The notes under the pieces are model-generated. The model was not told where the DNA came from, searched no databases, and saw only the letters and a list, made by a program, of their open reading frames with translations. Below, piece by piece: positions 1 to 48,783 of a DNA stretch of 48,783 bases (position 1 is its first letter; the number at the start of each line of letters is the position of its first letter). A program made the translations under genes and the position numbers. The stretch is taken from positions 1 to 48,783 of the forward strand of contig JAZDFI010000034.1 of NCBI GenBank assembly GCA_043808015.1, read 5' to 3'. The DNA is from Candidatus Aenigmatarchaeota archaeon. Lineage in GTDB: Archaea; Aenigmatarchaeota; Aenigmatarchaeia; QMZP01; QMZT01.

Positions 1-30
1 AATATTGTTTTTAAAAACTAAGAACAATAG

Positions 31-43
31 AAAAGTATATAAG
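31..43 (+). promoter_or_regulatory. putative BRE/TATA box upstream of ftsZ
   Basis: AAAAGTATATAAG about 50 nt upstream of the ATG; SD-like GGGGTGAT at 82-89. Confidence 0.45.
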
Positions 44-95
44 TATGTTCAAATAAAATATTATTTGCCGCTCAGTGTAAATGGGGTGATGGGGA

Positions 96-1139
96 ATGGA
101 GAATTGTGCTCAGAATGAATTTGAATCTCACCAGGCCAAGATAATGGTTTTTGGCTGTGGTGGCGGTGGTAGCAACACCATAAACAGGCTGACGAACATG
201 GACATACAAGGCGCAGTGACAATAGCTGCCAACACGGATGCCAGGCATCTTGCCGTCACAAACGCCCACAAGAAACTTCTCATAGGAAAAGACATCACGA
301 GAGGGCTAGGAGCAGGTGGTTACCCTGAAGTCGGAAGGAGAGCGGCTGAAGAGTCCAGGGAAGATATAAAGAAACTAATAACCGGCTGCGATTTGCTGTT
401 CGTGACATGTGGGCTTGGAGGCGGGACCGGAACAGGTTCGGCGCCAGTGGTGGCCAAGATCGCCAAGGAGACAGGCTCGATAGTGATAGGCACTGTCACG
501 CTGCCTTTCAAGATGGAAGGCGCGAGAGTAGGCAAGGCGGAAGACGGTCTGCAGCGACTAAGGGACGCATGTGACACTGTCATTGTTATAGAGAACCAGA
601 AGCTCGTCCAGCTTGCAGGCAACAGGCCGCTTGGAGAGGCATTCGCTGTGGCAGATGGCCTCATAGCGACAATGATAAAGGGCATAACGGAGACGATTTC
701 GCAACCGTCGCTGGTCAACCTCGACTACGCAGACGTCAAGACCATAATGAACTCTGGAGGCGTCGCGACGATAGGAGTCGGCATATCAGACACGAAGAAC
801 CGCGCTTACGAGGTCGTGGAGCAGGCGCTGAAGAACCCGCTGCTAGATGTCGACTATGAAGGTGCGACAGGCGCGCTGATACAGGTAATCGGCGGAGACG
901 ACATGACACTCGACGAGATAAACATCGTCGGCGAAACGATATCCAAGAAGATGAATCCCGACGCGACGGTCATGTGGGGAGCCAGGATCCTGCCGGAATT
1001 CAAGGGCAAGCTTCAGGTCATAACGATAATAACCGGAGTGAAGTCGCCTTACATAATGGGCAAGACCCAGGAAGCGAAGCAGGTGAAATCTGCTGCCGAG
1101 AACTTCTCGAAGGAGTTCGGCATCAGGGTTTACGCTTGA
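96..1139 (+). CDS. ftsZ: cell division protein FtsZ
   Basis: GCGGGGSN, NTDA, tubulin signature GLGGGTGTG, T7 loop NLDYAD. Confidence 0.97.
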   Translation: MENCAQNEFESHQAKIMVFGCGGGGSNTINRLTNMDIQGAVTIAANTDARHLAVTNAHKKLLIGKDITRGLGAGGYPEVGRRAAEESREDIKKLITGCDLLFVTCGLGGGTGTGSAPVVAKIAKETGSIVIGTVTLPFKMEGARVGKAEDGLQRLRDACDTVIVIENQKLVQLAGNRPLGEAFAVADGLIATMIKGITETISQPSLVNLDYADVKTIMNSGGVATIGVGISDTKNRAYEVVEQALKNPLLDVDYEGATGALIQVIGGDDMTLDEINIVGETISKKMNPDATVMWGARILPEFKGKLQVITIITGVKSPYIMGKTQEAKQVKSAAENFSKEFGIRVYA

Positions 1140-1186
1140 AGGCAAACACACCCAAACGTGTCATAGCTTTACCCAGGGAAAGGGCG

Positions 1187-1236
1187 GGCCGCTGGCGAAT
1201 CCGGGCGGCCTTTAACTTTCCTCTCATTCTTTTTTA
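1187..1236 (+). terminator. GC hairpin plus pyrimidine/T tract between convergent genes
   Basis: GGCCGC (1187-1192) pairs with GCGGCC (1205-1210), followed by TTTAACTTTCC...TTCTTTTTT. Confidence 0.35.
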
Positions 1237-1650
1237 TCATTTTATCCTGGCTAAATCGCCGTTTATGATGACGGGTCTTACCGCTTCTATTTCGGACTTG
1301 TAAAATTCTATTTCAGGGATGGGGTTCAACAGGAAAATTTTCTTGCCCAGGACGTGCGCGAAGCCGATCTCCATCAGCGTATTGCCGCCTATGTAATTTT
1401 TGACGCCCCTCCTGTCGTAATTGAGCACGAGAATCGCGTCGCTCTTCTTTATCTTATTCCAGAACCTGCGTATCGCGTCTTTCTCGTTCTTGTCCAAGAG
1501 CGTCAGCCTTTCCTTCTCCTTTTCGTTTTTGCCGGCGTATGAGCCGATGAAATCGGATATGAGAACCTCGTGGCCCAGCTTCTCGAGCTTCTCTTTCGTC
1601 TCCAGCATATTCTCGGCGAACACCATGCTCGAGCAGATAGCAATTTTCAT
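1237..1650 (-). CDS. nucleoside 2-deoxyribosyltransferase-like protein
   Basis: KIAICSSM...IKKSDAILVLN...YIGGNTLMEIGFA..LGKKIFLLN, NDT-like pattern with conserved Glu. Confidence 0.7.
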   Translation of the reverse strand: MKIAICSSMVFAENMLETKEKLEKLGHEVLISDFIGSYAGKNEKEKERLTLLDKNEKDAIRRFWNKIKKSDAILVLNYDRRGVKNYIGGNTLMEIGFAHVLGKKIFLLNPIPEIEFYKSEIEAVRPVIINGDLARIK

Positions 1651-1733
1651 GGTTATTGGATGATTAGTTGAAATAAAAATTCATCAAAGATGTTTTCCTG
1701 CCGCAACGTTTATTATCTTTATGAACAATTATC

Positions 1734-2747
1734 GTGATGAGGATTTCTTTGTTCCCGGGGGCGAGTCTGGTTGAAAAGGTGCGCTCCCTTTACGAAAACG
1801 ACGAGGCTGAGCTGCCTAAATTCACCGGTAAAAAGGACGGAAAAAACGCCGGTGTTTTGAGCCGCGGGAAAAAATACGCTGGCAGGAAGCGCAAGAAAGA
1901 GCTTTATGTTGATTCTAAAGACAGTGACGAGACGGAAGAGAAGGATTACGACACCGAATTCTCTTCAGAGAGCGGCGAGTACGTGAAAGCCGGCCATAAG
2001 AAACGCGAGGACCGGGCGAGAATCGAAGTCGAACCCGTCGCCGCGCAGGGCGTGCAGCGCCTCGAAGTCACGGGGAAAGCCGCTAAAAAAGCCGCGCTAT
2101 CGGGGGCGAAGGGCGCGGTCAACGAGATGCTGACGGAGGCGAACGTGAAGGACGCGAAATACGCCGACGAGCTCAACAGCACGACCGTTCCCGACGTCGG
2201 ATTTCATTACGGCAGGCGGACGGGCCTCGTCAAGATAGAATACAACGACCCCGTGTTCATCAACAACCAGTGGACCTACCAGCGCATATTCATGAAAAAC
2301 AACGTGGGCGAGTCCAACGTTTACGAGTTTACGGTCAAGAAGGCGGGCACCAGCGGCCTCGAGACGCAGATCAGGTATGACGACAAGTTCCAGACTTTTT
2401 ATTTCGAATCTCTAAACGGCGTGCGCGACGGCAGGAACCAGACATACTGGGAGGTCTGGGTCAACGGCAACATAGTCGAGGACGCGCTGGACAAGAAGGA
2501 AGTCAAAAAGGGCGACGTCGTTGAATGGCGATTGGCGAACGAGCGCGAGTCGTTCTGCGGCGGCGGAGGATACGAGGAGCGGTACACGAGGCCGGAGATG
2601 CGCTCCAAAATAAGCGTCGAGGCCGAAGCCATGAACCAGATGTACGGCGCCGGTTTCGGCTACGGCTCAGGCTTTATCACGCCGGCCATGCCGGCATTTT
2701 CCGTCAGCAATTACGGCTTCCACGGAAGGCCGCTGCAGAACATCTGA
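1734..2747 (+). CDS. DUF4430 (transcobalamin C-terminal-like beta-grasp) domain protein
   Basis: FESLNGV...YWEVWVNG...DKKEVKKGDVVEWRL; charged low-complexity N-terminus; no signal peptide. Confidence 0.65.
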   Translation: MMRISLFPGASLVEKVRSLYENDEAELPKFTGKKDGKNAGVLSRGKKYAGRKRKKELYVDSKDSDETEEKDYDTEFSSESGEYVKAGHKKREDRARIEVEPVAAQGVQRLEVTGKAAKKAALSGAKGAVNEMLTEANVKDAKYADELNSTTVPDVGFHYGRRTGLVKIEYNDPVFINNQWTYQRIFMKNNVGESNVYEFTVKKAGTSGLETQIRYDDKFQTFYFESLNGVRDGRNQTYWEVWVNGNIVEDALDKKEVKKGDVVEWRLANERESFCGGGGYEERYTRPEMRSKISVEAEAMNQMYGAGFGYGSGFITPAMPAFSVSNYGFHGRPLQNI

Positions 2748-2753
2748 AGCGGC

Positions 2754-3125
2754 TCACATGAACCTGGCTTTTTTTGCCTGGGAGGCATCGATTTCCTTCA
2801 GTTCGGCGTCCTTGGCCGCGGGCTCGAAATATTTTACTTTCTTGTTCATGCGCCTTGCAAGGTCCACGTCCTCTAACATCTCCCTGTTCATCTCGCCGAT
2901 CACCCACACTTCCGACGCCTTCTTTATCTGGCCCAATCGCTCTTTGTCTCTCGCTTCCTTGTCGTTCGTTATCCTGGACACCTGCGCGAAGTCGGCGGCC
3001 ACGTTCGGGTAAACCGGGATAAGCTTCAAAGCCGTCGCCATGCGCATCGCCTTGAAGCGCTGGCCGAAATCGTTCTTTGAAATTGAAATGTAAACCACGT
3101 TGCTCCCCTTTTCATCCAAAGCCAT
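2754..3125 (-). CDS. DUF4406/NDT-like flavodoxin-fold protein (divergent)
   Basis: VYIS...PVYP...IKKASEVWVIGEMNREMLEDVDLARRMNKKVKYF; SD GGAGGGTGG before ATG 3125. Confidence 0.55.
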   Translation of the reverse strand: MALDEKGSNVVYISISKNDFGQRFKAMRMATALKLIPVYPNVAADFAQVSRITNDKEARDKERLGQIKKASEVWVIGEMNREMLEDVDLARRMNKKVKYFEPAAKDAELKEIDASQAKKARFM

Positions 3126-3381
3126 AATACCACCCTCCACATCGCTTCTAAAACAAACACTTACCAGAAAAATAATTGGTCACGAGTTTATTTAAAACTC
3201 GCAGGCGTAGAAGTCATCCGAAGAACGGCTTGGAAAGAATGTCGACTCTGTATGCTGATTTGAAGCTGAATTTCACGAAAACAGGCACGAAAAAGCAGAA
3301 TGAAAGTTTATGCCGGAGACTGGCTAAATCACATCCGTCTTCAGCACCTAGTTGACGATATCTTTCACCATCGCTTGACAG

Positions 3382-4140
3382 TCAGGCAACCTCTTGCTTG
3401 TCACAACCGTTTCCGTATTTCCCGTACCCGTTGCCGTTGTGATTTCCATGGTTGCCATTCCTCGTTTCTATATATCTCTTCAGACAGGTTTCCATCTTCC
3501 CGAGCTCCGCGTTCAGCTCGCTGGCCTTGTAGCCGTTTTTCTTTGACAGCTTCCTGGAGATTTCGTCCATGCCCATTTCATATTTGAAGTTTATCTTATC
3601 GTCGATGTCCATGCCGCTGGTCATCACGTCTTTCATCAGGCCGTAGTATCTTTCTTTCACCTTTCCTATGGCCTTCTCCTTTTTGTGCTGCTTGTATTTC
3701 TTGTCTACCCGGTCTATCATTTTACCCAGCGATATCACGCCCAGCACGCCGAGCAGGTCGTGCAGCCATTCTATTTCGTTTTTTCCGGACGTGAGCAGGT
3801 ACGCCCCGCCGAAGCCCGCCGCGTGCAGGCTCCACGAGCTGGTCCAGTCGTATACATATTTTATAGCTTTTTTCGTCGCCTCAGAAGCCGTCACTGCATA
3901 GTCGCAGAGTTTCTGGATGTCAAGACCGTTTTCATACGCCGCGTTGTCGTCGAACGCTGGATACCATGTGTCGTTTCTGACGCCGCTGAGCCCTTTTGTC
4001 TTGTACTCCCTGTCTGTCGTCAACTGGGCGCCTCTCTGGGCACCCGTTGAGTCATTCACGGTAAAGCTATGGTTTTCTGCTTTAAAACCCTTTCTATTGG
4101 CCGATGCATATCGGTTTTTAGCGTAAAAATCCCAACTCAT
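3382..4140 (-). CDS. hypothetical protein with central hydrophobic segments and Asn/Gly-rich tail
   Basis: 252-aa ORF filling the gap; no family recognised. Confidence 0.7.
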   Translation of the reverse strand: MSWDFYAKNRYASANRKGFKAENHSFTVNDSTGAQRGAQLTTDREYKTKGLSGVRNDTWYPAFDDNAAYENGLDIQKLCDYAVTASEATKKAIKYVYDWTSSWSLHAAGFGGAYLLTSGKNEIEWLHDLLGVLGVISLGKMIDRVDKKYKQHKKEKAIGKVKERYYGLMKDVMTSGMDIDDKINFKYEMGMDEISRKLSKKNGYKASELNAELGKMETCLKRYIETRNGNHGNHNGNGYGKYGNGCDKQEVA

Positions 4141-4195
4141 AAGTGAGTAGCCCGCTTGCGGTTTACTTTTTTATTGCCTCTGCCAAATATGTAAT

Positions 4196-5164
4196 ATGAT
4201 AAAAATTCTCGCCCTTGAGAATGGCAAAAAAATAATAAAAGACCTGCCCGTCTCGAGGCTGAAAACATTCCTCTGCAGCAGCAGGAACAAGGTATGGGTT
4301 AACATAGAAAATCCCACTACAGAAGAATACAGAGTCCTCGCGGACGTTTTCAAATTTCACCCGCTCGAGATAGAGGACTGCAAAAAACGACTCGAGCTGC
4401 CCAAGATAGACGAGTTCGACGACCATATATTTCTCGTCTTTCACCGATTCTCATACGATTTTCACAAGCACATGCTGAAACTGAAGGAGTTTGACATATT
4501 CCTCAGCAAAAACTACATCGTCACGTTTCCCAACGAGCCGTCCGACATGATAAAGGAGCTGGCGGATAAGTGCGCCAGGGAGCCGCAAATGCTCGCGAGG
4601 GGGACGGACTTCATACTCTATTGCATAGTCGACAGGTTGGTCGACGATTATTTCCCGATACTTGACCACTGGGACGAGGAAATGGAGAGGCTGGAAGGCG
4701 ACGTCCTGTCCGGCGACGTAAAAAAGACCATGAAAGACATGCTCAAGATAAAGAGGGACATAAGGCTATTCAAGAAGAGCATGGGGCCGCAGAGGGACGT
4801 GATGAACAAGCTGTCGCACCACGACCTGCCTTTCATCTCCGACAAGGCGAACATATACTTCCGCGACGTGTACGACCACATGCTGCGCTCGTATTCGATA
4901 GTCGAAGACCAGCGCGACATGATAACCACGATATTCGAGGCGCATCTTTCAAGCATCAACAACAAGCTCAACGAGATAATGAAGACGCTCACGATCATCG
5001 CGACGATTTTCATGCCCCTCACTTTCATCGTGGGCTTATACGGCATGAACTTCGAGAACATGCCCGAGCTCAGCTGGCAGTACGGCTATTACGAGGTGCT
5101 GCTGTTACTGTTCGTGGTCAGCGCGATCATGCTGGCCTACTTCAAGAAGAAAGACTGGATATAG
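4196..5164 (+). CDS. corA: magnesium/cobalt transporter CorA
   Basis: FHPLEIED, YFRDVYDH, signature YGMNFENMPEL, two C-terminal TM helices. Confidence 0.95.
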   Translation: MIKILALENGKKIIKDLPVSRLKTFLCSSRNKVWVNIENPTTEEYRVLADVFKFHPLEIEDCKKRLELPKIDEFDDHIFLVFHRFSYDFHKHMLKLKEFDIFLSKNYIVTFPNEPSDMIKELADKCAREPQMLARGTDFILYCIVDRLVDDYFPILDHWDEEMERLEGDVLSGDVKKTMKDMLKIKRDIRLFKKSMGPQRDVMNKLSHHDLPFISDKANIYFRDVYDHMLRSYSIVEDQRDMITTIFEAHLSSINNKLNEIMKTLTIIATIFMPLTFIVGLYGMNFENMPELSWQYGYYEVLLLLFVVSAIMLAYFKKKDWI

Positions 5165-5205
5165 CGGGACTGCTATAATTTTAATCACGCCTACATATTT
5201 TTAAC

Positions 5206-6465
5206 ATGGACTTCGACAAGGATTTCGACATCGAGCTCTCGGATTTCAATATCAAGAAGCGCGATTTATCGTTCCGTTACTGGATTTTCGAATACGGCGG
5301 CAGCGTCGAGGGCTGCGGCATTAACGACGGCATAGTTTACTTCGGCTCGTGCGACTATTTCATATACGCCATCGACGTGGAAACAGGGAAGCTTGTATGG
5401 AAGTTCAGGACAGGCGGCTGCGTCCCCAACTACGCGCCGGCGTTTTATGGTGACAACTTGTATCTGAGCTCATATGACAATTACCTCTACTGCCTTAACA
5501 AAAAAACCGGCGCGGAAGTGTGGCGCTTCAAGTCCGGAGACAAGTGCTGGTCTCCGCCGACGTGCTACGACGGCATAATTTATTTCGGCTCCAAGGACAG
5601 TTTCGTCTATGCAGTCGATGCAAAAACCGGCAGAGAAATATGGAGATTCAAAACCGGCGATATGGCAATCACCACACCGACGGCCTACAAGGACAAGCTC
5701 GTCATCGGCAGCTACGACGGCTTTCTTTACGTGCTTGACAGGAAAACCGGAAAGGAAGCCGGCAGGTTCAAGACAGCCGGCAACATAGTCAATATGATGG
5801 AGTTTGCCATAGATAAAAACACAATTTACTTCGGTTCTTTCGACAATAACATGTACGCCCTGAACCTGGATACGCTCAAGGAGATATGGAGATTCAAGAC
5901 CGGATATGGCATCACGTGCGTCCCGCTCGTTGAGAACAAAAAACTGTATTTCGGCTGCCAGGATCACAACCTGTATTGCCTTGATGCGGAAACCGGCAGG
6001 GAAATCTGGCGCTTCCGCGCGGGCGACAGGATAGGCTCCTCGACATCCGCTATTGTGAATGAAAAAATATATTTTGGCTCCAGGGACCATAATTTCTACT
6101 GCCTGGATTCTGAAACCGGCGAGGAAATCTGGCGTTTCAGGGCCATGCACGAGATCTGGTCTCCTGTGACAGTTTACAAAAATAGCGTGATATTCGGCTC
6201 GCTGGACTGCCATCTTTACAGGCTTGACGCAAAAACCGGAAAGAAAATATGGGCTTTCCTGACGAGCACAAAAACGGTCGCCACTTACAAAGTTTCCGAG
6301 GAGGTCTCGGCCGAGATAACCATAAAGCAGGAGGACGCAGGCGACAAAGAAGAGGAGAAATACGACCTCACGACCAGCGTTCCCCTCGACCTGAAAAGCG
6401 AATATTCATTCAAGAGCGAATACGCCTTCAAGTCCGAATACCACACCAAAAGCGAGTACGCATAG
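5206..6465 (+). CDS. PQQ-like (BamB-type) beta-propeller repeat protein
   Basis: about 8 repeats of IYFGSxDxxxYxLDxxTGxEIWRF. Confidence 0.9.
   Translation: MDFDKDFDIELSDFNIKKRDLSFRYWIFEYGGSVEGCGINDGIVYFGSCDYFIYAIDVETGKLVWKFRTGGCVPNYAPAFYGDNLYLSSYDNYLYCLNKKTGAEVWRFKSGDKCWSPPTCYDGIIYFGSKDSFVYAVDAKTGREIWRFKTGDMAITTPTAYKDKLVIGSYDGFLYVLDRKTGKEAGRFKTAGNIVNMMEFAIDKNTIYFGSFDNNMYALNLDTLKEIWRFKTGYGITCVPLVENKKLYFGCQDHNLYCLDAETGREIWRFRAGDRIGSSTSAIVNEKIYFGSRDHNFYCLDSETGEEIWRFRAMHEIWSPVTVYKNSVIFGSLDCHLYRLDAKTGKKIWAFLTSTKTVATYKVSEEVSAEITIKQEDAGDKEEEKYDLTTSVPLDLKSEYSFKSEYAFKSEYHTKSEYA
6394..6465 (+). repeat. 4 x 18-bp tandem repeat encoding KSEYxx at the C-terminus of the propeller protein
   Basis: KSEYSF-KSEYAF-KSEYHT-KSEYA*. 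Confidence 0.85.
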
Positions 6466-6509
6466 GCATGGCTGCCTTAAAGCAATAAAACAAAAAAGAA
6501 ATAGAAAAA

Positions 6510-7193
6510 TTATTCGTCAGACTCGGCTGCCAGGAATGCCCACCACGGTTTTTGGATTTGCAATACTTCCCCGTTTTCAGCATCCACTTGCGCATTTATC
6601 GGCATATTCGTTTCAAACAGCCATAAAAATTTAGCTTTCTTCTCCACCTGGATTTCATAAGCTGCTTTTACCTGTTCTCCCTGGCCGACCTCTTTTAATT
6701 CAATCTGGCAGTTGTTCTCCTCTGAGCAAACCTTTATTCGCAGTTGTTCCATGGCCTTTTCCGATGCTGCGTCAGGCATCACTTTCACTTCGGAATTTTT
6801 GCCATTGCTCAGCTTAACCTGCAGTTTTGTTCCGGTTTGTGTTTGTTCCTGCGTCATTTCCATGGAAGTCTGCGCGAAAACAGCGCCGGATTTTAGCTGC
6901 ACCATGTTATTGCTTTGCTCCTGAATCTGCAGCTGCTTTCCGTTTTCAGTCGTGTAAGTTCCGGTTTGAATCCTGTTTTGCGTCTGGACCTCGTTCTGTA
7001 TCTGGGTCGCCTCGCCCTGGTTCTGCTGTTGCGTCTCAGTGTTTGTGACAATTCCATCCGTTCCGTTGGCCTGTCCCTGGCCAGCCGGTTCACCAGCTCC
7101 GGGATTTCCCTGCTGCTCTTCGGCAAATGCTGAAGAGGCAACTAAAACGCAAAAAAGCGCGCCCAATACAATACTTAATGCTATTTTTTTCAT
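6510..7193 (-). CDS. secreted Gln-rich protein with PepSY-like C-terminal domain
   Basis: Signal peptide MKKIALSIVLG...SAFA; Q/T-rich linker; AYEI...AQVDAENGEVL..KPWWAFLA; G-rich SD before ATG 7193. Confidence 0.7.
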   Translation of the reverse strand: MKKIALSIVLGALFCVLVASSAFAEEQQGNPGAGEPAGQGQANGTDGIVTNTETQQQNQGEATQIQNEVQTQNRIQTGTYTTENGKQLQIQEQSNNMVQLKSGAVFAQTSMEMTQEQTQTGTKLQVKLSNGKNSEVKVMPDAASEKAMEQLRIKVCSEENNCQIELKEVGQGEQVKAAYEIQVEKKAKFLWLFETNMPINAQVDAENGEVLQIQKPWWAFLAAESDE

Positions 7194-7291
7194 ATTTCCC
7201 CCCTTGCATCCATAAAAGAGTATTACCTGCAATCGTTTAAATAAATTTTAAGAGCTTCGTAAAAACCCAATAAAATCATACGCTGATTTTA

Positions 7292-8425
7292 TCATAGGCG
7301 TTTCATGGCCGTGGCGGCGATGTAGGTTACGGCCATCACCAGCGGGAAAACGTATAGCGCCGTGAACGTGCCCAGCCCGAGTGTTATGAAAATCAGCGGC
7401 ACCTGCGCACCGGCTATCGTCGCGAGATCGTTGTTCCACCCCAGCGTGCTTATGACCTTCCCTTTCTCTGACGGCGCGAAGTCTTCGCTTATCCTGGAAA
7501 AAGTCCATATGTCTATAAGGCCCCCGGCCATGCCTATCAGTGCCGCGACGATGAAATAATGCGGCAGCGCGTTCCCGAAGACCATTATGGTCGCGGCTGC
7601 AAGATGCGCGGCTATGCAAAGAGGCAGCCAGTATTTTCTTATGCGCTTGTTCGATATCCTGCCGACGACGAAGTTAGTCCCGGAAAAAAGAATGCATTCC
7701 GCGATCACGACCAGCGACACCATGCTGCCAGAAAGTCCGAGCGTCTTCAGCGCGTAGCGTGCGAAAAAGAAAACGAACGCGGAGAACATGGCCAGGTCCA
7801 TGGTCTTGAATATTATGTATTTCCAAGTCTTTTTCAGGAATCCGAAGGACGGCCTCGCGGATTCGCCTCCCTTCTTCTTGCCGGCGAACTTGTACATCAG
7901 CAGTACCCAGACCAGGCCTGAAATCAATATTAGATAGAATGCGGAAGAGATGCCGAACCTGTCGATGAAAAATCCGGGTATGAGGAAGCCGATTATCCAC
8001 CCGAGGCTCGAGAGACCGTTGAACAGGCCGACTTTCCTGTCCGCGTCCTTGTCGACGAATCTGAGCGAGTAGATGAATATCGTTACGAACATCAGCGCGC
8101 TCGCGATGCCTGATGTGATCTTGAATATCGTTATCAGAAACAGGTCCGTGGTCTGGCCTATCATGAACAGGCCGCTTATGAAAACGAGCCCGCCTACCAG
8201 AAGAAAGACGCGTTCGCCATGCCTGTCGGTGAGGTGTCCCAGCACTGGCTTGGCCGCGAAAGAGAACACGTCGCCTATCGACAGCAGGAAGGCGAACATC
8301 GCTATCGAGATGTTCAGCGAGGAAAAATACATGGTCGGTATGAGCATCGCGAAGGCCATGAAAACGGTCTGGAAAAAGCCGAACATCGCCCCAGAAAACA
8401 GCCTCGCCCTGGATTCGTCAGCCAT
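7292..8425 (-). CDS. MFS transporter
   Basis: About 12 hydrophobic helices; motif A GHLTDRHGER. Confidence 0.9.
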   Translation of the reverse strand: MADESRARLFSGAMFGFFQTVFMAFAMLIPTMYFSSLNISIAMFAFLLSIGDVFSFAAKPVLGHLTDRHGERVFLLVGGLVFISGLFMIGQTTDLFLITIFKITSGIASALMFVTIFIYSLRFVDKDADRKVGLFNGLSSLGWIIGFLIPGFFIDRFGISSAFYLILISGLVWVLLMYKFAGKKKGGESARPSFGFLKKTWKYIIFKTMDLAMFSAFVFFFARYALKTLGLSGSMVSLVVIAECILFSGTNFVVGRISNKRIRKYWLPLCIAAHLAAATIMVFGNALPHYFIVAALIGMAGGLIDIWTFSRISEDFAPSEKGKVISTLGWNNDLATIAGAQVPLIFITLGLGTFTALYVFPLVMAVTYIAATAMKRL

Positions 8426-8497
8426 TTAAGACACCAAAACCCTTTTCAAAATCTTTGTAGGAATTACATAAAAGCTTTTTTTAACGGTGACTCGGAA

Positions 8498-8740
8498 ATG
8501 AGTATATGCATTGCGCTTTTCCAACGTTCATTGATTGCGATAAACAGCGCGTTTTTGTCTGTCAGCTACCGAATTGATGACCATGTGATAAGCGCAGAAA
8601 ACGGGAAAGAAATCTGGCGCTCCAGAACGGGAGGCAAGATTTACCCTTCGCGCATCGCGCGCGGCGAAAAGTTTTGTTTCGTCTCGCGGAACGGCTTCGT
8701 ATACCATTCGACGCGAAAATTCGAAAAAATATTAATTTAA
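8498..8740 (+). pseudogene. degenerate PQQ-repeat gene remnant
   Basis: ISAENGKEIWRSRTGGKIY...FCFVSRNGFVY resembles the blades of 5206..6465; only 1-2 decayed blades. Confidence 0.5.
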
Positions 8741-8762
8741 ACTTTCATCACTATAGCGTGAT

Positions 8763-9554
8763 ATGAAAACCTCTGAAATGGAAAAGATAAACATTTTTTA
8801 CAGTATGCATGACCCGAATTTTGAGGCCGTAGATGTCAATGGAAAAGGGAGTTCTCGCGCCCTCAACTTCGGCTTCTGGGCCGACGGCATACAAAACCTG
8901 CACCAGGCACAGCAAAGGCTCTTGAGGGAGGTCGTTGAAATGTCGCCTCCAAGTGCAGGAGAAAGAGTGGGCGACATTGGCTGCGGCAAAGGCCCTCTAA
9001 GCATTTTTCTTGCTCAGCACTATCCTGTTGATGTAGTGGGCCTCGACATTTTGTTAGACCATGTAAATTGTGCCAAGAAAGACGCGGACGCACAAGGCTT
9101 ATCTGACCGCATCAGGATAACTGTTGGCGATGCGGAAATGATGCCCTTTCTTTCCGAAGAAATGGACAGGCTTTTTTGTCTGGAATCGGCTTTTCATTAT
9201 CCGGATAAAGCGGCATTTGCGCGTGAGGCATACCGGGTCCTGAAAAAAGAGGGTAAAATCGTGCTCGCTGACATCACATGCGAGGACCGCGGCAGACTCC
9301 GTTTCCCTGATGTAACATTCACAACCAAAGATGCATGGAAGAGGTATCTGAAGGAAGCGGGTTTTTCAATCCGGAAAGATAGGAGTATAGGCGGCAGCGT
9401 CTACCCGCCGCTGGTCGAATACACCAGAGGTATAGACCCCAGAAAATATCCGGACCCGGCGGCGCTTCTCTGGTGGAAGCTCGTGGTGAGAGACTACAAT
9501 GCAAACTTCCAGAGAGGAAATATTGACTATGTGCTGATGCTCGCACAGAAATAA
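8763..9554 (+). CDS. class I SAM-dependent methyltransferase (sterol/tocopherol/RebM-like)
   Basis: LNFGFW, VGDIGCGKG, GDAEMMPF, LESAFHY, EAYRVLKKEG. Confidence 0.9.
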   Translation: MKTSEMEKINIFYSMHDPNFEAVDVNGKGSSRALNFGFWADGIQNLHQAQQRLLREVVEMSPPSAGERVGDIGCGKGPLSIFLAQHYPVDVVGLDILLDHVNCAKKDADAQGLSDRIRITVGDAEMMPFLSEEMDRLFCLESAFHYPDKAAFAREAYRVLKKEGKIVLADITCEDRGRLRFPDVTFTTKDAWKRYLKEAGFSIRKDRSIGGSVYPPLVEYTRGIDPRKYPDPAALLWWKLVVRDYNANFQRGNIDYVLMLAQK

Positions 9555-9562
9555 AGCTTTAC

Positions 9563-10474
9563 TTATCGCGGCTTTTTCCTGCCATTTATTCTTGCCGTTG
9601 TCCCATTGTTTTTCATTTTCTTGCGCAGCTTTTCCAGAAAAGACGCGTTCTCCCCGGTAGTCAAAGCCCTGGCCGCGCCGATGGCGGTCGCGAATTCCGC
9701 GTGCTCTGGGACGACAGCCCGGCCGCCGAACGTGCGCACGGCGTCCTGCAGCTTTTTCATGAGAGTCTTGTTCCTAGTGACCTTGCCTATGAACACGATG
9801 TCCTTCTCGAGGCCGTGGTTCTTTGCGGCGAAGACTGAAAGCGTGCCGACTATCTCCCCGACCATGTGTATCAGGCCTAGAGCGATATCGTTGTCGCAGG
9901 TCTCGTCGCAGAGCTTGCCGAAGTTCGCGGCCGTCGCATCGGCTGAAAGCTCGCCTATGCCTTTGCCGACGATGTCCTTCACGGTCAGGTTTATTTTTTT
10001 CAGGTTGCCCTTGCCGGCGAGAATCTCGAGGTTGTTTATGTCCTCCTTGTTGAGAAGCAGTTTGAACAGGCCTTTCAGCGTGCCGCCGCCGACTCCGGTT
10101 CCTCCGGCGTGTTTTATGACATTACCGCCTTCGGTGACCGCGACCATCGCCGTCCCGGTTCCGATGCTAACGACGAAGCACCTTTTCTTGCCCGTCAGCA
10201 CCATGCCGCCGAGGCCGATCGCTTTAATCTCCTCGACCTTCCTGACTGGAATTCCGAGAAGCGAGCTGTTAAGTTTGCCGGCTCCGCCGCCAGTCGCGGC
10301 GACGGCCGTGATCCGGTCTATCTTCATCCGGTTTTCTGTGATTATCTTGCCAAGGCAGCCTGACGCGGAAGCGACCGCGTCGCTCGCGTGTATCGACGTA
10401 AAGCTGGTCGTCTTGCCATCCCTTAACAGCACGCCTTGTGTTGTCGAGCCGCCTATGTCTATGCCTATAATCAT
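9563..10474 (-). CDS. coaW: type II pantothenate kinase-like (Fumble/CoaW family, ASKHA fold)
   Basis: GIDIGGSTT, TGGG, VEEIKAIGLGG, VSIGTGT, GGTGVGGGTLKGL, TAANFGK, FATAIGA. Confidence 0.8.
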   Translation of the reverse strand: MIIGIDIGGSTTQGVLLRDGKTTSFTSIHASDAVASASGCLGKIITENRMKIDRITAVAATGGGAGKLNSSLLGIPVRKVEEIKAIGLGGMVLTGKKRCFVVSIGTGTAMVAVTEGGNVIKHAGGTGVGGGTLKGLFKLLLNKEDINNLEILAGKGNLKKINLTVKDIVGKGIGELSADATAANFGKLCDETCDNDIALGLIHMVGEIVGTLSVFAAKNHGLEKDIVFIGKVTRNKTLMKKLQDAVRTFGGRAVVPEHAEFATAIGAARALTTGENASFLEKLRKKMKNNGTTARINGRKKPR

Positions 10475-10558
10475 ATAGATAATTCAATAACTGGGATATA
10501 AAAACAGTTAAAGCTGTTTTGAAAGCGCGGGCTCGCGCCTGATAATTTTCTCAGGATT

Positions 10559-10693
10559 CTACTTGCAGAAAGGGCACTGTCCCATGTTCCCCGAGCATGT
10601 GACCGATTTCTTCAGCTTGCCGCAGAAACTCTTCTTGCCCAGGAACCACTGGCACGAACTGCCTATCTGGGGCATGTCGTCAGCATCTACCAT
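10559..10693 (-). CDS. 44-aa Cys-rich microprotein (putative Zn-binding), not in the ORF track
   Basis: MVDADDMPQIGSSCQWFLGKKSFCGKLKKSVTCSGNMGQCPFCK*; GC3-rich codons like neighbouring genes; TATA-like TTTAAATA upstream. Confidence 0.65.
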   Translation of the reverse strand: MVDADDMPQIGSSCQWFLGKKSFCGKLKKSVTCSGNMGQCPFCK

Positions 10694-10780
10694 GTTTAAA
10701 CATTGGCATTTAATATTTAAAAGTTCACTACTTGCAAGACGTTACTCATTTATGAGTTAAAAACTGGTTGCCGCTGAAAA

Positions 10781-11479
10781 TCAAAGCGTCATGAAATATT
10801 CCCCGCCATAGTTCCTGCCGTCGAATGTGAAGCCGAGCCTTTTGGCTGTCACGTCGTATCTCACCTTAAGGCGGTTCTGGTGATCGTACACTTCTTCCCC
10901 GCGGTCCATTCCATACGGCATTACATAATAAGGCGTGCTCGCCGCGGTCGGCATCGTGGCCTTTTTAAAACCGGCATCCTTTGCCCAATTCAAAGCGATT
11001 TTCACCATTTTGCGTTCCCACTGTCTGGGCAGGTTTTTCTTGGCGTCGGGATACCTGTACGTTATCATATCCCCATGCTTGTGCGGCCCCTGCAGCTGTT
11101 TTATTGCAAGGGTTCCTTCCTCAGCGGTTAAGTCGTTGAATCCCATGCACGCTACGTCCTTGTACCTTTCAAGGCCCTTTCTGACCAGAGAAAACTTATA
11201 GTCGCCGTCACATGTTATGCCCGTTCCGCTGCAATCGCCGCTGAGCACCCTTGATATGAGATGCAGCGAGAACTCTCCAGGCGGGATACCGTTTTCTTCC
11301 ATGTAATCGGTCAATACCTTCCCGTGAAAAGCGATTCCCATCTCACTGCATATTTCCTCTTCCGTGGCGAACCTGGTCCCCTCTATTTCAAAAACTTCGC
11401 GCAGGCTTTGGGCATTTTCAACGGCCCTTGCATATTCTGAATACTTATCTATGTCCCGGAAATCCATCACGCTTAGCAT
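10781..11479 (-). CDS. hypothetical protein, weakly VirK/DUF535 or GNAT-like
   Basis: LAIKQLQG...WERKMV..ALNWAK.AGF...RYDVTAKRLGF; family call weak. Confidence 0.55.
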   Translation of the reverse strand: MLSVMDFRDIDKYSEYARAVENAQSLREVFEIEGTRFATEEEICSEMGIAFHGKVLTDYMEENGIPPGEFSLHLISRVLSGDCSGTGITCDGDYKFSLVRKGLERYKDVACMGFNDLTAEEGTLAIKQLQGPHKHGDMITYRYPDAKKNLPRQWERKMVKIALNWAKDAGFKKATMPTAASTPYYVMPYGMDRGEEVYDHQNRLKVRYDVTAKRLGFTFDGRNYGGEYFMTL

Positions 11480-11541
11480 GTGCTTATTATCCGTAAATTA
11501 GTTTTATATTTGCTACTGTCAAATAACTAACAAGAACGCTT

Positions 11542-12396
11542 ATGTCAAAAACAATCACAGCCATGCCTTTGCAGCTTTTGGGAGTTTCGGGCACTACGTA
11601 TAACGTGGAAGGAAAGATGTGCGACGAAGCACCGTTATACTTAGTGACGCACGGCGGCAAAATTTATATGGCCAAGTGCGTCGCATATCCGGGCGACGTG
11701 AGTTTGGGAAATGAAATGCGGTCGCTTGACGCGATAGGCAGGCATGAAAACATCGTTGAAATCCTGGACCGCGGAAACGGGTTTTTCGTTATGCCTTATT
11801 GCCAGGGCCATGACATGCTGGAGTTTTCAGAATTAAACGCGGAAGAAGGCAACGTATGCAAGCTGATTTCACTCCGCGAGACAGGAAAGGGCCTGGCGCA
11901 CGTGCACGCTAAAGGATACGTCCACAACGACGTGAAGCCCGGCAACATGTTACTCAGGCTCCTGCCGATCGGATACGAAGGTAATGAAATGAAAAAATTC
12001 AAGGATGTGGTTTTGGCGGATTTTGGTATATGTGAAAAGACCGGTGAAAAGAGCGACATGAGCTCGACGAAAGGAACGGTCGTGTATATATCTCCTGATA
12101 AATTGCGCGCGCAGCATTTGGCGGACCCCGGGGATGACGTTTACTCGTTCGGATGCACCATGTTTAGAATGCTTTCCGGGAAAAATTTGTTCCACGGCAA
12201 AGGCAATTTCGATATTTTTTACCAGCATCTCCACTACGAGCCGCCGAAGCTTTCAAGCGTGGTCGAAGTTCCGCAAAGGCTGTCGGATCTGACTTCCAGA
12301 TGCGTGCGCAAGAAAAGCGAACAGAGGCCGCCCATGCAAGAAGTCGTTGAAAATCTTAATTTTATCATTAAAGATGTATACGGCGTCGACATCTGA
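11542..12396 (+). CDS. Hanks-type Ser/Thr protein kinase
   Basis: MAK (VAIK Lys), HENIV, HNDVKPGN, DFG, GTVVYISPD, DVYSFG, RP; Gly-rich loop degenerate. Confidence 0.9.
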   Translation: MSKTITAMPLQLLGVSGTTYNVEGKMCDEAPLYLVTHGGKIYMAKCVAYPGDVSLGNEMRSLDAIGRHENIVEILDRGNGFFVMPYCQGHDMLEFSELNAEEGNVCKLISLRETGKGLAHVHAKGYVHNDVKPGNMLLRLLPIGYEGNEMKKFKDVVLADFGICEKTGEKSDMSSTKGTVVYISPDKLRAQHLADPGDDVYSFGCTMFRMLSGKNLFHGKGNFDIFYQHLHYEPPKLSSVVEVPQRLSDLTSRCVRKKSEQRPPMQEVVENLNFIIKDVYGVDI

Positions 12397-12404
12397 GCGG
12401 CCAC

Positions 12405-14009
12405 TTATATTATCGAGAACAAGCCCAGCAGCGCCAGCACGACGCCCAGGAATCCCTCGCCTCCGATGAGACCGGCCGCGATCAGCTGGCCTTTCTCCGT
12501 CCATCCCTTCTTGTCGGCGACATAGCGGAGCAAACCCCCAAAGAACAGGGGAAACGAAAGCTCGACGGGCACGTAAAGGCCTATGCCAAACGCTATTGGA
12601 ACGATGCCCTGCTTGAAGTAAATGGAAGCGATCGTGAGCAGCCCGCCGGCGATTATGCCGTACACCATGAACTCGGATATGCCGCCCGCAGCGACGATGG
12701 ACGAAAGCGCGACGGCCTGCGGCGCGGGAAGATTTACGCTGCCGATCTTATACATCTGGTCCAGCGCGAACAGCACGATGCCTATGACAATCCCTGATGA
12801 GAATACGCTTATGATCTGAGCCTTTATCTGGTCCTTCGGATTCGTGCCGATAAGATGGCCCGCCTTGAGATCCTGCATGAAATCGCCCGCCATTCCCGCC
12901 GAGATGCACAGTATCGCGGCCAGAATAACAGCGACTACCGGGTCGAGCTGCACGAACAGAAGCACTATGATGAGGATGGCCATCGCGAAGACTTCCATGG
13001 GGTCGATGTTTATCTCGCCCGTTATGCGAGCCGCGATGTAGCTCACCAGGAACGCGCCGAATATCGACGCTATCGCTATCGCGACGTTGAGCCGCAGCGC
13101 GACGCTCAGCAGGACGGCAAAAGCGATGATTGCGATGAACCACCATCTGCCGCGCTTCTCTTTTTTCCATGCACCCTTCATCATGGGCACGAATGCGGGC
13201 AGCCCCTTGAGCAGGAAGTAGACGACGCTAGCTCCGATTATCACGCCGATGCCGAAAGGCTTCGTCACGGTCATCATCGCGGCGAACTTGTCGGCGAACA
13301 TGCCCGACGCCACGAGCGCCGGCACGATGGCGAAATACGATATGATCGCGCCGGCGAACCATATGGCCGTGAATTTGAGCCCGATCAAAAAGCCGCCTGA
13401 AAAAATGGCCAGGCTTATGCTCGCGCCGAAGGAGAAATATTTGGCAGCGGAAAGCTTAAGCGTGTCGAGGTTGAAGAACGAAGGAACCGCCTGGAAATAG
13501 TCGCGGATAACCGTGAACAGTCCGGCCAGACCGAAGAACGCGAACATGAGCTTCGCTTTTTTCCCGCCCTTGTCCCCGGCCTCGAGGACTTTCGCAGTCG
13601 CCGCGCCGTCGGGATACGGCAGCTTCAGTTTCACAATCATCTCCTCGCGCAGAGGGATGGTGAACAGCACGCCAAGCAGGCCGCCGACTATCGCGATGAA
13701 AGTGACCTCTAAAATCGAGATGTCAAGGCCGAGCATCCATATTGCAGGCACGGTGAAAATTATGCCCGCCGCCAGAAGCCCGCCCGTCGAAGCCGCGGTC
13801 GCTGCGACGTTGACCTCGTTCTTGTTTGTCCTGCCGAAAAGTTTTAACAGCGCGAACGACATTATGGTCGCGGTTATGATGGGCCAGTAGACTCCGCCGA
13901 CTTTCAGGCCGGCGTACGCAGAATACATGCACACGACAGCCGAGAGAATCACTCCGACAAGAACAGCCTTCCATGTGAATGCTGAATTCTCCGGAGTCTT
14001 TTGCGCCAT
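12405..14009 (-). CDS. OPT/YSL-family oligopeptide transporter
   Basis: YAGLKVG, LPYPDGAATA, MQDLKAGHLIG, LPAPQA, FGIGLYVP, AAGLIGGEG. Confidence 0.92.
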   Translation of the reverse strand: MAQKTPENSAFTWKAVLVGVILSAVVCMYSAYAGLKVGGVYWPIITATIMSFALLKLFGRTNKNEVNVAATAASTGGLLAAGIIFTVPAIWMLGLDISILEVTFIAIVGGLLGVLFTIPLREEMIVKLKLPYPDGAATAKVLEAGDKGGKKAKLMFAFFGLAGLFTVIRDYFQAVPSFFNLDTLKLSAAKYFSFGASISLAIFSGGFLIGLKFTAIWFAGAIISYFAIVPALVASGMFADKFAAMMTVTKPFGIGVIIGASVVYFLLKGLPAFVPMMKGAWKKEKRGRWWFIAIIAFAVLLSVALRLNVAIAIASIFGAFLVSYIAARITGEINIDPMEVFAMAILIIVLLFVQLDPVVAVILAAILCISAGMAGDFMQDLKAGHLIGTNPKDQIKAQIISVFSSGIVIGIVLFALDQMYKIGSVNLPAPQAVALSSIVAAGGISEFMVYGIIAGGLLTIASIYFKQGIVPIAFGIGLYVPVELSFPLFFGGLLRYVADKKGWTEKGQLIAAGLIGGEGFLGVVLALLGLFSII

Positions 14010-14095
14010 TATTTTCTCACTTGCTCAAGCTTGCATAAATACTAATGCGTCGTTTTTACGTGTTTTGTCGAAGTCATTTTTGGGTTGATGCGAAT

Positions 14096-14626
14096 TCATT
14101 TCTTTTCAGGGCGCTTCTTCATGAAGAACTCGCACGCCGGGCATCCGAGCTCGCGTTGCTTGCAGTGCGGGCAGGCCATCCTGCCGTAAAGTACCGGGTT
14201 GCCGAGAAACGTTTCTATGAGAGGCCATGCGGCCAGCAATATTATGACAGGGTCTATGGCCGGAAGCCTCGTCCAAACCAGGTACAGGCCCGCGGCGACC
14301 GCGGCGATAGTCGGGAGGAAGCTCGGGATCATGCTCTTGCCGGTGATTTTCCTTTCGTTGAACTTCCTGTCGCTCTTCCTGAAGAAAAGCTTCGCGACTT
14401 TGCCTTTCGCGCAGACGCATCGCTTACCGTAGTAATAGCATCTCGTGCACCCGTTCTTCAAAACCGAAACTTCAAGATAAACTACGATGGCAAACAGCGG
14501 GAGCGTCAGGAGCGGGTGAATAAGGTAAAGCAGATAAAGGCCGGCGAAATACACAGAGAATGTGAAAAAATAATAGACCAGCGCCATCCACACGGGATAG
14601 CTTTCAAACTTTTTTTCATTTACCAT
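14096..14626 (-). CDS. Cys-rich membrane protein
   Basis: 4 TM segments; CTRCYYYGKRC and CPHCKQRELGCPAC; SD GAGGTG. Confidence 0.75.
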   Translation of the reverse strand: MVNEKKFESYPVWMALVYYFFTFSVYFAGLYLLYLIHPLLTLPLFAIVVYLEVSVLKNGCTRCYYYGKRCVCAKGKVAKLFFRKSDRKFNERKITGKSMIPSFLPTIAAVAAGLYLVWTRLPAIDPVIILLAAWPLIETFLGNPVLYGRMACPHCKQRELGCPACEFFMKKRPEKK

Positions 14627-14638
14627 AACCAAACCACC

Positions 14639-15025
14639 TCACCTGACTTTATCGCAAGCATAACATTTCCCGTTATGCACGCAGACCACACCGCCGCATT
14701 CCGGACATTTATAATTTTTCTCCTGCACCTTAAGAAACTTTGCGATGCCGTTGCTTTTTATGAACTTCAGGTTGTCGGTCATGCTCATTCCATATCTGGT
14801 TCGGTAGCGCTCATCCAGCGTTTTAATGCTCTTGCACGGGAATTTAGCGCATTCGATGCAGAACTTGTATTTGTTCTTCTTGAAAGTGGGGCATTTGAAA
14901 ACCCTGGCGCATTGCTTGATGCCCGATCTTGATCCAGTCCTGCAGCCCGGGCATTTTCTTTCTCCCAGATGCCACGAGCAAATGGCGCAGTTCATGCCGC
15001 AGGGCGCTACGAGTTTAGCATTCAT
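14639..15025 (-). CDS. DUF3795 Cys-rich protein
   Basis: APCGMNCAIC...CPGC...FCIECAKFPC...CPECGG. Confidence 0.85.
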   Translation of the reverse strand: MNAKLVAPCGMNCAICSWHLGERKCPGCRTGSRSGIKQCARVFKCPTFKKNKYKFCIECAKFPCKSIKTLDERYRTRYGMSMTDNLKFIKSNGIAKFLKVQEKNYKCPECGGVVCVHNGKCYACDKVR

Positions 15026-15029
15026 TTGT

Positions 15030-15305
15030 TCACTTCTTGTAACCGCGCTTCAGCCACAATCTTTTGAAGAACGGTAGCGTCAATGTCGAGAGCATGAAAG
15101 CGAGCGCCGGCACGATGGCGTTGAGCCATGGATAAGGGATGGTGATTGTCTGCAGGTAAAAGCCGATTGCAAGGTAAGTGAATAGTGTCAGCAAACCTCG
15201 CCTGAAGAAACTAGTCTCCCACGCCTTGTCCGCCTCTACGCGCGCGTTCCTTTCATTTATTTTTTTGATTTCATTTTCCAGTTCTTTGATATTTGCCATG
15301 CCCAT
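15030..15305 (-). CDS. small conserved hypothetical membrane protein
   Basis: ERNARVEADKAWETS..RR plus two TM helices; co-oriented downstream of glyA. Confidence 0.75.
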   Translation of the reverse strand: MGMANIKELENEIKKINERNARVEADKAWETSFFRRGLLTLFTYLAIGFYLQTITIPYPWLNAIVPALAFMLSTLTLPFFKRLWLKRGYKK

Positions 15306-15316
15306 GAGTCCTCAAT

Positions 15317-16555
15317 TCAGTAGACCGGGAAATGCCTGCAGAGTTCCTTTACCTCTCCCCTCACTTTCTTCAGCGCGGCGTCATCCTTGTGGTTTTTTAT
15401 CGCCTTGTCCATCAGCTCGGCGACTTGCTTCATCTCGCTTTCCTTCATGCCGCGTGTCGTGATTGTCGGGGTTCCAAGCCGGATGCCGCTCGGGTCGAAT
15501 GGCGAGCGCGTATCGTATGGCACGGTGTTCTTGTTCACCGTTATGCCTGCTTTATCAAGCGACGTCTCGGCTTCCTTGCCGGTCACGCCGTTTTTCGTAA
15601 GGTCTATTAGTATCAGATGGTTGTCCGTGCCTCCCGAAACGAGCGAGAAGCCGTGCGCCATGAGCGCATCAGCGAGCGCCTTTGCGTTCCTGACAATCTG
15701 GTGCGCGTATTCCCTGAACTCGGGTTTCGCCGCCTCGGCGAACGCGACTGCTTTCGCCGCGATCGCGTGCTCGTGGGGACCGCCCTGCATGCCCGGGAAG
15801 ACGGCCTTGTCAATCGCCTGCGCGTATCGCTCTTTACACATTATCATCGCACCCCTCGGCCCTCGTAACGTCTTGTGCGTCGTCGTGGTGACGACGTCCG
15901 TGAACGGGAACGGTGAAGGATGCACGCCGCCGACGATGAGCCCTGCGATGTGCGCGATGTCCGCCATCGATATCGCCCCGGCTTCGGCTGCGATTTCCGC
16001 GAACGCCCTGAAGTCGATTTTTCTCGGGTATGCGGTCGCTCCGGACAAAAGGATTTTCGGCTTTTCAGCCAGCGCGATTTTCCTCACTTCATCATAATCT
16101 ATGAGATGCGTCTTGGGGTCGACGCCGTACTGCGCGATCTTGTAGGCGCGGCCTGAGAAATTGACTTTGTGCCCGTGCGTGAGATGACCGCCCATCGACA
16201 GGTTCATGCCCATGAGAGTGTCGCCGAAATTCATCAGGGCGAAGTAGACTTCGATGTTCGCCGGCGAGCCGGAATACGGCTGGACATTGACGTGTTCGCA
16301 GTTGAACAGTCGCTTCGCCCGTTCGATGGCGATGTTCTCGACAATATCAATGAACTCGTTGCCGCCGTAATAGCGCTTTCCCGGGTAGCCTTCGGCATAC
16401 TTGTTGTTGAAGACCGAGCCCAGCGCCTGTAGCACCGCTCGGCTGGGGAAGTTCTCGGAAGGAATCAGCTCGAGTCCCTCGTTTATTCTTTTCGTCTCCT
16501 GTTCACCGAGGCCGAAAATCTCCGGGTCGGCATCCTTCAGATTGTCCTTCCACAT
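15317..16555 (-). CDS. glyA: serine hydroxymethyltransferase (bacterial-like)
   Basis: LIPSEN, YAEGYPGKRYYGG, GGHLTHG, PLP lysine motif TTTTHKTLRGPRG. Confidence 0.97.
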   Translation of the reverse strand: MWKDNLKDADPEIFGLGEQETKRINEGLELIPSENFPSRAVLQALGSVFNNKYAEGYPGKRYYGGNEFIDIVENIAIERAKRLFNCEHVNVQPYSGSPANIEVYFALMNFGDTLMGMNLSMGGHLTHGHKVNFSGRAYKIAQYGVDPKTHLIDYDEVRKIALAEKPKILLSGATAYPRKIDFRAFAEIAAEAGAISMADIAHIAGLIVGGVHPSPFPFTDVVTTTTHKTLRGPRGAMIMCKERYAQAIDKAVFPGMQGGPHEHAIAAKAVAFAEAAKPEFREYAHQIVRNAKALADALMAHGFSLVSGGTDNHLILIDLTKNGVTGKEAETSLDKAGITVNKNTVPYDTRSPFDPSGIRLGTPTITTRGMKESEMKQVAELMDKAIKNHKDDAALKKVRGEVKELCRHFPVY

Positions 16556-16593
16556 AAAACCACCATTCCCATTGTAAAATGATTACGCTGGCG

Positions 16594-18111
16594 CTATCTC
16601 GACGGACCTTCGTCCATGTCGACTTTTATGTATTTCGCCAGCATAGGATGCACGCGCTTCAGTTCCCTGTAAAGCTCCCACGCCACGCGCCTGTATGAGA
16701 TATGCCCTTCTTTGGAAGAGCGCAGCTTGATGAAATGGTAAAGCTCGCGCAGGTTCCAGGTGAACAGAGTTCTCTTTCGGAATGCGAGAGGCACGACGTA
16801 CTGCGCCTCCTGCGGGAAGCGCTCCGCAATCTTCTCGTAGGCCTGCTTCGCGCGCTCCATCGCTGTCACGAACTGCTTCTCGAAGCCACCATCGACTATC
16901 TCCCGGGGGATGTCATAGCCATTCGCCGTCGTCAACGGCTGGTTGGTCTGCGTGCAGATGCGATGCCGCTGGATGTCGCGGAACGCGCCGTAATCGACTA
17001 GAATGTCGAAAGTGTAGTATGCGTGTTCCAGCTCGCGCATCGGCGAGTCGTGCCGTCCCATATGTTTCATGGCTTCGTCGAATACCCGTTCCTTTTCGGC
17101 GGAGTCCATTTTCTTGACGCGCTTAAGCACGTGGACGTAAGGCTCGTGTGAATACCTGTAAATCATGGAGGCGATGATTTTGTTCTCCGCGTCCTGGTCG
17201 TATTCGACGAGCGTGACGCTTTTCTGGTCACGCGCTTCGTTTTTTTCGTGTCCGCCCACGAGCTCTTCCATCGACTTGTCGGTCTCCCGAATGTAATGGT
17301 TCGCATCCGCGTATTTGATAAGCGTGGGAATTATTTTCAGAACTTCGCTTTTCATGTCCGCGCCGATCTTGTTCATTTCCACGAGCGGGCTCGAAAGCAG
17401 TTTCGTCAGCATCCGCTCCAGCGTGCGCGCGTTGACGGTGATGGACATGTTCGTGAGCGTCGATGCAGGGAGGACGTAGCGCACCGCGTCGCACGCGCGC
17501 GCCTTGGTTATGCCTTCATACTGTTTCTCGTTCATTCCAACAGGACGCGGATATTTCTGCTCCATGTGCTTCAGCATGTGCGGCATTATTTCCAGGTATG
17601 TGTCAAACAGCGAGCTGCACGTCTTTGTATAAAGGTCTGCCAAATCGGAATCCATGAGCTTCGCCGGCTTGTAGAACTTGTCGCGGTCGAATATCTGGTA
17701 GCGGGTCGATTTCTCCGTGTATGACGCCAGTCTCGAATCTTCTATTGCTTTCGTCGCGAGTATCGATACGTTCTCTGCGGCGATGCTTGCGATGGCGTGC
17801 TCCGCCACGCTGGAATGGCCGTAGCCCACGACCCACTGCTCGTGGAACTTGCGCGCCTTCTCCTTCGCGTCCTTGTAATCGACTCCCTTTTCACAGGCGG
17901 CAGCGAAAGCGCCCATGTCGATGTCCTTGCTCTTTATCAGTTTCAAAAGATTGTCGCGGAAGCCCGCGGGGCTGCGCGAGACGTATGCGAACAGAACGGC
18001 GACGACTTCCGGCGGGAGATTATATATTACATATATATCATTGTCTATGCTGGTCACGTGGTTGTTCAGAATCGCCTCGTCTTCCTTTGAAAAATTCGAT
18101 TTGCCTTCCAT
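16594..18111 (-). CDS. thyX: FAD-dependent thymidylate synthase, long two-domain form
   Basis: YGHSSVAEH, EKSTRY, RYVLP; second domain RDIQRHR...NLRELYHFIKLRS. Confidence 0.92.
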   Translation of the reverse strand: MEGKSNFSKEDEAILNNHVTSIDNDIYVIYNLPPEVVAVLFAYVSRSPAGFRDNLLKLIKSKDIDMGAFAAACEKGVDYKDAKEKARKFHEQWVVGYGHSSVAEHAIASIAAENVSILATKAIEDSRLASYTEKSTRYQIFDRDKFYKPAKLMDSDLADLYTKTCSSLFDTYLEIMPHMLKHMEQKYPRPVGMNEKQYEGITKARACDAVRYVLPASTLTNMSITVNARTLERMLTKLLSSPLVEMNKIGADMKSEVLKIIPTLIKYADANHYIRETDKSMEELVGGHEKNEARDQKSVTLVEYDQDAENKIIASMIYRYSHEPYVHVLKRVKKMDSAEKERVFDEAMKHMGRHDSPMRELEHAYYTFDILVDYGAFRDIQRHRICTQTNQPLTTANGYDIPREIVDGGFEKQFVTAMERAKQAYEKIAERFPQEAQYVVPLAFRKRTLFTWNLRELYHFIKLRSSKEGHISYRRVAWELYRELKRVHPMLAKYIKVDMDEGPSR

Positions 18112-18237
18112 TCTGCAAAACCCCTTCCAAACCCCGATGAAAAGATTATCAGTTCAAATTTTATAAGCGTTTTCGCTTTTAGCTGCAATTGGCACCGGTA
18201 GATAATAAATTTAAAACTAACAAAAAATAAGTCAGGT

Positions 18238-18585
18238 ATGTACGAGGCAGCGGGCAGGGGTACACCGGACGATATCTCACTAAAGAAAGGATTCATGCAG
18301 CTTCTTAAGGGGAAAATAGGCGGCATTGAAGACATGGGAAACGGGAGGTCATATCCTGCTCCTATTTCGCAAGTTGAACATTTCAAAGTAATATATAAAA
18401 GTCCGGTTCCCGGTGATGAGGTCAAAGATTGCGTCAAAGAAACTTTGGCCATGTCTGGCGGCTGGTCGCTGAACAGTGATAATACCGAAGAAATGACATT
18501 CTCCAACCCCTCGGGCAATAAAAGAACAGTTCGTTTAGAACATTACGGAGATGAAACATTCGTTTCCGTCTTTGACATGCGGTAA
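18238..18585 (+). CDS. hypothetical protein
   Basis: 115-aa ORF with AT-rich TATA-like sequence upstream; no family recognised. Confidence 0.6.
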   Translation: MYEAAGRGTPDDISLKKGFMQLLKGKIGGIEDMGNGRSYPAPISQVEHFKVIYKSPVPGDEVKDCVKETLAMSGGWSLNSDNTEEMTFSNPSGNKRTVRLEHYGDETFVSVFDMR

Positions 18586-18633
18586 AACATGTAAATAATT
18601 TAAGCACGGATGCTTATTCTTTATCGTGGTTGC

Positions 18634-19557
18634 ATGGATTCTTACGAAGTCATTATAATCGGTCTCGGCCCCGCGGGATGCACGGCCGGCATTTACGCCA
18701 CGAGGTTCGGACTGAAAACGCTAGTTATAGGCAAGGAACCCGGCGGTCAGGCCAACGAGGCGTACGAAGTCGACAACTACCCGGGCATGCTGCGCGTGAA
18801 GGGCATGGATATAATGAACAAGTTCCGCGAGCAGACCAAGGAGCTGGGCGCGGAGATTATCTATACAGACGTCGTTGACATAAATAAGAAAGGCGACGGC
18901 TTCATCGTCAAGACGGAAAGCGACGAATACGGGACGAAGTCGGTCATAATCGCGACGGGCGCGAAGAAGCGCAGGCTCGACATACCCGGCGAGAACGAGC
19001 TGAGGGGACGGGGGATATCGTACTGCGGCACGTGCGACGCGCCGTTCTATAAGGGGAAGACGGTCGTCGTTGTGGGCGGCGGCAGTTCGGCCGTGATGAC
19101 GGCGCTCATGCTGACCGAGCACGCGAAAAAAATCTACATCGCTTACCGCAAATGCAAGAAAGACATGCGGGCCATGCCGGCCTGGGTGACGTCTGCAGAG
19201 GCGAATCCCAAGATAGAGATGGTCTTCAACGCCGTGCCGAAGAGAATAGAAGGCAGCAACCTCGTCGAAGCCATGGTTTTCGATAAGGAAGGCAAGACGC
19301 TGCGGCTGAAGGTCGAAGGCGTTTTTGTAGAGATAGGCTCGATTCCACAGACCGAGCTAGCGCAAAAGCTCGGCGCGGTCCTGGAAAAAAGCGGCAAGAT
19401 AAAAGTCGGGCACGACATGACGACGAGCGTCAGGGGCGTTTTCGCCGCGGGCGACGTGACCGGAGGTTCGGCGGACTTCGAACAGATAATCATCGCGGCC
19501 AGCGAAGGTGCGAACGCCGCGCGCTCCGCATACAAATACGTCAGGAAGCGCGACTGA
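18634..19557 (+). CDS. trxB: thioredoxin reductase
   Basis: GLGPAG, ATGA, YCGTCD, VVGGG, FAAGD. Confidence 0.93.
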   Translation: MDSYEVIIIGLGPAGCTAGIYATRFGLKTLVIGKEPGGQANEAYEVDNYPGMLRVKGMDIMNKFREQTKELGAEIIYTDVVDINKKGDGFIVKTESDEYGTKSVIIATGAKKRRLDIPGENELRGRGISYCGTCDAPFYKGKTVVVVGGGSSAVMTALMLTEHAKKIYIAYRKCKKDMRAMPAWVTSAEANPKIEMVFNAVPKRIEGSNLVEAMVFDKEGKTLRLKVEGVFVEIGSIPQTELAQKLGAVLEKSGKIKVGHDMTTSVRGVFAAGDVTGGSADFEQIIIAASEGANAARSAYKYVRKRD

Positions 19558-19668
19558 TTTTTAATTATTTTGTCAGAAACAAAGAATACAAACTCTAATA
19601 AATCTTGATTGTAAATAAAATACTACATTTATTTTCAAAATAAAACGTAAGGGGACTGGTGGTTGTTG

Positions 19669-20955
19669 ATGGCAGGAAAAGCAACGGCATTAAAAGCTGA
19701 AGTCAAGGCTGAGATGAAAGTTGATCCTTTCGAGTCTGCGCAGAAGCAGCTCAAAAAGGCGATAGATGTTCTTAAAATGGGAGACGACGTTTACGAGATC
19801 CTGAAAAACGTCAACGAATACCTGGAAGTATCGATTCCCGTCAGGATGGATAGTGGGAAGATCAGGGTTTTCAAGGGATACCGAGCGCATCACAACAACA
19901 TGCGCGGCCCGTACAAGGGCGGCATACGCTTCCACCCGGACGTCAACATAAGCGAGGTCAAAGCTCTCGCTTCCTGGATGACGTGGAAGTGTTCCGTCGT
20001 CGGCATTCCATACGGCGGCGCGAAGGGCGGCGTCGTGTGCAACCCGAAAGAGATGAGCGACACCGAGCTCGAGCGGCTTTCTCGCGGATACATCCGCTCC
20101 ATCGGCGATTTCATCGGGCCGAAAAAAGACATTCCCGCTCCGGACGTCTACACCACGCCGAAGATAATGTCGTGGATGATGGATGAATACTCGAAGCACA
20201 AAGGCTACAACGCGCCGGGCGTGATAACGGGAAAGCCGGTCGACGCGTTCGGTTCCGAGGGACGAGACGAAGCAACGGGCCTGGGCCTTTACGTCATCAC
20301 AAGGGAACTGCTCAAATACCTCAAGATTGACCCGAAGAAAATGAAGGCCGTGATACAGGGGTACGGCAATCTCGGCCACGTGGTCGCCGACCAGTATGAT
20401 AAGATGGGAATACGCGTAATCGCCGCGTCCGATTCAAAAGGCGGCATATACAACCCCGACGGCATCAGGCCGGCTGACATAATGGCGCAGAAGGACAAGA
20501 CCGGCAGCGTCGTGGGCCTTAAGGGAACGAAGCCGATAAGCAACGAGGAGCTGTTCACCCTGAAATGCGACATCCTCGTCCCGTGCGCGCTCGAGAACGT
20601 GATAACGAAGGAGAACGCGGCCAAGATACAGGCGAAGTTCATCATCGAGGGAGCGAACGGACCGACGACGCCTGAAGCGGATGAGATGCTTTTCAAAAAA
20701 GGCGTGACAGTCGTGCCTGACATCCTCGCGAACGCGGGCGGCGTGACGGTCTCGTATTTCGAGTGGGTCCAGAACAACATGAACTATTACTGGTCCAAGG
20801 ACGAAGTCAATGAAAAGCTCGACAAGCTCATGAAAAAGGCGTTCAAGGGCGTCGCCGAGCTGAAAGACAAGCACAACGTCGACATGAGGACGGCGGCTTA
20901 CATACTTTCGGTCAAGCGCGTCGCTGAAGCGATGAAATGGAGAGGCGTCGGGTAG
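19669..20955 (+). CDS. gdhA: glutamate dehydrogenase (Glu/Leu/Phe/Val family)
   Basis: GPYKGGIRF, GGAKGG, DIPAPD, QGYGNLG, EGANGP, NAGGVTVSYFEW. Confidence 0.95.
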   Translation: MAGKATALKAEVKAEMKVDPFESAQKQLKKAIDVLKMGDDVYEILKNVNEYLEVSIPVRMDSGKIRVFKGYRAHHNNMRGPYKGGIRFHPDVNISEVKALASWMTWKCSVVGIPYGGAKGGVVCNPKEMSDTELERLSRGYIRSIGDFIGPKKDIPAPDVYTTPKIMSWMMDEYSKHKGYNAPGVITGKPVDAFGSEGRDEATGLGLYVITRELLKYLKIDPKKMKAVIQGYGNLGHVVADQYDKMGIRVIAASDSKGGIYNPDGIRPADIMAQKDKTGSVVGLKGTKPISNEELFTLKCDILVPCALENVITKENAAKIQAKFIIEGANGPTTPEADEMLFKKGVTVVPDILANAGGVTVSYFEWVQNNMNYYWSKDEVNEKLDKLMKKAFKGVAELKDKHNVDMRTAAYILSVKRVAEAMKWRGVG

Positions 20956-20963
20956 GTGCTGAA

Positions 20964-21290
20964 ATGACGGGAACTGTGGCAGAGCTTAGCGACGAGAACT
21001 TCGGCGAATTCGTCAAGAAGCACAAGGTCGCGCTGGTCGATTTTTATGCGGACTGGTGCGGCCCGTGCCAGGCCATGAAGCCGGTCATCGACGAGCTGGC
21101 CGGCGAGATGAAAGGGAAAGTTGCGTTCGCGAAAGCGAACATCGACCAGGCCGCCGCCGTCGCTAGCAAGTACGGCGTCATGTCCATCCCGACGCTGATG
21201 ATATTCAAAAACGGCAAGATGATGGACAGGCTCGTGGGAGCGATGCCGAAGGACATGATAAAGCAGCGGCTCGCCAAAATGGTCGAGTAA
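20964..21290 (+). CDS. trxA: thioredoxin
   Basis: DFYADWCGPC...MSIPTL; SD AGGTG before ATG 20964. Confidence 0.95.
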   Translation: MTGTVAELSDENFGEFVKKHKVALVDFYADWCGPCQAMKPVIDELAGEMKGKVAFAKANIDQAAAVASKYGVMSIPTLMIFKNGKMMDRLVGAMPKDMIKQRLAKMVE

Positions 21291-21400
21291 AAGAGTGATA
21301 ACATGCGACATCAGGAAACGGATAGCGGAAACGTTTAAACAATACGCTGGTTGCGCAAATTCTGAAAAGCATAAATAGTTAAATAATAATTAAATATAAC

Positions 21401-28819
<7,419 letters not shown>

Positions 28820-28863
28820 ACCGGATTCGATACGGCAGTGAAAACGGGAGTGAGTGTGTTGGA

Positions 28864-29280
28864 ATGAAGGGTATTTCACCGCTGGTAGCCACCATAATGC
28901 TGATAGCCTTCGCTCTTGCGGTTTCCGGCATGCTTTTCTCGTGGGTTTATCAGTTCACATATTCGCAGAGAGAGGAATTGCAGATATGCTCCTCGGCGCA
29001 GATATCGCTTAACAAGGCATATTACAACCCGGAAACGGGCAACATCAACATGGTCGTTTATAATACAGGCGGCGTGCCGCTGACGGGATTTGCCGTGCTC
29101 ATATCGACTGACAAAACCGCTGAGACGTCCAGGGAATTCGCTGCGAAAGAGGTCGCAGTGAACGACATAGGCCTTTTCCCGGTGAAGTACGTCGAGGGCG
29201 TCCGCTCGATAGTCGTGCAGTCCACCCAGTGCAGGAACGCGCAGGACATGATAAGCATATATGACGTAGAGGGACTGTGA
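28864..29280 (+). CDS. archaeal type IV pilin-like protein (class III signal peptide)
   Basis: MKG|ISPLVATIMLIAFALAVSGML prepilin motif; YNTG in globular domain. Confidence 0.9.
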   Translation: MKGISPLVATIMLIAFALAVSGMLFSWVYQFTYSQREELQICSSAQISLNKAYYNPETGNINMVVYNTGGVPLTGFAVLISTDKTAETSREFAAKEVAVNDIGLFPVKYVEGVRSIVVQSTQCRNAQDMISIYDVEGL

Positions 29281-29329
29281 CTGTAATATATACTAAATAA
29301 AAATGATATGATATTGGAGAGTGAGGATA

Positions 29330-31237
29330 ATGTGTAAAACTAAAAACAGGGCAGTGTCAGCAGTTTTTCTTGTTTTAATATCATGCGTTTTAATCTTCAT
29401 AAGTTTTTCATCAGTCCAGGCGGCTGTCGCGGTTAAAGTCGAAAAAGCATGGGACTGCTCCAGCGGCTTCTCGTGCAGAAGCGATACGCTTGGCCTGTGC
29501 ACATCGACGCTTAAGCCATATCTTAAAATGTTCAACAACCAGTATTCCTTCACTCTCCCAGTCGACAAGCCCGCTGCATACAAGTGCACGATAACGGCCA
29601 CCGCGAACCACTTCGACTTCCCGGAAGGGAAGACGGACGAGCCTAACGAAGTCACGGACGTCTCGTTAAACGGCAACAAAATCGGTTCGACCACGGACAG
29701 CTGGTGCCAGCCGGGCAGCGTGCCTTGCGTCAACCCGGATGTGTGCACGACATGCCTGTCATACGGATGCACGCAGAGTTACAATGGGGACTGCCCTAAT
29801 GGCTGTTCTTGTGGATGCAGATATACCGGCCAGGCGGATGGTGCCATTAAAGGCGGAGGGATTGCCCTCGGCGGGCAGACTAAAGTTTGTTTCACAATAA
29901 ATGAGGCGCTGGCAACCAGCAACGACGACAAGCCCGTGGTGTTTGGCTTTTACAACCCGAACAGCAGGCAATGGGTACAGATACGGCACAGGGGCGGACC
30001 AAAAACACTTGAGACAAGGGCCGGCTTCTGCTTTGGCTGCGACTGCACCAACTGGTGCGGAGTAGAGACTAGTCAAGGTGATCCTGCCGGCGTCGCGGGC
30101 ACGGTTTACGAGATTGCATACGCGAAAGGCGGATTTACTGTTACTTTTGGTCCTGCCGGAGGAAACAAGATAACTTTGAGCGCCGACTCGACCGTTAAAA
30201 GCCTTTATCCGGGAGGCTTCGATTTCACATATTACTGCATACCGGGAACCGCAGGATGCGTCTGGCGCCATCCCTACCCTTACGCGCCGGCTGGGACGGT
30301 AACGATAGTCGACTGCGGCGGCGGCACGACATGCGACAACGACGGCATATGCGAAGCTGGTGAAACTGTTGCTAATTGCCCGAACGATTGCACTGGTGGT
30401 TGCTTCCCTGCTGGAACGTCGATAAAGATGGCCGACGGGTCGTCTAAGGGCATAGAGGACGTGAAAAAAGGGGACATGGTGCTTTCTTTCCAAAATGAAA
30501 AGATTGTTTCGAGCAAAGTTGCTGAGGCCTACGCGCCCATTAAAGATTACGTTTATCTCATAAAAACAGGGACCAGCGACGTGAAGGCGACTGGCGAACA
30601 TCCTTTCTACACGGGCAAAGGCGTTTTCATCACCGCGGACGATTTGAAAGTTGGCGACGTTATCTACGTCCTGAAAAACGGAGCGTTATCGCCTGAAAAA
30701 ATCACGTCAAAGGAGCTGCTCATGGAGCCGGTTGACGTTTACAACCTGAAAATCGAAGGGACTGAAACGTTCTTCGCGGACCAGTTTGCAGTCCACAACA
30801 AAAATCCCGACTGCTTCCTTCCAGGCACCAAGATACTCATGGCCGACGGCAGCGAAAAGAACATAGAGGACATAAAATTCGGTGACGTGGTGATGTCATT
30901 CGAGGATGAGAAGCTCATTCCAAGACCCGTGAACAAGATTTTCCCGACTTCGAAGGACAATTACATATTGCTTAAGACGGAAAACCATGAAGCGAAAGTC
31001 AGGGGGACCCACAAGTTTTACGTGGGCAACGGCGTTTTCAAAAGGCTAAACGACATTGTCGTTGGCGACGTCATTTACGTTCTTGAGAACAGCAAACTTG
31101 TTCCGGAAAAAGTCATATCAAAAGAACTGAAAAAGGAAGCTGTTGATGTGTATAATTTCGAGGTGGCGGGCTCGCACACTTATATTGCAAACGGATTTGC
31201 AGTGCACAATATAAAAGTTGATCCGAATCCGATATAA
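29330..31237 (+). CDS. secreted Cys-rich paralog A with two tandem C-terminal Hint domains
   Basis: Signal peptide; shared FDFPEGK...NEVTDVSLNG...DSWC module; CFPAGT...VHN and CFLPGT...VHN. Confidence 0.88.
   Translation: MCKTKNRAVSAVFLVLISCVLIFISFSSVQAAVAVKVEKAWDCSSGFSCRSDTLGLCTSTLKPYLKMFNNQYSFTLPVDKPAAYKCTITATANHFDFPEGKTDEPNEVTDVSLNGNKIGSTTDSWCQPGSVPCVNPDVCTTCLSYGCTQSYNGDCPNGCSCGCRYTGQADGAIKGGGIALGGQTKVCFTINEALATSNDDKPVVFGFYNPNSRQWVQIRHRGGPKTLETRAGFCFGCDCTNWCGVETSQGDPAGVAGTVYEIAYAKGGFTVTFGPAGGNKITLSADSTVKSLYPGGFDFTYYCIPGTAGCVWRHPYPYAPAGTVTIVDCGGGTTCDNDGICEAGETVANCPNDCTGGCFPAGTSIKMADGSSKGIEDVKKGDMVLSFQNEKIVSSKVAEAYAPIKDYVYLIKTGTSDVKATGEHPFYTGKGVFITADDLKVGDVIYVLKNGALSPEKITSKELLMEPVDVYNLKIEGTETFFADQFAVHNKNPDCFLPGTKILMADGSEKNIEDIKFGDVVMSFEDEKLIPRPVNKIFPTSKDNYILLKTENHEAKVRGTHKFYVGNGVFKRLNDIVVGDVIYVLENSKLVPEKVISKELKKEAVDVYNFEVAGSHTYIANGFAVHNIKVDPNPI
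29461..29728 (+). repeat. dispersed direct repeat, copy 1 (copy 2 at 37427-37694)
   Basis: Long exact stretches shared, e.g. TATCTTAAAATGTTCAACAACCAGTATTCCTTCACTCTCCCAGTCGACAAGCC. Confidence 0.9.
30401..31210 (+). other. tandem Hint (BIL/Hedgehog-like) domains, 30401-30799 and 30812-31210
   Basis: Each 133 aa: Cys1, block B His (TGEH; RGTH), DVYN, terminal His-Asn; KNPD linker; +1 residues K and I. Confidence 0.9.
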
Positions 31238-31284
31238 ATTTCATGTTGTCACATGCGTATGATATTGATTGGAGGTGTTGGAGA

Positions 31285-34701
<3,417 letters not shown>

Positions 34702-34730
34702 TCGCACAGGCGCGCGAGGGTTTGAAAAGC

Positions 34731-36005
34731 ATGAAAAGGGATAGAGTCTTAACTTGGTCTTTCATTTTATTTACAGTTACGGCTGCAGCTTTGCTTGCAG
34801 CCGCACTAATGCCCGCGGATTCGATGGCTGCGAGCACAACAACCATAGCAAAGGACTGGACCTGCGCTAATGGCGGTTTCAACAACTGCTTCAAAACCGG
34901 GTGCATGTTAGAGAAACAACAGTCGATGGGCGGTAAGTCATATACCCTCGCTTTCGAAGCGCCCAAAACGGGCGACTACAAATGCGCGATAAAGGCGGTG
35001 GCCAATCAATTCGACTTCCCTGAAGGAAAAGCTGAAATCAACGAGGTAACTGACGTCTCGTTAAACGGCGTCAAGGTCGGCTCGACCACGGACAGCTGGT
35101 GTCCGCCCGGCGGCACAGTCACTCCACCAGAGCTTCCCAATCCGTGCGAAGAAGCTTACAAAAAAGACATGTATGCGTGCAACAAGGACGCTTTGGGTAT
35201 CGGTTGTTCATGGATTTATGACATGCCAGGGTGCGGAACGCTGGCAACCTGCCAGGGCGTGGCCGCTGAATGGCACTGCCACATGCGCGTGTGCAACTGG
35301 GTCAGCACCGCGACGCCCAGATGCAACGTTTTAAAATACGAGGGCACCGCCTGGGACAATCCCAAGTTATGCTCGCAGTACAACGGCAACGCAGCCACGT
35401 GCAACGACTACAACAAACACAAAGGCCTCGTCTGCTGCTACGACGCCGGTTCCGGAAAATGTTACGATGACCCATGTATGATTTGGTATCATACAAGGGT
35501 TTTGAAGATGTACGACCCATGGGTGGCCGGTGGCATGACTGCCCAGCAGGCGGAAGACGAGCTTGAGGCACACTGCGAAGGAGGCAGTGTACAGCAAAAC
35601 CCGACTTATTATGTGATGAAACCCAGCGGATTGTGCCAGTGGGACAGCGGCTGGGATAAAGCTACCGCCAAATTCGCATTCCCATGCAGATGCAGCACGA
35701 ACTTCGCCGGCACCGGCAGGAATATTTATCTGGACAGAAGCGGCAGCCCGAGCTGCAAAGCTACCGGACAAACATGTACAATCAATACCGAATGCTGCTC
35801 GAACATATGCACTGGCGGCAAATGCCAAAGTGACGGCTCCATATGCAAAGTAGTAGGGCAAACCTGTTCGGGCAACAGCGAATGCTGTTCAGACATATGC
35901 ACCAACGGTATATGCCAAAGCACACCTTGTGAAATACCTTGCGGCATCAGATGTTGTTCGGATGGTCAAGAATGCATAAATGATAAATGTGTATGGCAAG
36001 ATTAA
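34731..36005 (+). CDS. secreted Cys-rich paralog B with C-terminal knottin-like repeats
   Basis: Signal peptide; shared N-module; 2 x C-x6-C-x5-CC-x3-C-x4-C; no TM anchor. Confidence 0.82.
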   Translation: MKRDRVLTWSFILFTVTAAALLAAALMPADSMAASTTTIAKDWTCANGGFNNCFKTGCMLEKQQSMGGKSYTLAFEAPKTGDYKCAIKAVANQFDFPEGKAEINEVTDVSLNGVKVGSTTDSWCPPGGTVTPPELPNPCEEAYKKDMYACNKDALGIGCSWIYDMPGCGTLATCQGVAAEWHCHMRVCNWVSTATPRCNVLKYEGTAWDNPKLCSQYNGNAATCNDYNKHKGLVCCYDAGSGKCYDDPCMIWYHTRVLKMYDPWVAGGMTAQQAEDELEAHCEGGSVQQNPTYYVMKPSGLCQWDSGWDKATAKFAFPCRCSTNFAGTGRNIYLDRSGSPSCKATGQTCTINTECCSNICTGGKCQSDGSICKVVGQTCSGNSECCSDICTNGICQSTPCEIPCGIRCCSDGQECINDKCVWQD

Positions 36006-36019
36006 AATGTCGTGTTGAT

Positions 36020-37270
36020 ATGAAAAATAAAATAAATTCAGCAATACTGATAGCGTTTTTAATGATGTTCACTAGCATCAGCGTAGTTTATATTTCATGC
36101 ACAGCCTCCGCAGCCCAGTCCACGGTCACGATAGATAAAACCTTCACCTGTTCGGACGGCTTCAGCTCGGGCTGCTTCAAGACCGGTTGTATGGCAGAGA
36201 AACAGCTCAAGATGAGCAACAACCAGTATACCCTAGCGTTCGCCGCACCAAAAACAGGTGATTACAAGTGCACGATTAAAGCCGTGGCCAATTACTTCAA
36301 CTTTCCTGAAGGAAAAGCTGAAACCAACGAGGTGACGGACGTAAAGCTCAACGGCGTCAAGGTCGGTTCGACCAAGGATGAATGGTGCCCGCCCGGCGGG
36401 ACCACGAAACCTCCAACCGGATGCGACCTGAATTTGGAATGCTGCGAAACGAGGGCGACACCATGTGATTGTAACATTTTCCCTGAACCTAGCTGCAGCA
36501 ACGAGTGCAAACTGGATGATCCGAGCTGTCCTTGCGCAAAACCATACCTTCTCTGCGACGACGACCCGACGAATTTGAAATTGATGATAAGCATGGGAAA
36601 AGAAATGACAATGAGCCTCGAGAAATGCAAGCCGGGTGCCGTGGCTTTTGTAAGGGAAGGCGGCTTCAAACCCCGCTGCCAGAACTGGCAGTTCAGCACG
36701 ACGACCGTGAAAAGCAAAGGCGGGCAGGATGTCCGCTGTCCTGTATCCGCTACCATAACCGGCGGCAAGCTGATAGCGACGTACGATTGCAGCATAACGC
36801 GCAATTACAACATCAAGCTGGATTTCCTTACAGTCGGTAAGAGTTATACCTTGGGCGTCTGGTCGTCATCGACAAGCGCCGCGAGCTGGAGCACCATCAA
36901 CGCCTGCGCCACGGGATTCGCGCCTTATTATGCTGAAACAAAAGCCGACAAGGGCGACGGCTTATGCATTGGCGGCGGACCGCCGCCGGCCAACTGCGGC
37001 AACGGAGTGATAAACCCACCCGAGGAGTGCGATTGTCAAATATTGGGCGGAGAGAAAATATGCAACATGAACGGCAAGACTGATTGCTTATCACTAAACG
37101 TGGGCTACGTTTCAGGAATCCTTAAATGTACAAGTACCTGCACTTTCGATAAAAGCGAATGCAAAATATGCGGACCGGGTGAAACTCTTTGTGTGGACAA
37201 ATGCTGCCCCGTTGGTTCCACTTGTGACATTCCGACCCACACGTGCAGCAATGAGAAACTGCCGAATTAA
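36020..37270 (+). CDS. secreted Cys-rich paralog C
   Basis: Signal peptide; shared N-module; CGNGVINPPEECD (myxobacterial-type Cys-rich repeat) near the C-terminus; no TM anchor. Confidence 0.82.
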   Translation: MKNKINSAILIAFLMMFTSISVVYISCTASAAQSTVTIDKTFTCSDGFSSGCFKTGCMAEKQLKMSNNQYTLAFAAPKTGDYKCTIKAVANYFNFPEGKAETNEVTDVKLNGVKVGSTKDEWCPPGGTTKPPTGCDLNLECCETRATPCDCNIFPEPSCSNECKLDDPSCPCAKPYLLCDDDPTNLKLMISMGKEMTMSLEKCKPGAVAFVREGGFKPRCQNWQFSTTTVKSKGGQDVRCPVSATITGGKLIATYDCSITRNYNIKLDFLTVGKSYTLGVWSSSTSAASWSTINACATGFAPYYAETKADKGDGLCIGGGPPPANCGNGVINPPEECDCQILGGEKICNMNGKTDCLSLNVGYVSGILKCTSTCTFDKSECKICGPGETLCVDKCCPVGSTCDIPTHTCSNEKLPN

Positions 37271-37295
37271 GGCGTCAGGAAGCTATGATGATATT

Positions 37296-38711
37296 ATGAA
37301 AAATAAAACCGCTTTTGATATTTTGGCAGTTTTTACGCTATTGTTCGTTTCTGTAACTCTTGTTTACGGTTCAGGCACGGCCTCCGCCCAGTCCACGGTC
37401 ACTATAGATAAAACCTTCGCATGCGGCAGCGGCTTCTCGTGCAGAAGCGATACGCTTGGCCTGTGCCAGTCGACGCTCCAGCCTTATCTTAAAATGTTCA
37501 ACAACCAGTATTCCTTCACTCTCCCAGTCGACAAGCCGGGCGACTACAAGTGCACGGTCAAAGTCACCGCGAACCACTTCGACTTCCCGGAAGGGAAGAC
37601 GGACGAGCCTAACGAAGTCACGGACGTCTCGCTGAACGGCGTCAAGGTCGGTTCGACCACGGACAGCTGGTGTCTGCCCGGAAGCGTGCCATGCACCAAG
37701 CCAAAAATATGCAGCGAGAAATGTCTTTCTGTGGGATGCATTCAGGGCTACAAAGGCGACTGTCCTGACTGCTCATGCCCTTGCCGAGACACAGGCGAAG
37801 CAGGGGGAGCGTTCCTGGGCGGTTCTGGAGCAAAAGTTTTCGCTTTCAACGGAAAGGTGTGCTTCAAAATATCCCAAAAATTAATTGACGATTATACGTG
37901 GCTGGACAAGGGAACTGTTATAGGAATCTATAATCCAGTTAACAGACAGACTATCCACGTAGTATACAGAGGCTGTTACAATACACCTATGTACAAGAAC
38001 AAAATAGAAATCGGGGCCGGCTTCTGCTTTGCCTGTTCCTGCACGAACTGGTGCGGCTTAGACAGCCCCGGCATATCATTTACCGGAAACGCGGATGCAA
38101 TTTATACAGTCGAAGCGGCAAATGGCAGCTATAGCGTGACTGCCAGGATGAAAATGCCCAACGTGGCCGAAAAAATTCAAAAACTTTTTGTCACCAGCAG
38201 CGATAAAAATAATCTCAAGAGCCTCTACCCTTCCGGTTTTAATCTCAACAAATATTGCCTGAACTGCTGCTCACAACACGCCACTCCCGTATGTGAGGGC
38301 GGTACGGGCGGTTACATGAAATTACCCTCTTCATTGGTTACTATAATCCCCTGCGATAGCTCTGCCTGCAAAACTGTAGGGGAAACCTGTTCAGGCAACA
38401 GCGACTGCTGTTCGGGTCAATGTATTGCAAGTATACCACCTGTGTGTGTTTCCGCCCCGAGCTGCAAAGCTGCAGGAGAAACCTGCTCACTCGGTAACGA
38501 ATGCTGTTCAGGCTTATCATGCACTGGCGGCAAATGTCAAAGCACTCCAAGTTGCAAAACTGCAGGTCAAACATGCTCCAGCGGCAGTGAATGCTGCTCC
38601 GAATTTTGTTCAGAAGCGGGCATATGCAAGGACTGCGACGAGCCATGCGGCATGAGATGCTGCGCGCCGGGAAGAATCTGTGTCAATAATCTGTGCCAGA
38701 TTGGTGAATGA
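37296..38711 (+). CDS. secreted Cys-rich paralog D with C-terminal knottin-like repeats
   Basis: Signal peptide; N-module and middle domain shared with paralog A; 3 x C-C-CC-C-C repeats. Confidence 0.82.
   Translation: MKNKTAFDILAVFTLLFVSVTLVYGSGTASAQSTVTIDKTFACGSGFSCRSDTLGLCQSTLQPYLKMFNNQYSFTLPVDKPGDYKCTVKVTANHFDFPEGKTDEPNEVTDVSLNGVKVGSTTDSWCLPGSVPCTKPKICSEKCLSVGCIQGYKGDCPDCSCPCRDTGEAGGAFLGGSGAKVFAFNGKVCFKISQKLIDDYTWLDKGTVIGIYNPVNRQTIHVVYRGCYNTPMYKNKIEIGAGFCFACSCTNWCGLDSPGISFTGNADAIYTVEAANGSYSVTARMKMPNVAEKIQKLFVTSSDKNNLKSLYPSGFNLNKYCLNCCSQHATPVCEGGTGGYMKLPSSLVTIIPCDSSACKTVGETCSGNSDCCSGQCIASIPPVCVSAPSCKAAGETCSLGNECCSGLSCTGGKCQSTPSCKTAGQTCSSGSECCSEFCSEAGICKDCDEPCGMRCCAPGRICVNNLCQIGE
37427..37694 (+). 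repeat. dispersed direct repeat, copy 2
   Basis: Colinear with 29461-29728. Confidence 0.9.
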
Positions 38712-38759
38712 TGTTACAGTAATGTATTGTATTTATAGTATGTATTACGCGTAAAGAAT

Positions 38760-39254
38760 TCAAGGCAGCCTGATGTCGGAAAGCAGCGTCATGTACCTGT
38801 CGAGACGGCGAATCTCCTTTTCGAGCATCTCTATCGCCTTCAGAACGTCTTTCTTGTCCTCGCCGTGCATGCCCTTCAGCTGCTCTTTCGCGCTCTCGAA
38901 GTCGGAAAGCGAGCCTGTTATGCCCTTCTTCACGCGCATGAGGAATATCTTCTTCAGCGATTCGAGCAGGTCGCCTGTCAGCTCGATGTAAAGCTTGCGG
39001 TCGCATGATTTCTTCACTTTCCTCACGATTCCAAGCACCTCGAGAAAGTCCATGCTGAGGGAAATCATGGAAATCGAATAGCCCGTCTTCCTGGCGATGT
39101 CCTGCAGCGGCATCGCTCCGCCGCCGACTATCAGGCATCCTATTATGTTGCCGTGTATAGGAGAAAAACCGATAGACTTCGCCAGGTCGGAGAACGTGTC
39201 CAGGATCTTCTTTTCAACTTCCTGAACACCTTTGTTCGCGTTATGGTCTTCCAT
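38760..39254 (-). CDS. GbsR/MarR-family wHTH transcriptional regulator
   Basis: IGFSPIHGNIIGCL...MPLQDIARKTGYSISMISLSM..LE.LGIVRKVKK..DRKLY. Confidence 0.85.
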   Translation of the reverse strand: MEDHNANKGVQEVEKKILDTFSDLAKSIGFSPIHGNIIGCLIVGGGAMPLQDIARKTGYSISMISLSMDFLEVLGIVRKVKKSCDRKLYIELTGDLLESLKKIFLMRVKKGITGSLSDFESAKEQLKGMHGEDKKDVLKAIEMLEKEIRRLDRYMTLLSDIRLP

Positions 39255-39307
39255 GCGCTATCAACCTGACCGGGTAAAATTTATAAACCCTTTGATTTAA
39301 TTAATAC

Positions 39308-39337
39308 TTGAACATTTAAAAGTTTTTAAAAGTTCAA
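39308..39337. promoter_or_regulatory. 30-bp near-perfect palindrome, candidate operator
   Basis: TTGAAC-A-TTTAAAA-GT-TTTTAAA-A-GTTCAA in the divergent intergenic region. Confidence 0.6.
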
Positions 39338-39371
39338 AATGTTAACATAAACTACTATTTAGCGTGATTGG

Positions 39372-41015
39372 ATGAAGAGAAAAACCACGGCAAAAAGGCC
39401 TAGGCCAGAAGCGCTGGCGAACGCTTCCAGCGGATACGCGGAAGAGCTTCCCCACAAGACGTCGTCAATATGCCCGGAGTGCCTTAAAATCCTGCCGGCG
39501 CTCGTTTTCGAAGAGGACGGCAAGGTCTGGATAGAGAAGACTTGTCCAAAACACGGCAAGTTCCGCGAGATATACTGGAGCTCAGCCGAGATGTACAGGA
39601 AGTCGATGAAATTCGCTTACGACGGGCATTCCATGGAGAATCCCAACGTGACGAAAGCGAATCCGACGTGCCCCAAAGACTGCGGCATCTGTTCGCTTCA
39701 TAAATCGCAGACGGCGCTGGCCAACCTCGTTGTCACGAACCGCTGCGACCTCAACTGCTGGTACTGCTTCTTCTTCGCGCAGAAGGCCGGCTATGTTTAC
39801 GAACCGTCTTTGGATGACCTGAGAAAGGCCGTGAAGCTCATGACGCAGCAGAAGCCCGTACCAGGGAACGCGGTGCAGCTTACCGGAGGCAATCCCGAGC
39901 TAAGGGAGGATATACTGGATATCATAAAGATGATAAGCGACGAGGGCGTCGATCACATCCAGCTCAACATGAACGGCACGCACAAGTTCTGGAACGACCC
40001 GGAATGGACCATGAAGGTTAGGGAAGCGGGCGTTAATACCGTTTACCTGTCGTTCGACGGCGTCACACCCAAGAGCAACCCGAAGAACCATTACGAAGTC
40101 CCGAACATGCTTCAGAATTCGAGAAAAGCCGGCATGGGCATAATTCTCGTCCCCACCATAATCAAATCCGTCAACGACAACGAAGTCGGCGACATACTGC
40201 GCTTCGGCTTCAAAAATATGGACGTCGTGCGCGGCGTCAACTACCAGCCGGTCTCGCTGGTCGGCCGCATGCCGCGAAAAGAGAGGGAAAAGTTCAGGAT
40301 AACCATACCGGACGTCATACAGAATATAGAGGAGCAGACGGACGGCCAGATAAGCAAGGATGACTTCTACCCGGTCCCGACCGTGAAGGCGATAACCGAT
40401 TTCGTCCAGGCGCTTACCAAAAAGCCGCAATATTCGCTATCGACGCACTTTGCCTGCGGCATGGCCACATACGTGTTCGAGCACGATGGCAGGATGCTGC
40501 CCATCACACGATTCGTCGACGTCGAAGGACTGCTGGAATACATAGAAGGGCAGGCGGACGAGCTGAACAAGGGAAGGAACAAGTACATCATCAGTGCCAA
40601 GATGCTGTTCAAGATGAATTCGTTCATCGACGGCAAGCGCGCGCCTAAAGGCTTCTCGCTCGGCAACATGCTATACAATGCGCTGATGAAGCACGACTAT
40701 CGCGCGCTCGGCGCTTTCCACCACAAATCGCTTTTCATCGGCATGATGCACTTCATGGATTTGATGAACTACGACATAGAAAGGGTAAAGAGATGTTGTA
40801 TTCATTATTTGACACCCGAAGCGGTGATACCTTTCTGTGCGTTTAATGTTATACCGGAGATGTACAGAGACAAAGTTCAGAATAAATATGCTATTTCTTT
40901 TAAAGAATGGGAAAAAATGACAGGCAAAACTCTTAAAAATGATTTATACAAAAGAGATATTGAAAAAATTAAAAATACGGACTTGTACAGGAAAACCTAC
41001 GAAGGTTTCTTGTAA
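39372..41015 (+). CDS. tes: radical SAM tetraether lipid synthase (MJ0619/Tes/GDGT-MAS family)
   Basis: N-terminal CPEC...CPKHG, CPKDCGICSLH, TNRCDLNCWYCF, HFACG, C-terminal RCCIHY...IPFCAFN. Confidence 0.88.
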   Translation: MKRKTTAKRPRPEALANASSGYAEELPHKTSSICPECLKILPALVFEEDGKVWIEKTCPKHGKFREIYWSSAEMYRKSMKFAYDGHSMENPNVTKANPTCPKDCGICSLHKSQTALANLVVTNRCDLNCWYCFFFAQKAGYVYEPSLDDLRKAVKLMTQQKPVPGNAVQLTGGNPELREDILDIIKMISDEGVDHIQLNMNGTHKFWNDPEWTMKVREAGVNTVYLSFDGVTPKSNPKNHYEVPNMLQNSRKAGMGIILVPTIIKSVNDNEVGDILRFGFKNMDVVRGVNYQPVSLVGRMPRKEREKFRITIPDVIQNIEEQTDGQISKDDFYPVPTVKAITDFVQALTKKPQYSLSTHFACGMATYVFEHDGRMLPITRFVDVEGLLEYIEGQADELNKGRNKYIISAKMLFKMNSFIDGKRAPKGFSLGNMLYNALMKHDYRALGAFHHKSLFIGMMHFMDLMNYDIERVKRCCIHYLTPEAVIPFCAFNVIPEMYRDKVQNKYAISFKEWEKMTGKTLKNDLYKRDIEKIKNTDLYRKTYEGFL

Positions 41016-41899
41016 GAATTTAGAATTTCTTCTAATTTTTCTGATCTCTTTGGATGTTTGAAATCGACAAGTCTTTGAAATTTTTCTATTTCATCTCTTC
41101 CTGTAATATTTATGTAATATATATCATTCTTATTTTTTATGACAGAGTTTCTTATTTCTAACTCTCTGAGAATCTCTGAAATACCTTCTGCCATTTTTCT
41201 ACTGGACGTGGCGTAGTTTACAATTCTGAGACCTTGTCTTTTAGTGTAAGCAACAGAACCATCCCCATCAAAACAACCACGCAAAAAGCATTTCTTGATC
41301 TCTATTGACGATTTTTTTATCTTTTCAGGCACTTCCACTATATCAAATTTTTTACCCTTTGGAATGCCTAATTCATGAAAAATAGTTGATATGGTTTTGT
41401 TTTTCACATAAACCTGCATTTCATTTTTTTGATATATATAAAAATTCTTATGGTTAAAAATTTTCTCTATATTTTCCATGAAAATTGATCTTAGATATTT
41501 TTGATTGTTTACAAATTCTACCCAAGCCAAGTTTTTGTCTATATGACCATCTGTTATTATCAATCCCATTAAATATGCTAGGTTCCCATCGATAGCGATG
41601 GGCAAACTTCTTTTAACAGGCAAACTTCCCTGCGCCGAGCCTATTCTAATGACTTTTACTTCTATCAATCGCGTGTCCATTTTAACACTCTCGTTTATTT
41701 TCAAAAGTGTTTTTACAGGTATCAAAAACTTACCGTTAAACCACCTGCTTACTGTGAATTGCCCTACTCCCAGATAACCAGCGAGCTTGTATTGACTACC
41801 AAAACTTACCAGTGCTTCGTCGAAAAACTCTTTTCTGAATTTTTCTTCAAGCCCGACAGAAAGTTCGCTAATTTCATATAAATTTAAGCAGTTTTCCAT
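40997..41899 (-). mobile_element. free-standing HTH + double-motif LAGLIDADG homing endonuclease gene
   Basis: LAYLMGLIITDG and FLRGCFDGDGS motifs; N-terminal HTH SQYKLAGYLGVGQFTVSRW; markedly AT-rich; no intein splicing motifs; stop codon overlaps tes. Confidence 0.85.
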
Positions 41900-41942
41900 G
41901 ATAATATATGCACTTTTAGGACATATAAACAATTTTTAGCAT

Positions 41943-42002
41943 GACATAGAAAGCATAAAGAAATCCGAATTGTACAAAAAGACGTACGAAGGGTTCGTTT
42001 AG
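41943..42002 (+). pseudogene. stranded duplicate of the tes 3' end
   Basis: DIESIKKSELYKKTYEGFV* versus tes end DIEKIKNTDLYRKTYEGFL* (13/19 identical, both 60 nt, stops aligned). Confidence 0.85.
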
Positions 42003-42067
42003 CCTGATGCTGCATATTTTCGCGCTTTAAAATATTATAAATCACCTCAACCAAGATTTTATTTACT

Positions 42068-42640
42068 ATGAAAGTCATAGCGCTCAGAGCCGCTCTCAAG
42101 GACATGAACCGCGTCAATCTCGCTAAGGCGATACGCGAGGGAGCGATATTCGTTTACCCGACCGACACGCTCTACGGCATCGGCTGCAATGCGCTGATAC
42201 GGGAGAGCGTCGAGAAAATCGCCCGCGCGAAGGGCCGTGAACCAGGGAAACCGTTTTCCGTGATAGCGCCGTCGAAAGAGTGGATAACCGAGAACACGCG
42301 CATAGACGAGAACAACGCGAAGTTCGTCGACAATCTGCTCCCCGGGCCTTACACCGTCATACTGAAGGTGAAGAAGGAAATCCCCCTGGTTTCCGCCGAA
42401 GGGAAGCTGGGCGTGCGCATACCGAAGAACGAGTTCTGCGACTTCATCCGCTCCCAGGGCGTGCCGTTCGTCACGACGTCCGTCAACCTCGCCACAACAG
42501 GGCCCATCGCTTCCATCAAGGAGATGCCGGCGCAGCTAGCGAATGCAGTCGACTACGCGATAGATGCGGGCGAGCTCAGGGGCGACTCTTCCAGGATTTT
42601 CGACATCAGCGGCAAGGACATGCAGATAATCCGCTGGTAA
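42068..42640 (+). CDS. tsaC: L-threonylcarbamoyladenylate synthase (YrdC domain only)
   Basis: YPTDTLYGIGC, KGR..GKP, LPGPYT, GVRIP, TTSVN. Confidence 0.9.
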   Translation: MKVIALRAALKDMNRVNLAKAIREGAIFVYPTDTLYGIGCNALIRESVEKIARAKGREPGKPFSVIAPSKEWITENTRIDENNAKFVDNLLPGPYTVILKVKKEIPLVSAEGKLGVRIPKNEFCDFIRSQGVPFVTTSVNLATTGPIASIKEMPAQLANAVDYAIDAGELRGDSSRIFDISGKDMQIIRW

Positions 42641-42648
42641 GGCAAACC

Positions 42649-43353
42649 ATGAAAAGCGAGGAAATTATTGTGAAGCTGAAATCCATGAGCAATCCAGACA
42701 ACGTCGCTGGTATGGCGCGCTTCGGCATAAGTTCTGAGAACACGCTTGGAATCCCGATGCCAGCCATCAGGAAGATGGGCAGGGAGATAGGCAAGAATCA
42801 TGAACTGGCGAACGAGCTCTGGGCTTCCGGCATCCACGAGGCGCGCATACTCGCAGGTCTCATAGCGGATCCCATGTTCCTCACCAAGAAACAAATGGAC
42901 GAGTGGGCTGGCGATTTCGACTCGTGGGACGTGTGCGACCAGGTGTGCATGAACCTCTTCGACCGCACGCCGTTCGCCTACGCGAAAGCGAAGGAATGGG
43001 CCGGGCGCGACAAAGAGTTTGTGAAACGCGCCGGCTTCGCGCTGATGGCATCCCTGGCGGTTCACGATAAAAAAGCGGGCGAGGACGCGTTCATCGCGCT
43101 GCTGCCGCTAATACAGCGCGAGTCGAGAGATGACCGCAACTTCGTAAGAAAAGCGGTGAACTGGGCGCTCCGCCAGATAGGCAAACGCAACGTGACGCTG
43201 AACAGGGAAGCCGTAAAAACCGCGAAGGAAATCTCCAAAATCGACTCCAAAGCCGCGCAATGGATAGCACAGGACGCGTTACGGGAATTGACGGATAAAA
43301 AAACGCTAGCGAGGATGCGGGAGCGAAACGCGAAAATGCGAGTGAAAAGATAA
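42649..43353 (+). CDS. alkD: DNA alkylation repair protein (AlkD-like HEAT-repeat glycosylase)
   Basis: HEARILA, FDSWDVCD, FVKRAGF, FVRKAVNWALRQIGKRN. Confidence 0.88.
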   Translation: MKSEEIIVKLKSMSNPDNVAGMARFGISSENTLGIPMPAIRKMGREIGKNHELANELWASGIHEARILAGLIADPMFLTKKQMDEWAGDFDSWDVCDQVCMNLFDRTPFAYAKAKEWAGRDKEFVKRAGFALMASLAVHDKKAGEDAFIALLPLIQRESRDDRNFVRKAVNWALRQIGKRNVTLNREAVKTAKEISKIDSKAAQWIAQDALRELTDKKTLARMRERNAKMRVKR

Positions 43354-43411
43354 TATATATTTAAATAGGTTAGACTTCTAATAATATCCAACAATTTTTG
43401 AGGGGTGTTTT

Positions 43412-43996
43412 ATGGCAAAAGGTGTCAAGGCGAGTCAATTTACCATAAAAATCGAGAACGTCGTGGCGTTCACTTCGCTCAACATTAATATTTCACTGAA
43501 CAAGCTGGTCAGCACCGTGGAAAACACCGAATATGAGCCGGAGCAGTTCCCCGGCCTCGTCTACAGACCTACAAACCCTCGTTCAGCTGCTCTCATATTC
43601 TCTTCGGGAAAAATCGTATGCACCGGAACGAAGTCGATAGACATGGCCAAAGAAGCGATGAGGAAGGTCGTCGGAAAAATAAAGGATTCCGGCTTCAAGG
43701 TTCCCGACAAATACCCGATACAGGTCGAGAACATCGTCGCGTCCGCGAGGATAGAGGCCAAACTGAATCTCGAGGACATAGCCTTCTCGCTTGAAAACGC
43801 GGAATACGAGCCGGAGCAGTTTCCCGGCCTGGTTTACAGAATCAGCGATCCCAGAGTCGCGTTCCTGCTTTTCAGATCCGGCAAGATAATCTGCACGGGC
43901 GCACAGAGCGAGGCAGACATCCACGAGGCGCTGGCCAAGTTCAAGGTCAAGCTGGAAAGCATCGGCGTGAAAGTAAAGCCCATGGTGGCAGAGTAA
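43412..43996 (+). CDS. tbp: TATA-box binding protein
   Basis: Two repeats of IENxVA...YEPEQFPGLVYR...FxSGKIxCTG. Confidence 0.98.
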   Translation: MAKGVKASQFTIKIENVVAFTSLNINISLNKLVSTVENTEYEPEQFPGLVYRPTNPRSAALIFSSGKIVCTGTKSIDMAKEAMRKVVGKIKDSGFKVPDKYPIQVENIVASARIEAKLNLEDIAFSLENAEYEPEQFPGLVYRISDPRVAFLLFRSGKIICTGAQSEADIHEALAKFKVKLESIGVKVKPMVAE

Positions 43997-44003
43997 AAGG
44001 AAA

Positions 44004-45176
44004 TCAGTCCAGGAAGAAAAGGTCATTTATTTTCTCGCTGGTATACATGCTTTTTCCAAGTGCCCTGAGTTTTTGGACGGCTTTGACTTCGTGCTGTTTC
44101 ATCAGCTGGTACGAAAAGCCCGTTTTTTTGGCTATTTCCCTGAACGTGTAAACATTTCCATATCCGTTTCCGCTGCCGTCGCTGCCCATGCCAAGGCCGT
44201 ATTTTAAATCCAGTATCATGAACTGTCTTTCCGTGATCACGCCGCCATCCCTGGCACCAAGCAAAAAATTCAACATATTTTCCTTTCTGCTATCTTTCAA
44301 TGCTTCGGTCGCCACAGGATCGGGGTCAGTCCCATTGACATGCTTTTCGAGCCTGAATCCAGGCTCTTTGTAAGGCGCACGCAACGTTCTTATCAGACTT
44401 TTGTTTATGCCGGTAACCTCTGATATGTCGTCCACGGTTTCGCTCTCTACACCGTTGCTGAATATGCTGTTACGCGTTCTTGGATCGAAATCCAGATTTT
44501 CATATCCGAGTTCCCTCAATTTTTCATCATTAACGTTTATCGCCCTGCCCACCTTTCTCATTATGTAGAAATAGTTTATGGGCACGGAGACACCGATGCC
44601 AAGTCTTGCCAGGCGGTCAGCCGACGACTTTGAAACCGCAGAGATGTAGTTGAGAACGGAGCCTTTTTCGGGTTTGATGTTATGCATGTTTTCCATGAGC
44701 CCCACTGTGGTCTCTCCTGCCAGTTCCATTATCACTTTTTTGCGTTTTTCACGGCTCGGAATCCTTGAGGAATCCCTGATGGCGAAGTAAAAAATGGCAT
44801 CCTCGTTTTTCTTTGCAAACGCCTTGCCGAGTTCCGCTTTAATCAGCGGGTCATCAACGGCGTTGTAAAGCCCGAGGAAGCCGCTGTTGGATTCGCTGGG
44901 AGACAACTCCACCAGCCTCTCTATTTGAGTCCTGAGTCGGCCTCTCATCGCTTTTTTGAGGCTCGCCGAAGGCCTGAAATTATACGTGTCCGTCATCAGG
45001 CTGCCGTAGTCTTTCATGGACATCCGGCCGGACGCTATGGCCTTTCCGGCTTCGCCCATCGCCGTTTTGTAGAAAGCGCATTTGGTGCATCCGGCTGCCG
45101 GGTTATACGCTGCTACAGCTTTAGCTTTGTAACCCTTCGTTTCCGCAGCATGACCACCATATTTCATATGAGACAT
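44004..45176 (-). CDS. divergent sigma70-like protein
   Basis: Region 4-like ITERQFMILDLKYGL...YTFREIAKKTGFSYQLMKQHEVKAVQKLR, with region 2- and 3-like segments in the correct order. Confidence 0.65.
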   Translation of the reverse strand: MSHMKYGGHAAETKGYKAKAVAAYNPAAGCTKCAFYKTAMGEAGKAIASGRMSMKDYGSLMTDTYNFRPSASLKKAMRGRLRTQIERLVELSPSESNSGFLGLYNAVDDPLIKAELGKAFAKKNEDAIFYFAIRDSSRIPSREKRKKVIMELAGETTVGLMENMHNIKPEKGSVLNYISAVSKSSADRLARLGIGVSVPINYFYIMRKVGRAINVNDEKLRELGYENLDFDPRTRNSIFSNGVESETVDDISEVTGINKSLIRTLRAPYKEPGFRLEKHVNGTDPDPVATEALKDSRKENMLNFLLGARDGGVITERQFMILDLKYGLGMGSDGSGNGYGNVYTFREIAKKTGFSYQLMKQHEVKAVQKLRALGKSMYTSEKINDLFFLD

Positions 45177-45236
45177 ATTTTTAACTACTTAAAAATAAAA
45201 GCATTGACCAATTATAACACGTAAAATAAATAGTAA

Positions 45237-45382
45237 CGGGCGTGGGGGGATTCGAACCCTCGACCTCAGGCTTTCTTCGATTTCACCGGAATTTCTTCCT
45301 CAAATCTTCCAAGATTCCTGCGCATCAGAATGCGCAAAAACGTATAGAAGGCCAGCGCTCTATCCAGCTGAGCTACACGCCC
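45237..45382 (-). tRNA. tRNA-Arg(UCU) with 72-nt intron at 37/38 (45273-45344); CCA not encoded
   Basis: Acceptor GGGCGTG/CACGCCC, D-arm GCTC/GAGC, CT-TCT-A loop, GTTCGAATCC; central BHB helix CTTC/GAAG. Confidence 0.92.
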
Positions 45383-45441
45383 GTAATTGTATATTAATAC
45401 CGACTGGAATTAATAATATTTAAAGATGCGAAGGGGTAGTC

Positions 45442-48348
45442 ATGGCTGAAAATTATGATTTCCGGAAAATGGAGCACAAGTGGCAGGAGCGCTGGAAGGA
45501 AGCGAAAGCGTTCGAACCTAAAGTCGATAGCGAAAAGCGCAAGTTCTTCTTCACCACGCCCTACCCCTACATATCCGGCAGCCTGCACATCGGACACGGG
45601 CGCGCCGTCACGGAAAGCGACGTATACGTCCGCTACATGCGCATGAAAGGATGGAATGTTCTCTACCCGCTCGCCTTCCACATAACGGGCACGCCGATCC
45701 TCGGCATATCAGCGGCGATAGAGGCGAACGACCAGGCCAAGACCGAGCTCTACAAGGGCTACGTGAAGAATTATGTAAAAAACGAGCACGAAGCCGACAA
45801 GGTTGTCCAGTCGTTCCGCGACCCGTGGAACATCGTCAACTTTTTCATATCCAAGATGGTGGATGAATATTCGTCGCTCGGCCTGAGCATCGATTGGACG
45901 CGTCGTTTCACGACAGGCGACCCGGATTACCAGAAGTTCATAACATGGCAGTTCCTCAAATACAAGGAAAAGGATTTCCTGATAAAGGGCAGCTATCCCG
46001 TGCTTTTCTGCCCGAAATGCGACAACGCAGTCGGCGAGGATGACATACAGGATGCGGACACGAACCCGGTTTCAAAAATGGAATTCACGCTTCTCAAGTT
46101 CAAGCTGGAAGACGCGCATCATTCCGGCCTCATACTTGTTGCCGCGACGTTAAGACCGGAAACGGTATTTGGCCAGACGAACCTTTGGGTCAACCCGGAC
46201 GTAGAATATGATAAAATTAAAGTTGGCGAGGAAACGTGGGTGGTAAGCAAGGAAGGGCGGGAAAAACTCGAGTTTCAGAAGAAGAACATCGAAGCGATGG
46301 GGTTCATCAAAGGCCGCGACCTCATAGGCAAGTTCGCCAGGGCACCGGGCATTCATAAAGAAGTCATAATTTTACCATCGAAATTCGTTGATGCAAATGT
46401 CGGCAGCGGAATAGTCACTAGCGTGCCTTCGGATGCGCCGTACGACTGGATGGCGCTGAAGGACCTGCAGCAGGATAGGGAAGAAACCGATAAATATGGC
46501 CTCAACCACGACGTCGTGGCCGCCATAAAGCCGATACCAATCATAAACATTCCCGGATGGGGAGACATGGCCGCGCTGAAAATCGCGGAGCAGATGAATC
46601 TCACTAGCCAGCACGACCCGCGTCTTGACGAGGCGACGCAGGTCATTTACAAGGAAGGCTTCCATACCGGTACGATGAATCATAATTGCGGAAAATATTC
46701 GGGCATGAAAGTCACGGAAGCGAAGGAGAAGGTCAAGAAAGAGCTACTTGAGAGCGGACAAGCCGACGTCATTTACGAGACGTCGCGAGTCGCCCATTGC
46801 CGCGACGGGACGAAAGTTGTGGTCTCGGTTCTCGAAGACCAGTGGTTCCTGGATTTCAACGCAAAGGGATGGAAGGAAAAGGCTCACAAATGCCTTAAAG
46901 CGATGGAGCTGCTCCCGGACGCGAAACGCAAGATGTTCGAGGACACGTTCGAGTGGTTGGACAAGAGGCCCGCCGCGCGCAGGCGGGGACTAGGGACTCA
47001 GCTGCCTTTCGACCGCAACTGGATAATAGAATCGCTTTCAGATTCGACCGTTTACATGTCTTTCTACATAATCAAGAATCTCATAAACAAGCACCACATA
47101 AAACCCGAGCAGCTCGAGCCGGCGTTCTTCGACTACGTTTATACCGGCCACGGCGAGCCGGCGCATGTCAGCAAGGCGACCGGCATTAAAATCGAAGACC
47201 TGAAGGAGATGCGCAGCCATTTCGACTACTGGTACCCGAACGACCACCGCCACACGTACGTGGCTCACCTATCGAATCACCTGTCCTTCTTCATCTTCGC
47301 CCACGCGGCGCTCTTCCCGGAGAAATACTGGCCGAAGAAGATATCGTTCCATGGTTTCGTACAGAGCGAGGGCATGAAGATGTCGAAGTCGAAAGGCAAT
47401 GTCATCACGCTTCTGGAAATCAAGAACAAATATGGTGCGGACACGTTCCGCGCATACATCACGACCGCAACGACGCTCGAAGGGACGTTCGACTGGAAGG
47501 CGCATGAAGCGGAGAACGTGCAGAAGAACCTTTACAACATACACGAGCTCGTCTTGGAAATGATACACGAGCATAAAAAAGACGCGACGCATCACAGGAA
47601 GCAGCCGGGACCGGCTGGATTCGCGTTCCTCTCGAAGTTCGAGTCTGCGCTTCTCGAAGCCGACAAGGCGCTTTCAGAGATGCGGCTGCGAGACTACGGC
47701 AATATAGTCATCCATTCGATACCGTCCTGGATAAAGAAGCTGCAGAGACGAGCGGATGCGCACGAGGTCAGGACGATTTTCGACATGATAACTGACAGGT
47801 ACATAAGAATGCTCAATCCCGTCGTTCCCCATTTAAGCGAGGAGATGTGGGCGGCGCTAGGGAAGAAGGGTTTCGCTTCGCTGCACGAATGGCCGGAAGC
47901 CGAGAAGAAGATGATAAACCCCAAGCACGAGGCCTGCGAGGAGCTCGTCGACCGCGTCGCTGACGACGTGCGCAGCGTGCTGAAGCTGGTCAAGTTCCAG
48001 CCGAAGCGCGTGTTCGTTTACGTTTCAGAAAAATGGAAATACGAGCTTTTCAAAAAGCTGAAAGACGAGATAGAGAAGACGCGAGACATCGGGAAGATAA
48101 TGAAGGCCGTCGCCAGTAAAGAGCACGGGGCGGAAATCGCGAAAATCGTGCCCTTCGTCCTCAAGGACCCTTCGCGCCTGCCAAAACACGTTCTGGACCA
48201 GGAAGACGAGCTGGTCACGTTAGTCGAAGCCGGAGAATTCCTGAAAAGGGAGTTCGGCATACCTATCGACGTTCTGAACGCGGACGAACAGAAGACCGAG
48301 CGCGCAGGCAAGGCGATGCCCGGAAAGCCGGGAATAGAAGTTGAATAG
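45442..48348 (+). CDS. leuS: leucyl-tRNA synthetase, archaeal type
   Basis: PYPYISGSLHIGH, ATLRPET, GSGIVTSVPSDAPYD, KMSKS, C-terminal AMPGKPGI. Confidence 0.96.
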   Translation: MAENYDFRKMEHKWQERWKEAKAFEPKVDSEKRKFFFTTPYPYISGSLHIGHGRAVTESDVYVRYMRMKGWNVLYPLAFHITGTPILGISAAIEANDQAKTELYKGYVKNYVKNEHEADKVVQSFRDPWNIVNFFISKMVDEYSSLGLSIDWTRRFTTGDPDYQKFITWQFLKYKEKDFLIKGSYPVLFCPKCDNAVGEDDIQDADTNPVSKMEFTLLKFKLEDAHHSGLILVAATLRPETVFGQTNLWVNPDVEYDKIKVGEETWVVSKEGREKLEFQKKNIEAMGFIKGRDLIGKFARAPGIHKEVIILPSKFVDANVGSGIVTSVPSDAPYDWMALKDLQQDREETDKYGLNHDVVAAIKPIPIINIPGWGDMAALKIAEQMNLTSQHDPRLDEATQVIYKEGFHTGTMNHNCGKYSGMKVTEAKEKVKKELLESGQADVIYETSRVAHCRDGTKVVVSVLEDQWFLDFNAKGWKEKAHKCLKAMELLPDAKRKMFEDTFEWLDKRPAARRRGLGTQLPFDRNWIIESLSDSTVYMSFYIIKNLINKHHIKPEQLEPAFFDYVYTGHGEPAHVSKATGIKIEDLKEMRSHFDYWYPNDHRHTYVAHLSNHLSFFIFAHAALFPEKYWPKKISFHGFVQSEGMKMSKSKGNVITLLEIKNKYGADTFRAYITTATTLEGTFDWKAHEAENVQKNLYNIHELVLEMIHEHKKDATHHRKQPGPAGFAFLSKFESALLEADKALSEMRLRDYGNIVIHSIPSWIKKLQRRADAHEVRTIFDMITDRYIRMLNPVVPHLSEEMWAALGKKGFASLHEWPEAEKKMINPKHEACEELVDRVADDVRSVLKLVKFQPKRVFVYVSEKWKYELFKKLKDEIEKTRDIGKIMKAVASKEHGAEIAKIVPFVLKDPSRLPKHVLDQEDELVTLVEAGEFLKREFGIPIDVLNADEQKTERAGKAMPGKPGIEVE

Positions 48349-48379
48349 GCAATAAAAGGCCTTGCATTCGCGTCCCTTG

Positions 48380-48670
48380 CTATTTGTTTACTTTTTCTGA
48401 AAGCTCCTGCGGGTCGAATTTCCTGCCCACGGCGCAGTTCTTCTTGACTTCTATTATCTTTACCATGACGCGCTCCCCTTCGCTGGTTCCGGGCACGAAG
48501 ACCGCAAAGCCGTCGTAAGCGCCGACGCCGTCGCCCTTCTTGCTGATGTCTTTTATTAACAGCCTGATTATCTGGCCCCTCTTGACGGGCGGCTTTTTCT
48601 TGGTGAACTTCGTCTTCTTGGTGTGGCACCTGGATATCTGGAATCCCCTGTGGCGATAGAAAGTCGGCAT
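48380..48670 (-). CDS. single TRAM-domain RNA-binding protein
   Basis: PPVKRG...IKDISKKGDGV...GFAVFVPGT.EGERVMVKI. Confidence 0.85.
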   Translation of the reverse strand: MPTFYRHRGFQISRCHTKKTKFTKKKPPVKRGQIIRLLIKDISKKGDGVGAYDGFAVFVPGTSEGERVMVKIIEVKKNCAVGRKFDPQELSEKVNK

Positions 48671-48783
48671 GAATAATATAAGGGCGGCTACTTAAAATCC
48701 TTGCCCGGAACCGCGCGAAAAAATCGAGGCTAAATCCACGTAAAATGGCTTTAAAAAGCTATCGCCTCAAAGGCTGGGGATAT

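What the first reader, a model, noticed from the sequence alone, without database searches (positions are those of the whole stretch)
29330..38711. Candidate split-domain 'interchangeable head on anchored stalk' surface system
Seen: four secreted, unanchored paralogs (A 29330, B 34731, C 36020, D 37296) start with the same ~90-aa module, e.g. YSFTLPV..YKCTI.A.AN.FDFPEGK..NEVTDV.LNG.K.GST.D.WC.PG. After WCxPG the payloads differ, except that A and D share theirs. The TM-anchored protein at 31285 begins right after its signal peptide with SEVCEVCSDVENTFTIDEVALGATNTITLKGYESHGLKSLSISC (31360-31500). Knowledge: jelly-roll/CBM-like sandwiches typically run '...V.xNG..IG...F..V.L..G.NTITL...', so the paralog module reads like the first half of one domain and the stalk N-terminus like the second half. 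Inference: the domain is split between polypeptides, so any of four variable heads could dock on the membrane stalk by strand complementation, perhaps locked by a WC-CEVC disulfide. This would be a modular host-attachment apparatus for a symbiotic archaeon. I do not recognise a described system like it.
Basis: partly seen in the sequence, partly recalled or inferred. Interest (0 to 1): 0.85.

Follow-up and report, generated by a model that had tools for sequence, protein, structure and literature searches.

The report
Split jelly-roll docking domain, archaeal surface
In a small symbiont-type archaeon, one sugar-binding-like surface domain appears to have been cut in two, with the last third left on the tip of a membrane stalk and the first two thirds placed on four different secreted proteins, which suggests that exchangeable heads plug into one anchor.

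Summary
Four signal-peptide proteins (A-D) share a ~100-aa N-module. The C-terminally anchored MopE-repeat stalk begins, right after its signal peptide, with a 43-aa CxxC...C segment, called SEG here.

Of 60 module-bearing cluster representatives, 12 (17 counting weak hits) carry module and SEG contiguously in one chain. Many of these sit at the tip of a MopE stalk. Profile comparison places the module on residues 39-133 and SEG on residues 139-183 of the natural fusion P0042.

The fusion folds confidently (pLDDT 84.8) and resembles CBM6/35/36 and C1q/TNF jelly rolls. The module-alone model matched nothing.

In 371 genomes of the phylum, strong SEG hits occur in 7, all of them among the 12 module-bearing genomes.

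The complex prediction gives weak support: 0.53 against 0.00 for the best control.

The domain fission is well supported. Docking of heads on the stalk, a disulfide lock and a role in host attachment are inferred, not shown. No description was found in print.

The parts
29330..31237 (+). Head A. It has a signal peptide, the N-module, a Cys-rich payload shared with D, and two C-terminal Hint/intein-like domains (about 30392-30781 and 30812-31216).
   Evidence: ORF. Pfam PT-HINT 1.6e-19 and Intein_splicing 1.9e-18. NCBIfam intein_Nterm 38.9 bits and intein_Cterm 30.9 bits.
29414..29728 (+). N-module of A, corresponding to the first two thirds of the ancestral jelly-roll domain, with 5 conserved Cys.
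   Evidence: First row of alignment A2. hhalign of A2 against the fused-only alignment A5 gives probability 99.4 and E 1.5e-21, aligned to P0042 residues 39-133.
31285..34701 (+). Stalk. It has a signal peptide, SEG, a Cys-rich insert, Ig/fn3-like region, MopE repeats, a C-terminal TM helix (about 34594-34662) and a short basic tail.
   Evidence: PF11617 E 1.5e-49, 14 stretches. Orthologues are in G002, G003 and G004.
31366..31494 (+). SEG: 43 aa running from EVCEVC to SLSISC at the mature N-terminus of the stalk. It corresponds to the last three strands of the ancestral jelly-roll domain and has 3 conserved Cys.
   Evidence: Alignment A3. hhalign of A3 against A5 gives probability 97.1 and E 6.5e-11, aligned to P0042 residues 139-183. 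It is the only SEG in the genome.
34698..36005 (+). Head B, with its module at 34821-35123. The first ATG overlaps the stalk stop codon (ATGA); the alternative start is 34731. It has an unknown Cys-rich payload and knottin-like C-terminal repeats.
   Evidence: The same payload type occurs in G001 and G002.
35987..37270 (+). Head C, with its module at 36107-36409 and its own payload type.
   Evidence: The orthologue in G003 sits directly after the stalk.
37296..38711 (+). Head D, with its module at 37380-37694. It has an A-type payload and B-like knottin repeats.
   Evidence: 82% module identity to A.
21401..29280 (+). Conserved upstream context: a giant 2472-aa TM-anchored MopE/LamG/DUF2341 protein (21401-28819) and a small type-IV-pilin-like protein (28861-29280).
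   Evidence: Pfam, NCBIfam UpsA-like 1.6e-8. The same gene order precedes heads in genera g1 and g6. No SEG-like segment was found in either protein.

Best explanation
The ancestor was a single ~145-aa jelly-roll beta-sandwich with 8 conserved Cys, carried at the tip of a Cys-rich MopE-repeat stalk that is anchored by a C-terminal TM helix. In this lineage of Aenigmatarchaeota the domain has been split in the loop between its fifth and sixth cysteines. The stalk keeps only the last three strands (SEG), exposed 2-5 residues after its signal-peptide cleavage site. The first seven strands (the module) now head several secreted proteins with different payloads, four of them in this window. Up to here the account rests on homology, fold prediction and genome distribution. 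The next steps are inferred. After Sec export, a head's incomplete module and the stalk's SEG assemble in trans into the complete jelly roll, probably fixed by at least one inter-chain disulfide. This would hang one of several exchangeable heads on the membrane stalk. In function this resembles dockerin-bearing enzymes on an anchored scaffoldin. In mechanism it resembles donor-strand complementation. What the heads do is unknown for the window's own payloads. Relatives carry GH5-like, rhamnogalacturonan-lyase-like, metallophosphatase, FG-GAP and PKD payloads, which points to display of enzymes or adhesins.
For: (1) A profile of the module found 67 proteins at E<=1e-3 among 1.84 billion cluster representatives, and 60 of them carry a module at >=20 bits. 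A profile built only from five stalk SEGs hits directly after the module in 12 of those 60 at 16-37 bits, and in 5 more at 5.6-14 bits. It hits none of the 4 window heads and none of the 32 'split' representatives. Controls: the best score among the other ORFs (580 locus ORFs searched in all) was 2.9 bits, and the best score on the reversed representatives was 4.3 bits. (2) hhalign against an alignment of fused proteins only (A5): the module maps to P0042 residues 39-133 (probability 99.4, E 1.5e-21) and SEG to residues 139-183 (probability 97.1, E 6.5e-11). The two halves abut without overlap. (3) AlphaFold2 of the natural fusion P0042 gave mean pLDDT 84.8, pTM 0.71, five models at 83.4-84.8, and blocks of 93-98 across the domain. 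Seven strands lie in the module part and three long strands (147-157, 160-167, 170-182) in the SEG part. Foldseek returned 55 PDB hits at E<=1e-3: CBM36 7ay3 (E 6.7e-5, TMt 0.54), CBM35, CBM6, BcsB, phage baseplate and tail-fibre domains, the BC2L-C lectin, and C1q/TNF. The module alone gave pLDDT 71.1, pTM 0.60 and 0 Foldseek hits at E<=0.001, best E 3.7. (4) Fused proteins are themselves stalk-like. MopE was found in 6 of the 10 scanned (5 above Pfam's cut-off), and a C-terminal hydrophobic tail in 7 of 17 by pattern. (5) Co-occurrence: among 371 genomes of the phylum the module is in 12. SEG at E<=1.6e-9 is in 7 genomes, all among those 12. The 4 other SEG hits have E>1e-3. Genus g6 stalks also begin with signal peptide + SEG, although they lie on other contigs than the heads. 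(6) Linkage: the stalk is flanked by heads in G000, G002 and G003. In G002, G004 and P0036 one open frame reads stalk, TM, short basic loop, signal peptide, module, payload. (7) The fused domain has 8 conserved Cys columns, and the total is even in 18 of 18 rows; 5 fall in the module and 3 in SEG. Mature split heads have an odd Cys count in 21 of 27 representatives, against 5 of 14 fused proteins (Fisher p 0.015, but kin are not independent). Stalks are odd in 5 of 6. (8) complex prediction, module alignment against SEG alignment: verdict 'weak support'. The score was 0.53 in each of three runs, and the best of 3 controls was 0.00. The tool's mark was reached by 58 of 80 solved complexes and 2 of 110 mismatched pairs, but scores of 0.60 or under were reached by only 7 of those 80 solved complexes and by both mismatches that passed. 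The runs agree in at least 85% of contacts and the partner's pLDDT is at least 67. Module pLDDT was 62 with SEG against 38-40 with unrelated partners, and SEG pLDDT was 67-68 against 38. The tool says such a pass is more often wrong than right unless the guess was likely beforehand; here points 1-3 made it likely. (9) SEG is at least as conserved as the rest of the stalk in 4 of 5 orthologue comparisons.
Against: There is no experiment and no expression data. The complex score falls in the tool's weak class, and no contacts were returned. Model coordinates could not be inspected, so the claims that SEG strands interleave with module strands and that a disulfide crosses the break rest on the fold class and on Cys counting, not on a seen contact. 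The module-alone model is mediocre rather than disordered (pLDDT 71), and its alignment differed from the one used for the fusion. Five of the 12 module-bearing genomes show no SEG: G001, G005, G016, G017 and G052, at 83-93% completeness. In G005 the stalk's N-terminus lies beyond a contig end. The window's own stalk has an even Cys count (98), and so does head D (48). The module is internal, after a GH5-like domain, in some relatives. The fused proteins are unnamed metagenome sequences of unknown taxonomy. The tree of the 107-column module is poorly resolved and unrooted (fewest changes 3), so 'fused is ancestral' is inferred from the fact that jelly rolls are normally single-chain.
Confidence: 0.65

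Rival explanations
1. Fission without reassembly. The tip domain decayed in the stalk, leaving SEG as a relic or a small independent element. The module was recruited as an autonomous N-terminal domain of free secreted proteins. In this reading heads and stalk do not bind.
For: The module alone still gets pLDDT 71 and pTM 0.60. Five of 12 module-bearing genomes have no detectable SEG. The complex score is only in the weak class. The window stalk and head D have even Cys counts.
Against: SEG keeps the residues conserved in the intact domain and is at least as conserved as the rest of the stalk in 4 of 5 comparisons. It stays at the mature N-terminus in two families, even where the genes are unlinked. 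Three strands of a jelly roll are unlikely to be stable or useful alone; this rests on general knowledge of the fold, not on a test here. Strong SEG hits occur only in module-bearing genomes, 7 of 7. Both halves gain confidence only when modelled together.
Confidence: 0.2
2. The module is completed by another partner: the head's own payload, the neighbouring pilin-like protein, or the giant MopE protein. The stalk's SEG would then serve something else, for example binding a host ligand.
For: In genus g6 the heads lie next to the giant protein and the pilin-like gene, not next to the stalk. There are 4 heads for 1 SEG in this genome.
Against: No SEG-like segment scores above 2.9 bits in any other ORF of the loci, including the giant and pilin-like proteins and the heads' payloads. 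Three payload types of different sequence follow the same module, so a common in-cis completion is unlikely.
Confidence: 0.1
3. The heads are polymorphic-toxin-like or otherwise exported effectors. In this reading the shared module is a trafficking or recognition domain and the Hint domain is a releasing device, with no relation to the stalk.
For: A PT-HINT match in head A (E 1.6e-19), and in relatives P0033 and P0039. The C-termini are variable.
Against: Nothing follows the Hint domains in A. Only 3 of the 14 heads scanned carry Hint. No toxin family was found. This reading does not explain the fused homologues or the SEG co-occurrence.
Confidence: 0.05

Closest known systems
Cohesin-dockerin display of enzymes on an anchored scaffoldin (cellulosome)
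   Same: In both, a cell-anchored stalk carries a docking element. Several secreted proteins with different catalytic or binding payloads share one docking module. Payloads in relatives include GH5-like and polysaccharide-lyase-like domains.
   Different: Cohesin and dockerin are two complete, unrelated domains. Here the two partners are fragments of one domain. No cohesin or dockerin family was found by Pfam. The comparison with cellulosomes is from my own knowledge, not from a call.
Donor-strand complementation in chaperone-usher pili and in archaeal threads and cannulae
   Same: An incomplete beta-sandwich on one polypeptide is completed by strands from another, outside the cell. This is known in archaea (titles and abstracts of PMC9715654 and PMC12518558, listings).
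   Different: Those systems donate one strand to an Ig-like fold and build homopolymeric filaments. Here three strands of a jelly roll would be supplied by a membrane stalk to any of several unrelated cargo proteins, with no polymer, and the arrangement arose by fission of a domain that is intact in relatives.
CBM6/CBM35/CBM36 carbohydrate-binding modules and C1q/TNF-like jelly rolls
   Same: They are the best structural matches of the intact (fused) domain: 7ay3 at E 6.7e-5 and TMt 0.54, plus 2wz8, 2w3j, 5fui, 2wq4 and 1pk6.
   Different: There is no sequence membership. No Pfam family covers the domain in 10 fused proteins or in the 4 heads, and there is no PDB sequence relative. Identity in the structural alignments is 6-17%. 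Sugar or calcium sites were not examined.
Split protein genes of DPANN archaea (Nanoarchaeum equitans)
   Same: A genome-reduced symbiont-type archaeon encodes one functional unit as two polypeptides. The abstract of PMC3655853 mentions multiple split genes.
   Different: To my knowledge those are one-to-one splits of cytoplasmic enzymes. Here one half is multiplied onto four different secreted proteins. A survey of archaeal fusion/fission families contains none of the words surface, extracellular or signal peptide (term search of PMC11237513; its supplements were not seen).
MopE-type Cys-rich repeat proteins (PF11617)
   Same: The stalk and the giant neighbour are built of these repeats (E 1.5e-49 and 2.1e-59).
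   Different: That family describes the repeat only. It says nothing about the tip domain or its fission.

Membership tests
PF11617 Cu-binding_MopE repeat proteins (stalk) | Repeated ~30-aa Cys/Asp-rich motif scoring above Pfam's gathering threshold | tested here: met
   166.3 bits against a cut-off of 27, in 14 stretches.
Hint / intein-like (BIL-type) domains (head A C-terminus) | N-terminal Cys-led block and C-terminal His-Asn block matching the intein splicing-region models | tested here: met
   PT-HINT 70.9 bits and Intein_splicing 67.2 bits. intein_Nterm 38.9 bits against a cut-off of 24.5, and intein_Cterm 30.9 bits against 15.6. Each of the two copies begins with CF and ends with VHN. 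Cleavage activity was not tested.
CBM6/35/36 carbohydrate-binding modules | Sequence membership in the family profiles | tested here: not met
   No Pfam family covers the domain in the 4 heads (E<=1) or in 10 fused proteins (E<=0.1).
CBM6/35/36 carbohydrate-binding modules | Single-chain beta-jelly-roll fold of about 120-140 aa | tested here: inconclusive
   The predicted model of the natural fusion matches at E 6.7e-5 to 9e-4 with TMt 0.4-0.54. It is a model rather than a structure, and the window's own proteins hold only fragments of the fold.
CBM6/35/36 carbohydrate-binding modules | Carbohydrate (and often Ca2+) binding site | not tested
   No coordinates were available, and no ligand prediction was run.
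Donor-strand complementation systems | An incomplete beta-sandwich in one chain, with the missing strands supplied by another chain | tested here: inconclusive
   Module and SEG map to adjacent parts of one predicted sandwich. The interface score was 0.53 against 0.00 for the best control, in the weak class. No structure or binding assay exists.
Donor-strand complementation systems | Self-polymerisation of subunits into a filament | tested here: not met
   Heads lack SEG, and the stalk lacks the module. No protein carries both an acceptor and a free donor.
Cohesin-dockerin | Cohesin and dockerin domains detectable by their profiles | tested here: not met
   Neither family appeared in the Pfam scans of heads, stalk, neighbours or relatives.
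Archaeal type IV pilin-like proteins (neighbour 28861-29280) | Class III signal peptide / archaellin-pilin N-terminal domain | tested here: inconclusive
   TIGR02537 scored 19.7 bits against a cut-off of 20. UpsA scored 34.8 bits against a cut-off of 130.

The most novel reading that the evidence does not exclude
A natural split-domain docking system. A jelly-roll lectin-like domain was cut into a membrane-anchored three-strand 'socket' and a seven-strand 'plug' that has spread onto many secreted enzymes and adhesins. The cell could then load exchangeable heads onto one stalk by fold complementation and fix them with an inter-chain disulfide. This would be a cellulosome-like display principle that arose by domain fission in genome-reduced DPANN archaea, and a natural counterpart of engineered split-domain ligation tags.
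Probability: 0.5. Interest if true: 0.9.

Novelty: new variant of a known kind. Interest (0 to 1): 0.8.

Why it matters
If the halves reassemble, this would be the first natural case I know of in which a fissioned beta-sandwich serves as a general docking device between an anchor and many cargo proteins. It would show how archaea with genomes under 1 Mb diversify their surface cheaply: one long stalk gene and several short head genes, gained by duplication and payload swapping. G003 has 2 heads and this genome has 4. It would also give a handle on DPANN cell-surface biology, where almost nothing has been tested. The pair might be usable as an orthogonal, disulfide-locking split tag. The prediction is cheap to test with two recombinant fragments.

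Tried and rejected
- Foldseek of the module-alone model gave 94 matches at E<=10 and none at E<=0.001, so it was uninformative.
- ESM Atlas searches with the payloads of D and B gave no usable feature hits. The Atlas's own models are poor (pLDDT 0.38 and 0.47) and the structural neighbours are all under TM 0.4. The payload folds remain unknown.
- Pfam and NCBIfam found no family for the module, SEG or the window's payloads. The only match was a conotoxin-like hit at E 0.028 in B's Cys-rich tail, which I take as noise.
- A PDB sequence search with the A4 profile gave 0 hits at E<=1.
- The search for related loci with alignment A2 failed because no stretch was conserved enough. Repeated with head C alone, it returned one locus, whose title gave the phylum. 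The taxonomy of the fused forms could therefore not be established.
- Sequencing runs: no RNA holder is listed.
- The search of earlier findings returned nothing for this place.
- Literature: 'DPANN' + 'MopE' gave 0 papers. The searches listed nothing on such a system. PMC11237513 (term search only) does not contain the words surface, extracellular or signal peptide.
- An assembly artefact was considered and rejected. The same split arrangement is present in independent assemblies G002, G003, G004, G009 and G014.
- SEG-like strands inside the heads, the giant protein or the pilin-like protein were considered and rejected. The maximum score there was 2.9 bits.
Natural fusions were used instead.


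Full report
WHAT IS IN THE WINDOW

The window is contig C34 of a 934-kb, 39-contig genome that is 90.7% complete. A close relative's record is titled Candidatus Aenigmatarchaeota, a DPANN phylum.

Between 21.4 and 38.7 kb, seven genes on the + strand encode exported proteins:
- a 2472-aa TM-anchored protein with MopE repeats, Laminin_G_3 and DUF2341;
- a 139-aa type-IV-pilin-like protein;
- head A;
- the 1138-aa stalk (from its likely start at 31285);
- heads B, C and D.

The four heads share a ~100-aa module directly after their leaders. These are the only four copies in the genome. The payloads fall into three types. A and D share one. B and D also end in similar Cys-rich repeats. A ends in two Hint/intein-like domains.

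The stalk has a leader, then NSEVCEVC...SLSISC (SEG, 43 aa), then Cys-rich, Ig/fn3-like and 14 MopE stretches, a TM helix and a short basic tail.

THE MODULE FAMILY IS RARE AND OCCURS IN TWO STATES

A profile of 22 modules (A2) found 67 proteins at E<=1e-3 among 1.84 billion cluster representatives. Sixty of them carry a module at >=20 bits.

A profile built only from five stalk SEGs of genus g1 (A3) was run over these proteins. The 60 module-bearing proteins divide as follows:
- 12 have SEG immediately after the module at 16-37 bits;
- 5 more have it there at 5.6-14 bits;
- 32 have no SEG, including all close relatives of the window's heads;
- 4 have SEG elsewhere in the same open frame;
- 7 end too soon after the module to be judged.

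P0064 looks fused by eye but scores under 5 bits, so it is counted among the 32.

Controls: the same profile scored at most 2.9 bits on the other ORFs (580 locus ORFs searched in all), which include the Cys-rich giant proteins. It scored at most 4.3 bits on the reversed proteins.

Profile-profile comparison against an alignment of fused proteins only (A5) puts the module on P0042 residues 39-133 (probability 99.4, E 1.5e-21). It puts SEG on residues 139-183 (probability 97.1, E 6.5e-11).

Many fused proteins are stalks themselves. MopE repeats follow the domain in 6 of the 10 scanned, 5 of them above Pfam's cut-off. Seven of 17 end in a hydrophobic tail by pattern (see also the alignment).

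FOLD

AlphaFold2 of the natural fusion P0042, with a 30-row alignment, gave mean pLDDT 84.8 and pTM 0.71. All five models scored 83.4-84.8, with blocks of 93-98 across the domain. Seven strands precede residue 127, and three long strands occupy 147-182, which is the SEG part.

Foldseek found 55 PDB matches at E<=1e-3. All are beta-jelly-roll sandwiches: CBM36, CBM35, CBM6, BcsB, phage baseplate and tail-fibre domains, the BC2L-C lectin, C1q/TNF and the exosporium proteins BxpB/ExsFA.

The module alone (22 rows) gave pLDDT 71.1 and pTM 0.60, with models ranging from 54.8 to 71.1 and only two DSSP strands. It had no Foldseek match better than E 3.7.

In jelly rolls the last strands lie inside both sheets. 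That is general knowledge of the fold, and I could not inspect the coordinates. So the statement that the module cannot close its core without SEG is an inference.

DISTRIBUTION AND LINKAGE

In 371 genomes of the phylum, the module occurs in 12: 9 of 22 relatives in family f1 plus the window's own genome, and 2 of 47 in family f5.

SEG at E<=1.6e-9 occurs in 7 genomes (G000, G002 twice, G003, G004, G009, G014, G333 twice). All 7 are among the 12 module-bearing genomes. Four other hits have E 1.5e-3 to 7e-3, two of them with in-frame stops, and lie in genomes without the module.

The five module-bearing genomes without SEG are 83-93% complete. In G005 a stalk C-terminus sits at a contig edge directly before a head.

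In genus g6 the stalks (L037, L038) again read signal peptide, SEG, Ig-like repeats, fn3, MopE and TM, but they lie on other contigs than the heads. So the split state is kept without gene adjacency.

In genus g1 the order giant, pilin-like, head, stalk, head(s) is conserved. In G002, G004 and P0036 a single open frame runs stalk, TM, basic loop, signal peptide, module, payload. This ties the stalk and one head together in synthesis. In the window, the stalk's stop codon overlaps B's first ATG.

SEG is at least as conserved as the remainder of the stalk in 4 of 5 orthologue comparisons (98/92, 67/54, 63/48 and 40/32%). It is less conserved in one (42/49%).

A tree of 59 modules (107 columns, poorly resolved, unrooted) needs at least 3 changes between fused and split states. 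The labels are clustered: 0 of 500 shuffles score as low.

CYSTEINES

The fused domain has eight conserved Cys columns. The Cys total within the domain is even in 18 of 18 rows. Five columns lie in the module and three in SEG. If all eight are paired, at least one disulfide must cross the break.

Consistent with this, mature split heads have an odd Cys count in 14 of 16 complete locus ORFs. Among representatives the count is odd in 21 of 27 split heads, against 5 of 14 fused proteins. Fisher p is 0.015, but the rows are related, so the test overstates. Stalk ectodomains are odd in 5 of 6.

Two results run against the simple picture: the window's own stalk has 98 Cys and head D has 48, both even.

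INTERFACE

Complex prediction was run with the module alignment and the SEG alignment. The verdict was weak support. The score was 0.53 in each of three runs, and the best of 3 controls was 0.00.

The tool's mark was reached by 58 of 80 solved complexes and 2 of 110 mismatched pairs. Scores of 0.60 or under were reached by only 7 of those 80 solved complexes and by both mismatches that passed. The runs agree in at least 85% of contacts, and the partner's pLDDT is at least 67.

Module pLDDT was 62 with SEG and 38-40 with unrelated partners. SEG pLDDT was 67-68 with the module and 38 with an unrelated chain. The tool warns that such a pass is more often wrong than right unless the pairing was likely beforehand. 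The fused homologues make it likely here. The pass may also partly reflect the model's familiarity with the whole fold.

READING

What homology, fold prediction and distribution support: an intact tip domain of MopE stalks has been split in the loop between Cys5 and Cys6. SEG stays on the stalk 2-5 residues after the leader's AXA-like site (judged by eye). The module now sits on multiple secreted proteins.

What is inferred: the halves reassemble outside the cell, with a disulfide lock, so that heads are displayed on the stalk.

The repertoire is dynamic. G003 has two heads (A-type and C-type) around its stalk, and the window has four. D's module is nearest A's, and B's is nearest C's. This indicates duplication with payload exchange.

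The window's payloads have no recognisable family. Relatives carry GH5-like, RGL11-lyase-like (E 8.5e-36), metallophosphatase, FG-GAP, PKD and Hint domains. A role in host attachment is possible but untested.

COMPARISON AND NOVELTY

In function the system resembles cohesin-dockerin display. In mechanism it resembles donor-strand complementation, which is known in archaeal threads and cannulae (listings and abstracts). In origin it resembles the split genes of Nanoarchaeota (abstract of PMC3655853).

It differs from all three. A three-strand fragment of a jelly roll on an anchor would accept many different cargo proteins.

I found no description of such a system. 'DPANN' + 'MopE' gave 0 papers. 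The searches listed nothing comparable. A survey of archaeal fusion/fission families contains none of the words surface, extracellular or signal peptide in its main text (term search; supplements not seen).

I rate it a new variant of a known kind (fold complementation in trans), with high interest. Confidence is 0.65 for the full mechanism and higher for the fission itself.

Noticed in passing
window 30392-31216 (+), C-terminus of head A: Two tandem Hint/intein-like domains end the protein with nothing downstream. The first follows 'GG' and starts 'CF', each ends in 'VHN', and the residue after the first is K. This would allow cleavage but not splicing. The G003 orthologue lacks them and has a small Cys-rich tail instead. 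Relatives P0033 and P0039 also carry a Hint domain after PKD domains. They might release the head or transfer it to another group. The likeness to hedgehog-type autoprocessing is recalled, not tested.
   Followed up: partly
L025 4778-8539 (G002), L027 6462-11744 (G004), P0036; L039 and L041 (G333): Single open frames read through from a TM-anchored protein into the signal peptide and module of the next head, with no stop codon. In G333 several heads, each with its own TM tail, are chained this way. The G333 assembly also holds runs of N near these genes, so parts of those long frames are uncertain.
   Followed up: partly
window 21401-29280 (+): A 2472-aa MopE/LamG/DUF2341 TM protein followed by a 139-aa UpsA-like pilin-type protein. 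The same pair precedes heads in genera g1 and g6. Its relation to the heads is unknown. The C-termini of the pilin-like proteins gave only noise-level SEG scores, at most 1.6 bits.
   Followed up: partly
window 39372-41015 (+): A radical-SAM protein matching tetraether lipid synthase Tes at 707.5 bits against a cut-off of 450 (Pfam). This suggests the small genome makes its own membrane-spanning lipids. It is conserved next to the head cluster in G002, G003, G004 and G005.
   Followed up: no
window 40997-41932 (-): A free-standing LAGLIDADG endonuclease-like ORF with an N-terminal HTH. It overlaps the end of the Tes gene by 19 bases and is also present in G003.
   Followed up: no
window about 35730-36002 (B) and about 38330-38708 (D): Repeated small Cys-rich units of the pattern CK..G.TC....ECCS..C..G.CQ end heads B and D. 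The only family hint is a conotoxin I-superfamily match at E 0.028, below its cut-off.
   Followed up: no
window 34698-34733 and L022 15035-15080 (G003): The leader peptide of the window's head B is nearly identical to that of G003's C-type head, which sits directly after that genome's stalk. The leader-plus-module region may therefore be the unit that recombines between heads.
   Followed up: no

Follow-up and report, generated by a model that had tools for sequence, protein, structure and literature searches.

Anatomy of the tes locus

The window, by which we mean the whole stretch of DNA analysed here (48,783 nucleotides), belongs to a MAG of Aenigmatarchaeota (G000) that comprises 39 contigs and 0.93 Mb. 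The tes gene occupies positions 39372-41015 of the forward strand (547 codons, stop at 41013-41015) and is followed by a convergent gene for a LAGLIDADG homing endonuclease, by a short remnant of a second tes ending and by tsaC (Table 1). The identity of tes was given by the NCBIfam model Tes NF045702 (707.5 bits, cut-off 450), and its product matched the GDGT-MAS structure PDB 7tol with an E value of 4.7e-144. The host frame is intact, as the Tes model covers residues 29-509, the 7tol alignment reaches residue 516, and the reading frame is unbroken over the junction between the gene body and the 3' end.

Table 1. Coordinates of the features at the tes locus (positions in the window).
Feature	Position	Strand	Evidence
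tes, host-type 5' part, codons 1-468	39372..40775	+	NF045702 match; GC3 0.76; 90.0% nucleotide identity to G003, dS 0.47
11-base direct repeat GACATAGAAAG, left copy	40773..40783	+	at the GC3 change-point
tes, cassette-borne 3' part, 79 codons, DIERVKRCCIHY to EGFL*	40776..41015	+	GC3 0.34; in frame; conserved Cys motifs retained
Free-standing LAGLIDADG homing endonuclease gene, 300 aa	40997..41899	-	N-terminal HTH and two-motif I-DmoI-like core; LAGLIDADG_3
Endonuclease gene 5' region, right cassette end	41900..41942	-	TATA-like A/T-rich box TTTATATG ~25 nt upstream of the ATG; conserved AAGTGCATA block
Native tes ending remnant, DIESIKKSELYKKTYEGFV*, 20 codons	41943..42002	+	similarity to resident and relatives' endings
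11-base direct repeat GACATAGAAAG, right copy	41943..41953	+	first 11 bases of the remnant
tsaC (Sua5/YciO/YrdC), right host flank	42068..42640	+	PF01300 134 bits; TIGR00057 146.7 bits; GC3 0.79; dS 0.43 vs G003

By maximum likelihood, the GC3 of tes changes after codon 468, at nucleotide 40776, from 0.76 on the left to 0.34 on the right (LLR 25.2, a value reached by none of 300 permutations). The change-point lies five codons upstream of the RCCIHY motif (AGATGTTGTATTCATTAT, 40791-40808). In 150-base windows, the G+C content falls from 0.51-0.57 to 0.27-0.36 near 40750-40900 and rises again near 42100. The replaced block, which extends from RCCIHY to KR over ~56 codons, is very conserved, as are its Cys motifs; the resident 3' copy differs from the native consensus at many synonymous positions from RCCIHY to PFCAFNVIPEWYRD. 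When a target site was sought by comparing native and cassette alleles of tes, many synonymous differences proved to be scattered along the entire replaced block, without one candidate of 14-22 bases that stood apart from the rest.

At the protein level, the 3' part of this tes is 78-80% identical to that of genus mates and the 5' part 72-75%, and in the tree of 3' parts its position inside family f1 is unresolved. The tes 3' end of the window's genome is foreign in codon use and in divergence, and not in protein phylogeny, so that the case at this locus is carried by codon usage together with the fall in divergence from the sister species G003 within the cassette's limits. A BLAST search of 40716-41033 against 91 genomes of the order identified no donor; G003 aside, the best nucleotide match was 76%.

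The remnant is joined to no reading frame and is preceded by a TAG two codons upstream. It shares 13 of 19 residues with the resident tes ending, and when all 97,454 19-mers from the six frames of the window were compared with that ending, none but the ending itself (19/19) and the remnant exceeded seven identities. The ending of the congener G004 is the closest to it (14/19), although the remnant is too short to be placed phylogenetically. Its position corresponds to the place where the native tes ends in relatives without the endonuclease, and its nucleotide identity between G000 and G003 (86.7%) corresponds to host-level divergence. The size of the remnant differs by lineage, being 20 codons in G000 and 14 codons in G018; it is also present in G003, and none was seen at the right junction of L052. 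The 11-base direct repeat has just two matches in the window, where shuffles gave an expectation of 0.04, and both copies also occur in G003. Both copies encode D-I-E, however, and owing to this coding constraint a chance match is likelier than the shuffles suggest (estimated at ~5%).

An earlier note, made from the sequence alone, had claimed a tes gene, its GC3 switch at RCCIHY, a convergent LAGLIDADG gene whose stop lies inside the last tes codons, and a second tes C-terminus at 41943-42002 with 13/19 identities. All four claims held, the GC3 profile across tes was as predicted, and the switch could be placed at 40776.

The endonuclease

The endonuclease ORF runs from an ATG at 41897-41899 to a TAG at 40997-40999, so that it converges with tes in a tail-to-tail overlap of 19 bases. 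It is a separate ORF on the opposite strand, outside any intron or intein, and tes is uninterrupted; moreover, Rfam gave no match of any kind at E ≤1 in 39000-43000, and so no sign of a ribozyme. The protein matched Pfam LAGLIDADG_3 with 69.2 bits (cut-off 22.5), while the HTH_3 match was weak. It carries two LAGLIDADG motifs in one chain (LAYLMGLIITDGHI and FLRGCFDGDGSV), each with a conserved acidic residue at its end, and residues T116, D117 and G118 together with D211, G212, D213 and G214 are invariant in four homologues. The structure predicted by a model (pLDDT 81.6, pTM 0.83) has a two-domain alpha-beta-beta-alpha-beta-beta-alpha fold like that of I-DmoI. Its Foldseek matches were I-DmoI chains (TMt 0.69-0.73), I-Tsp061I (0.70) and intein endonucleases, with E values from 4e-11 to 1e-7, and phmmer aligned the protein to 7qsu with an E value of 1.6e-9. 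The gene has a GC3 of 0.31 and a dN/dS of 0.12 relative to G003. On the grounds of the invariant acidic motif residues, the low dN/dS and the I-DmoI-like fold, the enzyme is likely to be active, but activity itself is inferred and no cleavage data exist. The motif TTTATATGTCCTAAAAGTGCATA is kept in G000, G003 and G018 and partly in L052; the promoter function of 41900-41942 is likewise an inference.

Controls on the drop in GC3

All four tes alleles linked to the endonuclease have a GC3 change-point 5-10 codons before RCxIHY, with LLR values of 25.2, 23.1, 20.1 and 5.5 that were reached by 0, 0, 0 and 7 of 300 permutations, respectively. A 3'-terminal drop in GC3 was found in none of the 24 alleles of relatives without the endonuclease. 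Two unlinked alleles, those of G001 (codon 42) and G027 (codon 188), have change-points elsewhere, both rising and neither equalled in 300 permutations. The GC3 of the tes 3' parts (0.32-0.36) is close to that of the endonuclease genes (0.28-0.31), and that of tsaC is 0.79. In a genome-wide scan of 808 ORFs of at least 200 aa, six of the 25 top-ranked change-points (LLR ≥14.1) were drops within 100 codons of the 3' end. They comprised tes, two aminoacyl-tRNA synthetase (aaRS) genes and matches on contigs C13, C30 and C9. Three of the six have an AT-rich end, namely tes and the two aaRS genes, each of which adjoins a LAGLIDADG ORF. The stronger matches on C13 and C30 were rejected because their ORFs extend out of frame into the following gene, and that on C9 because it is an antisense ORF within a larger gene.

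Distribution, empty sites and loss variants

The scan of GTDB species genomes returned three relatives of the endonuclease above 40% identity (97, 53 and 44%). All three lie on the 3' end of tes in Aenigmatarchaeota genomes, convergent with it and overlapping or abutting it. Among the 41 genomes searched, 39 of which carry tes, the endonuclease stands beside tes in G000, G003 and G018, and the GTDB species scan added L052. None of 77 weaker genome loci had tes. A metagenome scan with the endonuclease alignment gave at least 80 loci with a best identity of 32%; none of these 80 carried tes, and closer relatives may have escaped the scan. Viral contigs gave three loci, all at ≤27% identity, and hence no sign of a viral vector. 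In the protein database, four clusters were found at E ≤1e-10; the contigs that hold the two informative ones (53 and 45% identity) are 2.6 and 2.4 kb long.

In relatives without the endonuclease, tsaC follows tes directly after a spacer of 20-44 bases; this was seen at six loci, among them those of the two congeners G004 and G002. Of the genus members, two are occupied (G000 and G003) and two empty (G002 and G004), while the contig of G001 ends inside tes. A loss variant was found in sequencing run X2, where a contig of 3498 bases spans 39300-41033 with 115 differences and then joins 41940. Missing from the contig are 906 bases of the endonuclease gene, but the 11 terminal codons of that gene are still there, together with the AT-rich end of tes and the remnant. 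A microhomology (AATTTT) considered at this deletion was dropped because it does not fit the joint. In runs X3 and X4, from two other studies, short contigs together cover the greater part of the cassette, between about 40830 and 42000. Some contigs of these two runs match the window up to 41018 and continue into an unlike G+C-rich sequence, possibly an allele without the endonuclease. Run X1 (0.30 of the words) gave only short diverged pieces of 37-86 bases and was uninformative. Parts of the stretch left uncovered in runs X1-X4 were given no weight.

Recent movement between congeners

Between G000 and G003, the cassette has 29 mismatches in 1156 positions and the flanks have 198 in 1920 (Fisher p 1.3e-17). 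The dS is 0.023 for tes codons 469-547 and 0.10 for the endonuclease, compared with 0.47 for the tes 5' part and 0.43 for tsaC; the cassette dS is therefore 5-20 times below that of the flanks. From 40787 onward, the tes 3' end is identical at 228 of 229 bases. The low-divergence tract extends from 40716 to about 41936, where it ends at the remnant, and its first part (40716-41005) is free of mismatches. As expected of co-conversion, the tract includes 71 bases of tes that are of host type, along with the complete AT-rich 3' end. These data show a transfer bounded by the cassette edges after the split of the two congeners, although ordinary recombination without help of the enzyme could possibly move the same segment. 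Both genomes are MAGs, and cross-talk between strains during assembly could make a shared stretch look more alike than it is; the 25 differences in the endonuclease gene, however, speak against a collapse of this kind.

A phylogenetically foreign 3' end in G018

The tes of G018 is 86% identical to that of its genus mate G014 in the 5' part and 61% in the 3' part, while relative to family f5 (G038) the values are 62% and 75%, respectively. In the trees, the 5' part is sister to the genus mate (SH-aLRT 99), whereas the 3' part falls inside other families (96/91), and the AU test for the 3' part gave p = 0.0056. The group tested was picked after inspection of the alignment, though it equals the taxonomic genus. 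The 3' part of G018 tes is thus phylogenetically foreign. The 3' parts of the three lineages share only 60-62% amino acid identity with one another. It follows that the 3' end is not a fixed part of one element, and either it was exchanged along the way or the lineages are old.

Two further cassettes on aaRS genes

The window's genome carries two more such cassettes, on aaRS genes. Both genes have AT-rich 3' ends (LLR 18.6 and 16.8), convergent LAGLIDADG ORFs and remnants, and both sites are empty in G003. At the first aaRS locus, the gene body diverges by 5-16 per 105 nt, and the values rise to 20 and 30 over the final two bins. Occupancy of the aaRS sites differs between species that share 95% identity in the protein concerned. 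The site is occupied in G001, whereas in G002 the ending is AT-rich and of the cassette type (DRLVP), with neither endonuclease nor remnant. At the second aaRS locus, the endonuclease is split into two ORFs.

Proposed mechanism

We propose that ~40776-41942 is likely a free-standing homing cassette without intron or intein, which consists of a LAGLIDADG gene with its own promoter and, tail to tail with that gene, an AT-rich copy of the final 79 tes codons. The data show how the locus is built, that the endonuclease clade is linked to tes in four genomes, that the 3' part is foreign in composition and in G018 also in phylogeny, that a transfer within the cassette's edges followed the split of two congeners, and that loss variants exist. 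Endonuclease activity, the cut site, the immunity of the resident allele, the promoter and the role of the remnant as right homology arm are inferred. The enzyme would cut a cassette-less tes within the ~56 replaced codons between RCCIHY and KR, and the break would be repaired from an allele bearing the cassette. The left crossover would fall in the tes body and the right one in the last 20 tes codons, which correspond to the donor's remnant beyond the endonuclease gene. With these crossovers, the recipient would obtain its tes body with a foreign 3' end, the endonuclease, and its own last 20 codons as a dead remnant, and tes would remain whole after homing. Since the resident copy is unlike native alleles at most synonymous sites, it should block both cutting and a crossover between the cut and the endonuclease gene. 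These synonymous differences are the sole hint of such immunity, and an indirect one.

A bolder reading is that active homing cassettes which replace gene ends form a class of their own on chromosomes of Aenigmatarchaeota (DPANN). In each of them, a convergent LAGLIDADG gene would be interlocked with a recoded 3' end of some essential gene, which in the 0.93 Mb genome studied here means tes and no fewer than two aaRS genes. The native tip would be kept because it serves as the right homology arm, so the cassette could home into every relative with the gene, regardless of the sequence downstream. Such cassettes would move among species, genera and families and leave mosaic essential genes, and AT-rich scars after endonuclease loss. 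As a whole, we consider this reading as apt to fail as to hold.

Alternative explanations

The rival that survives best is a passive patch, in which an AT-rich segment was acquired horizontally, the endonuclease is an inactive or irrelevant passenger, and any spread occurred by normal homologous recombination. No endonuclease activity has been shown, the endonuclease at the second aaRS locus is split, and the X2 variant and the aaRS allele of G002 keep the AT-rich end without the endonuclease, so a foreign end can persist without the enzyme. Such losses, however, are also predicted by a homing cycle. Furthermore, three endonuclease lineages that have diverged to 44-53% identity occupy one and the same place on tes with the overlap conserved, the gene is under purifying selection with invariant catalytic residues, the recently exchanged tract stops at the right edge of the cassette, and the same design recurs at three genes of one 0.93 Mb genome, each time with a LAGLIDADG ORF. 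We therefore regard the passive patch as unlikely.

Less credible still is a domesticated protein, that is, an HTH-LAGLIDADG regulator like WhiA or another host factor for tes expression, with AT-richness as a regulatory constraint. The N-terminal HTH, weak matches to WhiA LAGLIDADG domains (PF14527 with 25.5 bits; Foldseek 3hyi and 8dy9 at ranks 48-49), the purifying selection and the conserved overlap with tes speak for it. Against it, the protein adjoins tes in just the four genomes found although tes is present in nearly all of those searched, congeners lack it, and a deletion variant exists. In addition, its GC3 is foreign, its divergence is decoupled from the host, and it retains the acidic catalytic residues. 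WhiA is not known to have these residues.

Somewhat more doubtful again is an old vertical insertion, in which the cassette was present in the family ancestor and lost in most lineages while its AT-richness arose in place. The genus-typical 3' protein of G000 and the deep divergence of the endonuclease lineages would fit. There is, however, no known cause for a local GC3 drift from 0.76 to 0.34 within one gene, and the dS discontinuity contradicts it; the grouping of the G018 3' part with other families and the differing occupancy of aaRS sites between species with 95% identity in that protein also count against it. A chimera of assembly or binning, joining DNA of an AT-rich organism to the contig, has in its favour only that the window comes from a MAG of 39 contigs and is practically ruled out by the same arrangement in the differently named assemblies of G003, G018 and L052, by the X3 and X4 contigs over most of the cassette and by the unbroken tes frame.

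The preferred homing cassette is also what the earlier note had proposed, and its claim of a mobile intron-less element replacing the tes 3' end is supported by linkage, composition, divergence and empty sites. Its expectations that relatives lacking the endonuclease have tes followed by tsaC and that the same endonuclease lies beside tes in other archaea were met, the latter in three other Aenigmatarchaeota genomes. Separate trees of the 5' and 3' parts are incongruent for G018, but the window's own 3' protein is not phylogenetically foreign. The refutation by chimeric assembly that it had allowed for is excluded by four independent MAGs and contigs of other runs. A cut near CCIHY and resistance of the resident allele remain inference. 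That the element would be unusual on an archaeal chromosome held only in part, because two more occur in the same genome and the design is known from fungal mitochondria (PMC3630166).

Significance

Cellular homing endonuclease genes are thought to persist mainly inside introns and inteins, where they are hidden from selection. The tes locus represents a third route on an archaeal chromosome, in which the endonuclease carries a spare gene end, a trick known so far mainly from fungal mitochondria. The stages of a homing cycle are documented in natural populations as empty, occupied, endonuclease-deleted and scar alleles. The data also show that parts of essential genes, encoding a membrane-lipid synthase and tRNA synthetases, pass among DPANN archaea from one species to another and even from one family to another, which bears on marker gene trees and on composition-based binning. 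The enzymes are candidates for new long-target nucleases, and their likely targets could be read from the empty-site alleles, cleavage being inferred. Targets of LAGLIDADG homing endonucleases are about 14-40 bp long.

Comparison with known systems

In the open-access literature and bioRxiv searched, we found no report of the same design in archaea or bacteria, of a tetraether lipid synthase with an intein, or of a homing endonuclease in Aenigmatarchaeota. Tes is a known intein host, as NCBIfam holds a model of intein-containing Tes (NF045703). With the archaeal LAGLIDADG enzymes of rRNA introns and inteins (I-DmoI, I-Tsp061I, PI-PfuI and the TliVMA intein; PDB 2vs7, 2dch, 1dq3 and 7qsu), the tes endonuclease shares the fold and motifs of the catalytic core. 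It differs in having neither intron nor intein and in its extra N-terminal HTH, and a replacement gene end, instead of splicing, saves the host gene. Two further systems are similar in that an endonuclease sits in a conserved gene of uncultured small-genome microbes and the host gene is kept working. One is that of fractured genes, in which a free-standing endonuclease gene lies between the halves of a split intein (PMC2677866), and the other that of CPR bacteria whose rRNA genes contain insertions with LAGLIDADG genes (PMC11270868). The former relies on protein trans-splicing, however, and the latter on removal of the insert from rRNA.

Intronless homing is known from free-standing endonucleases of T4-like phages, such as SegB, MobE and others (PMC2330249, PMC2790892). 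SegF and SegG also belong to the free-standing endonucleases of these phages. As at tes, the gene is free-standing beside conserved genes, flanking markers are co-converted, and occurrence among relatives is patchy. The phage enzymes cut a nearby site in genomes without the enzyme, and the carrier is immune through sequence differences; our proposal infers the same for tes. Unlike the tes cassette, with its LAGLIDADG enzyme, cellular chromosome, gene-end replacement and remnant, the phage enzymes are GIY-YIG or HNH proteins of phage genomes, spread in co-infection and leave no duplicated gene end.

Among known systems, the mobile ORF (mORF) of fungal mitochondria comes closest to the tes cassette. 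In it, an inserted C-terminal end stands next to a displaced native C*-terminal one, as in atp6 of Allomyces macrogynus, atp6, atp9, cox2 and nad3 of Glomus sp., atp9 of Rhizopus and cox2 of Mortierella (PMC3630166). There too, an endonuclease ORF (mostly LAGLIDADG) brings a foreign 3' end in frame with the core of the host gene, and the native 3' end is stranded downstream as an unexpressed duplicate. In the fungi, the inserted ends have diverged in their DNA while their protein sequence stays similar, and what remains of the native end looks like that of close relatives. The tes cassette differs in its location on an archaeal chromosome instead of a mitochondrion, in its targets (tes and aaRS genes) and in its remnant, which keeps just part of the replaced segment. 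In mORFs, the endonuclease ORF follows the inserted end on its own strand and is frequently in phase with the gene, whereas at tes the endonuclease gene lies on the opposite strand with an inferred promoter of its own. Because of this orientation and the 19-base overlap of the stops, we classify the tes cassette as an archaeal chromosomal variant of the mORF and not as a member of that group.

Anatomy of the tes locus

The genome under study (G000) consists of 934 kb in 39 contigs with a completeness of 90.7%, the window being contig C34, and the record titles of its closest relatives read Candidatus Aenigmatarchaeota. This is a DPANN group. The features of the tes locus, and of two aminoacyl-tRNA synthetase (aaRS) loci in the same genome, are listed in the table.

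Features of the tes locus in the window and of two aaRS cassettes in the same genome
Feature	Location	Strand	Description
tes, tetraether lipid synthase Tes	39372-41015	+	NCBIfam NF045702, 707.5 bits (cut-off 450)
LAGLIDADG endonuclease gene	41899 down to 40997	-	300 aa; LAGLIDADG_3, 69.2 bits
tes ending remnant	41943-42002	+	reads DIESIKKSELYKKTYEGFV*; likeness to resident tes ending
tsaC	42068-42640	+	3' of cassette and remnant
C7 aaRS cassette (tRNA-synt_2), L003	G000:C7:71672-74833, locus 70-2432		GC3 0.77 to 0.26, 35 codons before stop
C7 endonuclease		convergent	332 aa; LAGLIDADG; HTH matches at both ends
C7 remnant	immediately past endonuclease		IFTRTPEKLVP*
C8 aaRS cassette (tRNA-synt_2b + HGTP_anticodon), L004	G000:C8:20656-24060, locus 891-3405		GC3 0.73 to 0.34, 64 codons before stop
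C8 endonuclease			LAGLIDADG gene in two ORFs, 156 and 249 aa
C8 remnant			45 residues, 47% identical, E 4.9e-6

The window Tes matched the GDGT-MAS of PDB 7tol with E 4.7e-144. The endonuclease start was placed at ATG 41897-41899 by alignment of homologues, a longer TTG-started ORF being rejected because it is not conserved, and its stop TAG (40997-40999) lies 19 bases within tes. Its N-terminus gave a weak helix-turn-helix match. No Rfam family matched at 39000-43000 at E up to 1, and therefore no intron ribozyme is involved. A separate model, NCBIfam NF045703, describes intein-containing Tes, and the window Tes matches its C-extein from residue 132; this start (residue ~131-132) adjoins the radical-SAM Cys motif, so tes is a known intein target too, at a different site.

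Composition switch and second gene ending

Along the window, G+C declines at ~40750-40900, from 0.51-0.57 to 0.27-0.36, and comes back up near 42100. The likelihood change-point of G+C at third codon positions (GC3) in tes was placed at nt 40776, past codon 468 and five codons ahead of the RCCIHY motif, with GC3 of 0.76 to its left and 0.34 to its right; the log-likelihood ratio (LLR) of 25.2 was reached by 0/300 permutations. Furthermore, among the 97,454 six-frame 19-mers of the window, more than seven residues matching the resident ending were found only in the resident itself (19) and in the remnant (13). Because of the permutation result and this uniqueness, the switch and the remnant are genuine and not due to chance. 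The abrupt GC3 switch near ~40790 at RCCIHY, the convergent LAGLIDADG gene with its stop inside the tes end, and the second tes C-terminus with 13/19 identical residues, all claimed in the earlier note, thus held.

An 11-base repeat, GACATAGAAAG, occurs at just two sites, the change-point (40773-40783) and the very start of the remnant (41943-41953), each copy encoding Asp-Ile-Glu. It could be a chance product of coding constraint, or microhomology where the founding junction formed.

The switch was compared across 28 tes alleles, that is, 30 loci minus L032 (tes split in two frames) and L037 and L038 (distant family, different C-terminus), plus L052 from the one-genome-per-species scan. All four endonuclease-linked alleles have change-points 5-10 codons before RCxIHY (LLR 25.2, 23.1, 20.1 and 5.5), and a 3' GC3 drop was found in 0/24 alleles without the endonuclease. 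Two other alleles were peculiar. In L025 (G027:C9) codon 188 marks an increase in GC3 from 0.44 to 0.69 (LLR 15.9, 0/300 permutations), which may represent a mosaic of a different kind. In L032 (G006:C91, 1177-2798) the two frames break at ~residue 430, which may be due to a frameshift or a sequencing error, or the gene may be broken.

Distribution of the endonuclease and empty sites

Although tes was present in 39 of the 41 related genomes searched (G000 counted), close homologues of the endonuclease occurred in only two of them besides G000, namely G003 (same genus, 97%) and G018 (another genus, 53%), and in both the gene converges on the stop of tes. Scanning GTDB with a single genome for each species gave a third homologue, L052 (44%), likewise at the tes 3' end. 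The next homologue (G010, 36-37%) adjoins a ThrRS-like gene, not tes, and tes was near none of the weaker endonuclease loci (0/77 in genomes and 0 of at least 80 in metagenomes). In six loci where tes has no endonuclease, including those of the congeners G004 and G002, tsaC begins 20-44 bases past tes. The same remnant is present in G003, and a shorter one in G018 (SSELYRKTYEGFVD*) is like the tes ending of its genus mate; none was seen at the L052 tes locus.

L041 (G010:C11:40569-44405; locus 1240-2415) encodes a 391-aa homologue with a C-terminal extension; its gene lies upstream of the ThrRS-like gene, in the same orientation, and overlaps the start of the latter. This arrangement might be a 5'-end version of gene-end replacement.

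Evidence of movement

By comparing G000 with G003, the differing bases amount to 10.0% in the tes body, 10.8% in tsaC and 13.3% in the remnant, as against 0.4% (1/229) in the AT-rich tes end and 2.8% (25/884) in the endonuclease gene. Pooled, the cassette (the AT-rich tes end with the endonuclease gene) has 29/1156 differences and the flanks 198/1920 (Fisher p 1.3e-17). Synonymous divergence is 0.47 in the tes body, 0.43 in tsaC, 0.10 in the endonuclease and 0.023 in the tes end, and the endonuclease dN/dS is 0.12. The mismatch-free tract has its left limit at 40716, 60 bases into host-type sequence, and mismatches are dense again from 41937, right before the remnant start. Since the low-divergence tract nearly coincides with the cassette, it was the cassette, with little else, that was exchanged after the species split, and the remnants are the own DNA of each host. 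Upstream of tes, a Cys-rich secreted-looking protein (510 aa, 37179-38711) is highly divergent between G000 and G003, with 52% nucleotide identity and 295 gap columns at 37872-38711; the neighbouring genes are at ~90%.

The 5' part of G018 tes is 86% identical to that of its genus mate G014, its tree sister (SH-aLRT 99), yet the 3' part is only 61% identical to G014 and 74-75% to two members of another family. The 3' part is nested in a clade of other families (support 96/91), and the AU test on 3' columns rejected the G018-G014 genus pair (p 0.0056). The two parts of G018 tes thus have different histories. The G000 3' protein is 78-80% identical to genus mates, a native-like level, and its tree position is unresolved. 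A search of 91 genomes from the order identified no donor for it; the source was either a close unsampled AT-rich relative, or the copy has a longer history that is beyond reconstruction. The expectations that relatives without the endonuclease have tes directly followed by tsaC, and that the same endonuclease stands beside tes elsewhere (G003, G018 and L052), were met; incongruence of the tes 5' and 3' trees held for G018 and is unresolved for G000.

Only presence and joins are informative in the other public sequencing runs (X2-X4 below), as all were compared as assembled contigs. A 3498-base contig of run X2 matches the window at 39300-41033 (115 differences), joins 41940 and continues via the remnant to tsaC. 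It lacks 906 bases of the endonuclease gene (window 41034-41939) and keeps the AT-rich tes end, the remnant and the last 11 codons of the gene, so it is a deletion derivative and not a pre-endonuclease state, that is, a natural endonuclease-deletion allele. Short contigs of X3 and X4, runs of two further studies, cover most of the cassette (~40830-42000) with 1 to 15 differences each. In both runs a contig follows the window to 41018, three bases beyond the tes stop, and then enters identical, unlike G+C-rich sequence; this could be another allele, with the AT-rich tes end and a different downstream neighbour.

The enzyme and the proposed mechanism

The structure model of the endonuclease (pLDDT 81.6, pTM 0.83) matched the archaeal LAGLIDADG endonucleases I-DmoI and I-Tsp061I (TMt ~0.7) and intein endonuclease domains (E down to 4e-11). 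The core is preceded by ~95 residues with a helix-turn-helix domain, and the acidic residues of both LAGLIDADG motifs are invariant across four homologues. Upstream of the start, an A/T-rich box (TTTATATG) and a AAGTGCATA block are conserved in three lineages, and this region is inferred, from sequence alone, to be the endonuclease's own promoter.

What the data show is the anatomy of the locus, the association of this clade of endonucleases with tes, the foreign composition, the edge-bounded transfer and the losses. Cleavage is inferred: we hypothesize that the enzyme cuts native tes within the replaced block. Such a cut would account for the left edge lying at almost the same codon in three lineages, and for the loss of native DNA from this edge to the remnant. 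The resident copy may be immune to cutting through its many synonymous differences, which would also block crossover in the interval from the cut to the endonuclease gene; the remnant would serve as right-hand homology. The target site could not be predicted by comparing native and cassette alleles.

Further cassettes in the same genome

When all 808 G000 ORFs of at least 200 aa were scanned for GC3 change-points, tes ranked eighth. A 3'-terminal drop with an AT-rich end was found in three ORFs, tes and two class II aaRS genes, each adjoining a LAGLIDADG ORF; the remaining strong 3' hits were rejected as frame-overlap or antisense artefacts. The C8 endonuclease gene may be decaying, since it is split. 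G003 has empty sites at both aaRS loci. At C7, the occupied and empty alleles differ at 5-16 positions per 105 bases in the body and at 20 and 30 in the two final bins, and the remnant has the native EKLVP ending, the resident copy DRLVP. The C7-type site is occupied in G001 (endonuclease 66% identical, remnant present). In G002 the gene has the AT-rich ending DRLVP, but both endonuclease and remnant are absent, and G004 shows no GC3 drop. It is likely that these sites across species represent the states of a homing cycle, namely empty, occupied, decayed and scar.

Four more free-standing LAGLIDADG ORFs are present in the 0.93 Mb of G000 (L002, L005, L006 and L007, on C14, C15, C8 and C22). 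Three are located within AT-rich islands of GC3 0.26-0.34, with no obvious replaced gene end; one has a host-like GC3 of 0.63 and a matching 245-aa open frame in G003.

Comparison with known systems

The tes cassette is most likely a real, mobile, gene-end-replacing homing cassette, its biochemical steps being inferred. The earlier note had proposed a selfish element keeping tes intact without intron or intein; the anatomy and mobility held, and cutting and resistance remain inferences. That it would be unusual on an archaeal chromosome held in part: no archaeal or DPANN precedent was found in the open-access papers and bioRxiv searched (supplements not included), but the same genome carries two more cassettes. 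Among described systems, the mobile ORFs of fungal mitochondria come closest: they insert a foreign C-terminus, and the native one stays behind downstream, as in Allomyces atp6 and Glomus atp6, atp9, cox2 and nad3 (PMC3630166). C-terminal duplications adjoining endonuclease ORFs have also been described (PMC6279837). Intronless homing in T4-like phages is a functional match. Gene-end replacement is already known in fungal mitochondria; compared with these mobile ORFs and the T4-like phages, what is probably new here is the archaeal chromosome as host, the opposite-strand layout overlapping the host stop, and the other target genes.
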